A stretch of 64,000 nt of DNA from Blepharisma stoltei ATCC 30299. Taxonomy: Eukaryota > Protista > Ciliophora. Where the stretch lies: assembly GCA_965603825.1 (NCBI GenBank), contig CBFDEM010000054.1:744001-808000 (forward strand), written 5' to 3'. The position numbers and the translations under genes are program-made. Below are positions 1-64,000 of the stretch, one piece after another (position 1 is the stretch's first letter; each line of letters begins with the position of its first letter). The notes beneath the pieces were generated by a model that saw nothing but the letters and a program-made list of their open reading frames with translations, searched no databases and had not been told where the DNA came from.

Positions 1-564
1 ATAAGTGTCATAAGTCAGCTCAAGCGCACAAGTGTCAGATTTTTCTAGCCGACTCATAACTTGAGGAGATTCGAACCGCTTTACGATGATTTTGCTTTCG
101 ATTAAACTTGGTAGAGTCCCTGAAGATCCTATTCTTTGATCATCTTTTCCTTTAAAAGAGTCTAAATACTTAGATAACTTGCTATTAGCAGTGCTCAGCT
201 GTAAGCAAATGCTGTCAATATTTCCTTTTCTTTTTATTTTCTTCAGTGATCTTGATAAATTTTTTTCAAAAATTTCGTGCTTGGGGGATTTTGGGGACGG
301 GGATTGAAAAGGAGAAGGACTTTTGATTAAATTTGGTAAATTTATTTTACCTGAAGGGATTTGGGTGACAATCAATAATTTTCCTTTCTTTTTTGGTGCT
401 TCACTTTTTCTAGATGTAGGGCTCATTAGGCTCAGTTGAGCATTTTTCAAAGGTTGATGTATGCGGACTAGTCTTGATCGGTTTTTCTTAAATTTAGGTA
501 AGAGAAAGGTTTTAGTTTGTAGAAAAGGTGAGTCAAAGCTTTCTGTGTTCACTCCTATATCCAT
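1..564 (-). CDS. Hypothetical basic, Ser/Pro-rich protein (3' partial, runs off left edge)
   Basis: ATG at 564 (MDIGVNTESFDSPFLQTKTFLLPKF...) with an open frame to position 1; no recognisable domain. Confidence 0.65.
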   Translation of the reverse strand, partial: MDIGVNTESFDSPFLQTKTFLLPKFKKNRSRLVRIHQPLKNAQLSLMSPTSRKSEAPKKKGKLLIVTQIPSGKINLPNLIKSPSPFQSPSPKSPKHEIFEKNLSRSLKKIKRKGNIDSICLQLSTANSKLSKYLDSFKGKDDQRIGSSGTLPSLIESKIIVKRFESPQVMSRLEKSDTCALELTYDTY

Positions 565-845
565 TAATAAAAGCTATCTATTTAATTACTTTTATAGCAT
601 TATTAAAGTGCTGTCATCAAAGAAGTATTGAGCAAAAATCAAAATAATTAAAAATTATAATTTCATTGGATAAAATAAGGAATAAAGGATTTCTCAATTT
701 CTTTAATAATGATTAATTAATTAATTGTGCTGATTATAAAGCACCAATCTTGAATAAATGCCTTTAAATTAATACTCAATTTTACTAGCATTTCCAATTT
801 CATCTAATTTTGTATTATTTATGATAATACATTTATCATTATTTT

Positions 846-1223
846 CTACCCATTTAACGCATCTTCTTCACTCTTGCTTCTCATAACAGTCGGTCTCACC
901 ATTGCTCTTCCAATGCTTCCAATCCAAGTTTCCTTATCATTTGCATCTTGAGCGCTGAAAAAGAAAACCCTGTCCCTCGTATCAATTCTAAACGCGAAAT
1001 CTTTTTTGGTCTCTTCCTCAGCTGATTTTACAGTAGAACAGTCCGAAAGCCTGATTTTCTCAGTAGCTTTTTCTCTATATGCCTGCTGTTGCTTAAAGGA
1101 CACAAGATATCGGGGAGTCAAAACCATCCACCTTCTTCGCCATTCTTTGAGGAAGCGGCTGCGTTTTTCAATCCAGCCTTCTTTGATGATGGTATCGAAG
1201 TTTTCTGAGTCTTGTCTCTCCAT
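846..1223 (-). CDS. Single PH-domain protein
   Basis: IIKEGWIEKRS...WRRRWMVL...FFFSAQDANDKETWIGSI is the classic PH signature. Confidence 0.92.
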   Translation of the reverse strand: MERQDSENFDTIIKEGWIEKRSRFLKEWRRRWMVLTPRYLVSFKQQQAYREKATEKIRLSDCSTVKSAEEETKKDFAFRIDTRDRVFFFSAQDANDKETWIGSIGRAMVRPTVMRSKSEEDALNG

Positions 1224-1274
1224 TTATACTCCTATAGAAAATTATCAATGGGAAAAGCTATAAATATTTAGGAA

Positions 1275-1634
1275 ATGTTCTGGGGATGCTGCTTGAAACA
1301 AAATAAAGGGGAGGTTTTGGAAAGTAAAGGCAATGGGAGGATTTTGCATTTGTCACATGCAGTTTTGGATATGAATGGATGGAAAAGCAAGGAGTGGAAT
1401 ACAGTTTATCTGAGCTATGAAGGCAAAAAAGTGCCGATTGCAGAGCTAAATGAGACGCAGAATAGTGTTGATATTGATTTAATGATAAGCAGGACAAGTG
1501 CACCGCATTTTTCGCTGAAAGGGGCGTCTGATGTATATTTATTAGGGTATTTTGAGCCTAAAGAAGAGATTGAAGAGAAAAAACAGAAGAAAATTGTGAT
1601 TAGTGACGAAAGTGACAGTGAAGACTCAGACTAA
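1275..1634 (+). CDS. Stand-alone nucleoplasmin-like (NPL) histone-chaperone domain protein with acidic tail
   Basis: MFWG...LHLSHAVL...FSLKGASDVYLLGYF resembles the NPL domain of FKBP39/HD-tuins; ends SDESDSEDSD. Confidence 0.75.
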   Translation: MFWGCCLKQNKGEVLESKGNGRILHLSHAVLDMNGWKSKEWNTVYLSYEGKKVPIAELNETQNSVDIDLMISRTSAPHFSLKGASDVYLLGYFEPKEEIEEKKQKKIVISDESDSEDSD

Positions 1635-1715
1635 CCTTTTTATAAATAAGCACAAACTTAAAGCCTTTTCGCTAAAACTAAATAACCTTATCCAAAAATC
1701 AATATACTTTAATAA

Positions 1716-2375
1716 ATGGAGCCTGACAAAACCCATAAGAAAGAAACCCTCAGAGACATCGCCAGATCCCACTCCTCCACGGCCAGATCCCGCAAAAAGC
1801 CTGCCCCTTCCAAAAAAATCAAGCACCTGCTCAAAGACCCTATAAATGAAGAAAAAACTGACATTGTCGAAAAACTATTTAAAAATGCCAGAGAAAACAT
1901 CGCCAAGCTGGAAGAGTAAATTTTACGCAGAGAAAAGCAGCAGTCCAAGCCTAATAAAGCAACCCCTATAGCTCCACAAATAAAAATAGAAAACGGGAAA
2001 ATCGTTATTGATAAAGAAAAACTTGTAGACGCTTGTGCACAATCTAAAATTAGGCATGAAGATATGGAAATTGTAAGGGAAACTGGAAATTCGTTGAGGT
2101 CAAATAAAAGATTGCATAGTGAGAGGTGAAATCCTGATGAAACTGAAATGTTTTATACAGTAATAAATAAACAGGCTTTGCAATTGTTTGGGACTGATTT
2201 TGAGCTAATTGCGAATTTTATGAAAAAGAGGACGAGGAATCAGATTAAGTCGAAATTCAAAAAAGAGTCGAAAAATAACCCTGGGAGGGTGGATCATGCT
2301 ATTTGAAATCGCATCAATTTGACGAAAGAAGCATATGATGATTATATAAAAACACTGAAAATTGAATCTCATTAA
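1716..2375 (+). CDS. BDP1: TFIIIB subunit B''/Bdp1-like SANT protein (~209 aa; 2 introns, 2 TGA=Trp)
   Basis: After removing 1916-1930 and 2160-2174: APQIKIENGKIVID...ER(W=TGA 2127)NPDETEMFYTALQLFGTDFELIANFMKKRTRNQIKSKFKKE matches the Bdp1 SANT domain; TAA 2373-2375. Confidence 0.85.
1916..1930 (+). other. 15-nt spliceosomal intron
   Basis: GTAAATTTTACGCAG; contains in-frame TAA; removal joins the BDP1 frame. Confidence 0.85.
2160..2174 (+). other. 15-nt spliceosomal intron (stop-free)
   Basis: GTAATAAATAAACAG; removal restores the FYTALQLFG spacing of the SANT helix. Confidence 0.7.
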
Positions 2376-2987
2376 TTAATATTAGAATAAACTAAGCATT
2401 TAGTAGATAAATTATTTATGAATAGTTGTTTTCTGAAAGATTTTAAATGGAGTTTTTTATAATGTATTAAATTATTAAATAGATTTTCACTTTGTCTAGA
2501 TAAAATATTTTCCTAATATTGCCTAGGAAATTATTGATAGAGTTTTTCTGAAATCTACTAGAGATCTATCCATGCACAAGGGTACAATTTTAATAAAATT
2601 TGCTTTAAAGCTGTGCCGAATGCAAGATCAGCCAAATCTATGATTGAAACTTATCAACTGTAATAAGTTCTTTCACGAATTTTATAAATATTTGAGCCAA
2701 AAGAAACATTCAAAGGTTATTTTCGCCTTATATTTCTATAATTTTCACTTAGTTTTCTTATATTAATAACTATTTGATTTTAAGTTTTTGATTAAGCTTA
2801 TATGCTTCTTTTATACTGAAACTGCTAAATTTGATTCTGTAAGTATCTGTCTATAAATTCTTTGTGTCTCCAAGACAATCAGTCTCTTTATACACGATTA
2901 TAATCATATCTTTGACACAAAATGACTCTCCACTAAATTATATTTTATTTATTAGAATCAATTTTAATAATCCTTATTAGCTTAAGA

Positions 2988-4193
2988 TTAGGCAAATGCT
3001 GCTAAGACTAAAGCTGAGAGAGTGAAGAAAGCTGCTGAGCTATCATAGGCATCCTTAGCTGCTTTATAGGCTGCAACCACATTTTCTAGAACACAGTCTT
3101 CTGCGTTTACGACAGCTGGATAGTTATTAATAAGCAAGTAATAGTAAGTCCAAGCTTGAATGTTGCTCTTGTCCCACCATGCTTGCTGGCATAATGAGTC
3201 TAATCTTCCTTCAGTGTTGCATTTATTTATTCCAGAGCTTGAGAGCCACTTCTTTGTATATTTCAAGTAAGACTGGAAGTGGCTGTCACCAGGGCTGAGG
3301 TTGCAATAAGCGTCGCCAGCTTTATTGTTTCCACATTCGCACATATTCGTGAGTGATGCGCCTGAGATGCTGTCTTTTTTGGTTACACATTTAGCATCAT
3401 AGTTGCCTGTGCTTGTGCATTTCATTGGGACACTGTCGTCGCTCTTTACTGAATCAAGACACTTGTAGACTCCACCTACAGTTCCGCAGACGGTTGATTC
3501 ACAGAGAAGATTTTGGCCTACTGTGCCATCAACTTGAGTAATAGCGCAGGTCTGGACTTGGGTTCCTGCCTTGACTGAGAGTAATTCAACACATGTTCCG
3601 GTTGCTGCAGCAGCAGTCTTATCGCAGTATGCGTTGTTGACACAATCCGAATTACTTGTGCATTTGGTTGATCCTACTGTCAATTGGGCTACACAAGTGC
3701 CTGTAGTTGTGCCATCAGCTGTAACTACACTGCAGTATTGTCCTGCTGGGCACCATAAATCGTCTCTTACGCCGTTGGTAAGGCATGAATGGCCTGCCTG
3801 TGCAACACAAACGCTGCTGGTGCAAGCTGAAGCATAAGTGCTGACTGCGGTGCTATAGCAGTCGCTGACAACTGAGCAATATTCTCCGATTTTGGCCATG
3901 CCTACTGTTGCTGGATTGTTTACGCAAGTATAGTTGGCAGGTAGATTGCCTGGTGAGCAGTATGTTTTAGAGCTGCATGCTCCAGATTTAGAGTAGTAAG
4001 TGTTTGATGTAGTGTCGTAAAACACGCAGGTCTCTGAGGTGAAGGTTTGTTTCGAAGTCTTGCAGGTATATGGCGCACAAGTGGTTGCTTCGAGAGGCTC
4101 ATCTGTGAATAGGTAGGATTCTTGAGCAAGGCTCCCTGAAATTGAAGCCAGGATGACAGCTGCCAGCACCATACGATTGATGACCAGGACCAT
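2988..4193 (-). CDS. Cysteine-rich secreted, probably GPI-anchored surface protein
   Basis: N-terminal signal peptide, many Cys in CxxxxDCxxxxxC modules, C-terminal DSSA + hydrophobic tail; higher GC and TGG-only Trp codons. Confidence 0.85.
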   Translation of the reverse strand: MVLVINRMVLAAVILASISGSLAQESYLFTDEPLEATTCAPYTCKTSKQTFTSETCVFYDTTSNTYYSKSGACSSKTYCSPGNLPANYTCVNNPATVGMAKIGEYCSVVSDCYSTAVSTYASACTSSVCVAQAGHSCLTNGVRDDLWCPAGQYCSVVTADGTTTGTCVAQLTVGSTKCTSNSDCVNNAYCDKTAAAATGTCVELLSVKAGTQVQTCAITQVDGTVGQNLLCESTVCGTVGGVYKCLDSVKSDDSVPMKCTSTGNYDAKCVTKKDSISGASLTNMCECGNNKAGDAYCNLSPGDSHFQSYLKYTKKWLSSSGINKCNTEGRLDSLCQQAWWDKSNIQAWTYYYLLINNYPAVVNAEDCVLENVVAAYKAAKDAYDSSAAFFTLSALVLAAFA

Positions 4194-4909
4194 TTTTAAT
4201 TATTCAACACACATCAAATAGGGAAATTTTAGGATAAAATGCAAGACGACAGGATCAGTTTTATCTATCAATTTAGATAATTATAGGCTATTCATTTATT
4301 TGTTTCACCAGATGAATTAAGTCTTTATATTGAAGATAAAGAAAAAATTGTTTCCTTGATTAAAGGAATAGTCAGCTTTTGCCTTAAATAATCAGTTTTG
4401 AAGCATTGCAGCTTGAAAATTCTTATTCCTAGGCATTAACTCTGCAGTTGAAGATCTTTTTAAAGCCAAATTGTTGTGAGGTACCTAAAACCTTATTTAA
4501 CTACAATAAGTATTGAGCATATTTTTTGATGTCCACCAATTTACTTAGTTGTTTGAGCACAGGGCTCAATAGTCGGAAAACATTGAGATTGGTGCGCGAC
4601 ATTGGTGGAGAGGAATAAAATAAACAACATATAGAAATGTACGTAAAAGCAGTTGCATGATGCTGCTATTTAATTATTAGATATTAATTCGCCAATAGTG
4701 TCATATCAAAACTAAATCACATAAGAAAATAAACTAAGCTTAGTTATGCAAAAATTGTAGTTTTTAATTATGATGGGGAAAATTTTTCTTTAGAAGCTTA
4801 TAGAGGTTATATTAGAAATCAATAGAATTTCTAAGAAATATTTTTTATATACATAAGTCCTCAACTTCCACACTTTCTATAAGACTGACAGCGAAATCTC
4901 TATTAAAAT

Positions 4910-5941
4910 ATGGCATATCAATATCAAAACTTTACAGTGGAATCTGCTATAATGCAGTGCCACTATGAGCCTCAATGCAAGCCTTACATTGTCAACGAGC
5001 TTCACCAAGTCATAATGAAATACCCTAGCTTAAGTGCAAGGCCTACTCCTCTTATGATCAGCAATCAAAGCTTTACCTTCATTTGTCTAGATGGGACTTT
5101 GCCTATCCCGTTCAAGCAAAATTATTATAACATTCCAGTCCGCATTATTTATCCTAATCAATACCCTCATTATGCTCCGTTAGTCAGAGTTATTCCGTCA
5201 GCTGAAATGATTATTAAGCCCTCAGAATACATAGATGAGGATGGAAATGTAAAGCTGGACCTATTTAGGAGCTGAAGCTATCAGAGAAATACCTTTAACA
5301 TAATTGACGAGGTTGTTAGAGCCTTTTCTATCAAAATGCCAGTTTTCAAAAAATCAAACAACCCAAGCAATGTTTCTCCAGCGCAGCCAAATATAATCCC
5401 TCCTCAGCAGGCAAGCAGAATGGCACAGGAGCCTCAAAGCCAGAATCAGCAAGCTGGAGCTTTGTCTCAGACAACTATTCAAAAACTGAATGATACTTAT
5501 AGAAAAGTTATCAAAGAATTGACGACCGAGATCGACGAATTAAAAATCGAGAATGTGAATTTAGAAAAAATGAAAAACGAAATAGTCGCTGCAGGAAGCC
5601 AAACAAGCCAAGAATTTTCTAGCCATTTCAAAGAAGGACAAATCAGAGGAGAAATCAACAGAATCAATGACTGGATTATTGAAGCTAATAATTTTAGCAC
5701 TGAAAATTGGAAACCAGAGGATTACTTGGAGTTTAATAATGAATACGCAAATCAATACTTGCAGGCTAAAAGTGCAGAGCTTGCGTACGGGGAATTGATA
5801 AATAATATTGTTTCTGGGTTTAATTCGGGAGTCATTCAAGCTCAGGATATGGTGAAGTCTATTAAAGATTTGTCGACGAAACAGTTTATGGCAGCAAGAT
5901 TAAAGGAGAAAATTATGAAGGCTGGAGGAATTGCAGGATAA
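4910..5941 (+). CDS. TSG101: ESCRT-I subunit TSG101/Vps23 (~343 aa; TGA 5273-5275 = Trp)
   Basis: UEV domain (LDGTLPIPFKQNYYNIPVRIIYPNQYPHYAPLVRV...S-W-SY...MPVF), Pro/Gln linker, coiled coil and steadiness box (KDLSTKQFMAAR). Confidence 0.9.
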
Positions 5942-6398
5942 GAGAAAAGAAATTTATTAAAATAATTATAATCTTTTGATTTATATTGGGTTGGATGTTG
6001 AAGTTAAGTAATTAGATAGTGCCTAATAAGCTTAATTTTTATAAAAAATTGTAATAAATTGAAGTTATTTGTTAAGAATTTATTGAGCAAGAAACCTCAA
6101 TTGAGTATTTTATATTCTCAAAAAATTCTAATAAATAGTTTTCACTAAAACGTTATCAAGCAATATTCTAGATCCACTCAAATAAATAAAATTTTTCCCA
6201 TATTCTAATCTATGTCTACTTCACAATATTTTCCTCTCCAAATTACCCACAAATCTCATATTTAATTTTTCGCCAATCCTACAAACCAAAAAATCCTGAC
6301 CTCTCACCTTGTTTCCCTCTTATTTCCCATGCCCCAAATCTTCTAGAAATTTCTCTATCTTCTCTATCTCCCGTTTTTACCTTCCATAATCCATATTT

Positions 6399-6986
6399 AT
6401 GCAGGCCCAACAACGTGGAGTAGTAGAAGTACTCGCAGCAGTCAGACAACAGCTAGAAAAGCGTGGCGCTCGTGGCATTCGTGAGCTAGGTCGTACTTTT
6501 AGAGCCCTAGACTCTTTCGACGGCAACAAAAAGGTCGATCCTCAAGAGTTCGCCGTTGGTCTCAGAGAAAATGGGGTCGTTTTATCATCAGCTGAATGTT
6601 CAATCCTTTTCAGGTATTTTGACAAAGACGGTGATGGGAGTGTCAACTTTGACGAATTTCTGGTAGGGATAAGAGGCTCCCCTAACGCCAGAAGACAAGC
6701 GCTTATTGATAAAGCCTTTCTGAAATTCGACCGTGATGGCAACGGTTACATTGATGCCGCTGATCTAAGGGGTGTTTATAATTGCCAGTTCCATCCTAAG
6801 GTACAAAGAGGACAAATGACTGAAGACCAAGCCTTGACGGAATTTTTAAGCAGTTTTAATGACAGAAATAGAGATGGGAGAATAACGAAAGATGAATGGG
6901 ATGAATATTATGCAGCAGTTAGCTCGTCGATTGATAATGATGACCACTTTGTGCAGCTTATGAAGACAGCCTGGAGACTTGATTAA
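6399..6986 (+). CDS. Calcyphosin-like EF-hand protein
   Basis: RGARGIRELGRTFR, four EF loops, HPKV, YYAAVSSSIDNDDHF...AWRL are calcyphosin hallmarks. Confidence 0.92.
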   Translation: MQAQQRGVVEVLAAVRQQLEKRGARGIRELGRTFRALDSFDGNKKVDPQEFAVGLRENGVVLSSAECSILFRYFDKDGDGSVNFDEFLVGIRGSPNARRQALIDKAFLKFDRDGNGYIDAADLRGVYNCQFHPKVQRGQMTEDQALTEFLSSFNDRNRDGRITKDEWDEYYAAVSSSIDNDDHFVQLMKTAWRLD

Positions 6987-7441
6987 GAAAGTTTAATTCT
7001 TAAATTTCATTAACTAAATTATTGAAAGAAAGGTTTTAATCTTTTGATACTTTTAGTATAAGACATAATAGATTGTAAAAGTATTATATCGATCTAGATA
7101 AGTAAGGGTGTAGCTGGCTTAGGAGATATTAAGATTAAGTTTATATGAATATAACTGTCTTCGTTATTTTATCTCAGTTAAAAATGAAACCTTACCTAGT
7201 TATTTAAAATTTATTCTAATCTTCTGTGATTATGATATACAACCGACTTAATTGTTTATAAGTTCAAGCAAACTATTTTTTTCACACAAAAAATTATAAA
7301 CTATCTGAAGTTTAGCTAGCTTTAAATAAAAACTTATCATAAATATTGAGGGGCATATAGGAGACAGCACTTATCCAAGCAAACTGCTGATGTCATCAGA
7401 CAAAATCAATAATTTAAAATTTCCTTAAAATTTGTTTAACA

Positions 7442-8491
7442 ATGGAGAGTGATCACACCCTCGAGCGCAGCTACAAAATTAACGCGATGCAGGTTTTACA
7501 CCGAGAAATTTCACAGGTATAATCTCCACAGCTTGAAACCCAATCTTCTAACGCTTTTAAATCTTTAAAGCTTGAAAAAAATCGCCTAGAAAAACTGTCA
7601 TCAAAGCTTCAATTAATTAAGCAGCAAATTGAGCATTACACTCAAGAAATACACAGAGTATCAGAAGGAATAAAAGATGCAAATTGAAAATTCACTAAAG
7701 AAGTTTGCCATGATTTAAGCAAGATAAAGAATCCAAATCCTCTGATATCCAACATATGTGAAAAGTTTATGATTGTTTTAGATCAACAAGATAGATCCTG
7801 AAAAGCATTTTTACGTACAGTAAAACATTATAATCCGCTAAAAAGCTTAATGTGTAGTGTGAACCCAGAGATATTTAGCAAAGAGCTTATTGCTGATTTA
7901 ATGCCGATTTTAAAACATCAGCAATCAATACAGCAAAAATTGCATAAAACACATAAAAGTGTATCGGTTTTAGCTGAATGAATAAGCTATTCAGTCGAAT
8001 ATAAAATCAAAAAAGACACCTTTGCTTCCTACAAAAAGAAACTCCCCAGTATCGAAAAAAAGCTAAAATCTCAAGTCGAAATTATTGCAGAAATAAATGC
8101 ACTAATATTAACTCTTGAAGAACAAATTGCAGAAGCAAAACTAAGCATTGAGCAGTCTAAGCTCAACGAAGAAGACACAGAAGAGCATAAATCCAGCTTT
8201 GATTGAAGCTGAAGCACTACAAAAATTAACAACATAAGCTCAAAAATCCTAGACGAAAAGACCATTAATTTTGCCCCACTTCATAAAGGAACTGCTTCAG
8301 GCGGCATTTTAAGATCTTCTTTTCTAGAAAAGAAGAAATTACAAAGAGAGTTCCCAGATTTCAATTTGAAATCAGAAGAATTGTATGTTGAAAACCCTAA
8401 AAGTTTTAGCATTGACAAAGGGACGAATTTGGATTTGGAAGGGGCAAGCGAATTGCTTGGGTGTTATAGAAGCAGATTTTTCTGTTTTTAA
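7442..8491 (+). CDS. Coiled-coil protein containing a dynein stalk/microtubule-binding-domain-like module (~344 aa; absent from ORF track)
   Basis: ATG 7442, intron 7517-7531, five in-frame TGA, TAA 8489-8491; LSKIKNPNPLISNICEKFMIVL...SWKAF...SVSVLAEWISYSVEY lies between two coiled coils. Confidence 0.75.
7517..7531 (+). other. 15-nt spliceosomal intron
   Basis: CAG|GTATAATCTCCACAG|CTT; in-frame TAA; has C instead of the usual A at position 10. Confidence 0.75.
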
Positions 8492-8967
8492 TTAATATTA
8501 TTTGATAAATTACCAACAAGAATTCTAGTAAATATAATGCTCGCCTAAGATATAATATAAACTAGAATTTCAATTAACAAACTATTTTCTTAAAAGAATT
8601 CTGATTTAGGCCACAATGGATTGTGGCATTTTCTTTTTAGCTAAAATACATCCAAATCAAAGATTCTTTTACCACTCGTGAAAATGTGGACATTATTAGG
8701 AAAACTAAAGATTTCCTCAGGTTAAATTTATTAATCTAGCCTCTCTTATTCCCTCATCAGCCATCAGAATGTTATTTTCACATTCCATCAAATTCTCTCT
8801 ACACTCCCAGCTAGCCAATTCGCTGAACTTGCTCATCCTTTATTATAGAAATTCCTCAATCCCCACAATTCTCTATTTTGATTGCCCAAAAATTTCAATA
8901 AATCATAAAGCTACCTTTATTTTAACCATAAATTACGTTCTATTATTATCATACATTATATTAAGTA

Positions 8968-9567
8968 ATGAGTAATTTTGCAACTCAAAGCTTTTCAAAG
9001 CGATTGAGAAGCCAAATTCCATATTATCAGGCTACAAATAAGGAAATAATTGAAGATCTTAAGATGATGGACATCGATTTATCTTGTCCCGCTGAAACTT
9101 TCAATAATGATAATTTACCGAGGCCTCGCAAAAGACCGAGACTACCTGTCATAGACGATGTGCAGGAAGAAAATGACGCCATTGAAGGACTTTCAGCATT
9201 AATTTTGGTAAAAAATAAGACGAAAAAACCAATAGTCCCTGAACAAACTGAAAATAAAAAGGATTTAAAATTGCCACAACAGCCTAAAGAAGAAGCTAAA
9301 ACTCCAGCAGTGCAGATAAGGTATGATATCAGAGCACTGCAGATGGCTCAAATGCAGCAGTATTTACAATTAATGCAGTTTCAGCCTAATGCTTTTATGA
9401 ATACAGGTGATTGAAGAAATATGAATTTTCCAATGCAGTATCAACATAGAACGAACCAGAATTATGCATATAATGTCATGCTGAGCAGGAAATCTGGGAT
9501 TCATATAAAAATTGCCCATATGATATCTCACCATCAGAATCAGATGAATAGAAATAATGTGATCTAA
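8968..9567 (+). CDS. Hypothetical protein (~199 aa; TGA 9412-9414 = Trp), NLS-like RPRKRPR and Gln/Met-rich tail
   Basis: The listed ORF continues through TGA to TAA 9565-9567. Confidence 0.7.
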
Positions 9568-9679
9568 AAAATATTAAAATCTTAAAATAGTGTATTTTTT
9601 AAAAATAAGATTGTAGAAAATCCGAAAAATAAATTAAAAGTCCTAAAAATATTTTATTAGATTTTCAAGTTATGATAAT

Positions 9680-10141
9680 TTATATGTATTCTAATACCGG
9701 AACCCATGCAACAGTACTCAAGATAAATGAAAAAACAAACAATGTGACGTCACTTATAATTTCTATCAAAACTTCTATAAGCTTGGACAGTTTTTCTATG
9801 GTATGAACTGGAGGTAATGGAGTCAGCAAATAAAATGATATGACTGTAATCAATTTATAAGGCAAAAGTGCCGCTAAGAAAAATGACACAATATTATATC
9901 GATATCCAATAGCCGGTATATACCCCAATATGATTGACAAAATGATAATAATTGCATTCTTATAATTCGATGTTTTTTTCTACCTAAATCATACTTGATA
10001 AGCTTCCAAACTTTCAGCAATAATCAGTTTCTCCTTCACCGATAATTCTTGCTCTTTTTGGACTTCAACTTGGTCAGGGGTGACTCCAGCTCGAGCCAAG
10101 ACTTTGGCACGTCTTCTTTCTCTGACTTCTTTTGGGTCCAT
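9680..10141 (-). CDS. GET2/CAML-like ER tail-anchored protein insertase receptor (~148 aa)
   Basis: MDPKEVRERRRAKVLARAG N-terminal basic motif; intron 9980-9994; three hydrophobic segments, the last being EIISDVTLFVFSFIL. Confidence 0.65.
9980..9994 (-). other. 15-nt spliceosomal intron
   Basis: Minus strand GTATGATTTAGGTAG; in-frame TAG. Confidence 0.8.
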
Positions 10142-10200
10142 TTTATAAATTAATTTTAACTCAGTAATAGATAAAATATAAAGGAAAAGTTAATACCAGC

Positions 10201-12285
10201 ATGGATTCCCCACTAAATCTAGTAGATTTTTATGACTCACGAGGAGTTGGATATTATTTGGACTATAGAACTTCTCAGCTTAGCAGCTCTCAAGCACTAG
10301 GGCAGCCTGATTTATGCTACTTTATATGTGAAACCCGCAGACCTGGGCTTATTAAATACCTAAAAAAATCCTCCACAAAGGCTTATTATCATTTTGTATA
10401 TGGCCTGAATACGTCATCTTCTGAAAATATCCAGAATTATTTAAAAAGTTTTGAAAAAACCATGAAAAAATCCAAATGAAAAATTTCCACGATGTATTAT
10501 TGTGTTTATGATTTATTTTCTAAATTTGACTTACGAATTGAAATAACTGGCACGGCGGAGACCCATTATTTAATTAACTGTCAGTCTAAGAGGATCCAAG
10601 CTGGAAATATACATTGGCAAGGAGCTTATGTGAGCTCTGTTTTAAGATTTTTATATACAGAACCTATCCCTGGTTCAAGGCTTTTAGATGGTCCACTAAC
10701 TGTAAATGAGGTAGAAAATTTCGTTGAAATTTCAGCTCAGTTTTTAGATAGAGTTGGATTTGTGATTGGTGATAATAATGATACATGCAAATATAGAGAA
10801 AACTTGCTATTTGCGAAATTTAGTAATTATTTATTGAAATATAAAAGGTTTAAGCAGCATAACTCATTTTTCAGAAAACTCAGCCAAAAAGACCCAATGA
10901 TGGTTTTTTACTTATGCAAGTCTTATATTAAGCTTAGACGGTTTGAAGAAATCATTGACATCACGACCTGCCAAATTTCTATAACCCCATTCGCTTTTCC
11001 TTTATATTTTTTAAAAGCTTATGCCCATTATAGGCTAAATGAATATAAAGAAGCAAGAAGTATTTTACAGTACTTAATAGAGCTGAATTTAGAAGTTTTT
11101 TGCTTCTGGGAATGCTTATGTTGGTGCTATATAAAGGAAAAAAAATATGAGGCAGCATTTTTATGCTTGAATTGTTTTCCGATCTATGAGTCTGAGCAAA
11201 AAAATAAGGCTGATTATCCTACAGATGATGAGCTTATGATTCCTCAAAAAATACCGACAAGCAGTGCGTGGAATATTTGGAATAGGCCGCTGAGGTTTGA
11301 TTTTAAGACAAGTGATGATACAAAGCCTTGAACTAGCAGTGAAGAAGGCTCGTTAGAAAGGTTAAAATCATTGCAGTCAGCTAGATTAACCCATTGTGAA
11401 AAGAAACTATATAAAATTTTAGTTTATATGGAAAAACATGTGGAATGAGAAAACTTGTTAAAATTTAAAAAGAAACTTTTTATGCAGAATAATGGTGAAA
11501 TTTAAATAGGAACACTTCATGAAAGAGATAAGTTTAGTATGACTAATATAAGCAGCCAAGAAATTCTTAGGAGAAATGTATCATTAGCCACTTCGGATTT
11601 TGATACAATTGGGCTGGAAAGTGAAATTCAGACGGAAGGAATTTATGATCAAAATTTTTATGGGTCAGCCATTACACCCCGTGATTATTTTATAACTCCA
11701 TCAAATGATAATCGTCTAGCCCATTTAATGCACCCTTCTATGAGGACAGTCTCCAAAAAACTCACTGATTTGCTTAGCTATATGTACCTAGACCTCAAAG
11801 CTCTCTACGAATGGCAAAAACAAGCCGCAGAATCAGATGCCTTGCAAGACCAAAACCGACGTAAATTTTAAATAGCTTCCACTCTAACAAATAAAGGAGA
11901 AATTTGAATTAGAAGAGGAGCCCTAGCAGAAAGAATGCAAAGATCAAGACTAGCAGAAAGAGCTTATAGGCATGTCCTGGATTCTGGATTTTCTTTATAT
12001 GCACTATACAGATTAATGAAGCTTAACGTAAGAAGCGGAAACCCGAAATCTGCTGTATCCTGTATTGTGCAAATCCTTAAACAAATAGAAATAGAAAAAT
12101 TTATATTTGACACAGAATTTCTTCCACCCTGGCTAGGGATGATTTTAGCTGAAATTTGTAGCTCGTGTGGATATAGACAGCTGTATTCACTTGCAGTGGA
12201 AACTGAGGGGAATAATTACCCTATTTTAATGAGGTCTATAGAAGCTTTGAAATATTGGAATACGGATGGATCACATAAAAAATAG
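10201..12285 (+). CDS. ChAPs-family (Bch1/Bud7/Chs6-like exomer cargo adaptor) TPR protein (~684 aa)
   Basis: LGQPDLCY...YHFVYGLNTSS...(W)KISTMYYCVYDLFSKFDLRIEI...WQGAYVSSVLRFL and (W)IRRGALAERM...AERAY; four ORFs are joined by TGA=Trp and two introns. Confidence 0.8.
11495..11509 (+). other. 15-nt spliceosomal intron
   Basis: GTGAAATTTAAATAG; in-frame TAA. Confidence 0.8.
11861..11875 (+). other. 15-nt spliceosomal intron
   Basis: GTAAATTTTAAATAG; in-frame TAA. Confidence 0.85.
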
Positions 12286-12927
12286 TGTATTTTAAGCTAT
12301 AATTTTATTCAAAATATTTAATTTAAATGATCTTACTTACATAGATTTTCAAAAATAATAACTATAATAAAAAAATTTCTGAATTGTTATGGATTATTAT
12401 ATTTTTTAATCGATTATTTCTTTATAAGTAAGAAGCATTGAAAAAGATCTGAAAATGTTTTGAGATAGCAGATGAAGAATTTATAGAATGAAAAAGACTA
12501 AAGAAACAAAAATAAGGCAGACCCTTAAAATAAGAGATAATAGTAACTATAGCCTTCATAAAACTAATATAATTAGTCAACAATTTAATGTTTTACTAAA
12601 TTTTTAATGTGTTTTATATTAATAATGACTAGTTAAAGCCTCTATTATATTCGTAATTCTAGGAATAACACCAAGGATTATTTATCAATTGATATTTAAC
12701 AATATCTTTTATCTTTATTATGCCCAAAGAATCTTTCAAAAATTATGTATTATTTTTGAAGAATTTGGTGTTCTTATAGCTATGGCTCAAGGAAGAAGAC
12801 ACATATCCTTTAAAGACATTTTTATGGGTTTACTTCTACCAAAATAGTATTTCGATTTTACAGACTAAAAAGTTTCTTAAATCTTACATATTACCAAAAA
12901 ACTAATATTAATTACACCAGCATCGAA

Positions 12928-15333
12928 TTACTCATTTCAGAAAGAAGTATTTATATGAGGTGCTCTATCAATAGAGTAGTACTGATCTCTGCATAATTGA
13001 TAGTAAGTTGATGAGTAGGAGTTGAGCTTTTTTAATTCTGATTTAAACTCATCTAAACTCATTTCGCAATTGTCTATGTCAGTAATAAAGCTTATCTGTT
13101 CATCATTAACTTTATTTACAAAATTCCCAAACAAAATTGACTCTAGTTGCATTCCTCCTTCTTTCTTTGCTGCTTCTTTCAGAAGTCTATCCTTTCTCTT
13201 AGCCATAGAGTAGCCCTCAAAAATGGTTCAGATTTTTTCTGGAGTGTGATTTTCAAATGAATGCAGGCCATTTTCAGTTTTCCTCAAAGCATGCGCTAAT
13301 TCATGTAAGTACGCGATTATTTTTACACACTGAAAGAATGGTGTTTTTTGCTTGGTTATTGAATTGATTAGAATGAACCTCCTAAGACCGTCACTCCATG
13401 AGTTCTTCAGGGTAAATCTACATAAAATGTTTTTTCTTCAAATCCTACTGCACTTGCAAGATCATACCCATACTCTGTAAAAGCGGTGCGCGCCACATTA
13501 GATTCCACAATTGATAAGAAAAGATCTTTATCAGATGAAGAAACAGGCTCACAAACACTTCTAATCATATTGGCAGCATAAGAGTTAGCTTCAGTCAAAA
13601 TATTATCATGAAAGCCATGTTTAAGATTCATGACAAAAATGGTCGTGAAATGTGATACAAAATAAAGGCGAAGTGGATATATTTGGAACACCTCTTTTGA
13701 TTAAGACTGAATGAATTCAGAATTCTATCTTTGTTGCATCATTTAGCTGCTCATACCCAATTTTAGATGGATTGCTCTCATCAATCTGAGCGTCTATATA
13801 GCTATATGTTGAAAAATTTCTAGTATTTTTTTTGGAATTTCCATGTCGTTATTTAAAGTTATCTCGGTTATTGCCGTAAAAAAATGCTTATGCCAAAGAT
13901 CGGTTGCTCTTTGTAACTCTTCTGATCCTAAATTTATTATAAAATCGTATAAACTTGGGATGTAATGAATAATTTGCTGAATTGAAGTATAATAATGTCC
14001 GATCTCTTGAATTGGGAATGTATTTTGTGCCAAATAATTGACCAAGTAAAGTATATAATCACTTATTATTACCTCTCTTTCATTTGTGCTTCCTCTATTG
14101 TTGTTCGTTAAAGTATATATTATCATTTGCTTTATTACAGTTTCTTCATTTTCTTTTCCAGCAGCTCCATGCGAGAGCTTTTTAAAGTAAATACCCAAAA
14201 AGTCGCTCATGTATAATTGAGACTTTAGTTGATTGTCAACAAAACTGATTAAATAGTTCCGTGTTTTGCGTTTTAAAAACAATAGATCAACAATTTTGCC
14301 AAAATTTGGATAATCTAGTGAGCTACCTATATTCTCATAAATCATTATTTTTGGTACAAACTAAGCACAGAAATGATTTTTTTAACGCTAATATCTGGAT
14401 TATTAGAATAGAAGTCAATTAGCTTATTGAAGCAAAGAACTGTAAATTGATTTGACTGAGAGCATAATTTTAAAAAGAGAAATTTATCGTCCTTATTGTT
14501 CTTATCAAACATGAAATTTCAAATGTTTTGGAAAAAAGTATCATCTTTTTCTAATTCAGGTATAGCGCTTTCCCGAGGATGGCGCGGAATGGCGCCATCC
14601 TCGGGAAAGCGCTATATTCATACACAATTATATTTTGCTAGGATTGCCATCAAGCATACCAAAGCTTGTCTCGAGTGGATTTTTTGGGCCAGCAAGCATC
14701 AATTGCCGCTTTTGCCATTTCAGTATTGATCAAATAGATCAAAATTATATTCTGCCAAGCTGCTCATAATAAGTAAATAAAGCTCTGCCCATAAAAAGTC
14801 ATCTTTTTCTTGGATCAATCAGTCCAAGAAATATCTAAATTTTTCATCACGTATTAAGCTCACACTTGGCTCTATTTTATATCTTATAGCGAAAGTTAGT
14901 AGCAAAGACAATAGTGTGTGAGACTGGTCTTCTGTGCTTCAATAAAGTAAATCATAAGGATTAAGATTTTCTCAATCTAACTCTTGCAGCTGCTTTATTA
15001 ATTCTGTGCTGACCCTATCTTTTATAGATTCTGGAAGATCATCATTAGATTTGCAAAGGAATTCAAGAACGATATCAGCGTATTCTGAATCAACTAAATC
15101 TTTGAGACTGGAGTAATCCACACGTCCTGCAAAGCTTGGATACCCAGCACTCATAAGCACTTTGAAAGCTTTTTTTGGCTCAGAGAAGAGTTGGCTTGTG
15201 AATGCAGTCCTATCTAGAATTGAGCTGAGCTCATTCGTTATGATATCTTGCTTTTTGGAGTCTAACGATTTTCTAAATACTGTCTGATTTGAGGAAAAAA
15301 ACCAATTAGGCTAGAGGGAAGGTTTGCTAGCAT
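12928..15333 (-). pseudogene. Disrupted gene for a large helical protein with a C-terminal HExxH zincin-like metallopeptidase domain (multiple frameshifts plus a palindromic insertion)
   Basis: Fragments join into one protein: DLP(W)RTHGVTVLG/FILIN...IIAYLHELAHALRK (13291-13305)...HTP...EGGMQLESILFG; about 6 frame changes and a 54-bp insert carrying TAG. Confidence 0.7.
14561..14616. mobile_element. TA-bounded perfect palindrome (IES-like / micro-MITE)
   Basis: TATAGCGCTTTCCCGAGGATGGCGC-GGAATG-GCGCCATCCTCGGGAAAGCGCTATA; 25-bp perfect arms, 33/56 G+C; removing 54 bp between the TA repeats restores the host frame. Confidence 0.8.
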
Positions 15334-16356
15334 TCTATTTAATAATTATTATTAGAATGAAAACCATTAGTTAAAATTACAATTTATTAGATATTTAATT
15401 TATAAATTTTAAACACTTCATCTTTTATTCATATTTTCTTATTCCTCACTTTATCAAATTATTCATAAAATTAAGCATCCAATGATTAGCCCGTTGGTTC
15501 TCAATGAAATTTATTTCTATATTGAAATCTCAGATTATCTGAATATGTGGTTAAGGATATGCCAAACTACACCTTATAAAAGCCCCTTCGCTAATATTCT
15601 CATCCCTAATATTTCATATACCTATATTTCATTCTAAATATATCAATTATCAAGTCAATTTTGGCTAAATCAATATTAATAATGAACGAAACTTCAAAAA
15701 TCATATAGCTGTATTATTTTTAATTCAAAATATCAAGCTTTTATAGATTTATTTTAACAATATTTAATTTTTCAAGTAGATCTCATCAATGAGCGTCAAA
15801 TCTTAGATTTATAAATTTTATATTTTAAAAAAATATTTGCAATCCAATAAAAACTCAGATATTATTATTAGAAAAAATACAATATATGACTAGTATTATG
15901 CTTGTGCAGTCTAAATATAATACTCATAATTCTATCTATATAATCATCAGCCTCATTTAATGGATTTTTCTATGCGAGCAGTCTCAAGGCCTCACTGACA
16001 TGCTTAGCTGCATGATATTAGCCAAAAGGCTCCCTAAAGATATCTAAAACTAGCTTAAAAATCTGATGCCTGACAAGTCAAAAATTGATATTATTTAAAT
16101 AGCTTTTATCTTAAAAAATAAAGAAGAAATCCTAACAAGAAGGGAGCTATTGAAGGAAGAGCTTATAGACACGCTGTTTTTCCTTAGGGTAGAAATGGAG
16201 GAGAATAATTTACTTATTTTGATCAAGCCTTTGGAAGCTTTACAACATTCTAATACAATATATATCACATACAATTATGTATTTTTGCCAAAAAATTATT
16301 TTTTATTTATAGAGCTCTTAAATTAATTAAAAGATTAATTCACAGATTATTTTCAT

Positions 16357-19173
16357 ATGGAGTCAATTGAAGTTCCACAGATCACAGAGAAATGTGCAGG
16401 GATTTATTCATTGAACACCTGCATTGAAGAAAGACTGGAAAGCTTAGTCAGCACTTGGGCCAAATTGGTGGTCAAACGACCTTATATTTTTATTGTCCTC
16501 TCCTTAATAATAGGCTCAGCTTTGACAATTGGACTTTATTTTTCAAATGTAAATAACGATGTTGACGAAATATGAGTTCCTACTGATTCTGGAGCAAAGA
16601 ATCATAAAGATATTGTTGAAAAAGCTTATGGGAAAAGTGAGCGACGATATCAAATTTATATAACTTCAGCCACAAACAATACCAATTTATTAGAAGTTGA
16701 GCCTTTTGAAGAGCTTATAACTTTTAACAGCCAATTAAAACAGCTAAATTTCTCAGGAATTTGTATGAAAATAAATGCATCAAATCCTTGCAGATTTTAC
16801 GAATGACCACTAGGGTTTTGAGAAAATTTTGACAATACCATAATTTTTGATGCAAAAACTCCTTATCAAGTCCAATACAAAATTCAAAGCGGGAAAGGCT
16901 TAGCAACTTTATATCCAAACTATGATGACCGATATATTTCTATCATTGAAATGCTGTCTGGGCGGCTTCCTTATAATTTAACTGTTGACTCGGATGGGTC
17001 AAATAATATATATTACTTTGAAGCTATGCAGTATGAGTATTATACTCAGCCTAACGACCTATCAGATAGCGAAATTTCTGACTGGGAATCAGAATTACGC
17101 GATTTTGTTAAAAAATTTAACGAAAAAAGTATGTATATTACTGCTGACCTTTATTTTTTAGGATTAGTTAAAAGTGATTTTGTGGACTCTTTAAGCTTTG
17201 ATTTAGTGCTTTATGCTGGAGCTATGGTTTTTATATTTTTATACTCATTTTTTATCATAGGAAAATGCCATCCTACATTATGCAGATTTCCATTAACTCT
17301 TGCAATGATAATTTCCTATGCAGTTGCCATCCTAGAAGCTCTTGGTATTATGGGATATGCAGGCTTTGAGCTTATTTCTTCAAATCTCGCAATATCATTT
17401 TTCCTTGCCATCGAAACTGTATTATATTGTTCATATCTTGTGAGGTCAATAGAAAATATCTCTATAGAGCCTGGGGAAACTATTTATTATGATAGAAAAT
17501 TTGTTTTTGGGTTTAAAACAGTTGGGGTCTCACTATTTAAAACAATGCTAATTACAGTGACAGCATTTTCTATTGGAAGTATATCGAAATTTCCAGCAAT
17601 TTCAAGCTTTTGTACTGCAAGTGCAATTGCTACAATTTTTTTGTATTTTAATTGTATGACTTTATTTTCAGCATGCTTGTTTTATGATTTTAAGAGGGTT
17701 TTACAGAATAAAAGAGACTGCTGTGGGCAATGCCTTTGCTCGCCAAAAAGTATTTTATGCTGCAAAGGAAAATGTGCTGCAAACAGCCTAGATCAAGAAA
17801 TTTCAATTTTTCAGCTTTTTATTGAATATAAAATAGTAAAACTACTGCTGAAGAAAAGTATGATATATTTTGTGATCTTAATTTACCTAGGAATTATTGC
17901 TGCAGGTATTGCAGGAATATTCCAAATTAACCAAGAGCTTAAAGTAGATTGACTTGTCAAAAATCATTCCTCACAGATAAAAAGCGCAATAGACATTAAA
18001 GACAAATATTTTGGTGATCGAGGACACATAGTAGGGTTTTATATGACAAATACAGATTTTTCTTCAAAATCTTCACAGTTAAGAATGATAGATTTGTCAA
18101 ATGCTATGAGAAATTGTGATGGATGCAACAAAAAATGAATAAAGGATGGAACTGTGCAGTCGTTTTATGATTCATTAATAGACTGGGTAGGCCAATCTTT
18201 TTGTAAGATTGATAATTCAAATCAAGCTGTAACTCTTGAAAGCGGAGTGATTCCACAATTTTGGTTTAATTCATGTTTACAGCAGTTTTTACAAACCCCA
18301 TTAGGAAAATATTATTCTAATGATTTAATTATGAAAAATGGGTCGCTTGATACCGCAAGATTTTCAGCCAGGCTAAAATTTGTGTCTACCAAATCTGACT
18401 GTGTGCAGCTAAAATTCGATCTATCTGATATTTCTGATAAAGGGCCAGGGTATACATTCCCATACAATAAAAATTTTCTTTATTATGCACAGCTAGAAAG
18501 CTTATCAAACGATTTTCTTATTTTTTGTTTAATAGTGATCCTTTCAGCTGGCTGCTATACTTTATTTTTAACAGTTTTCCCATCCTCAATAGTCCTACTG
18601 GTAGTCAATATACTTGCAATAGAGCTAGGTGCTATTTTCTCTATGTGGGTGCTAGATGTAGCTTTTAATGTTGTCAGTGTGCTGCATTTATATATGATAG
18701 CAATAGTGGCTTGTGAATTTTCTGCCCATATTATACATTCATTTATAGCTCAGCCTGGCTCCAAAAAATATAGGCTGAAATTTATGTTTAAGTATATAGG
18801 AAGCTCGCTGCCTCATGTAGTTTTATCAGTTTTTATAGCGATTTTGGCATTTTTGATTCCGACTGAGTCATATATTTTTTCAGTTTGGGCCAAAATATGG
18901 GGGAGCTCGATGGCTTTTATACTTTTTGACTGCTTTTTCGCATTGCCAATACTTTTAAGCTTATTTGGGCCTCAGACAGTTACCCTTGATGAATTAAGTT
19001 CAAAAGTAGAAACTGATGAAAATGCTCAAAGGAAAATAGAGGTTATGGATTACCAATGGGCTAAAAAAGAATCAGTTGAGTATCTAAAAGAAAACAATGA
19101 TGATAATGTTCGCTTTAACATTAGTGACAGTACCTTTGTAGAAAACAATGAAAAAGTAATATTTTATAAGTAG
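16357..19173 (+). CDS. Patched/NPC1-like RND-fold sterol-sensing membrane protein (~938 aa)
   Basis: EI(W)VP after TM1, luminal loop, SSD (FPAISSFCTASAIATIFLYFNCMTLFSACLFYDFKR), second TM repeat (CEFSAHI, LPILLSLFGP); three ORFs share a frame across TGA codons. Confidence 0.88.
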
Positions 19174-19376
19174 CTAAGCTAATTTTCTTCTTAATTTATT
19201 TAAATCACCCGCTTGTAAGTTCCGCATTTTACCTTTAAATCTTTTTAAGATTTTTCAAAAATAGAATTATTATGATTTTTATAGGCTAATAATGCCAGTT
19301 TAATTTTTAACTCCAATCCTCTTTCTTCTTAATTCTATTGAATAAGGCGCCATATAAAGAAATTTTAATATTTAAA

Positions 19377-20312
19377 ATGACGAGTCCAACAAGCCCAATT
19401 ACAAAACACTGCTCAAATATTATGCCAAACTTCAGGTTTGAAAAACATATAGGATCAGGAAGTTTTGGGTCAGTTTACAAAGCATTCGATAGAAATAAAA
19501 ATATTTATGTAGCAGTTAAAAGATCGGCAAAAATAGGAAGCCTTGTCTCTAGAGAATACAAAATTCTTAAAGAGACTGAAAAGTGTGAAAATTGTGTACA
19601 GTTATTAGATATATTTTATACGGTCAATGACCAAGGTGGCTGTATCCAGCATCTCGTTTTCGAGTATGTCCCTGAAAACCTATCAAGGTTTATTAGAGAG
19701 CGTTGTAAATCTCACAACTATTTGACTTATGATGAAGTTTCTAACATCATGAGACAAATTCTCTTAGGCTTGGAATTTTTGCATTCCAAGAAAATTATGC
19801 ACAGGGACTTAAAACCGGAAAATATTTTGATAGATCCTATCACCATGAAAGTTAAACTTTGTGACTTTGGAAGCGCAAAGAAACAGAATGGGAAAAGTGC
19901 GCCTTATATAGTTTCAAGATATTATAGAGCGCCTGAATTAATATTTTGTAACACAGAATATGGCCCAGAAATTGACATTTGGGCTGCAGGCTGTATTTTT
20001 ATTGAATTATTTACAGGAGTCCCTACATTTATAGGAAAAAGTGAAGGAGACCAGTTTATCCAGCAAGCTAAAGTCCTAGGCCCTCCAAGTTTGTCAGATA
20101 TCACACGACTTGTGGAAAACACTGTAATTAAAGTCAAAATTGCAGCAAAGGCGACACAAATTGGAGTTAGAAGAGATATATCTCAAATGCTGCCGAAGGG
20201 GAATAAGTCTGCAGAAGCTCTTGAATTAATTGAAAAAATGCTGTCATGGGACTATAAAAAGCGGCCAAGTGCGAGAGATTGTCTTGAACATCCATTTTTT
20301 TCTAATAATTAA
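19377..20312 (+). CDS. GSK3-like CMGC Ser/Thr kinase
   Basis: GSGSFGSV, HRDLKPEN, KLCDFGSAK, PYIVSRYYRAPELIF; first ATG at 19377. Confidence 0.9.
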   Translation: MTSPTSPITKHCSNIMPNFRFEKHIGSGSFGSVYKAFDRNKNIYVAVKRSAKIGSLVSREYKILKETEKCENCVQLLDIFYTVNDQGGCIQHLVFEYVPENLSRFIRERCKSHNYLTYDEVSNIMRQILLGLEFLHSKKIMHRDLKPENILIDPITMKVKLCDFGSAKKQNGKSAPYIVSRYYRAPELIFCNTEYGPEIDIWAAGCIFIELFTGVPTFIGKSEGDQFIQQAKVLGPPSLSDITRLVENTVIKVKIAAKATQIGVRRDISQMLPKGNKSAEALELIEKMLSWDYKKRPSARDCLEHPFFSNN

Positions 20313-20721
20313 CAAAGGTCAATGTAAAATTTTTAATATCTTTTATGAATCTATTTCCTTAATTGCAAAATCCTATAATTTAAGTATGTAGTATCTAATA
20401 TTTAACGTATAAATTTAATAAAAAATTGAAAACCCAGGAAGCTTATTAATAAATTGTAATCAATTAATTCATTATGCTAATTAATCAATAAAGTTCATAT
20501 TTTTAGTGCAATTAATATTCTCTTGCCATAATTAGTTAATAAACTGCGGCTTCTTTGAGGAGCTGATCTCTCAAAGATTATCTGAAACTAAAGCATAAGC
20601 TCGCTTATAATTCAATAACTGTCAACGGATAAATATGGAGTACGTGTTGAAAAGTCACTCTTAATAGTAGTAAAATGATAATTAAATCTATTTTATAAGT
20701 AAAGCTCTCATGCACATATGC

Positions 20722-21063
20722 TTAGGAGAAAAAATAATCCTCGCACGAGAAGAGTTTTACAAAGCTAATCCCTTCTCCATACTGAGTGCCATGATCAACC
20801 ATTATAGTCCTCGACGATGGCTCATCAACAGCTATGCACTGAGGCTCGAATTTCTTGCACAGGACGACTCTTTCTTTATATTTCTGCTTCAATAAATACT
20901 TCTGAGCATGGCTTCTTATCTGGTTTTGGGATCTAGTCTTCACCACGCCTGCGACCCTTTTCCAATCGTGGCCGAAGATTGCTAAACCTTCTTCAAACAG
21001 TTTTTGCTCTTCTCTGGACCACTTCCCTGCGTTTACCTTGCTTTCTATTGTTTGAATTTTCAT
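20722..21063 (-). CDS. Single-Myb SHAQKY-class transcription factor
   Basis: GKWSREEQKLFEEGLAIFGHDWKRVAGVVKTRSQNQIRSHAQKYL. Confidence 0.92.
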   Translation of the reverse strand: MKIQTIESKVNAGKWSREEQKLFEEGLAIFGHDWKRVAGVVKTRSQNQIRSHAQKYLLKQKYKERVVLCKKFEPQCIAVDEPSSRTIMVDHGTQYGEGISFVKLFSCEDYFFS

Positions 21064-21487
21064 TACTTTAAGCTTTCTCTTGGTAATTATTTATTAAGGA
21101 TACTTAAGATACGAAAAGTTATGCATTTTACGAATGGATTATATTTTCATTTATTAATAAAAATTTATGGAATTTTGGGCTTTGAGAAACTTTTTAACTG
21201 GCTTGTTTGGCTGTAAAATTAGTTGAATTCTAAAAAAAATATGTCAACAATTTAAGTTAAATTTAATTATCATAAAAACTTATTGATCAAAAAATCGAAA
21301 AATAATTAGTTAAGATCATAGGAATAGTTTTAAGGCATATAAAGGATATTAATTTGCTAAATATGATTGTTTTTTCAATTCTTAATAAGTAATCTTATAG
21401 AAATTAAATTTTGGCTTCAATAATGATTATTTTTTTAAAAAGACATTACCAAAAAAGAATCATTTCAAAAACGCTGTGCATCATAAA

Positions 21488-22267
21488 CTACTCTTTCCCT
21501 TCTAAATGCTCAAGACTCCCTGTCAGTCTTTCTCCAAATAACCTTTGCAAATCTTTTATTTGTTGTTCAGTCAACCCTTGTGCATTTTCTGCATAATTTT
21601 CTTTCCTCAGCATTTCCCATACTTTTCTGATATTTTTTATATCAGTTAATACCTTCACTTTTTCCTCAATTTCTTCTATAGTATATCCTTCATCGACCAA
21701 AGCTTGTATATCATTCTCAAAATGATCTTTAATAAATCTATAGTCATCGTCTTCTTCTTTAAACTCCTCCCTCATATGTTTAGGTAAGTCATTAATAATC
21801 CAATTTATAAAATCATTTCTCAATGCGATTTCATTAAGCCCAGTAATTTCATTATAAGAATCTCTTGCAACATGTTGACAATTATGTCTAAATAAATGAT
21901 AATCTTCTTTTAAAGCATGTTTTCTGAATATCCTATTTGCGTCTGAAACTTTGAGGCCAGGGAGAGCTCGAGCTTTTCTGAATGGATCTGATGGCAGATA
22001 GTCTCAATAGTCATATTTGATGTCAGGCTCAACTGAATCTTCTGTGTAGTTATAGCTTATTTTTCTTCCAGAAGCGGTAGTTGCTATTAAATATGAGTGT
22101 TTTCCACTTAAAATCTTGAGAGGATTTGATAGATCTTTGCATCTTTCTTCAATCCAGGTTATTTCTTCTGATTCATATGGAATATCTACCCTATAAAAGT
22201 GATCGTAGGCTGCAGAAGAAGCTATAGAAGAAACGGAGAAACCCAGAGAAAGCTTGAGATTTCCCAT
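21488..22267 (-). CDS. Permuted papain-fold (PPPDE/LRAT-like) protein with acidic helical C-terminus (~259 aa)
   Basis: Two ORFs are joined by TGA 22004-22006; KHSYLI (His) and DYHLFRHNCQHVA (Cys) form the catalytic dyad in permuted order. Confidence 0.72.
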
Positions 22268-23452
22268 AATTTTGAGTTTGGAGTTATATTAAATTATTCT
22301 TTTGATAATTTTAATGGAGAATTTAAAGCTGATATAGATACAAAAAACTATTAATCTCGCCTTTTAAAGGAGAAATTAAGTATTTTTTTCAATTTTCTAT
22401 ATCTACTTTCAAAATTCACATTCAATTAATTCACTTTCATGCCAAGAAGGAAGTCATTGGATTTTAAGATGATACCTGGAAAAAAAAGCGTTTAAAGAGA
22501 CGCAAAAGGACAAGTAAAGCCGATTCTTTTCTTCAATGCTCCTGTTCATCAGAAACTTAGAAAGGTAACTGCTTAGGAGTAACCAATGTCTCTCTCACAC
22601 AGAACAGATATGATATTTTGTGCCACGGCTTAGGAAATAGCATTTCATCTTCTACTACACCAAAATCAATCCTTGGACAATTTTGGGAGATCTAGTCAGG
22701 ATCTGTGCACTATCCGAATAGGCCATATAAAAAGTATTTAAAGTTTTTATTATTTTTGTGTTGTGTTAAGGAAAATAAATTATGATTAGGATTGAAATCT
22801 TTACTTAAGCAGAAATATAATTTTTATTGTATTTGAATCAAGTGTTTTGTAGATTTTGATGATAAAATATTTTTCAGTCAGTAAACTAAATTTTATTATA
22901 ATTTGATTAATTTTATTATGAAGAGGAAAAATTGTTTGTTCAACTTTTAATAGAAAATCAGCATAAGTTTATGAAATATTATAAGAATAATCAATAGCAG
23001 CATATCTTATAAGCAATTGAAATTGCTATAACTCTATGCTAATATTTAATCTATTTATTATGAATTAAAAGCTTGCAAATATTTATTTAACTAAATTGCA
23101 TAAGCATTTACTACCTTATCTTTCCCAACACAAAAATTTCAAAAACCAGAAAAATGTTTATTTTCATGTTAAACTTATATAAATTTCTAATGAAAACCCC
23201 AATTTTTATATTGTGGTGATTCTATCAAAAAATCGATAATTTAATTTCTTTACCATTTTTGCATGAATGATGAATTTTATAATCCATAATTAACCATTCA
23301 TACAACAATTTCCAGCCCTTCCCTTTAAAATTAAAAAATAGCAATTTCTCCACATACTCAAAATCTACCAACAATTTAAAATCAATTTAATTAAATTTTA
23401 TTTTAAATATGAATTCGCTATTGTACTTCTTAATTAAATTTAACCTCAAAAA

Positions 23453-23866
23453 ATGAAAAGTGAAGGAAGTAGCGATGAGTCCAAACTCACCTGCAATATA
23501 TGCCAGCAGACTATAAAACACTCCTATTCTTTAGAAAGGCACATAAAAGTTGTCCATTATGGTTTCAGACCTTTTAAATGCGATTGTGGCAAAAGCTTTG
23601 CCACGAGGGAGCAATTAACTCGACATCATAACAGCAAACACTCAGAAGAGAAGCCATTTGTGTGTGAAAAAGGCTGCAACAAAGCATTTGCTTCTTATAG
23701 TGCTCGGTCTTATCACCATAATATTGTCCATGAAAAGCAAAAATTCAAGTGCCCTATGCTCGGTTGTAGCAAAGAGTATTCGTCAATGCATCATTTGAGG
23801 AATCATCAAGCCAAGCCTCATGATCCACTTATACAAATTCTTAATTCAATTAAATGGTTACCTTAA
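23453..23866 (+). CDS. C2H2 zinc-finger protein (4 fingers)
   Basis: CxxC...HxxxxH repeats with RPFKC and EKPFVC linkers. Confidence 0.92.
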   Translation: MKSEGSSDESKLTCNICQQTIKHSYSLERHIKVVHYGFRPFKCDCGKSFATREQLTRHHNSKHSEEKPFVCEKGCNKAFASYSARSYHHNIVHEKQKFKCPMLGCSKEYSSMHHLRNHQAKPHDPLIQILNSIKWLP

Positions 23867-24174
23867 TTAAGTAAAACCGATCATTTTCCTTATCCTCCCC
23901 AATTAATTTAAAATAATTAAGGGTAATTATTTAGATAAAAATAATAATTTATGCACAGACAATTAGAAGAAATTCCATTCTAATGCCATTTTGAGAGCAA
24001 TTACTTCTATTGGCTGCCATATTAAATCAGTAAACGCTGTGTAGCTGCTTAATTATTACTTTTCATATTTCAAAATATTTTTGTACAACAATTGGTTTTG
24101 AGCTCGAATAGAAAAAAATTCCTCCACAATAAATTTTTATTAAAGCTAACGTAGGAAATAACTTCTCTTATAAA

Positions 24175-24642
24175 ATGTCGAGCCACGAATATTGAAAAAA
24201 GTTACTGAAATCATCTGATTTTTCTTCAAAAATACCAGACGAAACAATACATTTAGAATTGCTCTTAAAGGAATATTGAAAAGGGAGATCGATATTGGCA
24301 GAAATTGATTTGGACGATAAACATGATGAGAAAAAAGATCAAGAAGAAGAAAAGAAAATAATTTCAATTACTCCGAAGCAAAAATCAAGAAAGCACGTTT
24401 TATCTTTAACTCATAAGCCTGTTGACAGGTTTGAGCATAAAATTATAAATAATACAGAAGCATTAAAACTTCCACTACACAGGCTAAGCCAGACTCCGAG
24501 ACGGAATTCAGCCAAATCAGACAGTTTAAAGAAATATCGACGCATGCCAAGTATAGAAAGTTATGTGGTCAGGAGACAAACTGACAGGATTAGGCTCAAG
24601 CTTAAAAAAGAGCTTTTAATTCCTGAAGGATTAAGACTGTAA
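24175..24642 (+). CDS. Hypothetical basic protein (~155 aa)
   Basis: ATG 24175 is in frame with the listed ORF through two TGA codons; start is uncertain. Confidence 0.55.
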
Positions 24643-24659
24643 GTAATATTTATATTATT

Positions 24660-26789
24660 TTATAATCTATCAAGTTCTCTTAAGTCAAGCTTAACCTCTT
24701 CAGCTGAATAAAAGCTGCATCTCTGCCTGTTCGGCGATTTATATTTTCTGCTTAATAGAGCACTCCAGTCAATTTTTTTGAAAAATGGGTGCAATTTTAT
24801 ATCACGGATACTGAGGCGTTTTTTAGGGTCTTTTTCCATAAGTTTTTTAATTAAATCTCTGGCTTCTACAGAAAGGATGTCAGGAATTTCAAGTTTTCCG
24901 GTTTTTATGGTACGAAAGAGCTCTTCTATGTCATCAGAATAATAAGGGGGAGCGCCTACTAGAAGCTCATACATCATTACCCCAAGGGAATAAAGATCTG
25001 AAGGCTTGCCTACAGCTTGGTGCTTTAAGACTTCTGGAGGCATGTAAATTGGGGAGCCTACTAAAGTAGCTGATGTTTCTGGCTTTGTGACGTTTTCTTT
25101 GGCAATGCCAAAATCAGCTAGCTTTATATGGCCTTTGCTATCAAGAAGGACATTTGCAGGCTTTAAGTCCCTATATAATATATTATTATCATGGAGATAT
25201 TCCAATGCCAGTATAATTTCAGCTAAATAAAACCTAGCTTCGTGCTCACATATAAGTCCTCTGACCTCCAAAAGGTTTTCTAAATCCCCTTCACTGCAAT
25301 ATTCCATCACCATATACAGATTCTGGGCATTCTGAAATGCGTAATAAAATGCCAAAATATAAGGATGTTTAAGCTGCTTCATCAGCCTGCACTCAGTAAT
25401 TGCATATTTTAGCTTGCCCTGCCTTTTCAGCTGTTTTTTCCCTAAGGATTTCATAGCAAAAATTCCTCCAGTGTCAATCTTCTTGACCATATGAACTGTC
25501 CCAAAGCTTCCAGACCCTATTTCTTCAATAATTTCAAAACAAGCTAAACTGATCATTTCTTTTTCGGTATCTTCAAAAGATTTTCGGACATCAATCTGAG
25601 GGTCTTCATCTTCCTCAATTTCATACTCTTCAAAGGCCATATTGTCGTTATCAATACCTATTTTATTTATTTGGCAGTAATGAATAGCGTTGGTCAGCTG
25701 ACAAATCCATTCGTTCCTGTAATCTTTGTTTTTGGTCGAGTATTTTCTTTCACATTTGTTGTAATAAATTTCAAAATTAAAATACTTTTTTGTAGAAAAT
25801 GCTGAGCTTGGGGATTCTTTTACCTGCTGAATGTCCATTAATTTATAGCGAAAACTGGCTGTTCCGCTTATAGTCCCATGAACTTTATCGTATTCTTCAA
25901 GCATCCCGTTTTCCAAGTTGATTTTTAGCTGAACTATTTTATCATGCAAATATAATGATCTTGTTAATAGCAATTCTCCTATAAAAGGAAGAGTCTGAGG
26001 GTTTACCCCATATTTTTCTAATTCCCATTGCCCCATATAAACTGGTATCATTTCAATAATTTCTGGGTTTCTAGCCAATTGTAAAGGAATTCTCCCACAG
26101 TTGTCTTCTATTATACAGCAGGCTCGGTTGTCTAATAGCAGTTTAACTATTTCTGTGTCGCCTAGTTCAACTGCTCTGTGAAGAGCTGTCCCTCTAGATG
26201 TTAACTTGTTTATTTGGATACTTTGATGCCCTAAAAGAAGCTTGACGCAGCCTATATTCATATGGGTGCATGCTAAAATTAAGGGCGTCCAGCCGTCTTC
26301 AGTTTCTTGATTGCAGTTCCACATTTGATTAATTAAAATTTCAACAAAGCTTTCTCTTCCGTAATAGCAAGAATAATGAAGCAAAGTCCACCCATTCACA
26401 TAAGTCTCATTGATTAAGTTCTGATCCAAGACTAAAGCTTTATCCCATACACTCTCCAGCCCACGAATGTCATTATTTTTAATACATGTCACAGCACTTG
26501 CTAGCAATTTTTCGACTTGTATTGAAGGAGAATCTTCATGTGCATGGGTTTGTAGAAGAATAAAAGGCTTGGGGTCAGTAAGAAAGAAGGAAAGAGGCCA
26601 AGCATCTGTCATCATTATTTTTTGGTTCATTCTCATTGTATATAGTTGAAATATATGCAAGTTAAAATTAAATTTGTTCGAAATTTCTTGACGCAGATGT
26701 CCTACCTTCATAGAGAGATCCAAAGTTAGAGATGTAAGCTTTTCTCGTCTGCAACTTAGACCGTCAACTTGATAAAGAGCAATCTTCAT
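24660..26789 (-). CDS. Ankyrin-repeat / PH-domain AGC kinase with a ubiquitin-like N-terminus
   Basis: GWTLLHYSC, GWTPLILAC and GTALHRAV ankyrins; PH end RNEWICQL; GSGSFG, YRDLKPAN, DFG, FFKKIDW. Confidence 0.92.
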   Translation of the reverse strand: MKIALYQVDGLSCRREKLTSLTLDLSMKVGHLRQEISNKFNFNLHIFQLYTMRMNQKIMMTDAWPLSFFLTDPKPFILLQTHAHEDSPSIQVEKLLASAVTCIKNNDIRGLESVWDKALVLDQNLINETYVNGWTLLHYSCYYGRESFVEILINQMWNCNQETEDGWTPLILACTHMNIGCVKLLLGHQSIQINKLTSRGTALHRAVELGDTEIVKLLLDNRACCIIEDNCGRIPLQLARNPEIIEMIPVYMGQWELEKYGVNPQTLPFIGELLLTRSLYLHDKIVQLKINLENGMLEEYDKVHGTISGTASFRYKLMDIQQVKESPSSAFSTKKYFNFEIYYNKCERKYSTKNKDYRNEWICQLTNAIHYCQINKIGIDNDNMAFEEYEIEEDEDPQIDVRKSFEDTEKEMISLACFEIIEEIGSGSFGTVHMVKKIDTGGIFAMKSLGKKQLKRQGKLKYAITECRLMKQLKHPYILAFYYAFQNAQNLYMVMEYCSEGDLENLLEVRGLICEHEARFYLAEIILALEYLHDNNILYRDLKPANVLLDSKGHIKLADFGIAKENVTKPETSATLVGSPIYMPPEVLKHQAVGKPSDLYSLGVMMYELLVGAPPYYSDDIEELFRTIKTGKLEIPDILSVEARDLIKKLMEKDPKKRLSIRDIKLHPFFKKIDWSALLSRKYKSPNRQRCSFYSAEEVKLDLRELDRL

Positions 26790-27507
26790 TTATAAAAATA
26801 CTTTTAAGAAAAAATACTCAGCTTTTAGATTTTTAATATTGGAAAAATATACAAAGTATTTTGCTCGAGGAAAGCAAAATTAATTAAATGAAGACAGAAT
26901 TTTAAGATTTATATAAAATTTAAAGAGGAGAAATCAGTTCAACAAAAATGGCTACGCTTAATATACTTCGTTAATAGCATAGATTTAATAATAAATATAT
27001 AACTAGCTTTAATATACCAAGCTCAGCGCATTAAAATGCAATTAATTATTATTTTATTTAATTAAATATTTTGAGCTCTTAATATTTTTTCTTCAGCACA
27101 TTTTACCTTTGAGAGAATAAAAATTATGATATTAATAAAAATTTTAGCAAATTTCTAGCTGAACTCTCTATTTACTTTTATGAAAAATTGATAATAATTG
27201 ATTGTAGGAAAATACATTAAAGATGGAAGAAATAATTTATCGCAAACGATCTCTCATATAAAGAGATAATTTTTGACTGATTTCTTAAAATATACACTAG
27301 ATTTAATTAATATTTATAATTTCAACACATAATGGCAGCTAAGCTTATACTTCAGTTAAAAATGAAACGCAAAACACTCGGAAAAAATTTAAATTCTCTT
27401 TTTTGATTAAGGCTTGAATCGTTCACAAATTATTATAATTAATATTTTTACATCATGCAAATAAATTAAATCGAATTAAAATACTTATATTTTATCACTT
27501 AGCTATC

Positions 27508-27768
27508 TTATGCCTTTAAGGTCTCCAGTAGTCGCAAAGGTTTAATCAGGTCGAAGTTGTCTTCAATCAGAATTAAACGATGCCTTCTTTGTTTTAATTT
27601 GTCTATGGCTCTCTCGCTTTCAATTGACTTTTCCTGGTCAATTGCTCATGAAAATCTTTTATTTTCATGGCGTGGAGTGTCTGAAAGGAAGTCAAAATTA
27701 TAGAGATCTGACTTGGCTGCTGCAGCTTCTTGAAGCTCTTTCTTCATTTCTATTATTAAATCTTCCAT
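27508..27768 (-). CDS. Cip/Kip/KRP-type CDK inhibitor (CDI domain), 86 aa; absent from ORF track
   Basis: MEDLIIEMKKELQEAAAAKSDLYNFDFLSDTPRHENKRFS(W=TGA) matches the YNFDFxxxxPxxGRYEW motif; ends in TAA. Confidence 0.72.
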
Positions 27769-28091
27769 TTTATTATATTAATTAGTGGCATATTGTAATA
27801 GCTTTCGCGGCATATTAGAAAAGTGAAAAAAATATGTATAATAATTAGATAAAACGTATTTATCTCATTGCGCACATAATGGAGAAATATCAAAATGGCA
27901 CTAATTTTAATAAAGTAATTAATTTTAAATTATTATAAAATTATGTCATTTTTCCAGTAATGACGTTTCATAAGAATTCCAAATAAATCTTAAAAAAATC
28001 AAATTTTTTGTGATTTTCTAAAAAATGAAAATTTGACATCATCACTTTCAATCTTTCATAGAAAATTCTAAAGTTTAGAAACATTAATTAA

Positions 28092-29075
28092 ATGGAGCCG
28101 TGCCTAGTGTGCTATATAGAGCACCCCCAGACAGATTTTATTTCTTTATCTTGTGGATGCCGCTTCTGCAAAGATGTGGTACGCGGGTGGGTGACATCTC
28201 AGCTCATGAAATATTTCGTTGAAGACTTTTTTATTTTGTGCCCAAAAGGTGAGCGTGGGCATTATATAAATGAAAACGACATCAAGTCTTGTCTTACAGA
28301 CGAAGAGTATGCTAATTACCAATTTATTTTGCTTAAAAGAAGCTTAATTCATGATGAAGAATACAAAATCTGCTCATCAAAAGAATGCAACGCAATTGGC
28401 TGGATCGATAACTCTATTTCTTGCACAAAGCCTTTAATCTGCAATGTTTGCAAGAACGAATGAATCGATCCTTTTCTACGTCCCTGGCAATATCGCTACT
28501 ACGAAATTTTCAAAGCTGTCTATTCAGGGGAGGTCGAGCTATGAAGCTGCCTATGAAAAGAACTCTGGACAAAATTATGCCCGATGTGTGGCTTTCCTAT
28601 AGAAAAATCAGGCGGATGCCCTCATATGATATGCCAACACTGCACCCATGAATTCTGCTGGAACTGTTTGACTGAATATGACAGTCACAATTATGGAAAA
28701 TGCGAATACAGATTTGCCTATAGAGGGATTTACTATGCGTGAATTTTTATTTTTTTTATTTTGAAAATTTTTTATTCATCTGAAGTGTATGGGGATATTT
28801 TCAGCTATTTGGTAGACCAGATGAAAATTTTTTTTATTGCAGCTATAATAGCTGTATCATGTGTAGGGACTTTTACAATGGCGTGATATTTTTATAGGTC
28901 TAAGCATAAGACCAAATATTTAGCTGTGGTTTTGCTACCATTGGCTATATTGTCGGATTATATGGTTTTTTCTTATCTTTCACAATTGGATGAGATTGAA
29001 CAAGTGATGAAGTTAATTACGAAATTGTTAACGAGCGCAATTTCTGTTTATGGGGGATGGAAATTGCTGTATTAA
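28092..29075 (+). CDS. RBR-type (RING1-IBR-RING2) E3 ligase with multiple C-terminal TM segments (~327 aa)
   Basis: Reading TGA as Trp gives CPMCGFPIEKSGGCPHMICQHCTHEFCWNCL (RING2), then hydrophobic helices; TAA 29073-29075. Confidence 0.88.
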
Positions 29076-29121
29076 ATATAAATTTTACTATTCGATTTTA
29101 ATAGAAATTTATTTTCTTTAT

Positions 29122-29688
29122 TTATATTACTGGCTTAGAAATTTTATCAAGAATTGTGCGTCGGTTGCTATGAACATGTCTAAGCCTATTAGAAGCCGTT
29201 ATATGTTTTTCGCCATCATTCGTAAAGCTCTGAGAAATAGTATCCACCTTAAAACTTCCTTCAGGGTTCAGTTCAAATATTTTTTCTGAATATGATTTCA
29301 TAGGACTTGGTGACAGTGTGTATTTAACCTTTTTATCAAATTCGTCAATAGACACATCAAGAATGTCTTTGGTTTTTACACTTATTTTATCCAAATTTTT
29401 TACTATGATTTTCTTTCTATTATACAGTCCTGGTCTTTTATAGGTGGATTGGATTTTTCTATGTCAATCTTCTGTTTGTTGGGATATGTGAGTATCAATT
29501 ATTTTTAGGACTGATTCTTTATTGTATTCCATTTTCCTCATGATAACTTTTCTGATATGTCTTGAATCCCTCGCTTTTGGGCTTCTTTTTGGGTCACCTA
29601 TGCTGAAATGTCTTTGCATCATTGGAGATGAGCTCCTCATCATTGAAAAAGACTTGCGAGAGTAGTTAGTTAAAAAGTTGGATGTCAT
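29122..29688 (-). CDS. Hypothetical basic protein (~188 aa)
   Basis: Two listed ORFs share a frame across TGA 29464-29466. Confidence 0.7.
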
Positions 29689-29806
29689 ACTTAAATAATA
29701 TGGGTTCTCTTTTTAATTTTCTTAATTATTATCAAATTATTATCAAATTATCATTAAGTTCCTCAATTAAGTTAAATAAAAAACTCAGTCTAAGGCTTTC
29801 TTAACT

Positions 29807-31387
29807 TTAAGGGATCGTGCAAAATCTCAATAAAGATGTGTCTCCTTCAACAAAGGAATCTTTTCCTCCACACACATATATCACAGTCTGTCCTGCTTGT
29901 GCTAAATTATGTTCCTTCGCAATATTAAGGGCACTTTCTACCAAATGGCTTGCAGTCTGGTCCATCAGAACAGGGTAAACACCTCTTACAATTCTTAAGA
30001 ATCTTAATGTTTTTGAGCAGTCAGTTATTGCTAAAACCATGCAGGCAGGCTTATATTTTACGATTTTCTGAGCAGTTTTGCCTGTTTTTGTGATACAAAT
30101 AATTAGTGAAGCCATGGTGCTAGAGACTGATCTGACTGCGGAGTAGCAAATATTTTCGGTAATGCTCATTGGGAGTTTTAGGTCTCTGAATATCATTTCT
30201 TGTTCTTCTTCATAATGAATATGCTGCTCTGCTTCAGAAATTATTGATTCTAAATACTGTACAGCTAACAAAGGGTTTCTGCCATATGCAGTTTCTCCTG
30301 TAAGTATAATTCCGTCTACCCCATCAAAGACCATGTTAGTAATATCGGTAACCTCTGACCTTGAAGGCTTTAGCCGGCTGACCAACGAATCTAATACTTG
30401 TGTTGACAATAAAACAGGCTTTCCTTTATCATTGCATTTTTTAATAATCAATTTTTGAAGTCGACAAACCTCAGACAGCCCCGTTTCTACTCCTAAAATT
30501 CCACGACCTATAGCAGCCCCATCAGACAGCTGTATAAAATTATCAAGATACCCTATGCTTTCCTTTGTTTGAATTCCTGCAAATCTTTTCGTTTTTGGAG
30601 GAATCCTTATACTTCACAAGCTTTCTAAGTCATCTTCTCCTCTGACTTGCTTATAAATAATCACATCAAAATCCACAGAACTCGCCCATTCCAGCAGTCT
30701 GATGTCTTCCATATCATTATTTATATCAGGGTCAAATATATTTGTATGTGAAAAGTTGACAGGGATTTGATCATTTATGACACACTTATTCTCAGCCCTG
30801 CATATCACAACTTTTGGCGCTTTCGCAATTTTTGGCTTTACGCGCTGATATCTTTGGAAATTGTTTATAGGCTTTAAGTCGTTGCTGGCTTCAGGGTTTT
30901 CATTTATGATAGGTGAGCCTTGATTATCGGCTGCTGGATCTGGAGTGAGGGATCTTGGCTTGTAAAGTTCGACGTTTAATACTGTAAAAACGACTTTTCC
31001 GAATTCCAACAGAAGCTTGTCATCTCGTTTAACCAAATTTGGCAGCTCTCTATTGTTGCAGATAGCTACATTAGTGTCATCAACTAAAGAGGCATCATTC
31101 ACAATTTTCACGATATCTCCTTCTTTCAGCACAATTGGGTTTTGAGGGTCAGGACTTCCTATGCGAATGTCGCTTTCTCTTAAACTCAAAATCACACAAA
31201 CTTCTCTTTTGGCTTCTTGCTCAGCTTCTCTAAGATTTCTCATTATGAGATCTTTGTCTTCGGGTCTGATAAACCTGGTGCTTAATCTGATTCCGTCAAC
31301 TCCTGCTTTAATTAGCTCGTATAAGGCTTTTTTAGAAGAAGACGCTTTGCCGACTGTCATAATGATTTTTGTTTTCCTGGTTTCCAT
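29807..31387 (-). CDS. Pyruvate-kinase-like protein with a degenerate active site (~526 aa)
   Basis: RKTKIIMTVG, GKPVLLSTQVLDSL, PSRSEVTDITNMVFDGVDGIILTGETAYG and the PK C-domain; joined by TGA 30614-30616. Confidence 0.88.
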
Positions 31388-31497
31388 TTATATAGATGCT
31401 GAAATTTTTGGCTAGGCTTGGGAATTAAAAAATTAATTTATAGGAAATAGATTTTCTACAAGGGATTTTGGGAGAAATTATCATAAATTAAGATATT

Positions 31498-32277
31498 ATG
31501 TCGATAGCCAATGATAGAGAAGTTACAAAGGACAAGCAGATAAGAAGGCCAAGAACAGAAATGATAAAGAATATTGATTTGGCGAAGAATAGCAAACAGA
31601 TGTATACTATGCCGAGCCCAGCATATCATAAATCTCTATCACATGGCCTCCCCAGCAACCGCTCCTCAGTCCACGTTCCATCATCTGATGAAATAAGGCA
31701 AATCACTGAAGGCTTTGTGTCAAGCAAAAAAAGATCGACTGAGACCAATTTTTATTCCACTTTTAGCACTACTTCTTTTTCAGATTCACAAAGGACTTAT
31801 AAACTCCCACGGCTAGTCTTAGTAAAAGCACTTAAAGGAGTCAATACAGGAGCCAATTGGTTTGATGAAAACGAAGAGCTTAATCTTCGTGACGGAAAAG
31901 GCTCAACCAGGTTTTCAGCTAAACCAAACACAACTGGGGAGTCTTGGAATAAAATTTTCCCTACAAGAGAAGTCCCGTTTCAAAAGGTCCCAAAAACACA
32001 TAGTGAAAGATTTTCTCTTATAAATCCAAAAGAAGACTTAGAGTTGGCAAATTATGTGGTAAACTGCAAAAATGCATTTAAAACAGAGTGGTCTAAGCAT
32101 AGAGAGCTTAAAGACAGGAAATTTTTCCCTGAGCTGCATCCTGAGTTTATTGGGTTTTCTAAGGAGCATGGGATTAAGAGGGATAGAATTGTGATTTTCA
32201 GAGAAGAAATGCTAAAAGTCCAGAATATGATGAAAGAGGCATGGACAAAAAAGAAAGGGCCTGGAGCCAAGGTATAA
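31498..32277 (+). CDS. Hypothetical protein (259 aa)
   Basis: Long uninterrupted ATG-TAA ORF; no recognised domain. Confidence 0.75.
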   Translation: MSIANDREVTKDKQIRRPRTEMIKNIDLAKNSKQMYTMPSPAYHKSLSHGLPSNRSSVHVPSSDEIRQITEGFVSSKKRSTETNFYSTFSTTSFSDSQRTYKLPRLVLVKALKGVNTGANWFDENEELNLRDGKGSTRFSAKPNTTGESWNKIFPTREVPFQKVPKTHSERFSLINPKEDLELANYVVNCKNAFKTEWSKHRELKDRKFFPELHPEFIGFSKEHGIKRDRIVIFREEMLKVQNMMKEAWTKKKGPGAKV

Positions 32278-32326
32278 GAATAAGCATTCTTATATATTAT
32301 TTTTAGTTATAATAAATCCCCATAAT

Positions 32327-33403
32327 ATGGAAAAGAAAATAACTAATGACTTGCTTGGGATCATAAGAGCCTTATCATGTCTCCCATGCTCCAGACCTTT
32401 TCTTAAGCCTGTCGACGTAATCGCATTAGGCATCCCAGACTATTTGACTATCATTGATCGGCCAATGGATTTAGGCACAATTAAGACAAAACTAATGAAA
32501 AAAGAATACACAGACAAGCAGCAATTTTTACAGGACGTTTACCAGATTTTCGATAACTGTAGGAGATATAACACTGACCCAAGAAATCCAGTCAGAGTTT
32601 TATGTGAAGACTTGCAAACACAATTTGAGCTACAATGAACAAAGCTGGAAGACGGGAATAAGGCAAAAAATATATAGGTTGATAAAAATAAAGAAGACAT
32701 CACTATAACCATACCTAATAAAAGGGAGCCAGAAAATACCATTGAGGTTAAAAGATTATCAAGTGCCTCAAGAAAACAAAAATCATCGTCAATCATAAAA
32801 ATCCCAAATTTTGATATGGAGAGGACTGAGGAAAAAGTCAGAGAAAAAAAGCCAAAAAGAGAAAAAATAGTAGAAAAACCTATAGAAAAGCCTGTGGAGA
32901 AAGTAATAGAAAAACCAATTGAAGAAAATTTTAAAAAATTTGAAATTCAGGTTAATACAAATATTGAGGAGCCTGACGAGGTTTTTAAAGAAGAATTTGA
33001 AGAGCCAATAAAGGTGGATAGCAGTGAAACTTCTGTACAAATTTTTATACCTCCTCAGCCACCTTCACCTCCTGAAGCACCTGTCTCTCCGCCGGCTGCT
33101 CCTCAAAAGACTGCCCAAGAGTTATGAACGGTGCCAATCCAAAAAAAACGAAAAAATGAGGAAGTTATTTATGAAGAGGAGCTTAATTATGACAAATTGT
33201 TAGGAAGGGACGAGTCTGATAGTATAATCAAGCTTAAAATCCCAGAACTTCCACAAGAAGAAATAGAAAATAACGAAGATGCTCCAGCACCTATTAAATT
33301 TGATAGTAACGAATATATGAAGGCTGTTCTGCAGCCTATGGTTGATGCAGATACCAAGAGAAAGCTAAGAAGCATTCTATATAAAACTATGCTGGCAGCT
33401 TAA
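32327..33403 (+). CDS. Bromodomain protein (~353 aa)
   Basis: PFLKPVD...PDYLTIIDRPMDLGTIK...FDNCRRYN; continues via TGA, a GC-AG intron and a second TGA through VEKP repeats and a Pro-rich tract. Confidence 0.85.
32663..32677 (+). other. 15-nt GC-AG intron
   Basis: AAG|GCAAAAAATATATAG|GTT; removes the only in-frame TAG; has TA at positions 9-10 like the other introns. Confidence 0.72.
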
Positions 33404-33751
33404 AATATTATGTAATGGATCTAAAGTTTAAAAATTTGTATTACTCTCCTAGGCATATTTTATATGATTATTAAAGTGTAAATTTTTATTTTCAATTTCA
33501 AAATCTTTTCTTTAAATTAAAATAAAGAAAAAATAGCCAAACTAAATTAAAAAATTACTATATAGAGGCTGCATTCTATTGAAGCTAGTTTGTATTTGTA
33601 AAGTTTTTATTTAATTAAATTGCTCATTTCACATCATTTTTTCTCGAAAATCTGTTTCGATGAAAGCTATTTTAATATTTAATAAATATATTAAAAAAAA
33701 TTAATTTATGATCTTAGGCAGTCTAAATGCCTAAATAATTTTTTTAATTAT

Positions 33752-35362
33752 ATGAACATTCTTAAACAAATCAAGACAGCTTTTCTCGACATCAAAACCC
33801 CAATTCTTTCTGAACCTCCTGACCGTAATTTCCCCACAAATTACCATAAAGCTGGTATTTTGTCGCCAAAAGCCTGCTTTACTAATAATGAACTACAAAT
33901 AAACTCTGCAAAAGAGCTTTCTCGAGAAGAGGAAGAGCAAGTTGTAAGAAAGCTGGACAAAATCAAAGACTGTAACGAGTATTATTGAGTTGAAGCTCAG
34001 TGGGTTAGAGATTGAGCAAGTTATATTCACGGGGCAAATAGTCCTGGGAAACTTAAAACAGCCAAACTAAAAGAGATAGCAGGCTCTATCAAAAAAGATC
34101 TGAGGATTGGGATCGATTATCGGGCTCTTAATAAAGAACAATGGATTTTTTTATCGCAAAAATACGGAGCAGAAGCACCTGTCATATCAAACTCCCCTAT
34201 CTATTTAGAAACAAAGCCTGAAGAAATAGAACCAGACGAGCCGGCTACCCCAAGATTTGACGCCACAAACTTAAAATTGCCTACAAGTGTCAGAGACTCC
34301 GAGCACCCCAAATCAGAAAGAAATTCCTCAGAAGGCGCCACCCTTCTTACAACAAGAAAAGAGACCTTAGAAGTCCCTATTATAGAAGGAGACACAAGCA
34401 GCCCAGCTACAGAAGCTGACGAACTTGAAGTAAAATCTTCTAATGAATCTATCACTAGAAGTACTTCTAATACTGTAAATGACTCTGAATTTAGTTTTCA
34501 GTCCTCAAGCTCACTTAAAGTAAGGTCTGGCAGGGTGGGATTAGAAAATCCAGGGCTGTTTTGCTACATGAATTCGGGGCTGCAGCTGTTATTTAGCATT
34601 CCAGAACTTAAGGAAAGCTTGCTGCAGCTAAATACAGAATTTTCTGAAAATAATGTAGCAAGCATACTGGGGGATATTTGTAAACAAATTTTTTTGGGAA
34701 AGGCAAAAAAAGTCAGGCCTGAGGCGCTTTGGAAATATATTAGTGCTTACTTTCCTTTAAGTAGGCAGCATGACTTGCCGGAATTTTTGAGGTTTATTGT
34801 GAATAAGCTAGAGACTGAGCCTCCAATAATTCCACAAATTTTTAACGGTCTGACCTGCAGTAAAATCACTTGTAATAACTGTTTCCAAGTCTCAAGAAAA
34901 TATGAACCTTTTATTGATCTCCAATTTGAGCTCAGCTCATCAATCGAAAAAAGCTTTATTTTGTTTACAAAAGAAGAGCGTCTCACTGCGAATTATGACT
35001 GTGAAGCCTGCAATGAAAAATCAGAAGTCTCCAAACAGTTCAAAATCTCCAAGCCTCCTTCATATTTACTAATCCAAGTAAAAAGATTCAGGCAAATTCC
35101 TTATCCTCATAAAGTATCATCTACTTGTAAATATAAGAAAAGAATGAGCATTGAAGAATTTTCTTTAGAAAAAGCTGAATATGAGCTGCTAGGGGTGGCT
35201 GTACATAATGGGTCGATTGATAATGGGCACTATTTAGCTTACTGCAAAAGAGGGCACTCATGATTTTTATATGATGACGCGAAATGTACAAAAGTCTCGC
35301 TGAAAGAAGTTTTGAACTTAAATGCATATGTGCTGCTTTATAAAAAGGTTGAGACAAATTAA
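33752..35362 (+). CDS. DUSP-domain ubiquitin-specific protease (USP, C19; ~536 aa)
   Basis: DUSP (YY(W)VEAQWVRD(W)...DYRALNKEQWIFLSQKYG), Cys box GLENPGLFCYMNS, His box HNGSIDNGHY, (W)FLYDD, AYVLLY; TAA 35360-35362. Confidence 0.9.
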
Positions 35363-35471
35363 TAGCATTGCTATAAAATGATAATAAATTATAAATGCAA
35401 TTATTATTTGGTATATTTAGGTCTGTTATTTTTATTTTTATATTAAAGTAAATGGCTTACGCCATTTAAAT

Positions 35472-38231
35472 ATGGGAACTGGATGCACAAGTATGAACTA
35501 TAAGCGCATGGTTGACATTTCAAGCAAAAACCCTCAGTCCACCAACGTAGCCAGCTCTATAATCACAAGGAAAAAATCAAACCCGAACTCTCAAGAAGAA
35601 TTTCGAAAATCCCGAACATTATCTCTCACAAAGAAACGTAGCCTTGCAAAAGAAAAGGACATGTCCAATTATGTTGAAGCTTCTGCAGCTGAAATTGAGC
35701 CATATGCTACCAAAACTTCAGAAGATAAAGACATGATTTTGACTGCATTGAATAGTCACTTTATTTTTACAAGCTTAACTGAAGAAGACAAAGAACAGGT
35801 TGCAGAATCAATGCAGCTTTATTTATTTGAAGCTGGAGCCATTGTGTTTGAACAAGATATGACAGCGAAATCATATTATGTGCTCAGAACGGGGTTGTTG
35901 GAGGTATATGTGAATGGAAAATCGGTCAATAAAATTAAGCCTGGGGAAGGGTTTGGAGAATTGGCACTATTGCATGATAACCCGAGAAGTGCAACGGTAA
36001 AATGTGCAGCTCCTTCAGGTCTTTGAGGAGTCGAGCGTCAGACCTTCCGAAAAGTCATCGAAGAAATGAACACCCAAATCTACGAACAAAACCGAGAATT
36101 TATAGAAAAAGTCACCTTGCTGCAGCCTCTAAACCCTCGTCAAAAAGACTCACTTGCTGCCTCTCTTGTTATTTATAAATACTACAGCGGTCAAAAAATC
36201 ATAACAGAAGGAGAAACAGGCCAGCAATTATTTATCATAAAAGAAGGGACTGTAAGTGTCCAAAGAGGAACCCAAGAAATAGCAAGACTCCACACAGGTG
36301 GGTATTTTGGAGAAATGGCTCTGCTTAATAATGCTCCTAGGTCAGCTACTTGTGTAGCTGTTGATGGGCCTGTTAAATGTTTAGTCCTAAGCAGAGAAAC
36401 ACTACAAAAAAACTTGTCAAATCAGCTGCAAGATATCATTGAGAAAAACACAATTATGGAAGCAATAAATAAATCAGAAACTTTATCATTGTTAAATAAG
36501 CACCAAAAAGAATTGATTTGTAAAGACATCGATCATAGGAATTATAAAGGAGGAGATGTAGTGATACCACAAAACACGCTATGCAAGCTAAAATTATATA
36601 TAATTATATCAGGAAGACTGCAATATGCAAGGACTTCTCACACCTTTGCTGACAAAGGAACCTGTGTTGGTGACCAATACATAACCAAAGCCAACCCAGA
36701 AGATGTAAAATACGAAGACGACATGATCTCCGCAAGTGATATGAAGGTCGGAGAACTGACCAAATACAAATTTGAGGTCAGCATCGGCGGAAAATATGAA
36801 GACGTCGTCAAAGAAAACGCTGCCACCAATATTTTACGCAAGGTTTTTCTGTTTAAAACCCTTGACAGCTCACAAATGAAAGAACTTTTTAGCATCATAA
36901 ACACTGAAAAATTTTCTGATGGAGAAATAATTTTGAGGGAAAAAAGCCAAAGTCAGCATGTTTTTATTGTAAAAAGAGGAAAAGTGGATATTTGTAAAGG
37001 AGATACTGTGATAAGGACTGTGACTAAGCATGATTATTTTGGGGAACGAGGGATTTTGTTTGAAAGCGCTGCAAGTGCGACTTGTAGGGCTAATGGAAGT
37101 GTGACGCTATGGGTTATAAACAATAATGATTTTATCAATATTCTTAACGAAAATATGAGAAAGCAGCTGCTTCATAGAATAAACATGTGAGACGAGAGGT
37201 CTGAGCTAGAGGATCTGGCTATTGTAAGACCTATCGGTAAAGGGATGTTTTCTAAGGTATATTTGGTCCACCCTAGAGACTCAAAAACTTTATACGCTCT
37301 AAAAGTGGTAGAAAGAAAGATAATTGAGAAATTTGCAATACAAGAGCAGCTATTGGTACTAATTATATAGCTTGAAAAACACATTATAAGTTTAATTGAC
37401 CACCCTTTTGTTGTAAAACTTATCAGGACTTACAAAGACTACAAAAGGATTTATTTTCTGCTGGAATATGTGAAGGGAATGCAATTAAACGACATTTTAA
37501 TGAGAATTGGCCTTTTGAGCAACAGCGATACACAGTTTTACATTGGGTCTTTGATCTTAATAATCCAGTACCTCCATGAGCGAGATATCATATATAGAGA
37601 CCTTAAACCTGAAAATATTATGATAGGCGACAATGGATTTATAAAATTAATTGATTTTGGCACTGCAAAAATAGTCCCATCCCGTACCTACACCCTTGTA
37701 GGAACACCTCAATATATGGCACCAGAGGTAATAGTTGGGAAAGGCTATAATAAAAATGCTGATCTCTGAAGCTTAGGTGTCTGTATGTATGAGTGCTTAT
37801 GTGGGAGGATTCCTTTTGGAAACGAAGAGCCTGACTGCTATAAAGTATATGAAGAAATATTAGAAAAAGAGCTGGAATGGCCTGACGATATAGATCCAAT
37901 TAATGAGGCTGCTAAAGCACTGATAGAACAACTTCTAAGCCGATATGCAGAATCAAGGGCTGGCGGCTCTATTGATAACTTAAAAAAGCACGAATGGTTC
38001 ACAGGCTATGACTGAGACAACCTTATTAACGAAGCCATTATTCCACCGTATACTCCAGACTTAGGAGATAGCTCTGAAGATATAGAAAATAACGGAGGTC
38101 ACGTTTACATGTGGGACGCTCCATTAGATAATGAAAGTCAAGGTACTGAAGAATCGCTTCCTGACGTTTCTGACGCCGATTTAGAAGCGTATAAAAAGAG
38201 CATCCCTCAAAATTGGGATGAAAATTTTTAG
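35472..38231 (+). CDS. PKG: cGMP-dependent protein kinase, alveolate type with four cNMP-binding domains (~914 aa)
   Basis: MGTGC acylation motif; FGELALL..PRSAT, FGEMALL..PRSAT, one degenerate domain and FGERGIL; kinase YRDLKPEN, DFG, DL(W)SLG; intron 37356-37370; TAG 38229-38231. Confidence 0.9.
37356..37370 (+). other. 15-nt spliceosomal intron
   Basis: GTACTAATTATATAG; in-frame TAG. Confidence 0.88.
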
Positions 38232-38278
38232 TATAAAACATAAAGAAAGGGGGTAACACATAAAGCTAATAATTATAA

Positions 38279-40795
38279 ATGGAAAAGGCGGAAAAAGCTT
38301 CAAAGCTCGTGGAAAAACTCTTCTCACAACTAATTGACCAGGTTGAAGGCATCATTGACGAAGAAAAGAAAGAATCTCATCAAAATATAGCAAAGTCTTT
38401 AGAATCAGCTTTTCCCGCAATTGAGAAAAAACTTAATTTTCCAGCTGGTTCGGTGGCTTTACAGCAAATCTTGGTTCAAAGTGGGGAAAATTTCAACCAC
38501 AGGTAAAGAATATTTAGGTCTAGCAACAATCAGGACAACCTCAGTGACGATATTGTCTTCTTAGGAGCTAGGGTGAAACATGAAGAAATCACCATAGAAT
38601 GCGTCAGAACGCTCATAATAAACCCCACCGACGCCATAAAAAAAGCCTATAGCATTCTGCTAGACCTTCTTCAAGTTTCAACCTCCGCTTTACAGTCAGG
38701 GGCTCCACTTTCTCAAGTTTACATAAAAACTAAAGAAGCCTTAAAAAACATCGAGCCTGAGTACCTAAAACTTTTCCCGCCAACCATTGGTTCCTGCAAC
38801 ACAAAAGTTATCAGCGAAAATTCTCAAGAAATCGCCCAAACTGGCGAAATCTACGCAATTCAGCTAGCTTTCAATAATTTTCCGAAACCTGAGAGTTTTA
38901 AGTGCAAAAATGACCACTTTAGCCTTGTTATTTGTGATTCAGCCATAGTAAACCAAAATGGTCCTGTGAAAATCCTGACGGAGGTGGCAAGGGATTACCA
39001 AGACATTTCGTATTCGCTAGAAGATGAAGAAGTAGCCACCCCGAAGCCGAAAAAAGAGAAAATTGACATGAAAGAACTGGAAAATCGAGGTGTGGTCAGG
39101 AGCTCGAGACTCAGGCATCAAATTAACAACCAGCAGCTGGAGAACGAAAAGAGGAGAAAAGAGCATCAGAATGAGCTCAGGGCGAAGAAATACGAAGAAC
39201 TTAAACAGAGGTTCTCAAGGTTTGATATGGGAGAAAGAGACCATTCAACTGACCAGAGGTCTTTAACTGAGGTTATGTCATATTCGTCAAGAGACACCTT
39301 CCCAGACGCCGCAAAGAAAAACCAAATTTTCGTTGACGCGAGACATGAAAGTGTGCTGGTTCCTATTCAAGGCCAGATTGTCCCATTCCATGTATCGACA
39401 ATTAAAAATGTCAGCAAAAATGAAGAAGGGAGCTATTTTTTCCTAAGAATTAACTTTTTGCATCCAGGCGCTGGAATAATTAAAGAAGGTGGCTACACCC
39501 TTCCAGACCTTAAAAACCCCAGCACTTTTTACCTAAAAGAGCTCACATTTAGAAGCAGCAACCCAAAGAACCTCAATAACGCATTTCGGCTTCTAAAAGA
39601 GCTGATAAAAAGAGTCAAAGTCAAAGAATTCGAAGAAATCGAAAAATCGTCCTTGGTCGACCAAGAAAGACTTATGATTATCAAAGGAAAAAGACCTATG
39701 CTCCCAGACGTCACAATCCGTCCTAACATTTCAGGCAAAAAGACCCAAGGCAGCTTAGAAGGCCACCAAAATGGGCTCAGATTTACCTCCAGCAAAGGAG
39801 AAAAGCTTGATATTATCTACTCCAACATAAAGCATGCCATTTTCCAGCCAGTCGAAAATGAATTAATAGTCCTTTTGCATTTCCACCTACATAACTCTAT
39901 TATGGTCGGCAATAAGAAAACAGTCGATGTGCAATTTTATACAGAAGCTGGCATACAAAGTGACGATTTAGATATGAGAAGACGAGGAGGGATGGATTTG
40001 GATGAAATCCAGCAAGAACAAAGGGAGAAAAAGTATAAGGAAAAGCTCAATAAGGAATTCAAAAATTTCGCTGAAGCTGTCCAAGCACTTTCTAATGAGT
40101 CTGTGGACTTTGATATTCCGTATAGAGAGCTGGGATTTTATGGAGTTCCTGCGAAGACTAATGTGTTTATCATGCCTTCTGTGAACTGCTTATTAAGTTT
40201 GGTAGAGCAGCCTTTCTTTGTGCTGAGTTTGAATGAAATTGAAGTCGCACATTTCGAAAGAGTCCAGTTTGCCCTCAGAAACTTCGACCTTGTATTTGTG
40301 TTTAAAAACTATTCCAAGCCTCCTATCAGAATCTGCACCATCCCTGCGGAATACCTTGACCCTATAAAAGATTGGCTTAATGACATTGACATTGTTTACA
40401 GTGAAAGCATCAACCCACTTAACTGGGGAAATGTCATGAAAGAAATTTCTAGAGACCTACAAGGCTTCATTGAAGAAGGCGGCTGGAATTTCTTACAAGA
40501 AAGTGAAGATGAAGGCCAAAGTGAAGAAGAAAAAGAAGAAAGGGGCGAAGAAGACGAAGATTCTGAATTTGATGAAGAAGAATTAGGCAGTGAAGAAGGG
40601 GAATCAGATTTTGAAAGTGATGAAGAAAGTGAAGAAGAGGAAGAAGAATCTGAGGAAAGTGCTGAAAGTGAAGATGAAGAAGAGGAAGAAGGAATGGACT
40701 GGGATGCTCTAGAAGAAGAAGCCAAACGACAAGACGCCAAGCGAAATGCTAAAAATGTTGTCTCTGCAAAATCAACTAAAAAGACAAAGCATTAA
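38279..40795 (+). CDS. SPT16: FACT complex subunit Spt16 (~833 aa, N-terminally shortened)
   Basis: VPFHVSTIKNVS, GSLEGHQNGLRF, FDIPYRELGFYGVP, LNWGNVMK, GGWNFL and acidic tail; intron 38503-38517. Confidence 0.95.
38503..38517 (+). other. 15-nt spliceosomal intron
   Basis: GTAAAGAATATTTAG; in-frame TAA. Confidence 0.85.
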
Positions 40796-40898
40796 TAAAA
40801 TCATTGGAAAGTAAATTGAAACATTGGAATAATAATGAAGATAATGAATTGGAGAGAAATAAATAATTTTAAATATTGTAATTACCATTATAAAACTT

Positions 40899-41924
40899 AT
40901 GAGACATATAAAGATGACTGGGAAACTTGTATTTCTTCTGTCAGCGCTACTTATAATAGGGAATTTCGGTGTATCTGGCTGCTTAGATGTTCCAGGCCAA
41001 AATAACGAGGAATCTATTTTCAATTCAGACTCAAAGCTGACAGCACCACCTCCTATTTACCCAGTAAACCCTTCATGCGGCACGAGCTATGCACCTTTAG
41101 GCATTATGGCAGTCATTATCTTTATAATTTTATTTTTCTTGCCTTTATGGCTTGTTTGGGATATTTATCACGAAGATCCTGAAGATCAGAAAGGAAATAT
41201 CATGTACGTTCCTCCTCCCCTTAAATCAAAAGCAGACAAAAAAGAACCCCGAGATTCAGGCAGAGCCCAAATTGATATCCTTGACGATAGTGTTAAATTT
41301 GAAGAAGAGCCTAGCAAAGTAATTGAGCCAGTCGCCGAAGCCAAATATCCAGAACTCCCTGTCGAAAAGCCCAGGAAAAAAAGAGAAAGAGGCAAACTAA
41401 TTCAGCTGATAGAAAGCCACTTGCTGTTTGGGATGTTTTTTTATAGGCCAAGCTTTACCAGAGTTTTAAGAGCATTTACTTTAATTACAGTCGTCATGTT
41501 TGAATTTATGCTTGAAGGGGCAATGTTGGAAGCCTTTGAAAATACAGACGTGGGCGAAGTAATGGATGCTTCAGATATAATGAGCAATTATAAGAGAGAA
41601 TATTTTGCTTATATGGTACTAGCTATTGTTATAGCCTCACCTGTGGAGTTTTATTTATCAGCAGCATTAAGCACCGATAGGTCTAATGGGATTTGCTGGG
41701 TGGTGTCTGCTATTATTTTTGGATTTTCTGTACTTATTGGGTCTATTGCAGGAATTATTGTATTATCGTTTCAATTTTGTTATGAATGGAGTGGGTATTG
41801 GTGCTTTAACTTTTTATTTGGAATTCTTATAGAAATTTTTATTATTCAAGCTGCGTATATGATTATAAGGTTTTTCAAAGAATGTATCCATTCTTTTATC
41901 AGGAGACACCGTCATAGAGCTTAA
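40899..41924 (+). CDS. Signal-peptide multi-pass membrane protein resembling the polycystin-1/PKD TM1-TM5 block
   Basis: Signal peptide, TM, charged loop, ESHLLFGMFFYRPSFTRVLRAFTLITVV, further TMs, WCFNFLFGILIEIFIIQ; start may be 40914. Confidence 0.7.
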   Translation: MRHIKMTGKLVFLLSALLIIGNFGVSGCLDVPGQNNEESIFNSDSKLTAPPPIYPVNPSCGTSYAPLGIMAVIIFIILFFLPLWLVWDIYHEDPEDQKGNIMYVPPPLKSKADKKEPRDSGRAQIDILDDSVKFEEEPSKVIEPVAEAKYPELPVEKPRKKRERGKLIQLIESHLLFGMFFYRPSFTRVLRAFTLITVVMFEFMLEGAMLEAFENTDVGEVMDASDIMSNYKREYFAYMVLAIVIASPVEFYLSAALSTDRSNGICWVVSAIIFGFSVLIGSIAGIIVLSFQFCYEWSGYWCFNFLFGILIEIFIIQAAYMIIRFFKECIHSFIRRHRHRA

Positions 41925-41966
41925 TTGAAATCATAATAATCCTTCTTTTAGTTATTTATGTTTAAA

Positions 41967-42390
41967 TTAATTAGTCAATTATGCTGCCTTGCAAATCTAT
42001 CAATAGCTTTAAGCTTGCGCTGTATTAAAAGCAAATCTTGGTCTCAAAATTCTGTAAAAGAGAGCTGAAAGGGAAATTTAGATCAAATCTGGCTTCAAAT
42101 AAATTTTTTTCCTTATGCATCAGCGCTTAGAATAACTTTTCTGAAATTCACTAGCATTAAGATGTGCTTGTCATATATGAACTATTAGATCCTCTTTCAA
42201 AATAAGTTTTAACCCCTATATATTAATAAATGATGCTATTCCTTAAATCTTTAATTTGATGATGCAGATATATTTCAAAAAGCTTTTTAGCATCTCATTT
42301 TTATTCTCAACTCTATTTTTTTCAGTTTTATAGACTGGGAAGGATCCATGCTTCTCAAGGAATTTTTGTGATTGATTTTCTTTTTTCATT
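41967..42390 (-). pseudogene. Decayed tandem partial copy of the 3' (UBE2Q-like) end of the adjacent gene
   Basis: ttaattagtcaattatgctgccttgcaa vs 42431 ttaattaagccaattatgttgtcttgcaa; aaagcaaatcttggtctca vs 42657; gggaaatttagatcaaatctgg vs 42702; colinear, with internal deletions. Confidence 0.8.
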
Positions 42391-42430
42391 TATACTGGAC
42401 TTACCAACATCTTTATGTTAATTATCTAAA

Positions 42431-45313
42431 TTAATTAAGCCAATTATGTTGTCTTGCAACTCTATCAAAAGCTTCTTGAGCTTCTCCCAATGAATAATCA
42501 ACATATGACTGATTCGGGTCCAGCTTAGCCCCTCCCTCCAACATATTAAATAAAATTTCAATAAAAATGCTCTCTACAGTTCTCACAGGAATCCACCCTG
42601 AAGGCGTCAAAGATTGCATACAAATAGACCCTCCGATCGTGACATGTCCAGTATGAAAAGCAAATCTTGGCCTCACAATTCTTACAAAAGGAGGATTGAA
42701 AGGGAAATTTGCATCAAATCTGACCTCAAATAGAATTTCTTTTTCTCTGCCATAGCGCTTAGAATAGGCTTCAAATTCTTTCTGAAGGTCTTTTGGGATC
42801 TCAAATTGAGTAACATTAAGATGCACTTGCCATATATACATATTAGATCCTCCTTCAAATTCAGGAACTAAGCCTTTGCATTCTTTGGATTTTAACAAAT
42901 AGCGGTATTCTTGAAGGATCCTTTTATTTGATGTGGCAGATCCTTGCCCAGAAAACGCTTTTTCGATTTTTTTAATTTTTTCTTCAGCCTCTATGTCTTT
43001 TTGATTTTCATCAGCCCTTTGGACTTGAGGGGATTTTTGCTCCTCGAACATTTTTTGTGACCGATTCTCGGTTTGTGCTTTTTGCAAGGATTTTCTGATT
43101 GCTTCGTCAATGCGAGCTTTGCGGATTGATGCCTTTTTGGCTGCGAATGCTTTTTCAAACTTCTTTAAATGGTCTGTAAGCTCTAGATCGTTGGCATTAG
43201 CGTTTAATTTGTTGTAGTCGCTGGAGTTTCAGAGAAGTAGGTATCGGATAATCAGTTCTTTGTCGTTTTGGATTACGTACACACCTCTGCCTGTATTGTA
43301 GTTTTTGTTGTTTTTAATAACTTCTATAATTGCCATGCAGCCAGTTGGAGGATTATGAAGGATGCCATAAGGCCAAATAGAACCTCCATCAGACATCCTT
43401 GAGTAGCCTAAAGATGTCCCCATATTTTCTGCACTATAAACTCCAGGCCCCGCAGCAGCCCCTGCAGTCATCATATGAGTATTACTAAGATTTCTGATCC
43501 CATTTCTTAAAATTGAGTACCAATTTTCTATAGCACTCCCATGAAAAGCAAAAAATGAGCCATGTTTTTGCTTAAGCCTATTAAATTCCCTTTCAGCTTC
43601 AGGTGAATGGTTAGTCACAATATATTGCTGGATTCCCTCATCTAGTTTTTTAATTTTCCATTCTCCATCAAGTCTCACTAACGCTAGCCTATTAGTAGCA
43701 ATAATATATCTAAGTAGTTTATAAGTCATCATAGAATTTTCTCCTATAAGAGTCGCCAAATAATCCCTCAAAGCCAGTTCATCTGAGCATTGGTCTTTCA
43801 GCATATGAGGGTTAGGCATCGACCTAAGAATTACTCTTAAATATTCAATGTCTTTATTATTGTCCATTTCTGATGTATATTTTTGTCCTCCAGTTCTTGA
43901 CAAGAATCCTGCCTTTCCTCTCATCTGCTCTTTTTTTAGCAAAAAACTAGGAAATGGTTCAAATACAGTTTGGGCTCGTGCTGAAGCTGCAGCTTCTGAG
44001 GCAAAGGAGAGGTCTAGCATTATTAAATTTATATTGTTTTTAAGCTCAGCGTATATAGAAAGCCCAGAAATTTCTTCAAATCTAAATTCGCAGATCTCTT
44101 GGTTACAAGCGCGAAGCCTAATGGAGTCACAGTTATGCTTTTTATAGCAGATAAAGCAGTAATTCGTACAGTTTTGGATGCGATCTCTCATATAGAATAG
44201 CATATTGTAAAAGAAGTTGTTGCAAGGGATGATAGCTTCAGCGAATTCTCCTCTATAGCTGCTAAAAACACCTGTATTAGCAATATCTAAAGCAGCGTCT
44301 AAGTCATTTTGAGAAAGCTGTAGCGCTTCTGTGGCCAGATCTTTAGGGAAACCCATAGTGACCATCTGCTTTACTAGATTTTTATTGGCCGTTGTTTTAT
44401 ATTTTGCATTTTCTATACTATTTTCTCTAGACAAAGAAAGTGCTGAGCTTCCGCCTTTGCTTTTCATTGCATTATAAACATCGTCTCTATATTTTCTAAC
44501 TCTTCCCAATATATATTCTCTGCAGCCATAAGAGTCCATTGACCCTCCTTGTAGAACCTCAAAGTTTAATGATCCTAAAAGAGCAGGAGTCCATTGTATT
44601 TCGTCCAAAGTCTGAATAATCCTATTATCGTTTATAGTAATACTTATGACTAAAGGAGACTCGTAGGTTAATTCTAGCATAATCATAACACTGTCTGGGA
44701 TATCCAAAAATGCCAAATCAATTTCTAGCCGAATATTGCTTAAGACCGGATTGTTGGTGATTTTACAGGAGTGGCGGAGGTCTGGGCAACTGTTAAAAGT
44801 CTCGTTTAAGAGTTCTACTGCTTCTGCAGCCTCTCTGAAGATAAAGTGGTTTTGAGCGAATTCAGGAAGACCTTGGAAACTGGCGTCACTTTTTCCAGTT
44901 CTTTGAGCTGTTTTTACTAATCTTTCGTTTTCAGCTTCTATTATTTCATCATGGTAGTCTAAGTCCATTTCAGTATCAGAACCAAAGTCATTATCTGAGG
45001 CGAATTCTTTGTATTCTGAGTATTTATTGATTATTTTATCTAAAAACTTAGAAATCTGCATATCACCAGTAAGCAAATCACTTGCACAATCTTGCAGAGT
45101 TTGGCTTGCCCATTCTATTCAGGATTTGATAGCAGAATTCTTAGAGCTTGAAGAAATCTCGAAATCTTCAAAATTAATTTTGATATATTGCTCGTCTAGT
45201 AGGAAATTTAGTCGTAAATTTTCAGCAGATTCAAAAGTTACAGGATAACTCAATGCTTCTCCGTTTTCTTCAAGCCAAGTGAAGAAAGACGTCATTAGGA
45301 TATCATCATCCAT
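42431..45313 (-). CDS. UBA + PARP6/8-type ADP-ribosyltransferase + UBE2Q-like E2 fusion (~960 aa)
   Basis: UBA (MVTMGFPKDLATEALQLSQNDLDAAL), CFICxxxH...C...C, AFHGSAIENWYSILRNG..GPGVYSA..SLGYS, then across TGA 43229-43231 a coiled coil and FPFNPPFVRIVRP..GHVTIGGSICMQSLT..GW. Confidence 0.88.
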
Positions 45314-45544
45314 TTTTTATAACTTCTATTTTATTAAATATATGTCTCTGCAATATCTAGGAATCTAAATCAATTAAATTCTTTAAGAACGCATTTTCAC
45401 TATTTCAGACCATTTCTAAGAACAAGATCTATTAAGTTTAATAAGTTAATGAAAAATAACGTAATTTAAAGGTATTATGTATTAATACTACGTTAATTTT
45501 CAAATAACTAAGATATTTATTATTAATATTGGCTAACATACTAA

Positions 45545-48500
45545 TTATTTACGATTAAGATTTTTTATACGTTCCTTCACATCATTGATCGACACAGACT
45601 GATCTTCAGAAGACCCTGACTTGCTCAGCAAAGTATTCACCTTCGCTTTTAAGTCCGTCAGTGTAGTGCTCGTCTGGACAGGCTGGTTATTTGAAAGTCC
45701 ATATCTCTGCTTCATAAGTGCCAGCCTATTCTGGAAATCCTGGAAATTATAGCTTTCTGATGGAGGAGCATGCTCACTTTTTTCAGCTTTGCCTTCTTCT
45801 CTTAGTGCCCGCAAATCCTCAGCAATTTGGTTGGAAAGAGTCTTTGGGAGCTGGCTTAAAAGTGCTGAAAAATCAGTTTTCGAGTCTTTTTCTGTAAAAT
45901 CAAAAAATTCTTTTATGGCTTGTGGGTAGGCAGATGGGTCATTTAATCTTGAAAGAATTGAGGAAAGGATAGGATCGTTGAACATTTTATTTTGTCTTGG
46001 AGACTGGGCGACCAAAGGCTTATTGGAGCTTGAAAGAATCATATTGATCCATCTTTCTATATTATTATCTGGCTCAGGGTGTTTTCTGACAGCCTCATAC
46101 GACTGCCAGATATTTTCACCTTTTAGCTTTACAAGCTCATTTATGATAGTTTTTATCGTCTTAGTCCCCATTTCGTCTGAAGCTGGTGAAGCTCCACTCG
46201 TTGACCTATGTGTAATCAAATATTCATGCATCGCCAATAGTAATTCCTCAACTTGAATATTCTGCACAATATTTCCCAGAACTTTTGTCAATTTCAACAG
46301 ACATCTGATTATCAAGCCAGGAATTTTAGGACATAAATCGTCATTTATATATCTCGTCAGCAGCTTTATTAATACCACAAACACTTGTGTAGGCTTTCCG
46401 TTTTCTAGAATTCTCAACATAGCGCCATTAAGAGTTTTTAGCATTGCTTCACCTTCTCCTTTTTCTCCGATTTTGTCTAAATCGTCTATAAGAAGTCTTT
46501 TTAAGATTTGTTCGGATAATTGGTATAAGGAGTTATCAGATAGCCGGATCATAATAGGTTTGGTGCAGCACATCTTTATTACCACGCTTAAGAAGTATTT
46601 GGCGAACCTTAACGGGATAGTTTCAACTGGCCTCTCAAAAGTGCTGACCATTACTTTGCATAGAGCTTCAGTTAGAATATTTGCTTTGTATTGGAGCTCT
46701 ACCATATGAGATTCTTGCTCATTAATCATATAGTCATTTATAGCTACCAATGAGTCTACACGTGAACTCATATCTCCATGCTTCAGGGTCTGTATATGAT
46801 TATCTAGCTCGGTCAGGATTTCTGGCTCTGGCGCAGTCTCTTCTTCAATTACTTTTGCTTTGACTATTTCTGCTTTGTTTTCTATCTTTTCTACTACCTT
46901 TTGCCTTGGGATAATTTTTTCCTCAATTTTTGCCTCTTCGCCTACCTCTTCAGTTTCTATGAAAACCTGCACATCATTGTTTTGTGTAAAATTAGGAAAT
47001 ACAATTTCTTCTGGCTTTATAGTAATATTCGGCGAATTTGGCTTAAAATTGTTGTTTTCTTCTTCATTTTTTCTATATTTACTGTTATTTAGGGAGGTTC
47101 CTGAGATCACTTTGAATCTCTGTTCTAATAGATCTCTGACTTTGTCTGGGATGTCTCCTATGAGATTTCACACCTTGTCTCTGGTGTATTTATAGACTTC
47201 TCCGATAGTTCCAACAGCTGAGAGCCTTACATTGTTGTCTGGGCTGTTTACAAACTTCGCTATAGCTCTTATGTCTCTTGGCTGGGCTATGTTGGTGCCA
47301 TATTCTTGAATAAGGCTTGATAATTCGTCAAGACACTCAACTTTGCTTCTGGTGTTTTTGGAATTAAGCCCTTGAAGAACAGATAGAAACACTTTCTCAG
47401 GAGGATAAATTTTTGCTACATTGTGAATAATACTTCTCGTCATCGTCCTGAAAACTGCGTTATTATGTCCTGATTTTTCACACAAAATTGGTAAAAATAG
47501 TGAGGCTTCTCCATCACTAAGTACAAATCCTTCAACTTGAAGCATGGACACTATTTGTATCGACAGTTCTAATATTGACTTATATAGCTGCGTATTTGTT
47601 GTCTCAAAAAGTCTTACCCAAATGTATTTAAATATTAAATCTACCAGCTCAACCATTTCTTTTGGCTGTGTGTTTACCAAATTTGAGATATATTGGCATG
47701 CTTCAATCTGTTTTTTAAATTCAGAAGAAAACATCAAAGAGAACAAGTCAGCTGAAAAATTATTTTTTATTTGTTCCCTGAGCTTTTCCACAAACTCTTC
47801 TCTCAAATCATCGACTGTTCATTTATTTTTCAAATCTTGTTCAAGTCTTTTTTCTTTGTTTCCACTGCTCAGTACTGAAAAGTCTTGTGAAGGTATAAGA
47901 TCGCCTCTTGAAGGACTTTTAGGAGGCTCCGCTTCAGCTGGTTTTGGATTTAGCTTTAAACGTGTGGGACGTGAATTTGCTTTTGAAGCCTTAGAAGCTT
48001 TTGAATTCGCTTGAGGCTCTATTTGAGGGGCCTCTGATATCACAACTGCAGGAGTTGTCCTATATTTATCCAAAATCAAGCACAAACTATTCATTACCGC
48101 CGGCTTCAGGTCTTTTAAGCATGGCTGGAATGCTTCCATTCCTATATAATTAATAACTTCTGCAAACAGCAGCTCAGTCGCATTTCTAATACTTGCGCTT
48201 CTATCTTGTAAACATGAAATTATTCCTGGGATCAGCAGCTTTAAGTCGCATTTAGGCAAGTTTTCCTTGTGGGCCAAGAGTCAGTTTAGCAGCTCAGTTC
48301 TAAGCTCAGGGTTATCTAAAGTTAAAGGGGTTGCACTATGGTTTATGATGTCTTCAGGGCCAACTTCTTGTGCCCATTTATCAATAGAAGCAAGGGCTTC
48401 TTGTCTTAGCAAACTGTTTTTGTCTGATAAATTGGACAAGACGTTAGGGATGATTGCTTTGGAATAGACTTTTGAGTCATTCCCCATAGCTTGTGCAAGC

Positions 48501-51319
48501 TTAGAAACTAATGCTAAACTTTGTCTGACGAGGGATTTATTTGGGTCATTCAGTCTTTCTTTTATAGCTTTTATTAGCTGCTCAAGTCCTGCTGGCAGAA
48601 TCCTCATTCCGCTTTGGTCTAAGGACGCTTCTACCGCTTCCAAGCCTTCTTTCCTGATTTTCCAATTGGTGTCGCTGATTTTCTTTAGAATGGCTGGAGT
48701 AATTGACTGAGAAATATTTGCCCTAGGAAAAGAAGCATCCAGCATTTTATTTGGGTCGATTTTGGACTCTTCTGAGCCTTTAATCTGCTTATAATTGGCT
48801 GTTTTTATGATTTCTGTCTTAGAAAAGTCTTCTTGTAAGACTTTCAGTGTGGCTTCTTTTATATCTGATATAAAAGGCAGGATTTTGTCCCCAATGTAAC
48901 TGTAAATTTGGATAGTCAAGCTATGTGAAGCTTTTTTTATTATAGGGTTTGTTTGGCTTAGCCCAGATTTAGCATACTCAATGACTTCTTTTAAATTTAC
49001 TGTATGAGCCCCGAATTCTCCTATAATTTTTCCTATAACAATGCAGCACTCTGAAACAACTTTAGGCTTATTGCAGTCAGATGTATTTTTTACAATCTGC
49101 CCTATCACAAATTTAGGCCCAAGGTCTTCACATAATGCTGATATACAAGTACTCAAGCTTTCTACAAGTTTATTATCAGAAAATTTATCCAATGCTAAAG
49201 AATTCAGTGCTATAACTCCTGACCTTTTTGTTATATTACAATTTTGTGCCAAATATGTTATCAATTCAAATGCTGCTTTATTGACATTAAAATTATTTTC
49301 TTTTCAATCTTTTACAGTGCTTTTAATAAATCTTGATAAAGCTTCGTTGTTTTCTGATGCTACTGGAATGTTTGTAGAGGCCCATTCTTGAAGCAGCTGC
49401 AGGCCGCTTTGCTTTTCTTTCCAGGCGCTGTCTTTTAGTTTGGTAAATACCTCAGTAGGAATAAGGCTAGAAATAACAGTTTCAGCGTCTTCTGCTGAAA
49501 TGGCTGTTCCTAATTCTTCTTCTCCTGATGGGGCTGATGGATTGTTTGTGGCCTGTCTTTGCAAAGCTGGGACAGGCTGGTTTTTAGGTTTACTCGCCGC
49601 TTTTGTAGGAGGCGGACTCTTTTCTCTTGGCTTTGGCTCATTTTCTTCACTGTTAGCAAACTTCGTGTCCCCAGCCTCCTCAAGCTTTTTCATTTTCGCA
49701 GGCGGCAAATCCCTAATAATTGGATTTATCACGTCAGGACACTTAATTAGTAGCGTATTCAGTACCTTAAATGAGGTGTTTCTCACCTCTAATGCACTAT
49801 CATCTAAATTTTTCTTAAAAATAACTGCAATTCTGCTCGCTATTCTATTAACGACTTCATTAGGCTGTGTTGAAAAAATCTTTTCAAGCCAAATCGATGC
49901 ATTTATTTTTACTGATGGCGTCTTGTCTTCAAGCGCTTCTTTTATATCATCAAGGACCTGCTCCAAGCTGACACTATATAAAAGATTGTCGAGCCCTATA
50001 TGGGCTTCTTGTATTACCTGCGGCTTCTTGTCTTTGAATTTCATTATCATCATTGGGAAAAACTGCTTCGCAAAGCTATCGAAATATTTTCGCTGGCCTT
50101 TGGCGAGCAAGCCTATAAGTCTCATAGCTTGGACCATCACATTTATATTGCTGTCGTTAAACAGCCTTTTCGCAAGTGTTGTAAGGGCAATAGGACTTTT
50201 TTCAGCAAGTTTAGGATAGTTTAGATCATTATTGAGCTCTTCGAGAGCGTTCTTTTTGTCGATCCATTTTTCCATTGCAAGCACAGACTCTGTTCATCTT
50301 TCATTATACTTGTTGAACACATCCTTTGCATCTGCCATGTCATAAATATCTATTGCAGGAGCAGGAGCTCTAGTACTGCTAGGTTTAGATTCCTCAATTT
50401 TAGGCTCTTGTCCCGCCATGTATCTGATTGGAATTGGAGGGTCAATGATATCTTCAAAGGCTTTTTCTAGCTCATCTTTTTGAGCTTTTTTAAGCTTTTC
50501 AACGCTAGACTTGATAAGTTCACGGACCCATCTATATGTTTCTTTATAAAAGTTTAGAGCTTCTCCTCTTACTTGGGCATTGCTGACTGAAGCAAATTTT
50601 TCGATAATATCAATAAAAGGCTTATGAGAAAATGCTTTTACCCCAAAATTATTTATAAGCAAATTCACAGCAGAAATAGCTGCTGCTTGGATTTTGATAT
50701 TTTTGTTATTTAAAGCTCCAATTAGTCCTTGAATGAATTTTTCTGTGTTATTGTTGTTATGTAAAGCATAGAAGTCAAGAAGGAAATTAGAGGATTTTTG
50801 TTTGATTTGCTGCTTGGCTGAGCTTAGTGCTTTTTCAATGAGGGTTCTCACTATTGTCTCGCTTTGAGAAATAATAAGATCTGGTCGAGATGTATTATAT
50901 ACTGATAATATTTCTAATGCATTTTCCTGTACTCCTACATGTGAATCAGAAATAAATTTTGCCAGTTTGTCAGCATACTCTTCAAATGGAGGATCTGGGC
51001 TGTTTTTCAATAAATTCATTAATTCCTCAATAGCTTTCATTCTTGAATTTCATGATTTCGATTCCAATCTATCACTAAGCGGCCCGGTTTCCTCTTCTTT
51101 AGTCTCTTCTTCCTTAGGGAATTCTTCTAGAGAGAAGTTATAAGCTCCAGTCCCTCCTAAAGGTTTTTCATTTTGATCTTTAAATTGAATATCATCACTT
51201 GAAATATTATATGTTGAAGCGCCCTTCAGGGGAATTTCATCTATTGGTATAGAGCCAGCAAAATCTGATGAAATGCTGCGATTCTTGCTGCCAGATATGG
51301 GAATTTCGTCGTAAGACAT
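45545..51319 (-). CDS. XMAP215: XMAP215/chTOG/MOR1 TOG-domain microtubule polymerase (~1924 aa)
   Basis: Seven ORFs in one frame joined by six TGA codons; TOG starts SKS(W), MEKWIDKK, DSAWKEK, DTNWKIRKE, SSEFKKQ; NSKNTRSKVECL and the conserved C-terminal helical domain. Confidence 0.93.
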
Positions 51320-51388
51320 ATTAAAATATTATTTTAGTTAAGTTTAGAAGCATGTTTATGTCATTGAAAGTAAAAATAGTTAAAATAA

Positions 51389-52309
51389 ATGTCGTTAATT
51401 GAGGGTATAAAAATCAACGAAGTTTGCGATGATAATGAATGAATAGTTGGAAACAGGAAAAAAGTAATTGAGGATAAGAAAAATGTAAAAAAAATAAATG
51501 AAATTTGCGTGAAGTTTTTGTGAAGGGCTGTCAGCTGCATTTTTAAAAAGAAAATTTCGATTTTTTTTGATTTGTTGCTTGAAATAAGATGCAAAGATTC
51601 AAATGTGCTGAAGTTTTCTTGCAGCATAGATAAAATCCTAAAACTCAAGCAAGAAATTTTGAAATTTCAAACTTTCGATTTCATAAAAAAATGATTTTTG
51701 ATGCATAAAAGTTCTAGATGTGAAATTAAAAATAAAAGTTTAGCTCAATTCTCAAATAGAACTATTCAGAATTATAATATAAAATTTTATGAACTCATAG
51801 ATAAAATCATTCATAAACGAAAGTTAGAAATCCTTTGAAATATCAAACATCATTGTGCTAGATTTTTGGGATATAAAAACAGAGAGCTAGATTCAGCCAA
51901 AAGGAGCGCAGTTAATCGAAACTGTAATCTATTGAAGGAAAATTTTAATCTTTTTCAAAAAAATGAGAGATTTAAAAGCCTGAAGAAAAATCAGGAGAAA
52001 AGAAGCTTTAATGTTGAAAAAATAAGAGGAATTTTTGATTTAGCAATTATTCTTAATCCAAAATTATTAGTAGTCAAATATGAAGCCTTCCAGAAACTTT
52101 ATCTTAATTTCATCTCAACAGAACTAAGCTCTAGTCTCAACTTAAAATCTCTTGAGAAAATGCTTATTTATGAAAAAAAGAAAGTAAAAATGCTGCCAAC
52201 TTATTTTTTAGAAAATGATGTAGTCAAATCATTAAACTCCACCTATGTAAAAGAAGAAAGTCGACAAATAATATCGTTTTCAATGAATAAATCTGCCAAA
52301 ATGCTGTAA
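51389..52309 (+). CDS. Hypothetical Lys-rich helical protein (~306 aa)
   Basis: ATG 51389 is open through four TGA codons into the listed ORF 51866-52309. Confidence 0.65.
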
Positions 52310-52322
52310 TAATTAATATAAT

Positions 52323-54590
52323 TTAGTGATCGCTTTGATAAGACTGTCGCCTAACTCCAATATCAGATGAGCCCAACAACTGTTTTCTCTCCGTATCAAC
52401 ATCTTTAACAACAGCCCCGCTATATCCGACTGTAGACCTTCTCATTCTTCCTTTGTCTTCCCAATAGTTATAATTTGCCTTCGCTTGCTCCAAGCACAGC
52501 TTTGTAATCATCTCAGACTTCAAAAATTGGCACCAAACCTCAAACAGTGGTATACAAATATTTTTCAAAAACCCAGCCTGGCTTTTGGGCAAATCTGTAT
52601 TTTCTCTATCACAATACATAGAAACTGGCTGTTTTCTTGATTTTTCTACATCTCCTTGCTTAAAGAATTCTTCACATACCAACTCGGTCCATTTTTCATG
52701 CAAGTCTTTGAGTTTTGCACTGTGGCCAATATCTGCACATTTAAGGCCCATTGATAAAATCAAAGTTTTGTCGTCTTGGTTCTCCAAATTTAAGTCTAGA
52801 AGGCTGAGAGCTCTTGTCCTGAACCTCCCTAAAATTTCAAAATGCCTTGACATGTCTGTTTCAAGGACGATCGCAATGATGAGTTTTCTTGCTTTAGCCC
52901 AGTCGTCAGGCTGCAATTTTTCAAATATATTGCAGCCGGTTTTTGCCATCATGCTGAATATTTTAAAGCAGTGCATGTTTTCTAATACACTATTGTCGTT
53001 ATACTGGATTGCGATTTCATCTCGATTATTTACTAAGAATCTATTTGTAACGCCTGGATGGCCTACATCGTGGCCTAAAGCCCCAACTATTATAGAAATA
53101 GTGTCAAGAGGACTCAAATTTTTTAGAAATTCCCCATTGAGGCAAAAAAATAGCATCGTGTGCAGTACATCAGCAGCGTGGCAGGCATTGTGATATGGGT
53201 TATGATTATATCCCTAAATAATTATTACTTTTTCTACAGTCTGAAAATATTTATCACATACATCTTCTGGAATTGCGAAACTTTCCATTAGATTCCACTT
53301 TTGAAGCAGATATTTTGCAACTATAAAAATACTATGCCCAGTCGTATTATATACAAACCAAATATCAAAATTTCAGTTTTTTCCTACTGAAAACAAAACA
53401 CTTTCCAGCTCTGCTACTCCGTAGCTGTGGAAAGGAAAAGCTGTTTCTTTTTCTGTAATATCACTCATAGTTACTTTTCTGTCATTTCTTTCTCTGCTCA
53501 TTTCAACAGTCACATTCATGTAGTTTTCTTTGATAAATGCTTTGTCTTGCTCATCTAAATTTAAGCTCTGCTCAAGCTTAACATCATCAAAAAAAGATCC
53601 ATGAGCGACTCTACGCTTGACTTTATCAATCAGTCCCATGGCTTGTTTTAGTCTTTTTTTAACATCTTTAAAAATTATAACGTGATAAGCGTATTTTAGC
53701 TCTTGCCTGATTTTGTCGCAAGAATTTATTATTATTTCAGTTTCTGATTTTATGTCAATTTTGTTGGTATTTTCGTCGATTTTTTTGCTGTGCTCGATTC
53801 CTTCTTCTTCTTTTTCTTTTCTTCAGAATAGTTGGCGGGTTCGAAAATCAATCTTTTGGGAATCGAAAGTTTGGAGGACGAAAAATAAGCAAATAAGACA
53901 AAATTCGCTTAGGGTTGAGTATACTGATAATCGAGAATAACCGATCTCCACACCCAAAAATAGCACTAGAGCATAAACTACTAAAATAACTAAGTAATAA
54001 AAACATTCAAAAAGAACTAGTCTTAATAGCACTAAGAAGCACACAATACCTATTGACATAGGCAGTCTGCTTTCTGTATGATTTGAGTCCGTAATTTCTG
54101 ATAAAACTCTTTGGTCCCCAACTATAAGGTAAGTAAAAAATAACAAGCCTAAAGCCAAAAAAAATACTCTGTTTTGAATAAGAAATCATTGACTTTTATA
54201 TATGCAGAATAGTAATACATAGCCAAAAAGCACGATTCCACCTAAACATATTAGATGAAATGCAAGCTGAGTGTCTGAAAGTTTTCCTTCTGAGTGCAGT
54301 AATAACGCAAATATTACAAGAATTGCTATATATATTGATAAAAACAAATAAAAGCACAATAGATTGCTTTTAAATTCGGGACTAGGCTTTGTACATTCAT
54401 CTTTACATGTATATAAAGCTTGGTAATATTTCTGATTTAAATGCTTATCTGCGAAATTGAGCAAGTTAGGACTAATTGGAAGGTTAGATACCTCACGGTC
54501 TTCATGCTGCAAAATGCTGTATATAGGAGAATTACTCTGCTTTGAAATCGGTTGATCTATAAAATTCAGTTCGAGGATCTTTGAGGACAT
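52323..54590 (-). CDS. Membrane-anchored class I 3',5'-cyclic nucleotide phosphodiesterase (~750 aa)
   Basis: About six N-terminal TMs; (W)NFDI, NPYHNACHAADV, HDVGHPGVTN, LENMH, ETDMSRHF, KCADIGH, SQAGF; three TGA plus intron 53214-53228. Confidence 0.92.
53214..53228 (-). other. 15-nt spliceosomal intron
   Basis: Minus strand GTAATAATTATTTAG; in-frame TAG just before GYNHNPYHN. Confidence 0.88.
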
Positions 54591-55587
54591 CAGTTTTTTG
54601 ATAAAGTAATTATTAATTTATGAATAATCAATGGAAATCAAATTTGATTTGAAAGATTAGGGTATAGGCAATTTATCAGGAGTTTTTAATTAAATTCTGA
54701 AATAGTTTTTTATTTTTTATTAGAGAATTTAATAAAATCAAGAGCTATTAAAAATTAAAAAGCTAAAGAATTATCAGCAATGAAATAAGTTCCTGAGCTT
54801 GGAATGATTTTATAAATATAAAAATTTGAGTTTTAATCTTTTATTAACTCTCCAGCTTTGAGTGGATATGACAATTTTTAAGAAAAATTAATTATTAAAA
54901 TTATAAACATCAATTAATTCTTTTTTTTAATGTTAATTCATAAAGTTTTACTTCTAAAAATATAATTAAAAAGGCTAAAAGAATCAATTTTATTTGATAA
55001 AGGACGATAATTGATTTTTATAAAGATCTTTAATTTTATTATAATCCTTTTACTTATCAATTTAGTTATGATTATTTTATAAAAATTATTAAATATATGT
55101 TCGATTTTGCAATTTAATTAATATTTATTATATACTTACTTTTCTCAATTAAATTTAATTTGAAATTTTCATGTAAATTAAACTTTGCGATTTGCAAATA
55201 AATTAAGAGGAGACTTGATTTAATCGAGGTAATATGGCGATAAATATACCAATATAAAAATGAGAGAGATTTACCTTAGACCAATGCTTAGCTATATAAA
55301 TTAGAAGAGCATATAGATACTCAAGAAAGGGATTTGAGCTAATATAGTCTCAAACAGATAATGCCAATAAGTCTTTACGGAATTTAAAATTTATTATTGT
55401 AATAAGAAAATACAATAGACACACTAAACAAAGAATTCTGAAAAAAGATTATAAAAATTATAACGTCTAATTATTATGATGGAAATAAAAACCTTTAAAA
55501 CTAAATTCTCCCAATTAAATTTCCATCTTACTAATCAAGTAAAAATTATCACTGAAAAATTAAAAATAAATTGTCCATTATAAAATA

Positions 55588-56400
55588 ATGGCAGAAAGAA
55601 TTTTTATTGACACCCAATCTGCAAATGCGATGATTGATAACGGTTCTGCATACGTAATAGACTCTACATTATTGCAAAACGAAAATTCAAGGATAAAGCA
55701 TTTTGAAAACAGAATTAGAGGTGCTAAATATTTTTCTATTGCTGAAATCAGAGATACATCTGCACCATTGTCGTTGGCTTGGCCTACTTTTCAACAGTTT
55801 ACTGAAGCTATGATTAAGATAAGGCTGCCAAATGATGGAAAAGCAGTTATCGTATATGATCAAACAGGATTTGGGACTGCTGCAAGAGGATGGGCAATGC
55901 TGAAATATTTTGGGTATCCAAATGTGTTTATCCTTGATGGGGGATTGCCTAAATGGGTAGCTGAAGGAAGACCAACTGAGACTGGGGAATATGAGCTCAA
56001 TTTTACAGACCCAGTTGATTGGCGTCAATATTTAGTCACTGAGCATCACGAAATGAGGGTTCTTATAGACACAGTCGAACAAATAGTGAACCAAAAGAAT
56101 AGCGGGGACAACAGGTTTGCCATTTGGGACCCAAGACCGCCCAATATGTTCCAAGCAGGCAGTATCCCTACTGCAGTTAATCTGCCAGCTTCCACATTCT
56201 TTAATGCTGATAAAACTATCAAGTCTCCAGAAGAGGTCAGAGAACTGCTTCAGCAACACGGCTTAGGAGGGGAAGTCATTACATCTTGCATGAAAGGAAT
56301 TAATGCATCTTTAGGCTATGCCTTACAGAAATACTCAGGAAATGATCATGCTCATATATACACTGGGTCTTTTGAAGAGTGGAAAAAGCTTAAAGGCTAA
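55588..56400 (+). CDS. Two-domain rhodanese (TST/MPST-like sulfurtransferase)
   Basis: RIRGAKYF, AARGWAMLKYFG..VFILDGGLPKW, SCMKGINA catalytic loop, IYTGSFEEW. Confidence 0.9.
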   Translation: MAERIFIDTQSANAMIDNGSAYVIDSTLLQNENSRIKHFENRIRGAKYFSIAEIRDTSAPLSLAWPTFQQFTEAMIKIRLPNDGKAVIVYDQTGFGTAARGWAMLKYFGYPNVFILDGGLPKWVAEGRPTETGEYELNFTDPVDWRQYLVTEHHEMRVLIDTVEQIVNQKNSGDNRFAIWDPRPPNMFQAGSIPTAVNLPASTFFNADKTIKSPEEVRELLQQHGLGGEVITSCMKGINASLGYALQKYSGNDHAHIYTGSFEEWKKLKG

Positions 56401-56511
56401 AAATAATTCTTTTTACTGCAATGAATTAGAATTTCTAACATTAATAAAGTTCACATAAAAATAAGTTGCCATATTCATTTAAAACTCATCTTAATGTCTA
56501 AGCATAATTTT

Positions 56512-57693
56512 ATGCTTTTCACATTGTTTCTATTACTTGGAACTGCTATTAGTGATCAAATTGTAAGTGTCGTCTCCACATTTAGACATGGTGCAAGAGC
56601 TCCGATGTCACAATCTTCATGAGACAAAGGAATCTGGCCTCAAGGCTATGCTGAATTAACTCCTGCAGGAATGAGGCAGCAATATCTGAACGGAGTCGAA
56701 ATGGCTTATAGGTACATTAGCCAGTCACAGACTATCAGCCCCACCTACACAGCTGCAGAAATTTACGTAAGGTCAACAGATACAAACCGGACTATTATGA
56801 GTGCCCAAAGTCAATTATTTGGGATATATCCAACAGGTCCTCAAATTGCAACCCAAGCTTTGCAGCAAGGTGCAGTTCCACCTTTTAAAGTAAAAAACCA
56901 GCAGCAATATATCTCCGCATTAGGAACAAATGCACTTCCTAATGGGTTTCAGCCTATTCCAATCCATGTGGTATCGGCCAATTATGATAATATGCTAGTT
57001 GGGTACACAACTGCAGCATGTCCCAGGTTTGCTGAAATTCTTCAGCAGCAACAAGAATCTGAAGAATACCAAAGAAAAGTCAGTATTTATTCCCGAGGGC
57101 TGCAGAACCAAGTTTACCAAGTTTTTAAAGAAAATGTCACCTATGAAATGGCTGGGTATATGTGTGACACGCTGACTGCTGACAAATTTCATGGTTTCCC
57201 TTTGCCTGATGGAGTTACAGACGATCTTTACTATGAAATGTACGCAAACCAGAATTACACGAACAGCTATTTTTATACCCCAGAAGGCGCTAGACTAGCA
57301 GGGTCCCAATTTTTCCAAGCGGTTATAAATCAGTTTGATGGGACTATTAATGGAACTTCAAGCATAAAATTTGGATTTTATTCAGCACATGATACAACAC
57401 TTATAGGATTTTTAATTTTTCTTGGGGTTTGGGACGGAAATAACCCAATTTATGCATCAAGTTTGATTTTTGAGCTTCACAATAATGCAGGAAATTACGC
57501 TGTTCATATTTCGTACAATGGAGATATAATTTTGCTAGATGGGTGTACAGATCCTTGTCCTTATGAAACTTTTAAAACGATGATGGAAGATAAAATAGTG
57601 CCAAATGTAACAGAAGCTTGCCAATTACAAGGTAATGGAAGGATGCTTAGGTATAACTATAACCCATATCTTGATATTGATACTTTAACTTAA
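56512..57693 (+). CDS. Secreted/lysosomal histidine acid phosphatase (~393 aa)
   Basis: Signal peptide, RHGARAP, S(W=TGA)DKGIWPQGYAELT, RST..NRTIMSA, YSAHDTT. Confidence 0.92.
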
Positions 57694-58176
57694 TTAAGAA
57701 TGAGTTAGTAAAAAAATAAAAATTTCAGGTAAAAATAAATTTATTTAATTCTTTAGATGAGAAAGCACATTGGATAACCTCAAATTAATATAGAGGGCTA
57801 AAGCACAAGCTATAATAGTTGCTGTATTAGGAAATATATACAAATTACCTTATTTTTATCCCATTATATAGTCTTCATTAGCCATTATAAATGGAAATTA
57901 TCCTAAGCTGATCGGGATAACACACATTCCTACCTACAAATTTTTATTTATAAAATAACTATTTATTAATCATGCCCGAATTCAAATAAATTTTCTATGA
58001 TTTATTTTTTATTTTTATTTCTTAAATTTATGTTGGCTTATCTGATATCAATATATAAATATATTCTAATTATTATTTTTCCTTTATGAAGAAAATTCTT
58101 ATCTAAATTATCCAATTTTTAGTCATATCTTGCCATATTCGGCCAAAAATAAACCACATATAATAATAAAAAGGTC

Positions 58177-58368
58177 ATGGGAAATACTGCAGTAAGACAG
58201 AGCTTCACACACATTTCACACACCAACAAGCAATCTAATTTAAGCACCAAATTCACTCAATCGGCTAGTTCAATGCAACCAACGCATCAAAGTCAACATC
58301 AAGGAATTAATTATTCTTCAGTGTTTGATGAAGGAAAGGTATGGGCAAGTGCAATTTATGTTGACTAA
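58177..58368 (+). CDS. Small hypothetical protein (63 aa), possibly N-myristoylated
   Basis: MGNTAV start, coding-like composition within AT-rich intergenic DNA, TAA stop. Confidence 0.45.
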   Translation: MGNTAVRQSFTHISHTNKQSNLSTKFTQSASSMQPTHQSQHQGINYSSVFDEGKVWASAIYVD

Positions 58369-59493
58369 TTAACTTCTGAATAACCTTCAGAATTATAAAT
58401 AATTAAGTTAAATTCTTAAAACCAAAGGATTTAGATTTTTGGCTGGATATTTTTGGAGTTGGTCCCAAAACTGAACGAAATTACTGAAATAAAATGGGAT
58501 ATGGATGGGAAGTCGAAATTTTGAAATACAAAAATGATTAGGTAAAATAAGAAAAATTATTATAAATAAAATTAAAAGCAGTGATTTATATTTAAAGATT
58601 GGCTGATCTGGGAAAATATTATGATAAAAATTTTAAAAGGTTAATGAGTGAGATTATGAATAGCAAGAAAAACATTTGGATTATTCAGTTTATTTGTGTA
58701 GATTATAATTTAATAGATGAGTCTATATACAATTCATATATTTGGCTGCCTGGAATTATGCTGATAAAGAAATTATAAAAGGGAGAATAATTAGTGCCGG
58801 GATTATTACTTCATATTTAAAATAGCAATTTTAATAAATGTCGCTTTCTGATTAAATTATTTCCAAGCTAAGTAAGTACCTTTCATGTTTTATTCAAAAA
58901 CTTTAGGCTATTATGGATAAAGGTTAAAATGACTGAAAAAATTTCTGCACATAAATTGGATAAGAAAATGCATTAAAGTATGCAAATTTCATATTAAAAT
59001 TTTATAATATTAAAGATTAATTTATAGCATTATCTACAAATAAATGCTTTAATGCATTTTGAATTCACATCCTTTAGCCTCAATGAATTTAAATCGACTT
59101 CTTTCTTATAAATGTCCCATGGCCTGAAGACTTCACACACTTTTTATACTTTCCTTCTAATTTTTGTGTCCATAAACTCTATCTAGTAGTCTGTGTCAAA
59201 GGCCCCTTGCTCCTAGCCATTTTTTCGTAATATTTTGGTCTATTTAATTTTTTTCCAAAGAAATTTAAAATATACCATTTTGGTATGAATAAATCTCTAA
59301 TATAAATGCAAAGTGGCTAAATAAATTTCAGTTCTCTTGTGCAATTCACTTTTATGCATTTTTTTGATTAATCAAATAAAAATTTTTAAGCTATTTGTTA
59401 AAAATTAAATATTTTGGCAAGAAAATGAGACATATAATAATTAGAAAACTTCTTTTTCATATTAATAGACATTATGGGTAAACAATAAAATTA

Positions 59494-60339
59494 TTAATTT
59501 TCAGCATTAGCTATTTTTCTAGCCTTAAAGCAAAATCCAGGAGTATACTCTCCTGTCATCAATTCTCTCGATTGCTGAGATTTATTTGAAAAATCAAAAT
59601 TTGGATTAGTTTCATATCCTTTCGCCCCAACCAATTCAAACCCACATCTTTCCAAAGCATTCTTTACGTCATCAAGAGTCCAAACTGTAGCATTAAAAAC
59701 AAATTTTTCTTGCCTTGTTTTCATATCCATAAATGCATACTCAATTTTAGCAATTTCTCCATCATAAAACAGCCTTTTTAAATTTGTGTACCAATCAACA
59801 CTCATCAGTTCCTGAAATTTGCTAAATTCTTGGATTTCTTTAGGATTTACAGTCACAAATGAATAAATTCCTCCAATTTTCAAAAATTTATTTGTTGCTT
59901 TAAATCCAGACTCTAGCTGTGTTATAGAGCTTGCATTGCAAATTAGCCAAAAATCTGCAACTGCGTCAAAATAGTCGCTATATATATCAAGTGGGAGAGC
60001 TTGGCTAATGGAATCTATAGAGAAACAATCAGCCTTATATATGCTGTATTTACTAGAGTCACTTCCTATAGAGCTTAAGTAGTATTTTGCATTGTTTACC
60101 ATATTTGCATCTACATCAAGCCCAACTACTAGGGAAGCTCCTTTTTCTAGAAAATGTGGAATCTCTGTTGCAGGGCCGCATGCTAAATTCAGGATTTTCA
60201 TTCCATCTAAAGCAGTGCCAGAGTATGAGCCATCATTTGATAAACTTTTTATGATGGTGTACTCGTGGCAGTTGTAAAACAGCGGGTCTGATTTTAAGAC
60301 AACATAATAATTTGCATCAAATCCACCCTCACTAACCAT
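59494..60339 (-). CDS. Class I SAM-dependent methyltransferase (~281 aa)
   Basis: ILNLACGPA motif I, VVGLDVDANMV, YKADC, FDAV, FLKIGG; first ATG at 60339. Confidence 0.85.
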   Translation of the reverse strand: MVSEGGFDANYYVVLKSDPLFYNCHEYTIIKSLSNDGSYSGTALDGMKILNLACGPATEIPHFLEKGASLVVGLDVDANMVNNAKYYLSSIGSDSSKYSIYKADCFSIDSISQALPLDIYSDYFDAVADFWLICNASSITQLESGFKATNKFLKIGGIYSFVTVNPKEIQEFSKFQELMSVDWYTNLKRLFYDGEIAKIEYAFMDMKTRQEKFVFNATVWTLDDVKNALERCGFELVGAKGYETNPNFDFSNKSQQSRELMTGEYTPGFCFKARKIANAEN

Positions 60340-60706
60340 TTTTATTATATTCACAAGTAATCGTTTTTAAGGTGAAGTTATTATGCAGCCATATATCTTG
60401 TAAAAAATTTGACGTGCTTAATTTGAGATATAAAAAATGCTATGATTTTACTAAATATTTTTAACTGTTTCTATAAAAATTATTTGTATTTGCTAAATTT
60501 TATATTTCTTTGCAAGATATTAACTCATATAAATCTTTATTAGAATAAGTTTCGCAAAATATCATTTCTAAGCTCATTATTGTTTTAAAAAGCGCTTATC
60601 TATATCTCTTAATTAGTGACCTTTTTAACAGATTTCAATAAAAAGCTGCATAAAAATCTTTTATATACATTTTCTAACCATTTTTAACAATCTTTCATAA
60701 TTTGAA

Positions 60707-61612
60707 ATGGAAAGAATCGAGAGATACCAAAAAATCGAGAAGATCGGTGAAGGTACTTATGGTGTGGTTTACAAGTCAAGAGATAGAAATACAGGAGAAA
60801 TCGTCGCATTAAAGAAGATTCGACTTGAATCAGAAGATGAAGGGGTTCCGTCTACTGCAATTCGTGAGATATCTCTTCTTAAAACCTTAAGACATCCAAA
60901 TGTAGTCAAGCTTCACGACGTGGTGCACACTGACCAAAAATTGTACTTGATCTTTGAGTTCTTAGACCACGACCTCAAAAAGCACATGAATGTATTAGGC
61001 AGTCCTTTACCTCCGATGACAGTGAAAAGTTTCTTATATCAAATTCTCTCTTCGTTAGCCTATTGTCATACGCATAGAGTCTTGCATAGAGATTTGAAGC
61101 CTCAAAACATCTTGATTGATAGAGAAGGAAGCGTCAGACTTGCAGATTTTGGCTTAGCAAGAGCATTCGGGTTGCCTATTAAAACGTACACTCATGAAGT
61201 CGTCACACTCTGGTATAGAGCCCCTGAAATTCTGATGGGAGCTCGGCAGTACTCTACACCTGTAGATATTTGGTCAATTGGGTGCATTTTTGCAGAAATG
61301 GCACAAAAGAGAGCTTTGTTTATGGGTGACTCGGAGATTGACCAGCTTTTTAAGATTTTCAGAGTGCTTGGGACGCCAACTGAAGAAACATTCCCTGGTG
61401 TCACAGGATTTGCAGACTTTAAGCCGACTTTTCCTAAGTGGCGCGCGCAGAACCTTTCTAGATTTGCTGCGAACCTTGATGAAAATGGTTTAGATTTGCT
61501 ATCCAAAATGGTTTGCTACGACCCAGCTAAAAGAATTTCAGCCAAAGCAGCAATGCTGCATCCATATTTTAATGACTTAGACACTTCCTGTCTAGCTCCT
61601 TATAACGTATAA
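60707..61612 (+). CDS. CDK1: Cyclin-dependent kinase 1/2 (cdc2)
   Basis: [41 protein letters not shown]. Confidence 0.96.
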
Positions 61613-61691
61613 AATAAAACATTATCCAAGAATACGTCAAACCTGCCGATTTTTTTATTTTTAAGCAAATTCTCTTTAAGAAAACATAATT

Positions 61692-62234
61692 TTATTGCAC
61701 TTTTCTTAAATGGTTAAGCCTAACCCTCCCTTTGCACAACGGACACTCTAAAGCGTTCTCTAGTAGCCTTTCCCAGCATTTTCTACAGCACACATGTCCG
61801 CATTTCGCTGCCATTGGCTCTGCAAACCTCCCATAGCAAATATTACACATCTCATCTTCAGGTATATCTTCTATAGAATCTGCAGCGTTATTTGCTAATG
61901 CAATGGCTTTGCGATTAGCTAGCAAAACTCTTCGAGAGCCTTTATTTAAGCTTGCTAGGGAAATTTCTTCCTCTTTTGTTTCTTCTTCTGCTGGCTTTTC
62001 CTCGATTTCGATTACCACTTGTAATCCTGCATATGTCAGAGCTCGTTTATAGTCTGTTTGTGTCCTTACAGGCATTTTAGAGCCTGCTGAATTTAAAATA
62101 GAAAATAATAAGTTGCTGCTGGGCATCCCAAAGCTTTTTTTTACTGTTTTCTTCAGCTCTGCTAAAGAAGCAGGAATTTTTCGAATCGGTAATGTTTCTT
62201 TATTGAATTTTAATGTGCAATCTATTGATTCCAT
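61692..62234 (-). CDS. PB1-like domain + C3HC4 RING finger protein
   Basis: N-terminal beta-grasp-like region; CNICYGRFAEPMAAKCGHVCCRKC...CPLCK. Confidence 0.85.
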   Translation of the reverse strand: MESIDCTLKFNKETLPIRKIPASLAELKKTVKKSFGMPSSNLLFSILNSAGSKMPVRTQTDYKRALTYAGLQVVIEIEEKPAEEETKEEEISLASLNKGSRRVLLANRKAIALANNAADSIEDIPEDEMCNICYGRFAEPMAAKCGHVCCRKCWERLLENALECPLCKGRVRLNHLRKVQ

Positions 62235-62260
62235 ATTATAATTCTAATTTGCTAGTTAAT

Positions 62261-62893
62261 TTAATCCATCCTAGCCTTTAATGTTCTTGCAGTAATACCA
62301 GCAGGAGTAATGATATAAACCACAGCACCCCACCCTGAAAATGCGTCTCTATCAAGTGCTGACAATAAGCATTGAGAAGCTACCTCAAAGAGTTCTTCTG
62401 CCTCTAAATCAGGCTTAACAAAACTTTCACAAGCGCCCAACATCAGCTCGCTCGCAGTTCCAATACAAAAGAAGTTATCCCCATCAGTCATGCACCCAAT
62501 TGAATCGCTCGTTGATATGTAGGGTTCGTTGTTCTCGTCTAGCCCAGCTACTAAAGGCTCTATGAAATATGGGCCAAATCTTCTGCCATATAGCATATTT
62601 GAGATCAGTCATGACAAAGTTTTGGGCTGAATTTGTCTGTTTTCCTTCAAAGCATAAAGATTAAGCTTGTATTTAAGATCTGCGCCTATTGTTTGGACAT
62701 CCCCTCCAAGGCCAATGAAGCCTGCTAAACATTTGTCGGTCATCTTGAAAACACGCTGGAAAGTGGTGCTGACTGTTTTATATTGAGCGCCAAGCCTGCG
62801 GTCCATTGCTATTGCGACGCAGTTTTTGCCTTTAATTGCAAGGATAGAGCCACCGTGGAAATTGAAGATATTCGACTAAATAGATCTTACCAT
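62261..62893 (-). CDS. PSMB3: 20S proteasome subunit beta type-3 (~205 aa)
   Basis: M|SNIFNFHGGSILAIKGKNCVAIAMDRRLG...LYGRRFGPYFIEP...DRDAFSGWG...LKARMD; TGA 62609-62611; intron right after ATG. Confidence 0.95.
62876..62890 (-). other. 15-nt spliceosomal intron immediately after the start codon
   Basis: ATG|GTAAGATCTATTTAG|TCG. Confidence 0.85.
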
Positions 62894-63079
62894 CTTGCTA
62901 AGTTTATAAGAAAATTATTTTGTTATGCATATTATAACGAAAACTGATACTAAATTGCTATATAATTTCCTATTAAATAAGCGTGCTCAGGGTAAATTAA
63001 TACCTAGCATTTAGAAAATAAAATTACTAACACAAATGATTAAATAAAAATAATTGGCTTTCTCTGTTATAAAAGACAT

Positions 63080-64000
63080 CTAAATCTGATTCGGCTCCTC
63101 TTCATCGCTCTCAAGTTGCCGTATCATGACTCCAGTAAACTCTTCAAAATCTATTTCACCATCTCCATTCACATCAGCAGCTTTCAGCATTTTGGTAAAA
63201 TCCCCATAATTATACTCATCTCCTCCTAGCCTCTGTCACAGCTCTTCCAATGAAATTTTCCCATTCCTGTCCATATCAAAAGCTTGAAACGCTTTATATA
63301 ATTTATCTTTATTTAAAGCAGTTTTCCAATTAGTAGCTGCAGTCAGGAATTCTGTATAGCTTATTAAACCATTTTGGTCAATATCGCACTTTTGCATCAA
63401 CTCATTAGCGTTCATGCTTTCGGTTTGGCTAAATTTAGATAGCCCATTGATAAGCTCTCCTTTAGACAGGGTTCCATCTTTATTGACATCCAGAGCTAAA
63501 AAAACTTCTCTTAAAACTCTTAGCTCTGTATTCGTCGCTATTTGTGACACTATAAAAGTCATCGTGGCTTTTTGTAGTTTGTTGTGGACGTTGAATAATT
63601 TTAAATTAGATAAAGACTCACTGGCTAATGAGATGTCTGGGACTGAATTATTCATTCTTGTTTTTATTCATTCGTGATCCAAGATATCTGTGATTTTAGG
63701 ACGATACGCAGGAGATTTGTTAAGCATCCACCTTATCAGCTCTTTGGCTTCTTTTGAAACGTTACTTCAAACTGGTTTTTTGAAAGAAACTGGTTTGTTG
63801 CGGATTTTCTTATATAGTGATTTTTCGTCTTTGGCGTAAAATGGAGGTAGGCCGGATAGCATGATGTAGAGGATAATTCCAAGGCTTCATACGTCACATT
63901 GCATGTCATAGCTACCAGAAATGACTTCTGGGGCCATATAATAGGAAGTTCCAATCATTTTTGAAAGTTTTGAGTGAGGCTTCAAAAAGTGAGAAGTTCC
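63080..64000 (-). CDS. Calcium-dependent protein kinase (CDPK), 5' partial
   Basis: GTSYYMAPEV, CDV(W)SLG, junction domain and four EF hands; four TGA=Trp; TAG 63080-63082. Confidence 0.92.

Follow-up and report, generated by a model that had tools for sequence, protein, structure and literature searches.

Introduction

How does a GC-rich, perfectly symmetrical palindrome bounded by TA come to lie in a gene of the expressed genome of the ciliate Blepharisma stoltei, and would its removal restore that gene? Ciliates are thought to keep mobile DNA from the working nucleus by developmental excision. The answer which we favor, and regard as likely, is that the palindrome is a somatically retained mini-MITE with IES-like ends, one of a family kept in the MAC of B. 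stoltei, and that it resides in a pseudogene.

The palindrome is located in a stretch of 64,000 nucleotides, referred to here as the window (G000:C54:744001-808000); positions given below without a contig are window positions. The underlying genome assembly comprises 41.46 Mb in 64 contigs with about 33% GC, and TGA serves as a sense codon in its long frames. It matches the published MAC (somatic) assembly of B. stoltei ATCC 30299, with its 41 Mbp, 66% AT, UGA read as Trp and introns of 15-16 nt (PMC9942806). The IESs described from this organism are bounded by TA; their length distribution peaks first at 65 bp and then periodically as far as about 110 bp (Seah et al., 2023; PMC9942856).

A perfect palindrome inserted at a TA

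Including the TA at each end, the palindrome measures 56 bp (14561-14616). It consists of two arms of 25 nt each (14561-14585 and 14592-14616, read on the plus strand) which are 100% complementary to one another and are separated by the asymmetric 6-nt spacer GGAATG (14586-14591). The left arm starts with TATAGCGCTTT, and the first 11 nt of the element fit the IES end signature TATAgnnnTT, which is that of the classes of about 153 and 174 bp (PMC9942856). The GC content is 0.589, compared with 0.312 in the flanking 2 kb; the single strand is calculated to fold with -33.6 kcal/mol (z = -11.6), and no chance matches to the arm are expected in the window. These measurements bear out an initial annotation of the locus, which had described 25-bp perfect arms, a 6-nt spacer and about 59% GC in AT-rich surroundings. 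On the minus strand, the frame across the palindrome reads GTA TGA ATA TAG, whereby the element supplies an in-frame TAG stop (14614-14612). Deletion of 14561-14614 yields ...NCVWIPELEKDD... (VWIPEL) within 303 open codons, with TGA read as Trp, whereas removal of 52 bp instead of 54 breaks the frame. The same annotation had read both the stop-bearing sequence and the stop-free, in-frame V-W-I-P-E-L that a 54-bp deletion leaves, and had done so correctly.

An alignment of the host gene with its five paralogues provides the empty state of the site. All five carry a single TA exactly at the position of the palindrome and none carries arm-like sequence there, which is thus not native to the paralogues. 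Judged from this alignment, the palindrome is an insertion into a TA, because each of the five paralogues has one TA at that place. Across the nine loci of the subfamily to which the window copy belongs, removal of 54 bp joins frame pieces into long ones at four (303, 615, 955 and 691 codons), while removal of 52 bp does so at none. In structure, the element has the boundaries of an IES, namely a TA at both ends and a single TA after removal. Two descriptions would fit the sequences equally well: an element proper of 52 bp (14563-14614) for which the TA is a target-site duplication, or a 54-bp unit put into a TA without duplication. The two are inseparable because every copy begins and ends with TATA, and both agree with the restored frames and with the single TA of the paralogues.

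The host gene

The palindrome interrupts a decayed and apparently transcribed gene on the minus strand (12731-15680), which is a copy of an orphan family of six members. Five of these form a tandem array on the same contig, about 75-90 kb away (G000:C54:666000-684300; loci L014-L024), and the window copy is dispersed and in inverted orientation. It is 81-88% identical to its five paralogues. The only member with an uninterrupted frame is L021 (843 codons); in each of the four remaining copies of the array, as in the window copy, the frame is broken into at least two pieces. In the window, the number of frame pieces is at least five. The host copy carries private 1-nt deletions near 15296, 14348 and 13378, none of which occurs in the five paralogues, and larger indels around 13680-13900. 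Short-read contigs which match the window exactly span all three deletion sites, and the deletions are therefore not long-read errors.

As a consequence of the three deletions and the indels, excision of the palindrome would restore the frame only locally and would not rescue the gene. The initial annotation had proposed that precise excision repairs the host and that the element might inactivate it. The repair stands at the local level, where two frame pieces become 303 codons, but not at the level of the gene, in which three private frameshifts and the indels remain; inactivation by the element is not supported, the host being broken by these other lesions as well.

Pfam searches with six pieces of the host copy and two of the intact paralogue returned nothing above threshold, and an Atlas search with the host gave a single, weak match (score 0.78), the target being a cluster named 'hypothetical protein' that bears the label Ciliophora. 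Sequencing run X8, which we guess from its coverage pattern to be an RNA run, covers only 12921-15219 and gives exact-match contigs, and the host copy appears to be transcribed. Its sequence identifies the host as a pseudogene, apparently a transcribed one, within an orphan family. Downstream of it, window positions 16863-17236 match sequence beside paralogues L016 and L020 (83-87%), and positions 17038-17097 match sequence beside L015 and L022 (93%), which implies that the duplicated unit carried some flanking DNA.

A mobile family of minimal palindromes

A genome search with the 22-nt arm identifies nine loci on nine contigs. Their 56-bp units, designated subfamily A, comprise the window copy and the eight loci identical to it; they show zero substitutions and lie in unrelated flanks, and the spacer points in one direction in some of them and in the other in the rest. 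For the inner 14+14-nt core, the number of genomic loci is 39, and a covariance-model search (model built from 32 copies, 150 candidates scored) yields at least 49 loci, a figure which is a lower bound. An exact-centre pattern adds five further loci, which brings the family to at least 54, namely the nine identical copies and at least 45 diverged relatives of the same geometry. This geometry (25-nt arms, a 5- or 6-nt loop, TATA at both ends, 52-53 bp) is constant in all copies, and the family splits into at least five sequence subfamilies. In the manner of MITEs, the window element combines terminal inverted repeats (25-nt perfect arms around a 6-nt spacer, 52 bp in all) with a lack of coding capacity, and its identical and related copies are found at many non-homologous sites.

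Nine identical copies in unrelated flanks, together with the many relatives, show that the palindrome is not a local accident, and the possibility raised earlier that the arm has no other copies is contradicted by them. The suggestion of a minimal, two-armed, non-coding element at a TA gains support from both the copy census and the empty paralogue sites. The idea that an undescribed transposon family might stand behind the arm is likewise borne out, in that a mobile family exists which is absent from the literature searched. In this literature, palindromes in B. stoltei are mentioned only by PMC9942856 and its preprint; a 52-54-bp somatic palindrome family or its arm is found neither in these two nor in the MAC genome paper, and the arm sequence is also absent from the supplement text of PMC9942856. 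Within the literature searched, the family is thus undescribed.

The somatic genome contains neither solo arms nor longer elements with these arms, and no autonomous, transposase-encoding element with matching ends was found in it. A bacterial or environmental origin of the GC-rich core was rejected, as the core has no exact match in a metagenome collection or in 185,579 prokaryotic species genomes. With respect to the insertion sites, 26 of 49 copies have an A immediately before the left TA, and equally 26 have a T immediately after the right one, which suggests a weak ATAT-like target preference of the family beyond the AT-richness of the genome.

Reading frames and selection

A stop is present in only one of the three frames of the element, and the window copy is inserted in precisely that frame. 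At three other loci (L003, L007 and L012), the element adds 18 codons to a frame that reads through it. These three copies share one element frame (Y-SAFPRMA...AILGKAL-Y), a coincidence which, with three cases, is not significant. The copy at L007 (L007:1498-1553; G000:C22:103368-103423) is an identical member of subfamily A which is read through within a frame of 973 codons; in the flanking piece, two stretches match the Predicted AAA-ATPase domain of Pfam (PF09820, E = 2e-19), and a second, diverged family member lies 2.3 kb from this copy, at C22:105693-105748.

Subfamily A copies are found in long open frames at four of nine loci, compared with 35-49% for random TA sites. The older subfamilies are depleted in long open frames (5 of 40 copies in a tally made before five subfamily D loci were added; binomial p = 0.002). 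Such depletion of older copies from coding frames is expected if the elements truly stay in the expressed nucleus. True Blepharisma IESs, unlike the older palindrome copies, are about 70% intragenic (PMC9942856).

Empty junctions in the read contigs

The read evidence consists of assembled contigs from the runs X1, X5, X7 and X8, which show presence and not amounts. The alternative that retains most probability, albeit little, is that the palindrome is an ordinary, efficiently excised IES which was mistakenly kept in the reference, most MAC molecules being precisely empty at the locus. A joint that skips exactly 54 bp, from TA to TA, is indeed found in all four runs, with a depth of 127-174 compared with about 100-210 in single-copy flanks. 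However, L014 and L015 natively have the sequence of the empty junction over 9 nt on its left side and 31 nt on its right, and the X8 contig with this joint carries 18 mismatches to the window, of which those checked against the paralogue alignment are shared with L014/L015. If a second empty path specific to the window existed, the contig would be split 9 nt from the junction, but in each run the joint is found in one contig only, which extends for 30 nt or more to either side. Given the native junction, the mismatches and the one contig per run, the joint is not assignable to the palindrome locus. Furthermore, the long-read assembly has the filled form at all of the at least 54 loci, and the depletion of older copies from coding sequence is what MAC retention predicts, excised IESs being mostly intragenic.

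No locus-specific product of precise excision was found among the contigs of X1, X5, X7 and X8. Short-read contigs of a second data set contain the element, and a loose end at 14561 in X1 joins the palindrome to the flank of locus L010; no explicit filled-junction contig was found for the palindrome locus itself among the short-read contigs. A retention score based on the empty junction was rejected, as L014 and L015 carry this junction natively and the X8 contig is a paralogue transcript. The 15-mer across the empty junction, which the initial annotation had recommended for that purpose, is native in these two paralogues and would give false empty-site reads. Of the two identities considered there, an unexcised IES or a minimal MITE, the mobile, two-armed, MITE-like element thus stands, whereas the IES is less well supported, the element lying in the somatic assembly and no locus-specific precise-excision product having been found. 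It is present in the somatic assembly, while an IES is absent from the mature somatic genome, and its excisable unit of 54 bp is shorter than the published minimum IES class of about 65 bp.

A deletion anchored on the element end

A different joint is specific to this locus. Contigs in X8 and X1 connect 14560 directly to 14657 and thereby lack 96 bp (14561-14656). In X8, the joint lies on a contig of 470 nt whose two parts (334+136 nt) are identical to the window, and in X1, which is a DNA run with even intergenic depth, the contig with the joint has a depth of 76 compared with about 200; the window-specific G at 14646 has a depth of about 102 of about 200 in this run. The left edge of the deletion is exactly the left TA of the element, and after a permitted 2-nt shift the deletion runs from TA to TA, as does the 54-bp unit. 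It takes the element and 42 bp (14 host codons), including the TAG, and stays in frame. We infer that the IES excisase makes this deletion.

Several other origins of the joint were considered. RNA splicing was rejected, as the ends are TA..TA and not GT..AG, introns measure 15-16 nt and the joint is also present in X1. An artefact of the k-mer graph was rejected as well, since such a graph needs real junction reads. A jump of the polymerase over the hairpin is unlikely, given that the deletion runs 42 bp past one arm, has 2 nt of microhomology and occurs in two studies. X5 and X7 come from a third study, and their contigs do not show the deletion; for this reason it could be an allele or a culture-specific variant and not the result of recurrent excision.

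Possible copies beyond the somatic assembly

The runs X5 and X7, which we guess from their coverage pattern and assembly size to be germline-enriched DNA, have about twice as much assembled sequence as the others. In the palindrome bin (window 14494-14614), their summed depth is 32-36 thousand compared with about 1.2 thousand in X1, a roughly 30-fold difference, and about 50 contigs fit both arms in X5/X7 and none in X1, although summed contig depths double count. One X5/X7 contig leaves the palindrome centre at 14609 (42-nt centre) into GC-rich sequence, and this loose-end sequence is absent from the somatic genome. The extra depth and the loose end may represent more relatives in germline-limited DNA, perhaps including a longer one.

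These observations bear on a second alternative, which we judge slightly less probable than the ordinary IES. In this scenario, the nine identical copies result from somatic transposition in a long-propagated vegetative culture, driven by MAC transposases, and are absent from the germline. The zero substitutions among the nine copies, the heterogeneity of the palindrome locus between studies and the several transposase families with complete catalytic triads that the MAC encodes (PMC9942806) would all be in line with it. Yet the roughly 30-fold summed depth and the 50 or so extra arm contigs in the runs of study P2 suggest more copies outside the MAC assembly, and the older, diverged subfamilies of the same geometry imply long germline inheritance.

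Conservation of the stem and its meaning

Conserved throughout the family are the TATA ends and the centre, GATGGCGC-loop-GCGCCATC, and the intervening stem is variable. Compensatory double changes affect at least 8 of the 25 stem positions, 93% of cells are Watson-Crick pairs, and arm positions 5-6 are frequently unpaired across the family. This pattern lends itself to a third alternative, marginally less probable again, according to which the hairpin is mobilised by a structure-specific enzyme, enters a TA without duplication and keeps its symmetry because the structure is what is recognised. The fixed geometry over at least five subfamilies and the conservation of the TATA base and the GATGGCGC-loop tip along with compensatory changes in the stem speak for it, and TA duplication and non-duplication are indistinguishable here. 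On the other hand, symmetric changes are equally expected if one transposase binds both ends; no candidate enzyme was found, the unpaired positions 5-6 fit poorly, and B. stoltei has documented MITEs of the Tc1/mariner/pogo type, with inverted repeats and flanking TA.

The perfect symmetry, together with a GC content unlike that of the surroundings, might also be read as the scar of a local foldback or template switch, or as an artefact of sequencing or assembly. Such an origin is hardly credible, being refuted by nine identical copies with unrelated flanks on nine contigs and opposed by short-read contigs of another data set that join the palindrome to the L010 flank, by paralogues devoid of arm-like sequence and by the lack of a prokaryotic or metagenome match to the core.

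A model for the retained element

Returning to the somatically retained mini-MITE, the family consists of very small, non-coding, palindromic mobile elements, with the window copy stemming from a young subfamily of nine identical copies. After divergence of the paralogues, the element entered a TA around codon 243 in one member of the host family, in the single element frame that contains a stop. With the host copy being a pseudogene on other grounds, the insertion is tolerated, and its removal would give no protein. The 54-bp unit lies below the shortest IES class (about 65 bp) and would for this reason escape normal IES removal. In some cultures, a share of the MAC copies instead has the left TA of the element joined to a TA 42 bp past its right end, and the resulting 96-bp in-frame deletion has a length within the range of 65-115 bp over which the excisase operates.

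The element is probably too short for normal excision, which fits both the 65-bp minimum and the 96-bp variant. A more far-reaching and quite tentative idea, which we regard as less likely than not, is that the family acts as a natural length ruler for the excisase. Its ends would be recognised as IES boundaries, but at a distance of 54 bp they could not be synapsed, so that the element stays in the soma and a cut end pairs with a distant TA, of which the 96-bp deletion would be an example.

Since the insertion lies in what is already a pseudogene, the biology of the locus itself is modest. What is particular to it are the insertion in the stop frame, the absence of gene rescue by excision, the confounding paralogues and the boundary-anchored 96-bp deletion. 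The family illustrates how elements can leak into expressed DNA, and somatic hairpins with IES-like ends, one helical turn below the shortest excised class, allow the geometric limit proposed for the excisase to be tested directly. Should the length-ruler idea be true, collapse to a bare hairpin would be a route by which a germline element escapes elimination and persists in the expressed genome. The 96-bp deletion anchored on the element end is a molecular marker that can be followed in DNA and RNA. Finally, the locus is a warning that empty-site k-mers from paralogues can mimic excision.

Comparison with known systems

Among the IESs of B. stoltei, 376 are palindromic, including 153 of about 228 bp, and some have been proposed to be MITE-derived, or 'MITIES' (PMC9942856). 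The published palindromic families (rnd-1_family-87/-160, the class of about 228 bp) share with the present family the species, the palindromic form, the TA boundaries, a presumed origin from MITEs and the end motif TATAG...TTT, which fits TATAgnnnTT. They differ from it in being confined to the germline, in their efficient excision and in their length, which is mostly 153-228 bp and never below 65 bp, whereas the family described here measures 52-53 bp and is somatic at no fewer than 54 loci; this distinction is drawn from their published descriptions.

BogoMITE, a B. stoltei element derived from pogo/Tigger, and the Tc1/mariner-type MITEs resemble the palindrome family in being non-coding and TA-flanked, in their inverted repeats and in having near-identical young copies, also in genes. 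BogoMITE alone is about 389 bp long, has TAA/TTA terminal direct repeats and an autonomous partner, Bogo, and is germline-limited, in contrast to the palindromes, in which the internal sequence is reduced to a loop of 5-6 nt, for which no partner was found and whose copies are somatic. Bacterial REP/BIME and Correia-type repeats are comparable in form only, as very short, dispersed hairpins with stem covariation. The palindrome family does not belong with them, since it is eukaryotic and nuclear, its core has no prokaryotic match and no RAYT-like enzyme is implicated.

The 96-bp variant has its closest counterparts in cryptic IES excision and in the alternative-boundary excision of Paramecium, in which MAC-destined sequence is likewise lost from TA to TA. 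In B. stoltei, TA-bounded 'cryptic' excision of MAC sequence is an infrequent event, its median share of the reads being about 5% (SI of PMC9942856), while the 96-bp variant makes up about 40% of the contig depth in one DNA run. Its length lies within the periodic range of 65-115 bp, yet not clearly on a published length peak. Unlike the cryptic events, it has one boundary that coincides exactly with the end of a mobile element.
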